From contig DIYS01000015.1 in the NCBI GenBank assembly GCA_002429115.1, positions 1 to 32,000 of the forward strand: a DNA stretch of 32,000 nucleotides. The letters are read 5' to 3'. Positions 1 to 32,000 of this stretch are shown piece after piece (positions within the stretch are counted from its first letter, which is position 1; the number at the start of each line of letters is the position of its first letter). Source of the stretch: Saccharicrinis sp. UBA6048. Its GTDB lineage: Bacteria > Bacteroidota > Bacteroidia > Bacteroidales > Marinilabiliaceae. The notes under the pieces were generated by a model that worked only from the letters and a program-made list of their open reading frames with translations, did not search any database and had not been told where the DNA came from. Both the position numbers and the translations under genes were made by a program.

Positions 1-1900
1 CATCCGCTGAAAGTAAAGTATTATAGAATCCTGCCGCTCTGGTCATATCACGTGGCACACATACATAAACCCCACGGATTGAATTAATAACCATGCTCAA
101 TGGCGAGCCACTGTGCCAGATTCCTTCCAGTCGATGCCCTCTTGTGCGTACAATAACTGGCGCTTTTTGCCCATTTTTAGTGCGGTAGCGTGTGGTTGCC
201 AGGTCATCACTCATAGTTTGAAGTGCATACAAGAGGTAGTCGAAATATTGAATCTCAGCAATCGGACGTAATCCTCGTAAGGCCAAACCTATTCCTTTTC
301 CTAATATCGTTGTCTCACGTATTCCGGTATCACGCACACGAAGGTCGCCGTACTTTTCCTGCATACCCTCAAGTGTCTGGTTAACGCCTCCAAGGTAGCC
401 GGTGTCTTCACCAAATGTTACCACTTTAGGGTTATTGGCAAATATGTGATCAAAGTTATCGCGTAAAATTTCACGACCCGGAACCGTTTTTGAATTATCA
501 TCAAACAATGGAAGCTCTTCTGCCACCTTAAGGGCTGAGTTATCGTCCTCGGCATACAACCATTTACTGTAATTTTCCCAACCTTTTTCCTGGTATACTT
601 TCACCCATGCCTTGAGGCGTGATTTCATACTATTGGGCTTCTCACAAGCTGCGCAATAATGACGAAGCACCTGACGAGCAGCGCTCAATATTTCTTTCCT
701 GCCTAGTGATAATGAAGATTTCAGGCTATTGACGATACCATCAATTTTATCCTGTTTAATATCACTACACAAACATTCTTTTTGCGTAATAATGGCCAAC
801 AGTTCGTCACGCTCAGCTTTAAAGGCATCAGTGTAATCTTTAAACGCTTCCTTTTGCGCAGCCTTTACCTCAACAGCAGCTTCATCTTCAATTGCATCCA
901 ATTCAGAAGCATCAGCCAGATTGCTACTGATAAGCCATTGTCGCATTTGTGCAATACAATCATACTCATTTTCCCATTCCAATCGCTCACTGTTTTTATA
1001 TCGTTCGTGCGATCCACTGGTTGAGTGACCAATTGGTTGCGTCAGCTCCTCAATATGAAATAATACAGGCACATGTTCTTCCCTGCATCGTTTAATACCT
1101 TCTTCATACATCTGGCAAAGACCCGCATAATCCCAACCTTTGCCTTTGTATATTAGCATCCCGGTTTTGTCGCGAGCGCCTTTTTCAAAGCCTTTCAATG
1201 CTTTACTTATGCTCTCCTTAGTGGTCTGAAACTTTTTTGGTACAGAAATACCGTAGCCATCATCCCACACGGATACCGCCAACGGAATTTGTAATACCCC
1301 GGCGGCATTTAAGGTTTCAAAAAAATGCCCCTCTGATGTACTGGCATCTCCAATGGTTCCAAAGGCTACTTCGTTACCTTTTCGGCTAAATTGCTCATAC
1401 TGGTGTAATTCTGAATTATTTCGATAAAGTTTGGATGCCATGGCTAATCCTACTAAACGAGGCATCTGACCGGCTGTAGGTGAAATATCAGATGAGGTAC
1501 ATTTCATATCGGCCAGATTTTTCCAGTTGCCAGCCTCATCAATCAGGCGTGTACCAAAATGGTTATTGAATGAGCGTCCGCCATTATCCGGGTTAAGCTC
1601 TGTACGCGTTTCGCCATATAATTGTGCAAAAAACTCTTTGGGCGTCATCATGCCTGCAGCCAAAATAAAGGTTTGATCACGGTAATAACCTGATCGCCAA
1701 TCTCCATTTTTAAACTGCTTGGCCATTGCTATTTGAGGGATTTCTTTTCCATCGCCAAAAATTCCAAACTTTGCCTTTCCTCCTAACACTTCTTTACGAG
1801 CCATTAAACTCATATTTCTGCTCACACAGGCAATCCTATAATCGGCAATTACTTCTTTTTTAAACTCAGCAAAGCTGAGCTCGCTTTCATTTAAAGACAT
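1..1900 (-). CDS. TPP-dependent 2-oxoacid dehydrogenase E1 component, fused alpha/beta subunits (partial; C-terminal part lies beyond the left edge)
   Basis: Absent from the ORF track because no stop codon falls inside the window. My reverse-complement translation from the ATG at 1900-1898 reads MSLNESELSFAEFKKEVIADYRIACVSRNMSLMARKEVLGGKAKFGIFGDGKE... It has a TPP-binding-like GDASTSEGHFFETLNAA, followed by beta-subunit-like VTFGEDTGYLGGV...RVRDTGIRETTILGKGIGLALRGLRPIAEIQYFDYL. No other minus-strand ORF of 60 aa or more is listed in 1-1900, which fits one long open frame. Confidence 0.8.
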   Translation of the reverse strand, partial: MSLNESELSFAEFKKEVIADYRIACVSRNMSLMARKEVLGGKAKFGIFGDGKEIPQIAMAKQFKNGDWRSGYYRDQTFILAAGMMTPKEFFAQLYGETRTELNPDNGGRSFNNHFGTRLIDEAGNWKNLADMKCTSSDISPTAGQMPRLVGLAMASKLYRNNSELHQYEQFSRKGNEVAFGTIGDASTSEGHFFETLNAAGVLQIPLAVSVWDDGYGISVPKKFQTTKESISKALKGFEKGARDKTGMLIYKGKGWDYAGLCQMYEEGIKRCREEHVPVLFHIEELTQPIGHSTSGSHERYKNSERLEWENEYDCIAQMRQWLISSNLADASELDAIEDEAAVEVKAAQKEAFKDYTDAFKAERDELLAIITQKECLCSDIKQDKIDGIVNSLKSSLSLGRKEILSAARQVLRHYCAACEKPNSMKSRLKAWVKVYQEKGWENYSKWLYAEDDNSALKVAEELPLFDDNSKTVPGREILRDNFDHIFANNPKVVTFGEDTGYLGGVNQTLEGMQEKYGDLRVRDTGIRETTILGKGIGLALRGLRPIAEIQYFDYLLYALQTMSDDLATTRYRTKNGQKAPVIVRTRGHRLEGIWHSGSPLSMVINSIRGVYVCVPRDMTRAAGFYNTLLSAD

Positions 1901-2023
1901 ATAAATGTGTTTAACTTTTTTAGTTGCTAGGCACAAATTTACTAAGAATGTGCCATTATCAATCGGGCAACTATCAAACATATAAGAAACACCTTTTGTT
2001 TGGTGAGAATGTACTTTTAGAAA

Positions 2024-2039
2024 ATAAAGAGCTCTTTAT
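2024..2039. promoter_or_regulatory. Perfect 16-bp palindrome ATAAAGAGCTCTTTAT in the divergent promoter region between the E1 gene and the first LuxR gene; candidate operator
   Basis: The sequence equals its own reverse complement. It lies about 80-95 bp upstream of the first PAS-LuxR start. Function is inferred only. Confidence 0.3.
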
Positions 2040-2119
2040 CTTATTATTACTTGTGTGATTAGCTTACTTATTGATATCGTTAATTTTTTGATCGACATTT
2101 ATAACAAACATTGTATCAT

Positions 2120-2782
2120 ATGAGCCATGAGTTTTATAATTCTGTTGAGTCGGAATTGAATTTCTATAAGCAATTACTAAATAAACTACCTGCATCGGTT
2201 CATATACTTGAGGTCAATGATAATTACGAAACTATGCTGCGATGGGCTACTGATAACTATGTGAATTTCACAGGCATTTCATTGAACGAGCGTGCTGAAC
2301 TAGGTTTTGCCAATCCATACGATTATTATCATCCGGACGACGCCGAATCGGTTATAAAAGGCACCAGGTATATCATAGAAGGTCAAGGTGAAGAAGCCTC
2401 CTTCTTTTGCCGAATGCTCAATGAGTATCAGTCTGGTTGGGTGTTTATTAAGATCAAACCGTTTAAGACTGTCGACTCCAGAAAATTTATTATTTGTCTG
2501 GCTTTTCCAACTAAGGATGAAAACAAATTTGCCAGCCATAAATTTGACACCTATGTGCAGGAGATTGCCCGGTTGAAAAACCAGATTAAAATTAATAAGT
2601 TGTCAAAAACGGAGTGTCACGTATTCAAACTCTTAGCACAAGGTTTAAGTACGAAGGAAGTAGCTACAAAACTTAACCGTAGCTTTAACACAATTAATAA
2701 CCATCGGCGCTCAATATTTAACAAGCTGGGTATCCACAAGATATCCGAGGCTGTAGCACTGGCAAAAGAATGTGGCATATAA
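2120..2782 (+). CDS. PAS-like sensor / LuxR-family (GerE-type HTH) transcriptional regulator, paralog 1
   Basis: Track ORF 2111..2782 opens with TTG; the ATG at 2120 (MSHEF...) is the more likely start. The C-terminus LSKTECHVFKLLAQGLSTKEVATKLNRSFNTINNHRRSIFNKLGIHKISEAVALA is a typical LuxR/GerE HTH. The N-terminal roughly 150 aa look PAS-like. Confidence 0.8.
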   Translation: MSHEFYNSVESELNFYKQLLNKLPASVHILEVNDNYETMLRWATDNYVNFTGISLNERAELGFANPYDYYHPDDAESVIKGTRYIIEGQGEEASFFCRMLNEYQSGWVFIKIKPFKTVDSRKFIICLAFPTKDENKFASHKFDTYVQEIARLKNQIKINKLSKTECHVFKLLAQGLSTKEVATKLNRSFNTINNHRRSIFNKLGIHKISEAVALAKECGI

Positions 2783-2794
2783 TCGCTGTGAATT

Positions 2795-3448
2795 ATGTAT
2801 CAAATAAAATCCGATCAAGACTTTTATCTCAAGCTATTAAATACGCTTCCTGCATCCATACATGTGTTGGAAATAAACAATCAGCTTGATGCGTCAGTTA
2901 TTTGGGCCAATAAGAATTATGAAGAAACCACCGGCATAACGCTTAGCGAAAGGGAAAAAATTGGCTTTCTGGATCAATCAAATGTTTTTAATAAAGATGA
3001 TAGTAAAGAGATAAAAGCAGCTTTTCGTCGTTTTATCAATAATGAGCATAAAAAAGAATCAATTATTGCCCGTTTTAAGGTGAGTTTCACAGATGAAAAA
3101 TGGTGCTATATCAGATCTCAGAAAATAGATCTGATACCTGGAAAAACCCATATTATCAGTATCCTGTTTACACTCGAAGATGGGCTGGTGGTTAATCCGA
3201 ATAAGCTGGACTACTATATTAACGAAAACAAAAGACTGCGAAATCAACTCAAACTCTCATCACTGACCAAAGCAGAAAAAAACGTGTTGCACCTATTGGG
3301 CAAAGGATTATCTACAAAAGAGACTGCCAATTACTTATGTCGAAGTTTTAATACGATTAATAATCATCGTCGATCAATATTTGTCAAACTGAATTTCCAC
3401 AAAATATCGGAATTAGTTGCATTCACAAAAGATGTGGGTTTAGTATAA
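2795..3448 (+). CDS. PAS-like sensor / LuxR-family (GerE-type HTH) transcriptional regulator, paralog 2
   Basis: Same architecture as the upstream gene. Shared blocks include FY.KLLN.LPAS(V/I)H(I/V)LE(V/I)N and an identical RSFNTINNHRRSIF. It starts 12 bp after paralog 1. Confidence 0.8.
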   Translation: MYQIKSDQDFYLKLLNTLPASIHVLEINNQLDASVIWANKNYEETTGITLSEREKIGFLDQSNVFNKDDSKEIKAAFRRFINNEHKKESIIARFKVSFTDEKWCYIRSQKIDLIPGKTHIISILFTLEDGLVVNPNKLDYYINENKRLRNQLKLSSLTKAEKNVLHLLGKGLSTKETANYLCRSFNTINNHRRSIFVKLNFHKISELVAFTKDVGLV

Positions 3449-3562
3449 GCTATACTGAATATCCTAACCTGGACACGCCAGAAAAGTATCAAGAATCAAG
3501 ATTTAAGTATCAAGACTATTTACAAGATGCAAACAATATTCTGCCAAATTAAACACTGCTTG

Positions 3563-3579
3563 CCCCGAGTTTCTCGGGG
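3563..3579 (+). terminator. Short GC hairpin (CCCCGAG-TTT-CTCGGGG) downstream of the LuxR pair
   Basis: 7-bp GC-rich stem with a 3-nt loop. No U-tract follows, so terminator function is uncertain. Confidence 0.3.
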
Positions 3580-3754
3580 AATATCATTGATAAGATACTA
3601 ATACATACATTTCCCGATTTATTGATCTTTTATTCCTAAAATGACATATTTGTGTCATTGATCAATTTTCTATCCACCACTAATTTTGCTCAAAGATGTT
3701 ACAAACCTATGAGTAGATAGACTAATAATGTGGTGATTATGAAAATTTGAGCAG

Positions 3755-5083
3755 ATGAAATATTCCATCCTAATTTTATTGCTGGTTGTAAGCATAAGTA
3801 TGCGATCGCAGGAGCCTATTTTAAGCATGATGAAGATGGTTCCCCAAGTGCAGCGGATAAATCCGGCCCTCTACAATGATAGTTTGAATTACATTAGTCT
3901 TCCGGGAATCAGTAATTTCAATTTTGAGCTTGAAGCACAAGGTCTCAAACTCAACGATGTAAGCAATAGTTTGTATGATAATGATGATGCCGCAGCCATT
4001 TGGGATGATTTAGCGGAATCGCTTAGTAGTAATAATTCAATCGCCTTTAATGCCAAAACAACCATTTTAGGCTTAGGAATTAAAATTAAAAATGGGTTTT
4101 TCTCGTTTGAAGCTATCCACAGAACATCTGGTCAGATTCAGTTCTCCAATTCCTTTGCCGACTTACGGTATATCCAGTCTGATTTTGTTATTCCTTCCGG
4201 AGAAATTAATAGTCAACCAGAACTAGAAATCGATGCATTAAGCTACAACGAATACAAGTTTGGCTACGCACACCAAATAACTCCTAAACTAAGAGTTGGC
4301 GCTTCTTTTAAATTCTTAAGTGGCATCAGCTATGTTGATTCAGAAGACATGGGTATTGACATTCAATACAATGAAGAGACAGGAGGTCTTATACAGACCA
4401 AAGGTCAGTTGGCCATCTCTGGTCCTTTTGATTATAGTCATAATAATAACCATAGTGTCAATGACATTTCATTCAAAAACAATCTATCGGTTAATGACCT
4501 GCTCATAACCAACAATACAGGATTAGCGTTTGATTTTGGCGCTAATTACGACATCACTGATAAACTAAACATCAATGTGGCCATCACTGAAATCGGATCT
4601 ATCAAATGGAAATCGTATAACTTATACGAATCGAACCAGACGTTTGTATTGGATCAAAACACAGTACTACAAGGAACTAATATGGGAAGTTTTATGGCCG
4701 ACTCATTGAGTAAAGCCCTTGAACTTAAAGTTGAAAACACAAGTAAAAAACAAAAACTAAACACGACACTAAATACCAATATTAACTACCAATTACTAAA
4801 ATGGTTAAAACTTGGGGTTAATTACTCGTCTACATCTGTATACGATGATCGTCATAATCAGATGACGTTTATGGCTGATTTTTCTAGAAAAGAATTTTCA
4901 GCTTTCATCATCGGTTACAGCATATCCAACATTAATGGTAATTCGCTCAACCTGGGTACTTCGGCCAGGCTATTAAAAGTGATTCAATTCTATGCCTTTG
5001 CCGATAAGATGGAAAATATGTTTAAAGATAGTTCCGAAGTCTCATCATTAAGTATCAGGGGCGGAATTAATGTCGTCTTTTAG
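3755..5083 (+). CDS. Putative outer-membrane beta-barrel protein (resembles the Bacteroidota DUF5723-type family; function unknown)
   Basis: Signal peptide MKYSILILLLVVSISMRSQ. The sequence is rich in alternating, Asn/Ser/Gly-rich beta-strand-like segments, and the C-terminus ...GGINVVF ends in an aromatic residue as in OMPs. The family name is recalled from memory and not verified. Confidence 0.6.
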   Translation: MKYSILILLLVVSISMRSQEPILSMMKMVPQVQRINPALYNDSLNYISLPGISNFNFELEAQGLKLNDVSNSLYDNDDAAAIWDDLAESLSSNNSIAFNAKTTILGLGIKIKNGFFSFEAIHRTSGQIQFSNSFADLRYIQSDFVIPSGEINSQPELEIDALSYNEYKFGYAHQITPKLRVGASFKFLSGISYVDSEDMGIDIQYNEETGGLIQTKGQLAISGPFDYSHNNNHSVNDISFKNNLSVNDLLITNNTGLAFDFGANYDITDKLNINVAITEIGSIKWKSYNLYESNQTFVLDQNTVLQGTNMGSFMADSLSKALELKVENTSKKQKLNTTLNTNINYQLLKWLKLGVNYSSTSVYDDRHNQMTFMADFSRKEFSAFIIGYSISNINGNSLNLGTSARLLKVIQFYAFADKMENMFKDSSEVSSLSIRGGINVVF

Positions 5084-5168
5084 AATATCAGACATACTCA
5101 ACATTCAGTCTGAGTTCGATATTATGTTTCGAATCAGGTTATTAAATAAACAAATAATACTACCAGCC

Positions 5169-5984
5169 CTATTTTTTAACCAAACCTATAACCCTAACTA
5201 ATAACTCTTTGAAATTAGAAGCATCTTCATAAAATGGAACATGACCACAGTGAGGTATTACATGCACCTCACCTCCCAAAAGCGGAATATCAATATTAGT
5301 CACCTCATCAAGATTGTAAAGAAGTTCTTTGCCGCCATAAATCATAGCAGTAGGAACCGAATTTTGATTAATCAGCTCAAACTGATCCGTATAGCTTTGA
5401 TCTTCTATTTCTTTAGCCAGGTATTCACGTGTTAAAGGATCAGATTTTATTAGTTGCTGTTTGAAATAATCATCTGGTGGAAAATCCGGTGCATACATGG
5501 CCGCATTCATCTTATCAATATCTGAAGCTGTGATATCAGGCTTGAAAAACAAAGGGAAAACCGGACTTGGTAAAAACACAGACATATTCAAGGGTTTCGA
5601 AGCAGGATATGAACAGGTTAAAACAATGCCTTTAATTTCAATCTCACATTTCAATAATTCAATGGCAATGTTACCTCCTAAGCTATGTCCAACAACTATA
5701 ACATCAGTAATTTCATTCTTTTTACAAAAGACAGCTAATTTTTTTGCTTGCTCAGATATTACATAGTCCTTTTCCGGATCGTTTGAAAAGTCAGAATCAC
5801 CATAACCTATCAGATCAGGCGCATACATCGTAAACTCTCTTTGTAATTGTGAATCATTTAATTGTTTTAAGAAGGAGTCAGAATCTAACGAGTTTCCGTG
5901 CAAAAAGAGCAAATTAGTATTTCCTTCTCCTGCTTTATAACAGGCCATTGATAAGCCATTTACTTCAACCTTGTGCTTTTCCAT
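5169..5984 (-). CDS. Alpha/beta-fold hydrolase
   Basis: LLFLHGNS oxyanion-region motif, nucleophile elbow VVGHSLGGNIA (G-x-S-x-G), and a C-terminal HCGHVPFYE catalytic-His region. Confidence 0.8.
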   Translation of the reverse strand: MEKHKVEVNGLSMACYKAGEGNTNLLFLHGNSLDSDSFLKQLNDSQLQREFTMYAPDLIGYGDSDFSNDPEKDYVISEQAKKLAVFCKKNEITDVIVVGHSLGGNIAIELLKCEIEIKGIVLTCSYPASKPLNMSVFLPSPVFPLFFKPDITASDIDKMNAAMYAPDFPPDDYFKQQLIKSDPLTREYLAKEIEDQSYTDQFELINQNSVPTAMIYGGKELLYNLDEVTNIDIPLLGGEVHVIPHCGHVPFYEDASNFKELLVRVIGLVKK

Positions 5985-6134
5985 CTTTCCTTATCTAAAT
6001 TACACCTAAGAGACAATCAAACTTTTCAATCTATTGCTTTGTTTTCCTATAAACCTGTTTCCAAAAATTTACGTCGAAATCAGGTTATAAACAAATTTTA
6101 GTACTTTTGTACCGAAATAAAAAAGGGAAAGCAT

Positions 6135-6377
6135 ATGTGGCCTGTATTATTATTGAGTATTGTATTAATGGGGATTGTTTTTGTACTGATGGCTATCAGA
6201 ATCATTTTACAGAAAAACGGCAAATTCCCAAACTCCCATATCGGTGGAAATAAAGCGCTTAACGAGAAGGGTATTACCTGTGCAACCACACAAGATAAGC
6301 TGGCCAGAAAAGAAGCTTTCAAGATTAAGCCCTTAAAACTGGATGGGGAATATGAGAGTAGAACAACCAGCTGCTAA
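6135..6377 (+). CDS. Small single-pass membrane protein (possible NqrM-like Na+-NQR maturation factor; uncertain)
   Basis: 80 aa with an N-terminal TM helix MWPVLLLSIVLMGIVFVLMAIRII, followed by KNGKFPNSHIGGNKALNEKGITCATTQDKLARKEA. It is convergent with apbE. The antisense ORF 6098..6322 is taken as a shadow. Confidence 0.55.
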   Translation: MWPVLLLSIVLMGIVFVLMAIRIILQKNGKFPNSHIGGNKALNEKGITCATTQDKLARKEAFKIKPLKLDGEYESRTTSC

Positions 6378-6380
6378 AAT

Positions 6381-6414
6381 AAAAGAGGATTTCCCCGAAA
6401 CGAACTCCTCTTTT
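6381..6414. terminator. Hairpin between the convergent small membrane gene and apbE (AAAAGAGGA ... TCCTCTTTT)
   Basis: 9-bp stem (6381-6389 with 6406-6414) and a 16-nt loop. A/T runs are built into both arms, so it could act in both directions. Confidence 0.4.
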
Positions 6415-6569
6415 ACATTCATTCTACCCAAACCCAACACTCTAATTTCATAAACAATACTTTCACTTACCACATTCATAGTCAAGCATATTGCCCTCCA
6501 TTCTAAGATGCAAGTTAAGACCGTAAAAGTGACTTGTCAAGGTGAGTTTCAGGAAGATATTCTGTGCGA

Positions 6570-7568
6570 TTACTCTATAATCGTCTGCTTAAACCCTTCA
6601 GTAAATCGAATTTCAAAAGTTTCGGCATCGCCATCTAAAATAAAGTAGGCCTCCAGATCATTATTGGCTTGGGCAATAGCCATGCTCTTTTCGTAACCAA
6701 GCACCATAAATGCAGTGGCATAAGCATCGGCTGTCATGCAATCGGGCGCCAGCACCGATACACCAAGCAGCTGATGTTCTACCGGATAACCCGTAAACGG
6801 ACTGATGGTATGCGCGTACTTTTTTCCTCCTTTGATATAAAAATTTCGATAATTACCTGAAGAGGCCAGTGCCGTATTCGAGATACCAATTATTTCCTGC
6901 AACTCACGATTTTGCACAACAGGATCATCAATTGGTTTATCAATACCAACACGCCAGTTCGTTTTCTTTTGGTTCACGCCTTTCACTCGCATCTCACCAC
7001 CAATTTCCACCATGTAATTTTCAACATTGAATGTTTCGAGCAAATCAGCCACAACATCCACAGCAAATCCTTTTGCTATGGCACTGCCATCCAGCATTAT
7101 CTCGGGTTTATTTTTCACAATGAGATCATTTTCCAGCCTTACCATATCCATTCCCACATAAGGCATTATTGAATCGATTATCGCCTGAGTAACACTATCT
7201 TTTTTCGAAAAACCAAAACCCCAGGCATTCACCAAAGGTGCCACCGTCATATCAAAAGCTCCGCCGGTAGCAGCCGTAATTTCTTTCGCCCGCTTAAATA
7301 CTTGCCGAAAATACGCATCCGTTTCGTTTGAGGTATTTCGATTAATCTTACTAATGGTTGATGTTTCCTTGTAAGTTGACATGGACCAGTCAAAGGCATT
7401 TAAGGTAGTTCGTATGGTATCAGATAAATCCTCTGCACTTTCATAAGTCATGTGGTAGATGGTACCAAAAATAAGCCCTTCTGTGCGTATGTATTCCTTC
7501 TTAGGCTGACAGGAAATTGATGAAATTATAACAAGAGCAACTAATGCAATGCGCGTATATTGTTTCAT
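6570..7568 (-). CDS. apbE: FAD:protein FMN transferase ApbE (lipoprotein)
   Basis: Lipobox ...IISSISC. ApbE-family blocks GGAFDMTVAPLVNAWGFG, DGSAIAKGFAVD and ALASSGNYRNF...HTISPFTG. Confidence 0.9.
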   Translation of the reverse strand: MKQYTRIALVALVIISSISCQPKKEYIRTEGLIFGTIYHMTYESAEDLSDTIRTTLNAFDWSMSTYKETSTISKINRNTSNETDAYFRQVFKRAKEITAATGGAFDMTVAPLVNAWGFGFSKKDSVTQAIIDSIMPYVGMDMVRLENDLIVKNKPEIMLDGSAIAKGFAVDVVADLLETFNVENYMVEIGGEMRVKGVNQKKTNWRVGIDKPIDDPVVQNRELQEIIGISNTALASSGNYRNFYIKGGKKYAHTISPFTGYPVEHQLLGVSVLAPDCMTADAYATAFMVLGYEKSMAIAQANNDLEAYFILDGDAETFEIRFTEGFKQTIIE

Positions 7569-7662
7569 TTGAGAATCTTTTTTGGCAAAGGTGAGAAATC
7601 AGGCTCTAATACCAAAATTACATTGAAGTTAGCGTTATTATTTTGGTATAATTATGAAATAG

Positions 7663-7711
7663 AAAGGATCGTATCTTTATTTGTGGGCTGCAAATAAAGA
7701 TACGATCCTTT
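7663..7711 (-). repeat. Perfect palindromic hairpin (20-bp stem, 9-nt loop), copy 1 of a repeat family; probable lacZ 3' stem-loop
   Basis: AAAGGATCGTATCTTTATTT (7663-7682) pairs perfectly with AAATAAAGATACGATCCTTT (7692-7711). Nineteen nt of the right arm recur at 14958-14976. It lies 26 bp downstream of the lacZ stop. Confidence 0.8.
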
Positions 7712-7737
7712 GATTCTTAGTCTATAAAAACAAGTGA

Positions 7738-10950
<3,213 letters not shown>

Positions 10951-10978
10951 CTATTTTTTTACCAATTGATTTAATCTT

Positions 10979-12985
10979 CTAGAACAACATTAAAATATGT
11001 GCCGCACTCCAGCTAAAATGACTGGCATTAAGTCCTTCTTTGGTTAACGGATGATAGTTTTCACGGATTGGCTCCTGTGTGAATGCCAATCCTTGTGCAC
11101 TCTCAACCATCTTTTGAGCCATTTGTCGCGCTTCTGTTTCAAAGCCATAGTTATTCATACCAACAATACCAAAATACGCCTGATCGAGCCACACTGGTCC
11201 TCTCCAATAGCCTTTCTGTGGATTAAATTTCTCGTGCGCTGCACTTAGTGTTGGAAATGGCATTGGTGTATTAAATCGAGCTGGATCCATAATTACTTTC
11301 ACCACCTGGGCAGCCTGATCTGCATTGGCCACCTGATTATAAAGTGGTGCCCATCCTTCCGGCCCCTGAATGCGAATTTTGTCTTGACTTTTCAATTCGA
11401 CATCATAGAAGAAACCATCTTCCTCACAATACATCACATCCTGAATCTGTATGTTTAATAACTCTGCTTCAGCTGCATATTTCTCAGCCGTTTCTGCATC
11501 TCCCAGAATATTTGCAATTTCCTGTATGAATCTTTTTTCCTCAACCAAGTAGGCATTCAAATCAACCGACTCCTGGTTAAGCGAATAAGCGCCTTTGCTG
11601 TTTTCGATGATTTCTGCATCATCAAAGCGAACTGCATTATCCATACCACTTTCCCAAGCCGCAGCGATGCGCGTTCCATCGGTTGAACCGTATTCGCACA
11701 AGCCATTTTGATCATGATCACGATTAATGTACCACCATTCATGATACTTTAATAGTTTTGGATACAGCTCTTTTAAAAAATCGATATCCTGAGTTTCCTT
11801 GTAAACTTCGTAAATACACCATCCCGATAGGGGTGCTTTCGTATTGCGCCAGTTGACGCCTTCAATACTCAAATCACGGAAGAAACAATCGGCAATCATG
11901 CCTGATTCATTCTGATAATCGTACATGGCTCTGATCTGATCTTTAGCCAACTCTCCTTCGAATGGCGCAATGGCAACGGCATGTTTCCACGAGTCCCAGG
12001 CCCAAAGCCCCTGAAAGTATGTAGCTGAATAAGATGGAACAATACCCTGATGAAGAATATCACCAGCGGCACTTCTCCAGTTATGAACCAGCGTCAAAAG
12101 TGATTTAACAGCCAGCCTATCGTATTTTTTCACATCAAGAATTGCATCTACCGAACCCTTATTCAATCGATCTATATATCCGTTCCATCGCTTTTCATTC
12201 TCAACAAACAATTGTCCGGCATTTTGAATCAGCTGTTGTGCCTTTGCCAAATAAACCTGTGATTCTTCCTGATTAAAAGTATAAGAGAACGTAGCAGCCA
12301 TCTTATGCACTTCTGAATTGTTCAGCACCACTGCCGGCTCAAGTACCGAGTAACATGTATCAGATAATGTTATATCATTGCCTGCGAATTGCAGGTTTGC
12401 CTGCTCCTTATCATTGATATTGATCTGTAAGCCATTATCAACTGCGCGAATACCTTTTTGAACACCTTCATAGATATCACCTTTCCAGCCGAATTGAATC
12501 GTTCGTTTAGCTCCTGAATTTGTGATATCAGCTTTAATTATTGTGGTACGTTCATTGGCATTAAACAGGTAAAGATTAACATCCAAATCATACACTTTAA
12601 ACGACTGTTGCAATACACCCGGATAGAAGGTATTCTTTATATTCGTTGCACCAGACAAATCCAATAGCTTATCGTTGTCGACATCTTTTATCTGTAAACC
12701 GATAATTGAAGGACTCAACCAATAACTCTCCTGCTGACGCATTAAATACGGTCCGGCAAAACTGCCTAGTAGCGCTTTTTTATCATCTTTTTGCAAACTA
12801 AACGAATGCCAGGTGCCTAAATCTGAGAACGATGAAACGCCGTATTGGAATGGTGTTTCAATGGTACCTTTTACATCTAATACATCTGGATAGCTGTAGC
12901 GTGTTAGCTGTTCGGTTTGAACGGTTGACTTACACGAGAATAATGTTAAGACGATGAGAAATCCGGTGATCGATTTTTTAATCAT
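10979..12985 (-). CDS. GH63-like / MGH1-like (alpha/alpha)6-barrel glycoside hydrolase (YgjK/trehalase-like), lipoprotein
   Basis: Lipobox LTLFSC. Blocks GLWAWDSWKHA, WESGMDNAVRFD, YWRGPVWLDQAYFG and a C-terminal HFSWSAAHILML are typical of the GH63/GH37-clan barrel. The exact family and substrate are not determinable here. Confidence 0.7.
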   Translation of the reverse strand: MIKKSITGFLIVLTLFSCKSTVQTEQLTRYSYPDVLDVKGTIETPFQYGVSSFSDLGTWHSFSLQKDDKKALLGSFAGPYLMRQQESYWLSPSIIGLQIKDVDNDKLLDLSGATNIKNTFYPGVLQQSFKVYDLDVNLYLFNANERTTIIKADITNSGAKRTIQFGWKGDIYEGVQKGIRAVDNGLQININDKEQANLQFAGNDITLSDTCYSVLEPAVVLNNSEVHKMAATFSYTFNQEESQVYLAKAQQLIQNAGQLFVENEKRWNGYIDRLNKGSVDAILDVKKYDRLAVKSLLTLVHNWRSAAGDILHQGIVPSYSATYFQGLWAWDSWKHAVAIAPFEGELAKDQIRAMYDYQNESGMIADCFFRDLSIEGVNWRNTKAPLSGWCIYEVYKETQDIDFLKELYPKLLKYHEWWYINRDHDQNGLCEYGSTDGTRIAAAWESGMDNAVRFDDAEIIENSKGAYSLNQESVDLNAYLVEEKRFIQEIANILGDAETAEKYAAEAELLNIQIQDVMYCEEDGFFYDVELKSQDKIRIQGPEGWAPLYNQVANADQAAQVVKVIMDPARFNTPMPFPTLSAAHEKFNPQKGYWRGPVWLDQAYFGIVGMNNYGFETEARQMAQKMVESAQGLAFTQEPIRENYHPLTKEGLNASHFSWSAAHILMLF

Positions 12986-13322
12986 AGTTGAACTGTTTGA
13001 ATATTTTTCAATTACGAAAATGCATAGCGATCAGGCAAAAACAAAAATTCTTACCTATACCCTGACTATACACGTTTAGCAAGTTCAATTAAACGCTGTT
13101 TATATGCAAGTTATGTAGAATTCGAAAGATTGTTATATGGCAAATTTAAAAGCTAATGTAGGGGTGTAACTCTACAAGATATTCGCATTTAAAGTAGAAA
13201 TGATGAAGTATTAATGGATCACCACGAAGTAACGAAGAATACTAAGAAACTTTGTAAACTTCTTTCTTTGTGAACTTTGAGTCTCTTGGTGGTAAAAATA
13301 AAAACGTTAACTCTACATCCAA

Positions 13323-14873
13323 TCAAAGTTTCATGATAAAATCTTTAATGGAATCACCTTTAGCAATATCTAGTTTCTTACGTAGACGGTAACGACTCAT
13401 CTCAATGGATTTAACCTCGATATGGTGCTTTTCAGCCATTTCTTTCGAAGTTAAGTTGTTTCTGATATCAATAATCAGCTGTATCTCTCTCTCGGTCAGC
13501 TTTGGGTATTTATCCTGTAGTCGATATCTGAAGTCCTTTACAAATTCTTCGGATAAAAGATTGCTCTTTGCTTCCTGGGTGAGCACATTTTCAAACTTTT
13601 TCCAGGCCTCTTTTACTTCTTTGGAGTTTGATTTGCTCACGCTTAAAGCCACTGACTTAAGCATTTCATTTCGCTTCGACATGGTTAAGGCCAAGGTATC
13701 AATGGCCTCGTCTCTATAGGCCAGCTTACTGGTTAATTCAGCCTGTTTCTGTTCCTTTTCTTCCAGTTCGTTATTGAGCAATCGCTGACGCTTTAACGCT
13801 TTGTTAATTCTCGCCCTGAATATCATAAAAAACACCACCAACAATATAACTGACAAAGCAATAATCAGGTAGGTTAGAATACGTCGGTTATGCTGTATCT
13901 CCTTGGCTTGTTTGAGTAATTGCTCATCCTGCGCAATCTTTTCGTTTTGCGCATCCAACAGGAAATTCATCACATTTTTAACTTCCTTATTATTGATCTT
14001 CTCATACAGCTCCATGTATTTGCTCTGGAAGCGAAAAGCTGCTTTTGAGTTACCCACCAACCATTCAAATTGATAGCGTACCTGATAGTATTCGATCAGG
14101 CTAAAGCTATAGTTGGTTTGATAACTGAGCTCTTCAGCTTTTTGCAGAGCCTCGGCACATTTATCCAGTTGCCGGGTTTTAAGATACACGTTTGATAATA
14201 TGGCATAGGATTCTAACAAGGCCGATGCATTGCCTGTACTATTGGCAATGGAAGCATTCAGGTATTCTTCTGCTTTGGCCCAGTTTTCCTGATGATAATA
14301 AACGTTGCCTATATTGGTTTCTAGCGTAGACCGAAGGCTTTTAAAACGTCCATTCTGATTATTCAAAAGAAACAATGCCTGACGAAAATACCCAAGTGCT
14401 TTATGGTACTGCCCGGCATTTAACACATCTAATCCTAGTGCATTGGTGTATCGAATTTCACTTCTCGTGTCTTTTCTCCGCTGCGCCGTTTTTAATGCTT
14501 CTTTATGAAATGGTTCAGCAAGCGTTTCATTACCCATATCAAAATAAACCCACCCAATAGTCGCCAGCAGATCCTGATACACAAGGTTCGTATCTGTTTC
14601 GGCAAACAGCTCTTTCCCTTTTAAACCATAAAACAGTGCCGTATGATACTCATGCTTGTATAAATAGGATTGAGCCAGGTTCCAATAGACCAATGCTTTT
14701 TCCCGGATGTCTTCCCCCTCAAGGTCGGTCAATACCTTTTGCGAAATAAGAATACTGCTGTCGGGTTTAGTTTCCTGCAGTTGTTCCGCCTTTTGCAGTT
14801 GCTGGTGTATAGTTTGTCCATTGAGCGGCAGTAACAAGCCTAAACCGATAATTATGGACAAATAAAGCTTCAT
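13323..14873 (-). CDS. Membrane-anchored TPR-repeat sensor with a C-terminal LuxR-like HTH (one-component regulator)
   Basis: Signal peptide MKLYLSIIIGLGLLLPLNGQ, then roughly 300 aa of TPR-like repeats (A..Y/W...G periodicity). This is followed by a TM helix ILTYLIIALSVILLVVFFMIF, a coiled-coil segment, and a C-terminal LTEREIQLIIDIRNNLTSKEMAEKHHIEVKSIEMSRYRLRKKL. Confidence 0.75.
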   Translation of the reverse strand: MKLYLSIIIGLGLLLPLNGQTIHQQLQKAEQLQETKPDSSILISQKVLTDLEGEDIREKALVYWNLAQSYLYKHEYHTALFYGLKGKELFAETDTNLVYQDLLATIGWVYFDMGNETLAEPFHKEALKTAQRRKDTRSEIRYTNALGLDVLNAGQYHKALGYFRQALFLLNNQNGRFKSLRSTLETNIGNVYYHQENWAKAEEYLNASIANSTGNASALLESYAILSNVYLKTRQLDKCAEALQKAEELSYQTNYSFSLIEYYQVRYQFEWLVGNSKAAFRFQSKYMELYEKINNKEVKNVMNFLLDAQNEKIAQDEQLLKQAKEIQHNRRILTYLIIALSVILLVVFFMIFRARINKALKRQRLLNNELEEKEQKQAELTSKLAYRDEAIDTLALTMSKRNEMLKSVALSVSKSNSKEVKEAWKKFENVLTQEAKSNLLSEEFVKDFRYRLQDKYPKLTEREIQLIIDIRNNLTSKEMAEKHHIEVKSIEMSRYRLRKKLDIAKGDSIKDFIMKL

Positions 14874-14928
14874 AGATGTGGTGAATTTTGTTGATGCAAT
14901 TTAATGATTATAATTATTCAAAAAATGG

Positions 14929-14976
14929 AAGGATCACATCTTTATTTACATATCGCGAATAAAGATACGATCCTTT
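14929..14976 (-). repeat. Copy 2 of the palindromic hairpin family (two adjacent transitions in the left arm)
   Basis: AAGGATCACATCTTTATT(T) ... AATAAAGATACGATCCTT(T). The right arm is identical to copy 1 over 19 nt. The left arm differs by GT>AC. Confidence 0.75.
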
Positions 14977-15001
14977 TTGCGGTCTGATTTATACTCCATA
15001 A

Positions 15002-15026
15002 AAAAAGCCCCAAACTGGGGCTTTTT
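15002..15026 (-). terminator. Rho-independent terminator of the nqr operon (bidirectional shape)
   Basis: AAAAAGCCCCA-AAC-TGGGGCTTTTT: an 11-bp stem with a GCCCC/GGGGC core and a 3-nt loop. In minus sense it is followed by a 7-U run. It lies 10 bp after the nqrF stop. Confidence 0.8.
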
Positions 15027-15035
15027 AAGTATTAT

Positions 15036-16298
15036 TTATGATCCGAAATCATCGAAGTCAACCATCTCATCCGGTACTCCAAGATCGTACAGCATTTTTG
15101 TTACTGCGTCGTTCATCATCGGAGGTCCACATAAGTAGTATTCCACATCTTCCGGCTCTTCATGCTTACTTAAGTACTCGTCATGAATCACCTGGTGGAT
15201 AAAGCCTGTTGCACCATCCCAGTTATCTTCCGGTAATGGCTCAGACAGGGCAATGGTGAATTTAAAGTTCGGGAACTCTTTCTCGATCGCGCGGAAGTGA
15301 TCTTCGTAGAAAATCTCTTTACGCGAACGTGCTCCGTACCAGAAAGTGGCCTTACGACCTGTTTTCAGGGTGTGGAACAGGTGGAAAATGTGCGAACGCA
15401 TTGGCGCCATACCAGCACCACCACCAATAAACATCATCTCACGATCGGTTTCCTTAATAAAGAACTCACCGTAAGGACCAGAAACAGTTACCTTATCGCC
15501 CGGCTTACGTGAGAAGATAAATGAAGAACAAATACCAGGATTCACCTTCTGGAATCCGCCCGCTACACGATCCCATGGAGGCGTAGCAATACGGATGTTC
15601 AACATCACAATGTTACCTTCTGCAGGGTGGTTAGCCATTGAGTAGGCACGGTATGTTGGCTCCGGATTCTTCATCTTAAGATCGAACATGCCGAATTTCT
15701 CCCATTCGCCACGGTATTCATCTTCGATGTCCATATCCTTGAAGTCCACATCAATTTTAGGCACGTCAATCTGGATGTAACCACCCGATTTAAAGTCTAA
15801 GATTTCACCTTCTGGCAACTTCACCACAAATTCCTTAATAAAGGTTGCCTGTCCATCGTTAGATACCACTTCACACTCCCATTTCTTGATACCCATAATT
15901 TCCTGAGGTATCTGCATAGCCATGTCTTCTTTCACCTTTACCTGACAAGCTAAACGCCAGTTGTTGGCTTGCTCCTTACGGGTAAAGTAGCCTGTTTCGG
16001 TAGGTAAAATTGAACCTGCACCACTATCAACCTGACAGCGACACATGGCACATGTACCACCTCCACCACAAGCTGAAGGAAGGAAGATTTTATTATCACC
16101 CAAAGCCGAAAGCAAGGTCTGACCCGGGTCTACCACCAATTCTTTTTCGCCATCGTTAATATTGATGGTTACTTCGCCCGATGGCATCAGTTTTTTCTTA
16201 GCGTACAATAGAATCGACACCAGGGCAAGGATCACCACAAGGAAAATCGCTATACTGGTAAGAATGACCATCGTACTATTTACTGCTAATACTATCAT
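15036..16298 (-). CDS. nqrF: Na+-translocating NADH:quinone oxidoreductase subunit F
   Basis: N-terminal TM helix, 2Fe-2S ferredoxin motif CGGGGTCAMCRC...C, FAD/NAD-binding blocks RAYSMAN and GGGAGMAPMRSH. Confidence 0.95.
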   Translation of the reverse strand: MIVLAVNSTMVILTSIAIFLVVILALVSILLYAKKKLMPSGEVTININDGEKELVVDPGQTLLSALGDNKIFLPSACGGGGTCAMCRCQVDSGAGSILPTETGYFTRKEQANNWRLACQVKVKEDMAMQIPQEIMGIKKWECEVVSNDGQATFIKEFVVKLPEGEILDFKSGGYIQIDVPKIDVDFKDMDIEDEYRGEWEKFGMFDLKMKNPEPTYRAYSMANHPAEGNIVMLNIRIATPPWDRVAGGFQKVNPGICSSFIFSRKPGDKVTVSGPYGEFFIKETDREMMFIGGGAGMAPMRSHIFHLFHTLKTGRKATFWYGARSRKEIFYEDHFRAIEKEFPNFKFTIALSEPLPEDNWDGATGFIHQVIHDEYLSKHEEPEDVEYYLCGPPMMNDAVTKMLYDLGVPDEMVDFDDFGS

Positions 16299-16317
16299 TT
16301 CTAATACGTTTTACTTT

Positions 16318-16953
16318 TTACAACTGAATACCCATGAAACTCATAAATGCCACACCCATCAAGCCAGTTACAATAAACGTAATACCTAAGCCACGCAATG
16401 GCGCTGGTATGTCAGAATATTGAATTTTCTCGCGGATGGCCGCAATACCAACAATTGCCAGTAACCAACCAATACCCGAACCAAATCCGAATACAGTTGC
16501 TTCACCAAGGTTAGCATATTCGCGCTCTTGCATAAACAACGAACCACCTAGGATGGCACAGTTTACAGCAATCAGCGGTAAGAAGATACCCAGTTGAGTA
16601 TAAAGTGTAGGTGCAAATTTTTCAACCACCATTTCCACCAACTGCACCATAGATGCAATTACGGCGATAAACATGATAAAGCTTAAGAAGCTTAAATCAA
16701 AGTTTGCAAAAAGAGGTTCCTGAACACCTAATAAGTTGTCTAACCATACCAAGGCACCTTCGCTTAACACATAATCATTAAGCAAGTAGTTCACCGGCAC
16801 GGTGATACTTAGTACAAAAGTCACAGCCAATCCAAGACCAAAAGAGGTATTCACGGTTTTTGATACTGCCAGGTACGAACACATACCAAAGAAGTAGGCA
16901 AATACCATGTTATCAATAAAGATTGACCGGATAAATATATTTATATAATCCAT
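16318..16953 (-). CDS. nqrE: Na+-translocating NADH:quinone oxidoreductase subunit E
   Basis: 211-aa polytopic membrane protein with typical NqrE/RnfA-like sequence ([20 protein letters not shown]..., AVNCAILGG). Its position in the operon also fits. Confidence 0.93.
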
Positions 16954-16971
16954 TTTTCTGCTTTTTTACAA

Positions 16972-17637
16972 TTACGACTCTATCAAATCTTTATCTCTTG
17001 AACGCTGTACCCAGATGATAATACCCACTACAATCAAAGCCATTGGAGGTAGAATCATGAAACCGTTGTTAGCATATCCCCATTGATAGAAGATATCCGG
17101 TACAATTTGAATGGCTCCGATACCTGGTAAAGTAAGGAATCCGGTTCCTAATAGCTCGCGGAAGAAAGCTACCACGATCAGGATAAAACCGTATCCGGCA
17201 CCGTTACCAATACCATCAAGTACTGCAGGCCATGGTTTGTTACCCAAAGCAAAGGCTTCCAGTCGTCCCATGATGATACAGTTGGTAATAATCAGCCCAA
17301 CAAATACCGAGAGCTGCAAACTTACCTCATAGGCAAAGGCTTTCAGCACCTGGTCAACAATAATTACCAATGATGCCACCACTACCAACTGCACGATAAT
17401 ACGAATACGCGAAGGAATGGTGTTGCGCAACAATGATATAATCAGGTTAGAGAATACTGTTACAAACATAACAGAGATTGACAATACGATTGCCGGCTCT
17501 AATTTTACTGTTACCGCTAATGCAGAACAGATACCCAATACCTGAATCGTAATCGGGTTTTGTGCTCCCAGAGGAGTTGTAATCAGCTTCAGGTTCTTGG
17601 CTGAGAACAATGGTTCTTTTTCACTACTCATCGTCAC
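16972..17637 (-). CDS. nqrD: Na+-translocating NADH:quinone oxidoreductase subunit D
   Basis: 221-aa polytopic membrane protein, NqrD/RnfE-like (NPITIQVLGICSALAVT, ITNCIIMGR). Operon position fits. Confidence 0.93.
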   Translation of the reverse strand: MTMSSEKEPLFSAKNLKLITTPLGAQNPITIQVLGICSALAVTVKLEPAIVLSISVMFVTVFSNLIISLLRNTIPSRIRIIVQLVVVASLVIIVDQVLKAFAYEVSLQLSVFVGLIITNCIIMGRLEAFALGNKPWPAVLDGIGNGAGYGFILIVVAFFRELLGTGFLTLPGIGAIQIVPDIFYQWGYANNGFMILPPMALIVVGIIIWVQRSRDKDLIES

Positions 17638-17643
17638 AATATT

Positions 17644-18342
17644 TTAGTTCTTTAAAAACTTTTCATAACCACTCAGGCAGTCTTGCAACATGGTACCTAC
17701 ACCAACACTGGTAATAGTACCACCAGAGATACCATCCACTTTGTGAAGGTCGCCCTGCGACTGTCCTTTTTTCACCACTTCGATAGAAGCAAAAGTGCCG
17801 TTCTCGTCAAACAACTTTTTGCCTTTGAAAGGGTCACGGAACATTGGAGTTGTAATTTCTGCTCCCAGTCCAGGTGTTTCACCTTTGTGACCGAAAGTAG
17901 CACCGAAAACAGTGTTCTTGTCTTCATCTAAGGATACATACCCCCAGATAGGGCCCCAAAGACCTTTACCTCTTACCGGAATCACATATTTAGTGTCTCC
18001 GTTATCAAGTTTACATTCATAAATCGGGTAAGCACGCTCAGTACCGGTTTTCTTAACCTCTTTGGCCATGTCAACTGTAAAGGCATCTAAACCACTTTGC
18101 TTCTCGCCATTGTTATTAACAACGTAAGCATTCGCCCCGATGTATTTCTCGTATTTTGCTTCAGCATCAGCTGCTGTACTCTCAATCTGTACCGATTTCA
18201 GGATGTCCATCTTTTTGGCCACAGCCGCATTTTTATCCTGCATTGGTTTTAACGATTGTGCTAAGAACGCCAAAATGGCCGCTACCACAATCACCATAAC
18301 AGATGCGTACAGAAAAGTATAAGTATTTCCTTGTCTATCCAT
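17644..18342 (-). CDS. nqrC: Na+-translocating NADH:quinone oxidoreductase subunit C (FMN-binding)
   Basis: N-terminal TM anchor. FMN_bind region with the flavinylation motif DGISGGTITS. Operon position fits. Confidence 0.93.
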   Translation of the reverse strand: MDRQGNTYTFLYASVMVIVVAAILAFLAQSLKPMQDKNAAVAKKMDILKSVQIESTAADAEAKYEKYIGANAYVVNNNGEKQSGLDAFTVDMAKEVKKTGTERAYPIYECKLDNGDTKYVIPVRGKGLWGPIWGYVSLDEDKNTVFGATFGHKGETPGLGAEITTPMFRDPFKGKKLFDENGTFASIEVVKKGQSQGDLHKVDGISGGTITSVGVGTMLQDCLSGYEKFLKN

Positions 18343-18354
18343 TTTACTAATTAT

Positions 18355-19530
18355 TTAGGCAGCTACTTTAGCTCGTTTTAAACGACGTTTGATATTTCCT
18401 TGTACCACATAGTGGTCGATAAGTGGCGCGAATGTGTTCATCAATAAGATGGCCAACATTACTCCTTCCGGATAAGCCGGGTTGAATACACGTACCATAA
18501 CGGCTAAGAATCCAATCAGGAATCCGTAAATCCACTTTCCTTTTTCAGTTCGGGTTGCCGATACTGGGTCAGTTGCCATAAATACAGCACCGAAAGCAAA
18601 TCCACCTAATAATAAGTGATGAAGTGCATCTACCTGCATTAACTCATTGGCTCCCCACAGGTTGAATAACAAGCCCATTACGTAACCACCTGCAAAAACT
18701 GAAGCCATAATCTTCCAGCTTCCAATACCAGTATAAATAAGGATAATTGCTCCGATTAAAATGGCTAGTGTTGATGTTTCACCGATAGAACCAGGAATCA
18801 TACCTACAAAACTATGCCAGATATCAAAAGCTCCACCTTCAGCAAACTTGGTCATGTTACCGCTGGCAGCATCACCAAGGGCAGTTGCTCCTGAGAAACC
18901 ATCAACAATACCTTCGCCTTTATCTAAACAAGAGATCCAAACTTTATCACCCGACATTTTTGACGGATATGCAAAGAATAAAAAGGCACGTGCTACTAAA
19001 GCCGGGTTCCAGATATTCATACCTGTACCACCAAATACCTCTTTACCGATGACTACTGCAAAAATTGTTGCTACAGCCACCATCCATAGTGGAATATCAA
19101 CCGGTAACACCAATGGAATTAGCATACCCGATACAAGGAAACCTTCCTGCACTTCGTGGCCACGCATTTGAGCAAACATAAACTCAACACCCAAACCAAC
19201 ACCGTATGATACAATGACGATAGGCAATACTTTTAAGGCACCATGTCCAATCATTTCCCAGAATGTGGCATCCTGCCCCAAAGCAAGGAAATGCTGGTAG
19301 CCTGTATTCCAAATACCAAATAGCAATGCCGGAATTAAAGCCTTCACAACAATTGCCATGGTACGCTTCAAATCGACTGCGTCACGCACATGAACCCCGT
19401 TTTTGTTCGTAGTATTCGGAACAAAGAATAAGGTTTCAAGCGCATCGTAGGTCGAATGAAGTTTCTCAAACTTCGCGCCCTTCTGAACGTGAGGTTTGAT
19501 GTTATCAAATAAATTTCTTAACGCTTTCAA
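18355..19530 (-). CDS. nqrB: Na+-translocating NADH:quinone oxidoreductase subunit B
   Basis: NqrB/RnfD-like polytopic protein with flavinylation motif DGFSGATALG. The N-terminus MKALRNLFDNIKP matches the usual NqrB start but is encoded by TTG (19530-19528). Confidence 0.93.
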   Translation of the reverse strand: MKALRNLFDNIKPHVQKGAKFEKLHSTYDALETLFFVPNTTNKNGVHVRDAVDLKRTMAIVVKALIPALLFGIWNTGYQHFLALGQDATFWEMIGHGALKVLPIVIVSYGVGLGVEFMFAQMRGHEVQEGFLVSGMLIPLVLPVDIPLWMVAVATIFAVVIGKEVFGGTGMNIWNPALVARAFLFFAYPSKMSGDKVWISCLDKGEGIVDGFSGATALGDAASGNMTKFAEGGAFDIWHSFVGMIPGSIGETSTLAILIGAIILIYTGIGSWKIMASVFAGGYVMGLLFNLWGANELMQVDALHHLLLGGFAFGAVFMATDPVSATRTEKGKWIYGFLIGFLAVMVRVFNPAYPEGVMLAILLMNTFAPLIDHYVVQGNIKRRLKRAKVAA

Positions 19531-19552
19531 TGTAAATTAGTTTAATAGTTTT

Positions 19553-19610
19553 CAGGCAGAAGGCAGAAGGCAGAAGGCTATTCTCATCGGTCTTCCGTCA
19601 TCTGTCTTCT
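19553..19610. repeat. CAGAAGG x3 tandem heptamer plus its imperfect inverted complement (GTCTTCC GTCATCT GTCTTCT) in the nqrA-nqrB spacer
   Basis: Three perfect CAGAAGG copies at 19557-19577. Arm 19558-19578 can pair with 19590-19610 across an 11-nt loop. Confidence 0.8.
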
Positions 19611-19619
19611 AACTTATTA

Positions 19620-20969
19620 TTAACTCAACTCTTTAATCATTAAATCAATACCCTTACGCAATGTTGCCTGAAGCGGCTGCTTCGAAGTACATACAAACTC
19701 ACAAAGAGCAATGTCTTCTTCGGCCAACTCGTAAATACCCAGTTGCTCCATCTTGTCGATATCTTCAACCAAAATAGCCCTGAATAAAAACTCAGGAAGG
19801 ATATCCATTGGTAACACTTTATCGTATTGTCCGGATACTACAAATGAACGAAGACCACCATGCATGTTAGCATCTAAACGGTATTCTTTCTTTTTGCACA
19901 ACCAACTGAAGAAGGTACGCGACATACTGAACTTATTGAATCCTGGCAATGCCCATCCCATAAACTCATAATAATCACCCTCTGGAATAACGGTTACTTG
20001 TGAGTGATAAGCTCCAAGATAACCATCTTCTTCAATGTGGGTTCCGGTTAGCACATTACCACTGATGTAACGTACTTTATCATCGGTTTTAATATTTTCT
20101 TTAACAATGGCAGAGATGCTGGCGCCTAATTTTGTGCGGTAATAGCCCTTCTTCTCAACTTCGCTACCTGCTAATACTACAATACGGTCAGCATCATAGA
20201 TTCCTTCGGTAAATAATTTACCAATAGCAACGATTTCCTGCGGCTGAGCAACCCACACAACTTCACCTTTATTAACAGGCATGATGTGATGAATCTGAAT
20301 ACCAACATTACCGGCCGGGTGTGGGCCTTCGAATGCGTGTACTGTGACTCCATTTAAGTTGTTAAACACCTTTGATGCGGCATCATTTTGTACGCCTACA
20401 TGAACGTTGTCGCACAAACGCTTGATGACATCAATACCAGCTTGCAATGCTTCTTCCTGACTCGAAAGGATAAAATCCATATCCGGTGCCAAGGGTGCAC
20501 TGTCGAAGCCCGAAATGAAGAATGCCTTTGGTGTTTCGCTGGCATTGGCAATCACATCATACGGACGTTTGCGGATAAACGGCCAAAGACCTGCTGCCTG
20601 CAACTTCTCAACAACTTGCTCTTTAGAAAGGTCGGCAGGCTTAGCAGTTTCAAACTGCTCTTTCTCATCTGCACCATCAGACTTTACTACCACCTCAAGG
20701 ATTTTACGGCGTTCGCCACGATTTACCGCAGCCAACTCTCCACTAACAGGAGACACAAATTTTATTTCCGGACGATTCTTGTCGAAAAATAAAACTGTAC
20801 CCGCTTTCACCTTGTCCCCAACTTTTACAGCCATTTTAGGAACCACACCATGAAAATCAGTTGGTTTCACTGCAAAAAGCTCGGGTAATTCAGCCTGACC
20901 GAATACCTTATCGGCTTTACCGACAAGTTGTATATCAAGACCTTTTTTTATTTTTATTACCTCTGACAT
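19620..20969 (-). CDS. nqrA: Na+-translocating NADH:quinone oxidoreductase subunit A
   Basis: 449 aa with a typical NqrA N-terminus MSEVIKIKKGLDIQLVGKA...FAVKPTDFHG. First gene of the operon. Confidence 0.93.
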   Translation of the reverse strand: MSEVIKIKKGLDIQLVGKADKVFGQAELPELFAVKPTDFHGVVPKMAVKVGDKVKAGTVLFFDKNRPEIKFVSPVSGELAAVNRGERRKILEVVVKSDGADEKEQFETAKPADLSKEQVVEKLQAAGLWPFIRKRPYDVIANASETPKAFFISGFDSAPLAPDMDFILSSQEEALQAGIDVIKRLCDNVHVGVQNDAASKVFNNLNGVTVHAFEGPHPAGNVGIQIHHIMPVNKGEVVWVAQPQEIVAIGKLFTEGIYDADRIVVLAGSEVEKKGYYRTKLGASISAIVKENIKTDDKVRYISGNVLTGTHIEEDGYLGAYHSQVTVIPEGDYYEFMGWALPGFNKFSMSRTFFSWLCKKKEYRLDANMHGGLRSFVVSGQYDKVLPMDILPEFLFRAILVEDIDKMEQLGIYELAEEDIALCEFVCTSKQPLQATLRKGIDLMIKELS

Positions 20970-21000
20970 GTTTGAAAAACGGTTTTTTTATTTTTACGCG

Positions 21001-21008
21001 CAAAAATA
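21001..21008 (-). promoter_or_regulatory. Candidate Bacteroidota -7 promoter box (TATTTTTG, matching TAnnTTTG) for nqrA
   Basis: The reverse complement of CAAAAATA at 21001-21008 is TATTTTTG, about 32 nt upstream of the nqrA ATG. I found no clear -33 TTTG. This is motif-level evidence only. Confidence 0.25.
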
Positions 21009-21061
21009 CATAAATTTATCAGTAATCCATATAAATTGCTTCCGCAAAACTCGCGTCAATC

Positions 21062-22405
21062 ATGGACAAATATCACAAATACGGCTGCATCGCTTATCCA
21101 ATAAGGATTTTAAGCTCTTTAATACACAAATACGTTTTATCAATTGTTATTCTGTTGGGTTTAATTACCCTTTTCGCTTCTGATATTCGAGCTGATAATC
21201 CTGTAAAAACGGCTTCTCATATTAAAACAGTTCAGCTCTACAAAAAAGGGTGGAACATGTCCTACCCCATCATCAACTTAAATCCACAAGAGCAGCTAAC
21301 CCTGGAGTTTGATGATTTTGCCTACGAATCGAAAAACTATCAATACAGCATTATCCATTGCGATTCAAACTGGGAAGAATCGAACCTGATGCAAACAGAA
21401 TATGTGAAAGGCTTTATGCCAAATCCAGTGCTGGACTACCAGTACTCCTTCAACACAACTTTCGATTACATTCATTATACACTGGATTTCCCCAACCGAG
21501 ATATCTCACTAAAGTTATCGGGCAATTATATCATCAAAATATTTGAGCAAGGTAGCGAGGATCAGCCGATATTAACTCGTCCGTTTTACGTTTCAGAGTC
21601 ACTGGTTAGTATCTTTCCACGTATACGATACACCTCCAATTCGAACTTTCGTGAATCGATGCAGGAAGTCAACTTCACCATTGAACACCCGAATTTCAGA
21701 ATTGCCAATCCCAACGAAGAAATTAAAGTGATCCTTCAACAAAATGGACGATGGGACAATCAGATTGATGATTTGAAACCATTGTTCATCCGTCATCAGG
21801 AACTTGATTACTCTTATAACCGCGAAAACTTGTTTGATGGTGGTAACGAATATCGTTGGCTTGATGTTAGAAGCACACGATTTGCCCCCGAGCATGTTGA
21901 AAAGATCAGCTTCTTTGATCCGCATTACCATTTTACCTTATACGCCGATAAGTTTTTAAGTAAAAAACCATACTTCTATCGAGAGGATTTTAACGGTAAA
22001 TATTACATCGAGGTGAAAGAAAACCGTGATCCTATGATTGAAGCCGATTATGTGTATGTGCATTTTGCATTACCTGTTCCTGCTCCATATGCAGATGGAT
22101 ATATATATGTCACGGGTGGATTGAGTGACTGGCAGCTCCATCAAGCCAATAAAATGGAATATAACTATAACTCTCACATGTATGAATTAACCTTACTACT
22201 CAAGCAGGGCTTCTATAATTATCAATACCACTTTTTAGAAAACAACCATAGTAAAGCGGAAGTGGAGCGCTTTGAAGGTAACTACGGACAAACGGAAAAC
22301 GACTATATCATTTATGTGTACTACAAAGGCATTGGTGATAACTATGAGCGATTGATTGGAGTTAACATTTCTAATTCGCTAAAGTATAGTGTGAAAGGGA
22401 AGTAA
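21062..22405 (+). CDS. DUF5103-like protein, probable type IX secretion system plug protein
   Basis: Signal-anchor VLSIVILLGLITLFASDIRA. N-terminal block IKTVQLYKKGWNMSYPIINLNPQEQLTLEFDDFAYESKNYQYSIIHCDSNWEES and ...SGNYIIKIFEQGSEDQPILTRPFYVSE match my memory of the DUF5103 / SprA-plug family. Not verified by search. Confidence 0.6.
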   Translation: MDKYHKYGCIAYPIRILSSLIHKYVLSIVILLGLITLFASDIRADNPVKTASHIKTVQLYKKGWNMSYPIINLNPQEQLTLEFDDFAYESKNYQYSIIHCDSNWEESNLMQTEYVKGFMPNPVLDYQYSFNTTFDYIHYTLDFPNRDISLKLSGNYIIKIFEQGSEDQPILTRPFYVSESLVSIFPRIRYTSNSNFRESMQEVNFTIEHPNFRIANPNEEIKVILQQNGRWDNQIDDLKPLFIRHQELDYSYNRENLFDGGNEYRWLDVRSTRFAPEHVEKISFFDPHYHFTLYADKFLSKKPYFYREDFNGKYYIEVKENRDPMIEADYVYVHFALPVPAPYADGYIYVTGGLSDWQLHQANKMEYNYNSHMYELTLLLKQGFYNYQYHFLENNHSKAEVERFEGNYGQTENDYIIYVYYKGIGDNYERLIGVNISNSLKYSVKGK

Positions 22406-22407
22406 TC

Positions 22408-22432
22408 GGTTTTGGGTTTCGAATTTTGGGTC
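22408..22432 (+). repeat. GT-rich element GGTTTTGGGTTTCGAATTTTGGGTC, related to the repeats at 28592-28685
   Basis: The 12-mer GGTTTTGGGTTT is identical to 28659-28670, and the following (C)GAA(T/G)TTTG is similar. It begins 3 bp after the plug-gene stop. Confidence 0.6.
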
Positions 22433-22714
22433 TTATTTTAAGCTACAAAATCTTTAATGAAATCCCCCTCCCCATTCCTTCGTCGTGGTACTTTCCTTTA
22501 TTCCCAAGTGTAGAAGCATTTACAGCCAGGAAACAAAATGTTTGACATCGCTCTTACTTAACGACCTGTGACTATTGACCATTCAATAATCAACGTTAAA
22601 TAACTGACCGTTTTCGTCACCAAAATCAAACCATTCACCTACAATAACACGTCATTCGTCAAGCAAATTAAAATTAATACTAAAAAAAGTGTTACGCTTT
22701 GCACCTTACTGCAA

Positions 22715-22769
22715 TTAACTATATAAACACCAAACTTTATTTTAAGCAAAAGCCGGTGTATATAGTTAA
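22715..22769. promoter_or_regulatory. Inverted repeat TTAACTATATAAACACC ... GGTGTATATAGTTAA immediately upstream of the 428-aa ORF; the right arm is an iteron-like copy
   Basis: 15 paired positions with a 2-nt bulge and a 23-nt spacer. The right arm plus flank (22750-22771, AAGCCGGTGTATATAGTTAAAC) resembles array unit AAGCCGTGACTATTTAGTTAAAG. It ends 18 bp before the ATG at 22788. Confidence 0.6.
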
Positions 22770-22787
22770 ACTTTTAATCCTTACTTA

Positions 22788-24074
22788 ATGGCTAAATCCA
22801 AACCCCGCAAAAAGCGCCCTGTCACGACTCCATTCAACAAAATGGAGGCCATCAAACCATTTATTATCCGACTACATGAGCTGTGTAAGGCAATCAATTG
22901 TGATGTTATGCAATACATCGTCAGCAAAGAAGACATGCTTGCACTGGCCGGCTTACGATTCAGAATTGGTTCGATTGATAAGGTTACTAACGAATATAAA
23001 CACACCAGACCTTATAAGTCGATATTTAATAAGATTATTAAACAGGCGCTTAAAACCCATCTTTCGGTAATTAAAGACTTTCCTATTCAAACCTGCTTTT
23101 TAGATGTTACCTACTTTGATGCCCTTACTATATTTCTTGAAAATAATCTACTTGAAAATAAATCCTTGTCCGACAAATTTCTCGATCAAATCAAAGCGTA
23201 TTATGACAGTTCTAACAAAAAGTTTTACAGTATTCTGCAACACCAGCTAATACAAATCACATTGTTAGAAAACCTGCCTGATGAAGCTATGCTTTCGTTT
23301 GGCTATACGCCTGCCCCCATTCATACACACAAACTTTACAATGCCGAATTAAGCTTTCAACTGTACCTACAACGACCAATTAAAGAATACATCACTTTTA
23401 AAGGGCAAACAAGACTGGCCTACAAGGTTATCATTCCAATATTTACCAATAAACTGTATCATGAGACGGTCATCAACACAAAACTAACAGATGGTTTATA
23501 TCAAGGTGATAAAGAATCGTTACACATATTTATACAGGCACATGCCTTACAACGATTCAGAGAACGAACAGCACCTTTTAATGACATGTTCATCAAATTG
23601 CAGTTTTCGCTTTGCATGCTTAATGAAATAAAACCAATATGCAGAAGCGAGAGTTTGTATATACCATACAGGATCAACGATATTACCATTGGCTATTTCG
23701 TTGGCATTATTGCTGAAGAAAAAGTAATGATTAAGACTTTTATACTCGCCACACATGCTTCAGCCCCTGAAGGACATAAATTCCAAGAGCTGACCGGATT
23801 TAAAAAGCATGACATGAGCTATTGGGATATTACCAAACTCGACACGTTTATATACAATGATATGAAACCCGAAAACCCTTTGTATGCCTACTTTGAAGAG
23901 AGTGGTTTATTACCAATGTTTGATCTGGATGACAAACAGATTATGCCCGAAGATAAATGTGATAAACAAGCTAACTGGCAAAACATGCTTGAGTGCATTA
24001 ACAAGCAGCATACACATAAAAACCTGAGTCAGCAAGATTTCCAAAACACTATACTGGAGGAAGTGATGAGCTGA
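22788..24074 (+). CDS. Hypothetical protein (428 aa), no family recognised; basic N-terminal tail
   Basis: Long uninterrupted ORF. The N-terminus is MAKSKPRKKRPVTTP. An internal block IQAHALQRFRERT...IPYRINDITIGYFVGIIAEEKVMIKTFIL loosely recalls the HAxxRxxER-type small phage/TA-associated domain (DUF4258-like). No Walker, HTH or integrase motifs seen. Confidence 0.7.
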   Translation: MAKSKPRKKRPVTTPFNKMEAIKPFIIRLHELCKAINCDVMQYIVSKEDMLALAGLRFRIGSIDKVTNEYKHTRPYKSIFNKIIKQALKTHLSVIKDFPIQTCFLDVTYFDALTIFLENNLLENKSLSDKFLDQIKAYYDSSNKKFYSILQHQLIQITLLENLPDEAMLSFGYTPAPIHTHKLYNAELSFQLYLQRPIKEYITFKGQTRLAYKVIIPIFTNKLYHETVINTKLTDGLYQGDKESLHIFIQAHALQRFRERTAPFNDMFIKLQFSLCMLNEIKPICRSESLYIPYRINDITIGYFVGIIAEEKVMIKTFILATHASAPEGHKFQELTGFKKHDMSYWDITKLDTFIYNDMKPENPLYAYFEESGLLPMFDLDDKQIMPEDKCDKQANWQNMLECINKQHTHKNLSQQDFQNTILEEVMS

Positions 24075-24091
24075 AAACACCAACTTTTTAC

Positions 24092-24325
24092 TGAAACAAG
24101 CCGTGACTATTTAGTTAAAGCTTGTCGCAATTGTGAAACACGGCGTAACTAAATAGTTATTCTAAGAATCAGCAGTGAAATGTGCCGTAACTAAATAGTT
24201 AAACCACATTTCGAGACCAAAACATACCATAACTAAATAGTTAAAGCTCAAATGAAGAGTAAAACAAGCCGTGACTATTTAGTCACGATGAAAAAATAAA
24301 AAAGCGTCGTAACTAAATACTTAAG
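24092..24325 (+). repeat. Iteron/centromere-like array: five 42-bp direct repeats plus a sixth copy, each with a TAACT-N4-AGTTA-type palindrome
   Basis: Palindrome centres fall at 24110.5, 24152.5, 24194.5, 24236.5, 24278.5 (exactly 42 bp apart) and 24316.5 (38 bp). The conserved roughly 28-bp core is TGAAACAnGCCGTRACTAWWTAGTTAAA, with roughly 14-bp variable linkers. Confidence 0.9.
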
Positions 24326-24379
24326 GCAACTAATCTCAACGATCTTATAATTTTTAACCTCTTAAAATGAACCTTTATA

Positions 24380-25114
24380 ATGAAAATACCTAAAATTTTA
24401 TCCACTACACGAGTGAGTGAAGTGAATGGTGTTACACAACAAATGATTGATGAGTATGGCAAAGGCGATTATAGTGCCGATAGCCATCTTACCAAGGTAT
24501 TTGACCACATAACGGATAGCAACAATCAGTTGGGCATAGCCATAATGCGCGATTCTGTAGAATCGGAATTAGCTGAGTTGGATGAGATTACCGATAACGA
24601 AGTAACCCTCACACATGGTTTGACTAAAGGCTACACCTGCCATCCTGATGAAAACACGGCTAACCGTGCCGGCGAACTGTTTAAAATGGTCGATAAATAT
24701 GGACTGGAAGTAAAAAAGAAAAGCTACCGCGAGGAATATCCCTTGCTTGGCTCTATGATTACTGAAAGTAAAACTGAACCATATGTGGCTTGCATTGCTG
24801 CATTGCCGGGTTGCGATGAACGATTTAAACGACTGGAAGCTGCCGTTAATAACTTTAACGCCAAGCAAAATGTCTACCTGTCGGTAAAAGACGACCAGAA
24901 TGAATTGTCATCAGCCACAGCTATTAAAAAGCAACTCATTGCTTTTATTAACGGCGAACTGGTGGCTTACCTGGATGTGATGCAAAGAGTAAATACCGAG
25001 ATGTATGGCGGGTTAGCCCAGTTTACTGCCAACCGAATTGCCGAAAACAATTCGGCTGTGCGCAAACGCAGAAACAAAACTGAAGCAGAAACAGAAGTAA
25101 AAGTAGAAGAATAA
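24380..25114 (+). CDS. Hypothetical protein (244 aa); resembles a Bacteroidota-restricted helical family (DUF6261-like), function unknown
   Basis: Predicted all-helical and acidic. Blocks ...SADSHLTKVF...ESELAELDEITDNEV...GYTCHPDENTANRAGELFKMVDKYGLEV...ACIAALPGCDERFKRLEAAVNNF...NNSAVRKRRNK match my memory of that family. Not verified. A strong terminator follows. Confidence 0.65.
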   Translation: MKIPKILSTTRVSEVNGVTQQMIDEYGKGDYSADSHLTKVFDHITDSNNQLGIAIMRDSVESELAELDEITDNEVTLTHGLTKGYTCHPDENTANRAGELFKMVDKYGLEVKKKSYREEYPLLGSMITESKTEPYVACIAALPGCDERFKRLEAAVNNFNAKQNVYLSVKDDQNELSSATAIKKQLIAFINGELVAYLDVMQRVNTEMYGGLAQFTANRIAENNSAVRKRRNKTEAETEVKVEE

Positions 25115-25138
25115 CTTTAGATCGAGATTAGTTGCATG

Positions 25139-25168
25139 ATCCCTGCTGGTAACAGCGGGGATTTTTTT
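25139..25168 (+). terminator. Rho-independent terminator after the 244-aa ORF
   Basis: ATCCCTGCT-GGTAAC-AGCGGGGAT stem (one G-U pair) followed by TTTTTTT (25162-25168). Confidence 0.8.
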
Positions 25169-25518
25169 GATCAGTTAAGTGAGGTAACATACAGGTTCCA
25201 TTGGACTCCCTGCTCCGAACAAGCACGGCAGCTACTTCTTATATAGTTTTATCATCATGCAAAAAGGATTAGTACAATAGCAGTGCGTATCTCAAATTGG
25301 TAGATTTCATTCAAGCATGTTATGAATCGTAAGTTCTAAAATTTAAAAGGTGACAAATCTTAGTATTTTTTCATCCAAAACCCTGATAAATTTCATGTAC
25401 TTCGGCTTTTTTATTTCATAGATTTGTTACTGCTCTGATTCAGATTCAAGTTTTAGAGTTGAAATCCGTTCATTAGAGTCAACATTTGACTAAGTAACAC
25501 CAAAAAAAAATAAAATCT

Positions 25519-27147
25519 ATGCCAAAAGGGATTTTTCAAGTACCGCCGGCTGTCAATGAGCCGATTAAAAGCTACGCACCAGGAACACCTGAGCGTGCTG
25601 AGTTAAAAGAGATGTTGAATAAGCTTCGCTCTGAGGAATTAGACATTCCTATGTTTATCGGAGGCGAAGAAATCAGAACAGGAAACAAAAAACGTATCCA
25701 CCCACCACACGAAATTGCACATACTTTAGGTCATTACCACCAAGGTGATGAAACACACGTGCACCAAGCGATTGACGCTGCTTTAAAAGCTCGTGAAAAG
25801 TGGGTTAACCTTAGCTGGGAGCACCGCGCTTCTATTTTCTTAAAAGCAGCTGATTTATTGGCCGGTCCTTACCGTCAGTTAATCAATGCAGCTACTATGT
25901 TAGGACAGTCGAAAAATGCTTTCCAGGCTGAGATTGATTCAGCTTGTGAGTTGGCAGATTTCTTCCGTTTCAACGTACAGTACATGACTGAAATCTACGC
26001 AGGTCAGCCTGAGTCTTCTGCAGGTATCTGGGATCGCGTTGAGTACCGTCCATTGGAAGGATTCGTATTTGCATTAACGCCATTTAACTTTACTTCTATT
26101 GCTGGTAACTTACAAACTGCTCCTGCAATGATGGGTAACGTTACTGTTTGGAAACCATCGAAAACAGCTGTTTACTCAGCTTATTTCTTGATGAAATTAT
26201 TCAAAGAAGCTGGTGTACCAGATGGTGTTATCAACCTTGTTTATGCATCAGGTCCTGTTGCTGCTAAAGAAATTTTCTCTCACCCTGATTTTGCCGGTTT
26301 CCACTTTACTGGTTCTACTGGTGTATTCCAGAGTACTTGGAAAGCTATCGGTGATAACATTGAGAAATATAAGACTTACCCACGTATCGTAGGTGAAACA
26401 GGTGGTAAAGACTACATTTTAGCTCACAAATCATGTGATGCCAAAGGCGTAGCTACTGCTATTGTTCGTGGTGCTTTCGAATACCAGGGACAGAAGTGTT
26501 CTGCTGCATCTCGCGCTTATATGCCATCTAGCCGTTGGGAAGAGATCCTAGGCTACGTTAAAGAGCAAATGAAAGAAGTAAAAATGGGGCCTCCAGAGGA
26601 TTTCAGCAACTTTGTAAATGCTGTTATTGACGAGACTTCATTTGACTTATTAGCAGGTGCTATTGACGAAGCTAAAGCAAGCAACGAAGCTGAGATTGTT
26701 GTTGGTGGTGGTCACGATAAGTCAGTGGGTTACTTCATTGAGCCTACAATCATCGTTACAACGAATCCAATGTATCGCACAATGGAAGAAGAGTTGTTCG
26801 GTCCTGTATTGACTATTTATGTGTATGATGACAACAAGTTTGAGGAAACAATGGACATCCTTGATAAAACGTCTATCTATGCATTAACAGGATGTATCTT
26901 CGCACAAGATCGTTACGTCATTGAGCAGGCTACCAAGCGTTTGGTTGATACTGCAGGTAACTTCTACATCAACGATAAACCAACAGGTGCTGTTGTTGGT
27001 CAGCAGCCATTTGGTGGTTCTCGTGGTTCGGGTACAAATGATAAGGCTGGTTCGGCTATTAACTTGATGCGTTGGGTAAGCCCTCGTACCATTAAGGAAA
27101 ATTTCGTTCCTCCACACGACTTTAAATACCCGTTTCTTGCTGAATAG
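25519..27147 (+). CDS. pruA: L-glutamate gamma-semialdehyde (1-pyrroline-5-carboxylate) dehydrogenase
   Basis: 542-aa ALDH-superfamily protein. N-terminus MPKGIFQVPPAVNEPIKSYAPGTPER is typical of Bacteroidota PruA. Catalytic Glu region VGETGGKD and catalytic Cys region YQGQKCSAASR. Confidence 0.9.
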   Translation: MPKGIFQVPPAVNEPIKSYAPGTPERAELKEMLNKLRSEELDIPMFIGGEEIRTGNKKRIHPPHEIAHTLGHYHQGDETHVHQAIDAALKAREKWVNLSWEHRASIFLKAADLLAGPYRQLINAATMLGQSKNAFQAEIDSACELADFFRFNVQYMTEIYAGQPESSAGIWDRVEYRPLEGFVFALTPFNFTSIAGNLQTAPAMMGNVTVWKPSKTAVYSAYFLMKLFKEAGVPDGVINLVYASGPVAAKEIFSHPDFAGFHFTGSTGVFQSTWKAIGDNIEKYKTYPRIVGETGGKDYILAHKSCDAKGVATAIVRGAFEYQGQKCSAASRAYMPSSRWEEILGYVKEQMKEVKMGPPEDFSNFVNAVIDETSFDLLAGAIDEAKASNEAEIVVGGGHDKSVGYFIEPTIIVTTNPMYRTMEEELFGPVLTIYVYDDNKFEETMDILDKTSIYALTGCIFAQDRYVIEQATKRLVDTAGNFYINDKPTGAVVGQQPFGGSRGSGTNDKAGSAINLMRWVSPRTIKENFVPPHDFKYPFLAE

Positions 27148-27186
27148 TAAGATTATAAATAGGTAATTAAATTTGCTAAATAACTT

Positions 27187-27211
27187 AAAGGCTCCTCAAA
27201 AGGGAGCCTTT
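27187..27211. terminator. Bidirectional hairpin terminator between convergent pruA and the kinase-family gene
   Basis: AAAGGCTCC (27187-27195) pairs with GGAGCCTTT (27203-27211). T-rich sequence follows on the plus strand and A-rich sequence precedes it. Confidence 0.75.
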
Positions 27212-27269
27212 ATTATTTTGAAGAGAGAAAATAAATAAAATTTAAGGTGCCAGGAAACTCGGTTTATTA

Positions 27270-28034
27270 CTAAAATAAGGTCCTTAGCGAATGAAGAACC
27301 CGTTTTGTATATCTTCTTCGAAGCGTACTAAGGTATTTAACAAACAGGAGTTCATAAATGGTTTCATTCTCATCGACATGCATCAGAGAGGCATAATGGC
27401 GAGCCAATTCTGTCAGGTACATCGGATTTGAACTTATACTTTGCATATTTCGCAGACTATGATGATGGTTAATCCGTTTTTTAAATTGTATCCGATTTAA
27501 ATCAATCAACGAAAAGTCATAATTATTGTGGTCATGCTTATTGATGAGCACATTTGATCCATTGAAATCATTATGCTTTACTCCATTCATATGCAGTTGA
27601 TTCGACATAAATAAAACAAACTGCTTCAGGATCATTTGCTTTTCTTCCATGTCATTACCCAGCACATATGCCATGTCGAAATCAGCATTGTTATATAAGC
27701 AAATGTAATACGAGCGTTTAAGGATACCCCATTTACTGTATGTTTCAACGTATGCCACCGGATCAGGTGTATTAATTGACAAACGTTGCAGGCGTTGAGC
27801 ATACAAAAATGATCGTTCGGCTTTTGACTTTCGGAAAAATGAATAAATCAAACGATTAAAGGCAGTAATCTGATAAAATGATTTCACACAGATTTGGTGA
27901 TTTTGCACATTAAAGAGCTTTATTTTATTACGACAATCTTTAATCCAATGAGTGCCTGACTCAAAGTTTTGGTCAATATTATCAACAAAGTACTTTATTG
28001 ATTTGTACGGTTCAGCAATAAAAACTCTTTTCAT
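27270..28034 (-). CDS. Lipopolysaccharide kinase (Kdo/WaaP) family protein-kinase-like protein
   Basis: ICVKSF (Lys region), catalytic-loop-like GVKHNDFNGSNVLI (HxDxxxxN) and SLIDLNR (metal-binding Asp). Size and layout fit the PF06293-type kinases. A GT2 gene nearby is consistent with envelope glycan functions. Confidence 0.6.
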   Translation of the reverse strand: MKRVFIAEPYKSIKYFVDNIDQNFESGTHWIKDCRNKIKLFNVQNHQICVKSFYQITAFNRLIYSFFRKSKAERSFLYAQRLQRLSINTPDPVAYVETYSKWGILKRSYYICLYNNADFDMAYVLGNDMEEKQMILKQFVLFMSNQLHMNGVKHNDFNGSNVLINKHDHNNYDFSLIDLNRIQFKKRINHHHSLRNMQSISSNPMYLTELARHYASLMHVDENETIYELLFVKYLSTLRRRYTKRVLHSLRTLF

Positions 28035-28257
28035 ACCTTTCAGTTTGGCATCTGGTTAACAAACTTAACACATGGCATTAAAGAATGTCAAGTGTAATTT
28101 AACAAAACAAACTTAGGCTATACTGATGTTGTAAAGTTTTTTTTCTGTCTGAACATTAATTAATCCTGATTAAAATACTTTTTTTGGCACTTGAAAAACT
28201 AAAGAGGTGATACTTCATTTTAATGATTTCACTAACTTTGTACAAACTCTAAATAAT

Positions 28258-28560
28258 ATGTGGCCAGGATTTAAGAAGTACATTAAACCATTGCTTAAGA
28301 ACAAGTTCTTTCTTGCAACCATTGTATTTATTGTTTTTGTTGGCTTTTTCGATCAGAATAGCTTATTGGATCGCTATCAGCTGAGCAAACGAATTAGTCA
28401 ACTCGAAAAGCAAAAGGAGCATTACATTGAAGAGATTGAACAAAACAACCGAAAGATGAAAGAATTGCAGAGTAATTCTGAAAACCTTGAGAAGTTCGCT
28501 CGTGAAGAGTATTTAATGAAAAAGAAAGACGAGGTAATTTTTGTTGTTGAAGAAGAGTAA
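28258..28560 (+). CDS. FtsB/DivIC-family septum formation initiator-like protein
   Basis: The track ORF starts at GTG 28207; the in-frame ATG at 28258 (MWPGFKKYIKP) is more likely. One TM helix (FFLATIVFIVFVGFF), then a coiled coil and the family-typical ...EKFAREEYLMKKKDEVIFVV ending. Confidence 0.7.
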   Translation: MWPGFKKYIKPLLKNKFFLATIVFIVFVGFFDQNSLLDRYQLSKRISQLEKQKEHYIEEIEQNNRKMKELQSNSENLEKFAREEYLMKKKDEVIFVVEEE

Positions 28561-28591
28561 GGGATTTTAGATTTATGATGGATGATATATG

Positions 28592-28685
28592 ATGTTGATG
28601 AGAGTTTTGTGTTTAAGGTTCTGGGTTGAGAGTTTTGAGTTCCGGGTTGAGAGTTTGGGGTTTTGGGTTTGAAGTTTTGATTTAT
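28592..28685 (+). repeat. GT-rich degenerate tandem repeat, about 21-bp unit x3-4 (GGGTTGAGAGTTTTGAGTTCC / GGGTTGAGAGTTTGGGGTTTT / GGGTTTGAAGTTTTGATTTAT)
   Basis: Units start at 28623, 28644 and 28665, with a more diverged copy upstream (GTTGATGAGAGTTTTGTGTTT). The region is almost C-free. It lies between the FtsB-like stop and the next ATG (28695). Confidence 0.75.
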
Positions 28686-28694
28686 AAAGTACAA

Positions 28695-29018
28695 ATGAAT
28701 TTATACAAGTTTTTAAGTGCCATCTACTATGTAGGAATGGCCTTTGTTTTTTTAGGTGTTTTAATGCACATCAGTGATATTAACTATGGCGCATGGGTAT
28801 TTACTTCGGGTGCTGTAGTTATGGTTGGTATCAGATGCTATAACTGGATTGTAGGAAAACCAGAAAACAAACGGGTCTTTTCTATTTTACTATACAGTTC
28901 GTTAATGTTGCTGCCAGCTGCCTGGACCATGTTGACATATCGTCGCTATTGGGTCATATTTATTATTCTGACAGCTGTACTGGACACCTATGCCAGCTAT
29001 CGACGCATCAAAAAATAG
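28695..29018 (+). CDS. Small integral membrane protein (about 107 aa, 3-4 TM helices), unknown function
   Basis: The track ORF 28626..29018 starts inside the GT-rich repeat. The in-frame ATG at 28695 (MNLYKFLSAIYYVGMAFVFLGVLM...) is the more plausible start. Hydrophobic segments run throughout. Confidence 0.6.
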   Translation: MNLYKFLSAIYYVGMAFVFLGVLMHISDINYGAWVFTSGAVVMVGIRCYNWIVGKPENKRVFSILLYSSLMLLPAAWTMLTYRRYWVIFIILTAVLDTYASYRRIKK

Positions 29019-29043
29019 CTTTAGAAGCTAAACCAGTCAACGG

Positions 29044-30297
29044 TTATTTCTCTAGTTGCCGGTATAGTTCGAGCAGCTCACTATTCTCAAAAACATCAGG
29101 CGATTCTTCAGTCATCATTTCGTACAAACTTAATGAAGCATCAAATACGGGTGTTTTTTCAAGAAAATGGGCATGCGTATAGTTGAGATACTTCACAACT
29201 CTAAAAGCGCTAAAAACTTCATAAAAACGCTTTTTAAACACTTTCAATGAGCTGCAATTCGAATTAATGTTTTGTAATACTCTGAAGAAATCGGAATTAA
29301 CCAGGTAACTTCTCATTCTTCCACTCAACTGATGCACAAAATCATCGATTGCATCCTCAGTGATCTGATAAAGTTGATCTTTAATAGCCAGGAACTCCTT
29401 CAAATCAATAAAAGCCTGCAAATTGTAAGTCAAATACTCTTCGCCTGAATTGATGATTGTATTCACCGATGGTCCGGTTCCGAATGGAACACGATCAGAA
29501 ATACGTGATGATGGATATACGCAACAACTGTTTATTCTGGATACCTTCCCAAGCTGAATCGCCTTTTGAAGAAAATAGAAATCCTCACCAGCCTGCTTTC
29601 TTGGCATTCCTCCGGCTCTTACATAGGCATCGGCTGTAATTGCAAAACATGATCCAACCGTATGAATAGCTATATGAAATCCACTAAACAACAAAGCTTG
29701 CAGATAATATCGCAAATGTAATTCATATTGCGCGATGGCATCATAGGTATCATCATCAAAATCACCACCTATAGGATGCTCAAAATAGATGGTTGCCACA
29801 TCTGCCCCTTCTGTGTCAAATGCATCTTGTACTTCATTAAAATAGTTGTCCGATATACTTGAATCAGCATCCAACGAGCAGATAATACCCCTTGTATCCT
29901 GAACTTTCGCAAAACAATAGGCCGCATAATCCATTCCTGTTTTACGCGCATGACCAACGCCAGCGTGTTTTTTAGGAATATCATAATCTTCCAGAAGTGT
30001 CATTTGCAATTGAGGCTGATCGCTTATTAAGTCCAATTCAACCTGTCTTTTTAATGCATGCTGGCGTGCTTTATTTTCCTCCGTATCCTGATCGGAATAA
30101 TTAAAAACCAGAATTAACTCAAGAACTAAATTGGTATTGCGAATAGATTCATAGACGCTATTGATCGTTTTAAACAGATAATCTTCTTCCAAATATACCG
30201 GAATAACCATTTTGATATCGGAACGAACAGTCCTCCCGATTTTTATAGTGTGCTTATCAAAATACTTGGTAAAATGTTTGTCCATGACTCTTAACAT
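29044..30297 (-). CDS. Glycosyltransferase family 2 protein
   Basis: N-terminal VIPVYLEEDYLFKTINSVYES (GT-A fold start), DxD-type motif SLDADSSISDNYF, and a downstream GGMPRKQAGEDFYF block. The start could be M1 or M5. Confidence 0.75.
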   Translation of the reverse strand: MLRVMDKHFTKYFDKHTIKIGRTVRSDIKMVIPVYLEEDYLFKTINSVYESIRNTNLVLELILVFNYSDQDTEENKARQHALKRQVELDLISDQPQLQMTLLEDYDIPKKHAGVGHARKTGMDYAAYCFAKVQDTRGIICSLDADSSISDNYFNEVQDAFDTEGADVATIYFEHPIGGDFDDDTYDAIAQYELHLRYYLQALLFSGFHIAIHTVGSCFAITADAYVRAGGMPRKQAGEDFYFLQKAIQLGKVSRINSCCVYPSSRISDRVPFGTGPSVNTIINSGEEYLTYNLQAFIDLKEFLAIKDQLYQITEDAIDDFVHQLSGRMRSYLVNSDFFRVLQNINSNCSSLKVFKKRFYEVFSAFRVVKYLNYTHAHFLEKTPVFDASLSLYEMMTEESPDVFENSELLELYRQLEK

Positions 30298-30318
30298 CAG
30301 ATCATTTGTTTCAAAAGT

Positions 30319-30349
30319 AAAAAAGGCAGAAATCTTCCGACTTCTGCCC
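30319..30349 (-). terminator. Rho-independent terminator after the OmpH/Skp gene
   Basis: In minus sense: GGCAGAA-GTCGGAAGAT-TTCTGCC followed by TTTTTT. Confidence 0.7.
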
Positions 30350-30372
30350 TTTTCAAATATTTTAATTTCTTA

Positions 30373-30975
30373 CTACTTCGCTGCAGCGTGACGCGCATTT
30401 AACGCCTCTAATATTTCATGTGTAATATCTACACCTTCAGCTCCGTACAATACATTGTCTCCTAATGTATTACTCAAGATAACTTTATACGCTTTCTTCT
30501 GCGTGTATACATCCAGGTAATTCATTAATGTATCACGTAGCTGGGCATTTAGTTTGTTCTGCTCTGTTTGCAACTCACGAACTAATTTCTGCTCTAGTAA
30601 CTGTAGTTCCTGCTCTGCCTTCGCCAAACGTTGCTGCTCTTTTTGCGCACGTTCCATGCTAAGAAAGGCATTGTTTTGAACTTTACGTTGAAACTCTACA
30701 GCATCCTCCTGGAAAACCTTTGCTTTCTCGTTAAAATCAGCTCTTGAAGCTTCTTCTTTAGCAATTAATTGCTCATTAACTTCCTTAGCAAAAGAATAGT
30801 TTAATAAAAGCGAATCGGTATTGATATATGCTATTGGAAATAACTCACCTTCACTGACTGCACTGCCGGCAGCTTCGTTTGAATTATCAGATCCTTTTTG
30901 CGAAAAATGCAATACAAATAATATAATTACAGCAATTAATAAAACGCCATTCAACACTGTTGATAATTGTTTCAT
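30373..30975 (-). CDS. OmpH/Skp-family periplasmic chaperone
   Basis: Signal/TM segment VLNGVLLIAVIILFVL, then IAYINTDSLLLNYSFAKE... and a long Gln/Glu/Lys-rich coiled coil (FQRKVQNNAFLSMERAQKEQQRLAKAEQELQLLEQKL) typical of OmpH. Confidence 0.75.
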   Translation of the reverse strand: MKQLSTVLNGVLLIAVIILFVLHFSQKGSDNSNEAAGSAVSEGELFPIAYINTDSLLLNYSFAKEVNEQLIAKEEASRADFNEKAKVFQEDAVEFQRKVQNNAFLSMERAQKEQQRLAKAEQELQLLEQKLVRELQTEQNKLNAQLRDTLMNYLDVYTQKKAYKVILSNTLGDNVLYGAEGVDITHEILEALNARHAAAK

Positions 30976-31181
30976 ACTCTCCCTAGTGAAATTTAACCTT
31001 TATTTTTTATGGACAACAAATATAAGTGATTACCCTACATATAAAAATATTTGTCCATATTTTTTAGATGATTCAATAAGAATGTTTAAACAAAAAATCG
31101 ATTAAGCTTGTTAAGCCTAACCGCCTTGTATTATGACCTGAATTCAATGAAAAACCTAAACTCAGGTAAGAAATGTTTATT

Positions 31182-32000
31182 TTAAAAAATAGTCCGTGAA
31201 CGGCGTCTGTACTTTGAGCCTGACGAACCTGTCATACCTGGTGCACTGCATGGTATAGCTCCTCTTGATTTTTTCTTTTTAACTGATGTATTAAAGCGCC
31301 ATGTCAAAGTTAATTCATTGGCTCCATTACTATAGCCCGATAGTTCTGAAAGTGTCCAGTCATAACTATAACCCAAACGGGCATTCCCTAAGTTTATGCC
31401 AAGAATAAAAATAAGTCCGTCTTGATTTTCGAGCCCACCTCCGGATGCAAATGGTATTCCACGATACCACAACCCTAATTCCATCGGGTTTATATACCAA
31501 TAAGTACCAATATCAAGTTGACTAAAATGTGCTTGCATCCGGTAATTAAAGGCCAACGTTATACTTTGCTCATCACTTCGGCGCATTCTATCTTTATACC
31601 TATACTTATAACCACCGTAAACAGCTGTTCTAAAGTCATTAAATGACTCCATATCTGTGGCAGCAATATCATTCTTTACAATATTATGAAAGCCTACTCC
31701 AAACCAGAAATCATCACTATATATCATGGCAGAAGCCGCCGCATCAAACTGACTGTGATTAAACTCCTGATTGTCGACACTACCACTTGGAATACTTCCA
31801 CCTTCACTCCCCTGATCAGAAGGAAATATTGCATTTAACAAGTCCAGATTACGCTCTTTATACATAAATTCAATGCCCGGTCGCACATAGAGGCCACGCA
31901 TTACTTCAATTTCGTAAGCGTATAAAAGACTAATATCCTGACGAACCAATAAACCATTACCAGCATCATCACGCATGATCAGAAGACCTAAACCACTGCT
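31182..32000 (-). CDS. Type IX secretion system membrane protein, PorP/SprF family (partial; N-terminus beyond the right edge)
   Basis: The frame stays open from the listed Met (31976) to the window edge (…SSGLGLLIMRDDAGNGLL). ...GNGLLVRQDISLLYAYEI..., ...GLWYRG... and the terminal ...NELTLTWRF are PorP/SprF-like beta-barrel blocks. Confidence 0.7.
   Translation of the reverse strand, partial: SSGLGLLIMRDDAGNGLLVRQDISLLYAYEIEVMRGLYVRPGIEFMYKERNLDLLNAIFPSDQGSEGGSIPSGSVDNQEFNHSQFDAAASAMIYSDDFWFGVGFHNIVKNDIAATDMESFNDFRTAVYGGYKYRYKDRMRRSDEQSITLAFNYRMQAHFSQLDIGTYWYINPMELGLWYRGIPFASGGGLENQDGLIFILGINLGNARLGYSYDWTLSELSGYSNGANELTLTWRFNTSVKKKKSRGAIPCSAPGMTGSSGSKYRRRSRTIF

Follow-up and report, generated by a model that had tools for sequence, protein, structure and literature searches.

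A helically phased array of six dyads upstream of a DUF6261 gene in Bacteroidales is a candidate multi-operator

Introduction

Phased multi-site operators serve several oligomeric regulators, as exemplified by the six Lrp sites at pap and ilvIH, the ARG boxes of ArgR, and lambda OR/OL. In other systems, namely ParR-parC of R1, omega of pSM19035, and KfrA of RK2, autoregulatory or centromere proteins are encoded beside their own repeat arrays. The F plasmid centromere sopC is built from 12 direct repeats of 43 bp, each containing a 16-bp inverted repeat that is bound by SopB (PMC3177203). The locus described here is like sopC in that its tandem repeats measure about four helical turns (42 versus 43 bp), contain an inverted repeat (14 versus 16 bp), and present it on one face of the helix.

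This array lies in a 32-kb stretch of DNA, referred to as the window, between a 428-aa gene (22788–24074, plus strand) and a 244-aa gene of the DUF6261 family (24380–25114, plus strand). Transcription control in Bacteroidota beyond the gut Bacteroides is poorly mapped, both flanking protein families are uncharacterized, and a literature search for DUF6261 or PF19775 returned nothing beyond one incidental mention. Below we describe the array, its conservation in related loci (given L-numbers), and the explanations that may account for it.

Results

Organization of the array

The array (24091–24325; neither it nor its dyads are assigned to a strand) comprises six units of ~42 bp, in each of which an A-tract box (AAAACA-GCC) is followed by a 14-bp dyad and then by a drifting linker of ~12–14 bp. 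A repeat search recovered a 27-nt unit six times, at 24091–24117, 24133–24159, 24175–24201, 24217–24243, 24259–24285, and 24297–24323, giving start-to-start spacings of 42, 42, 42, 42, and 38 bp that the dyad centers share. The dyads, each 14 bp and of the form TRACTA-WW-TAGTYA, span 24104–24323. Dyad 1 (TGACTATTTAGTTA, 24104–24117) is centered at 24110.5; dyads 2 (24146–24159), 3 (24188–24201), and 4 (24230–24243) all read TAACTAAATAGTTA and are centered at 24152.5, 24194.5, and 24236.5; dyad 5 (TGACTATTTAGTCA, 24272–24285) is centered at 24278.5 and extends to CGTGACT-ATTT-AGTCACG; and dyad 6 (TAACTAAATACTTA, 24310–24323), the promoter-proximal site, has its center at 24316.5, which is 38 bp from the center of dyad 5 and precedes the DUF6261 ATG by 63.5 bp. 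These are the positions and spacings given by an earlier, sequence-only reading of this DNA, and the two subtypes that it distinguished also read as described, with unit 5 forming the extended inverted repeat and the dyad center being ATTT in units 1 and 5 and AAAT in units 2, 3, 4, and 6.

The symmetric part of each dyad consists of six paired positions on either side of a central AA or TT, and an information profile extends the conserved unit to an invariant AAA at −17 to −15 and GCC at −11 to −9 from the dyad center. The array was missed by Tandem Repeats Finder because its units are only 74–85% alike. When up to two mismatches are allowed, CGTRACTAWWTAGTYA matches only the six sites in the window (12 strand-hits versus an expectation of 0.31; none of 100 shuffles), and TRACTAWWTAGTYA with up to one mismatch gives six matches in the window where 0.09 are expected. 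Such local and significant enrichment of one dyad-symmetric motif is what would be looked for in a phased multi-operator region.

Several further elements surround the dyads. The A-tract GAAAAAATAAAAAAG (24290–24304, plus strand; array alignment columns ~237–251) lies between dyads 5 and 6 and is the only strongly conserved linker, common to the type-A and type-B arrays defined below. The array alignment also reveals a conserved box, CAACTAATCTCAAC (24327–24340, plus strand), between dyad 6 and a putative core promoter of DUF6261. This promoter, read from the sequence and the alignment, would consist of a Bacteroidota −7-like box, TAATTTTT, followed by a conserved TTTTTAACC motif (24348–24359, plus strand). 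No −33 TTTG was found for it, a scan of the array-to-ATG interval with the strict Bacteroidota consensus returned no full promoter, and a sigma-70-type promoter scan was uninformative. The DUF6261 transcription unit is closed by an intrinsic terminator (25138–25173, plus strand) with an 11-bp stem, six G-C pairs, and a T-run.

The layout is conserved while the linkers drift

We aligned eight arrays, that of the window and those of seven other loci, and found the alignment to be nearly free of indels, with 0–2 gap characters in most rows. The exact pattern of four 42-bp intervals followed by one of 38 bp is present in the window, L003, L012, L015, and L002, and L014 has nearly the same pattern. 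In L005 the spacing is 42 bp four times and then 38 and 38 bp, so that the final 38-bp interval is found again in L003, L005, L012, L015, and L002; L004 has intervals of 42, 42, 42, and 41 bp, and a degenerate sixth unit can be placed by register ~38 bp further on. Compared pairwise across the eight arrays, the cores are 77% identical, and identity falls to 60% for the left box and to 45% for the linkers. The last dyad lies just upstream of the −7-like box, at 53.5–72.5 bp from the DUF6261 ATG depending on the locus, and this variation indicates that indels do occur there, yet are excluded between sites.

The G/C subtype of dyad 5, together with its ATTT center, is kept at the same position in L003, L004, and L012. 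Copy number, order, unit-5 subtype, and phase are likewise maintained at orthologous positions across genomes with 60–73% protein identity, and helical-turn spacing that persists in orthologs as linkers diverge is a further property expected of a phased multi-operator region. A comparison of this kind had been suggested from the sequence alone, and it bears out the 42-bp phase: the array is not absent from the orthologous loci, and it is the linkers that drift. A scan of genome contigs matched only three already known loci, and a metagenome scan added two further fragments, representing one locus. As no comparable array was found at the distant DUF6261 locus L010, the array may be confined to the Carboxylicivirga clade.

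The array travels with the DUF6261 gene

Comparison of neighborhoods ties the array to the DUF6261 gene downstream of it rather than to the 428-aa gene upstream. It is kept at two DUF6261 loci that lack the 428-aa gene, L012 (C. taeanensis, in a different neighborhood) and L014 (a second paralog in strain M1479), and a tblastn search detected no homolog of the 428-aa protein closer than 6 kb to these arrays. The array had initially been described as sitting between two unknown genes; since it is kept where one of them is absent, it is not a feature common to both but is attached to DUF6261. The array and DUF6261 gene are present as a module at three different chromosomal places. The 428-aa gene is an optional upstream neighbor, occurring near arrays in one to three tandem copies at some loci and absent at others.

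Different arrays carry different dyads in the same frame. Five loci have TRACTAWWTAGTYA (type A), L015 has a TTACTAAATAGTAA-like dyad, and L002 and L014 have ATACC-N3-4-GGTAT (type B), whose fuller form is GATACC-N3-4-GGTATC. Types A and B occur together in strain M1479, before different DUF6261 paralogs. Dyad symmetry survives this change of sequence, with 88.9% of cells complementary compared with 76.1% when shuffled and 23–51% when slid; 20 of 36 pairs have changed on both sides, and the observed symmetry is reached in 0 of 500 shuffles. The type-A and type-B DUF6261 proteins differ in only 13 columns, mostly conservatively. A search for specificity-determining residues gave no credible set, as the residues of the 428-aa protein do not track array type and those of DUF6261 offer only these 13 mild columns.

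The flanking proteins

The DUF6261 protein (Pfam PF19775, E = 8e-10) is acidic (pI 5.1) and has an all-helical AF2 model (pLDDT 89.6); its Carboxylicivirga homologs are 52–73% identical. The 428-aa protein is basic (pI 8.4; AF2 pLDDT 76.7) and belongs to a large unannotated Bacteroidota family of roughly 420 aa, which forms over 1000 clusters at 50% identity and for which there is no Pfam model and no match in Pfam, NCBIfam, PHROG, or PADLOC. Foldseek searches with both models returned nothing significant in PDB or BFVD, the only hints being a weak RelE/YoeB-like resemblance in the 428-aa protein (residues ~244–320) and, for DUF6261, helical bundles of a generic kind. Fold prediction had been proposed as a way to expose DNA-binding folds in the flanking proteins, and searches of Pfam, NCBIfam, Foldseek, and PDB profiles recognize no known DNA-binding fold or family in either. 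An N-terminal ribbon-helix-helix in DUF6261 was considered and dropped, as Pfam and PDB profile searches gave it no support.

A phased multi-operator as the best explanation

Taken together, we think that the array is probably, although with considerable room for doubt, a phased multi-operator that serves the DUF6261 gene as a nucleoprotein operator or an upstream control region. From the layout we infer protein binding, cooperativity, and the position of the promoter. Each of the six 14-bp dyads would be bound, on double-stranded DNA, by a symmetric and probably dimeric sequence-specific protein. The first five centers are 42 bp, or four turns of B-DNA, apart, so that bound dimers would align on one face of the helix, where they could contact one another or share an oligomeric core and give cooperative, all-or-none occupancy. 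The sixth site, offset by 38 bp, would abut the core promoter ~40–45 bp upstream of the predicted start, and a complex there may touch or occlude RNA polymerase and in this way set DUF6261 transcription.

Three candidates for the binder can be named. DUF6261 itself, acting by autoregulation, is the leading one and could well be the binder; it leads because the array has moved and diversified in company with this gene and has no other constant neighbor. A regulator encoded elsewhere and specific for each paralog could well play this role too. The 428-aa protein seems an unlikely choice.

Recognition as DNA or as RNA

The dyads might instead function after transcription, as tandem hairpins that form a platform for an RNA-binding protein, stabilize an mRNA, or act as weak minus-strand terminators, and we judge such a role unlikely. 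The possible transcripts are an intercistronic or 5′-leader part of a 428-aa/DUF6261 RNA, or the minus strand. Between the 428-aa gene and the array there is no terminator on the plus strand, so that transcription probably extends through the array as well. A hairpin would explain why dyad symmetry is kept through sequence change, and within type-B arrays there are compensatory changes: single units carry the symmetric variants ATACC/GGTAT, ATACA/TGTAT, and ATATC/GATAT, loops are 3–4 nt, and half-site spacing varies by 1 bp. These symmetric variants and 1-bp shifts fit base pairing, or quasi-palindrome template-switch mutation, better than they fit a rigid dimer. On the minus strand, a terminator scan flagged unit 5 as terminator-like, and the invariant AAA at −17 to −15 corresponds to a U-tract, each dyad being followed there by UUGUUUU. 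Additionally, at position 9 the A-C class, which is G-U on the minus strand, exceeds G-U by 16 to 4.

The six paired positions themselves (2–7) tell against pairing in RNA, however, with 15 G-T and 16 A-C mismatches on the plus strand and hence no strand bias. Hairpin energies are equal on the two strands (means of −3.9 kcal/mol for plus and −4.1 kcal/mol for minus, p = 0.63), and these means of about −4 kcal/mol compare with a real terminator nearby that has an 11-bp stem with six G-C pairs. It is the lack of strand bias among mismatches, together with the many units whose hairpins are near 0 kcal/mol, that favors recognition as double-stranded DNA over RNA. Neither the strand-specific pairing nor the stable hairpins of a structured RNA or intrinsic terminator are seen in the array, and it has no match in Rfam. 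The notion of tandem minus-strand terminators, based on the U-tract after each dyad, was rejected on account of the low stability and the missing strand bias.

Furthermore, five type-A genomes whose linkers have randomized retain the sequence of the arms and not only their pairing, which indicates base-specific reading rather than pairing alone. An indel-free spacing of 42 nt has no obvious meaning for RNA, but it is meaningful for a DNA helix, and no minus-strand gene reads into the array region.

The 428-aa gene as a possible intruder or regulator

A second possibility, which we consider quite unlikely, gives the leading part to the 428-aa family, either as selfish or mobile ORFs that insert just upstream of the array or as regulators that bind it. 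The position of the gene is suggestive. In one to three tandem copies it ends 17–30 bp before unit 1 in six of the eight aligned loci, and also in L001, and it sits precisely between the array and a conserved upstream element (22621–22726, plus strand). This element, of which a MAFFT alignment was also made, is homologous to L012 5530–5635 (local alignment score 66; shuffles 20.4 ± 2.6, maximum 29), where it is contiguous with the array. The association of the 428-aa and DUF6261 genes is also old, being seen in L010 at ~22% global identity (31% in local tblastn), and the 428-aa protein is basic. Against this, arrays remain intact without the gene, and a protein search of C. taeanensis found no family member at all; the residues of the protein do not follow array type; no DNA-binding or nuclease family was detected for it beyond the faint RelE/YoeB-like similarity; and family members stand alone without arrays in L017 and L019. 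These last two loci also argue against the idea that the family is generally accompanied by palindrome arrays, as do the palindromes of the Labilibaculum locus L006, which are REP elements belonging to an ORF for a RAYT-like HUH transposase.

Centromere, origin, and dispersed-repeat readings

The earlier reading proposed a cooperative multi-site platform on one helical face that could be centromere-like, origin-like, or a nucleoprotein operator. The platform itself is supported, with its phase kept and its motif not dispersed in ~120 kb of related sequence, and the operator is the form that fits best. The centromere and origin parallels are not supported because the locus is chromosomal and syntenic, lacks Rep, ParA, ParB, and integrase genes, and has no plasmid, phage, or viral relatives, and because dyads every 42 bp differ from iterons. 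The locus is of Carboxylicivirga type (Bacteroidales) and is syntenic across Carboxylicivirga genomes, its conserved neighbors being the NQR operon and T9SS genes (among them a T9SS plug gene) on one side and an aldehyde dehydrogenase on the other. Pfam annotation of the larger ORFs in the window agrees with the chromosome-like context first noted. Several homologs lie on contigs of 3.3–4.2 kb that might have been taken for a small plasmid, but these contigs are simply pieces of this chromosomal locus recovered from metagenomes.

A centromere of sopC type, whose binding protein would load the repeats for segregation or positioning and which might be the relic of an integrated element, is therefore very unlikely. 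Its geometry is indeed present, with repeats of ~43 bp that enclose an inverted repeat, and the module is found at three chromosomal places. However, there is no Par operon: Pfam annotation of all larger ORFs of the window, together with the genes called in the related loci, gave no gene of ParA, ParB, ParM, ParR, or TubZ type, and the array is located among housekeeping genes in conserved synteny rather than on a plasmid, prophage, or secondary replicon. Neither flanking protein has a plasmid, phage, or viral homolog, and the array always lies a short and similar distance ahead of the DUF6261 ATG, much as would be expected of a promoter element.

It is highly improbable that the array is an iteron-type replication origin with a neighboring protein as its initiator, although tandem repeats do adjoin a gene of unknown function, their sequences are lineage-specific as in Rep/iteron pairs, and a short A/T-rich tract is present at 24290–24304. 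No Rep family domain was detected: the flanking proteins and 66 family members gave no match to Rep initiators in Pfam, NCBIfam, or PHROG. The sites are dyads every 42 bp and not 17–22-bp direct repeats every two turns, and arrays persist beside the 244-aa acidic helical protein alone. There are no DnaA boxes, with a single 8/9 match inside the DUF6261 ORF, and no A/T-rich unwinding element, the sole A-rich tract being 15 bp. The setting, again, is a syntenic chromosome without plasmid or phage relatives.

A cluster of dispersed REP/BIME-like palindromes with no function at this locus is hardly credible: the palindromes are short, imperfect, and clustered intergenically, and L006 shows that genuine REP/RAYT pairs exist in this order, but no RAYT gene is nearby, the copy number, order, unit-5 subtype, and phase are orthologously conserved, and across the 32-kb window and 19 further loci the dyad is confined to the arrays, so that the generic dispersal once named as grounds for abandoning a platform is not seen in ~120 kb of related sequence. 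CRISPR arrays have near-identical repeats of 23–47 bp, unique spacers of ~26–72 bp, and cas genes or a leader; repeats that are 74–85% alike, orthologously conserved linkers of ~12–14 bp, and the absence of cas genes reject this identity.

Discussion

The phased multi-operator that we favor holds its spacing to the base pair across species and swaps its recognition sequence between paralogs, which makes it an unusually clean natural experiment. The array is a defined DNA bait for its binder and allows a direct test of helical-phase dependence, and types A and B in strain M1479 are matched specificity variants with which a recognition code could be mapped. Should DUF6261 prove to be the binder, its domain family would gain a function, and a DNA-binding architecture would be added to those known; otherwise, the array would still point to a dedicated regulator that awaits discovery. 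More speculatively, and in our view rather unlikely, array and gene may form a self-contained cis/trans module in which the all-helical DUF6261 protein recognizes the dyads and forms a filament or wrapped complex on the six sites, with a specificity that would have diversified in step with the array beside it (types A, A′, B, and C). If true, this would be a new Bacteroidota family of sequence-specific DNA-binding or nucleoprotein-forming proteins, and a chromosomal analog of plasmid centromeres paired with their binding proteins, with the 428-aa family as a frequent partner.

Among known systems, REP/BIME elements share with the array short imperfect palindromes clustered intergenically. They are, however, dispersed in many copies and accompanied by RAYT transposases, whereas the array motif is confined to DUF6261 upstream regions in the sequence examined. 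The iteron origins of F (ori2), R6K (gamma), pPS10, and RK2 (oriV) resemble it in having regular tandem repeats of lineage-specific sequence adjoining a gene, and differ in that their iterons are 17–22-bp direct repeats ~22 bp apart, accompanied by a winged-helix Rep gene, DnaA boxes, and an A/T-rich unwinding element, none of which is found at the array. The likeness to sopC is one of geometry. Whereas sopC is a plasmid site, located downstream of sopAB and recognized by an HTH protein of the ParB family, the present array is chromosomal, has six units and no Par genes, and sits just upstream of the DUF6261 promoter and ATG; additionally, its last interval is a conserved 38 bp and its dyad sequence differs between paralogs.

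ParR, omega, and KfrA come closer in genetic arrangement, with an array in cis directly ahead of a gene that encodes a small or helical protein, and with array and gene inherited and diversifying as a unit; by this analogy, DUF6261 might plausibly regulate its own gene via the array. ParR, omega, and KfrA, however, possess RHH or HTH domains and use 7–11-bp direct or heptad repeats, whereas searches gave no RHH or HTH domain for DUF6261 and the units here are 42 bp and contain dyads. The operators of Lrp, ArgR, and lambda repressor differ from the array in spacing, which is typically two to three turns and not four (42 bp), and the diversification of site sequence between paralogous targets in one genome would be unusual for a global regulator. 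What they have in common with the array is several A/T-rich dyads upstream of or overlapping one promoter, spaced by integral turns and suited to cooperative dimers on one face of the helix, with the proximal site positioned at the core promoter.

The dyad array and its genomic setting

The observation of a phased palindrome array is confirmed, and it is considerably strengthened by comparative data. The 305-bp gap between a 428-aa ORF (22788–24074) and a 244-aa ORF (24380–25114) houses six units of ~27 nt at 24091–24323, with start-to-start steps of 42, 42, 42, 42 and 38. The symmetric core of each unit is a 14-bp dyad, TRACTA-WW-TAGTYA, and the dyad centres, numbered 1 to 6 toward the ATG, lie at 24110.5, 24152.5, 24194.5, 24236.5, 24278.5 and 24316.5. 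The units, the subtypes and the perfect CGTGACT-ATTT-AGTCACG of unit 5 described in the sequence-only reading were all borne out on re-check. A 16-mer search of the 32-kb window (≤2 mismatches) returns 12 strand-hits at six sites versus 0.31 expected, and a 14-mer search (≤1 mismatch) returns 6 matches versus 0.09 expected; neither search finds the motif outside the array within the 32-kb window. According to an information profile built from 36 units of six loci, the dyad extends over offsets -7 to +7, AAA occupies offsets -17 to -15 (100%, 92% and 86% of units), GCC is conserved at offsets -11 to -9, and the remaining ~12–14 bp are almost information-free. The central dinucleotide is AA/TT in 44 of 49 units and self-complementary in none. 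Directly 5' of the 428-aa start codon, AAGCCGGTGTATATAGTTAAAC (22750–22771) resembles a degenerate seventh unit that keeps its right half-site intact, and TAACCGCATAGTTA is found in the C. taeanensis locus L012 (5639–5652 of that locus), 77 bp 5' of its unit 1.

The window is ordinary chromosome from a Carboxylicivirga-like member of the Marinilabiliaceae. A Na+-NQR operon and a T9SS plug protein are encoded on the 5' side and aldehyde dehydrogenase, DivIC, OmpH and PorP/SprF on the 3' side, with glycosidases and LuxR-type regulators farther out. Annotation of the window agrees with the earlier description of a chromosome-like context with no Rep, Par or integrase gene, and it contains no transposase gene. 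The 244-aa protein is assigned to DUF6261 (PF19775), and the 428-aa protein has zero matches in Pfam, NCBIfam, PHROGs and PADLOC; near homologs of both are almost restricted to Carboxylicivirga. A good intrinsic terminator lies 3' of DUF6261 (25138–25163), and no terminator was found between the 428-aa gene and the array. Elsewhere in the window, the heptamer AGGCAGA is repeated perfectly in tandem (x3.6, 19554–19578) in the short gap between the NQR2_RnfD_RnfE-matching and NqrA-matching ORFs, and G/T-rich repeats with 7/14/21-nt periods (GTTCTGGGTTGAGAGTTTTGA x3, 28604–28680) mark the start of an unannotated 130-aa ORF (28626–29018) with no Pfam match.

The register is conserved in related loci

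The locus is syntenic in L003 (strain M1479), L004 (an uncultured Carboxylicivirga) and L005 (a MAG), which share the order NQR operon, T9SS plug, variable genes, one to three tandem 428-aa-type paralogs (425–432 aa), array and DUF6261, followed on the 3' side by variable genes and then aldehyde dehydrogenase. The spacing of dyad centres, some taken directly from the sequence by reading, is 42, 42, 42, 42 and 38 bp in L003, and the same four 42-bp steps and 38-bp last step recur in L012, in L002 and in L015/L016. L005 has four steps of 42 bp followed by 38 and 38 bp; L004 has 42, 42, 42 and 41 bp, and register puts its degenerate sixth unit ~38 bp further on; and L014, the second DUF6261 locus of M1479, has steps of about 40–42 and then about 38 bp. 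When eight upstream regions are aligned with MAFFT, the six units fall in register, with 0–2 gap characters in most rows. Pairwise identity among six type-A and A' loci (array classes by dyad sequence) falls from 77% for the cores to 60% for the left box and 45% for the linkers. The test of the platform idea set in the sequence-only reading, a 42-bp phase kept while linkers drift, came out positive. Depending on the locus, 53.5 to 72.5 bp separate the last dyad from the ATG, which indicates that length changes occur in this DNA, yet are not tolerated between sites.

Two further elements are conserved in types A and B: an A-tract, GAAAAAAATAAAAAAG, between dyads 5 and 6 (GAAAAAATAAAAAAG, 24290–24304), and a box, CAACTAATCTCAAC, 3' of dyad 6 (24327–24340). 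Candidate roles for them are a bend, a site for a second factor or a promoter element. A TTTTTAACC motif 5' of the ATG is likewise common to both types.

The array belongs to DUF6261

The array goes with the DUF6261 gene and not with the 428-aa gene. In L012 the DUF6261 neighbourhood is entirely different (pyrBI, msrA, SMC-like ATPase), and a six-unit type-A array ends 72.5 bp 5' of the DUF6261 ATG. The L014 paralog, 62% identical to the DUF6261 protein of the window, also has six phased dyads 5' of its gene. Within 6 kb of these two genes tblastn finds no 428-aa homolog, and a protein search returns zero 428-aa relatives in C. taeanensis. Furthermore, ~106 bp 5' of the 428-aa gene (22621–22726) are homologous to L012 5530–5635 (score 66; shuffles 20.4 ± 2.6), which directly adjoins the array on its 5' side. 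The 428-aa ORF thus occupies an optional place between this element and the array, as if it had been precisely inserted into the region 5' of DUF6261 or deleted from it. The non-coding element includes a sigma-70-like TTGCAC-N17-TATAAA. A 259-nt direct repeat (L012 4643–4901 and 5137–5395; 97% identical, 494 bp apart) lies in a 1.5-kb gene-free stretch 5' of the C. taeanensis DUF6261 module.

The 428-aa family comprises 1038 clusters at 50% identity (E ≤ 1e-3) of ~410–430 aa in Bacteroidota, for which Pfam, NCBIfam, PHROG and PADLOC hold no model. Members often occur as two or three tandem paralogs ~40% identical to one another, and are found at L003 10001–13936, L002 393–3058, L006 4716–7266, L017 5001–6281 and L019 3403–4650; in L017 and L019 they stand alone, with no array. 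In one distant genome (L010) a family member adjoins a DUF6261 gene, which links the two families without making the array a feature of the 428-aa one. Residues Q250, H252, R260, G302, Y303 and P327 are invariant, and the structure of residues ~244–320 is only weakly similar to RelE/YoeB. In L001 (40–312) and L005 (609–881) the 428-aa gene is preceded by a 90-aa ORF whose C-terminus is hydrophobic; the two copies are 53% identical, and the window has none. The palindromes beside family members in Labilibaculum antarcticum (L006, AP018042) are irrelevant here, being REP elements of a RAYT-like HUH transposase (L006 7584–8076; ORF 7675–8316, motif NHFHALI); these palindromes, GAGACGCGATGCATCGCGTCTC, lie 5' of the ORF and also inside it, where TDAMHRVST is encoded twice.

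Dyads diversify symmetrically in a fixed frame

The dyad sequence diversifies while the frame stays fixed. Type A, TRACTAWWTAGTYA, occurs in the window, L003, L004, L005 and L012; type A', TTACTAAATAGTAA, TCATTAAATGATAA and similar, in L015/L016; type B as ATACCAWWTGGTAT in L002 and CGATAYC-N3-4-GRTATCG in L014; and type C, a weaker TTTTC-CAAT-GAAAA-like set, in L001. M1479 carries both types A and B, each 5' of its own DUF6261 paralog, and the partial DUF6261 of L002 is nearest the L014 paralog (85% over 27 N-terminal residues, versus 72% to that of the window). At six paired positions across eight aligned arrays, complementarity is 88.9%, versus 76.1% when shuffled and 23–51% with the partner slid; 20 of 36 pairs are altered on both sides, and none of 500 shuffles reached the observed values.

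Such paired change could also reflect an RNA or one-strand hairpin, the main rival to recognition of duplex DNA. In favour of base pairing, individual units of single type-B arrays (L014 5725–5943, L002 3087–3306) hold the symmetric variants ATACC/GGTAT, ATACA/TGTAT and ATATC/GATAT, so complementarity is kept unit by unit; their dyad centres are 3 or 4 nt. In the arrays generally, a U-rich tract follows each dyad on the minus strand. Symmetric variants can, however, also arise by template-switch mutation in quasi-palindromes, and are therefore not decisive for base pairing. Against a hairpin, mismatches at paired positions fall equally into the plus-strand and minus-strand G-U classes (15 vs 16), mean hairpin energies are alike on the two strands (-3.9 and -4.1 kcal/mol; Wilcoxon p = 0.63), and for many units the predicted energy is close or equal to 0 kcal/mol. 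Moreover, arm sequence is kept in five type-A genomes despite linkers down to 45% identity, Rfam gives no family matching the array, and an exact four-helical-turn spacing is meaningful for duplex DNA, not RNA. On balance we favour duplex DNA recognition.

A predicted operator and its candidate binders

We propose that the array acts as a phased nucleoprotein operator controlling DUF6261, with the six dyads bound by symmetric dimers. From 42 / 10.5 = 4.0 turns we infer that the five sites at 42-bp steps lie on the same side of the helix, which would enable cooperative assembly; the earlier suggestion of a cooperative binding platform gains support from the conserved phase. The sixth site, 38 bp on, lies just 5' of a -7-like box (TAATTTTT, 24348–24355) and ~40–45 bp from the putative start, where it could recruit or exclude RNA polymerase; a scan for a strict Bacteroidota promoter consensus gave no match there.

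DUF6261 itself is a candidate binder, as fast, paralog-specific change in cis sites usually pairs with a cis-encoded binder, and it is the sole gene always adjoining the array. Its acidic (pI 5.1), all-helical character counts against this role; no DNA-binding family or fold was detected in it, and only 13 mild columns separate type-A from type-B proteins. An unlinked regulator is as likely. The 428-aa protein is a further candidate, of basic character (pI 8.4). Against it, arrays are maintained where its gene is missing, and its residues show no correlation with array type.

Comparison with known systems

The nearest geometry is that of F sopC, with 12 repeats of 43 bp, each carrying a 16-bp inverted repeat bound by SopB (PMC3177203). 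The centromere parallel drawn in the sequence-only reading finds no support, as the defining partners and replicon context of sopC are missing at this locus. Its other parallel, an iteron origin, fails on repeat type, spacing, Rep gene and DnaA boxes. Distribution, within the window and the related loci examined, and repeat properties speak against REP/BIME and CRISPR. The array is best described as a phased operator array attached to the uncharacterised DUF6261 family, its operator role being predicted. Its working principle resembles that of phased operators of oligomeric regulators and of repeat arrays 5' of plasmid genes for centromere-binding or autoregulatory proteins; it differs in having a period of four turns, a last step fixed at 38 bp and dyad sequences that are swapped between paralogs.
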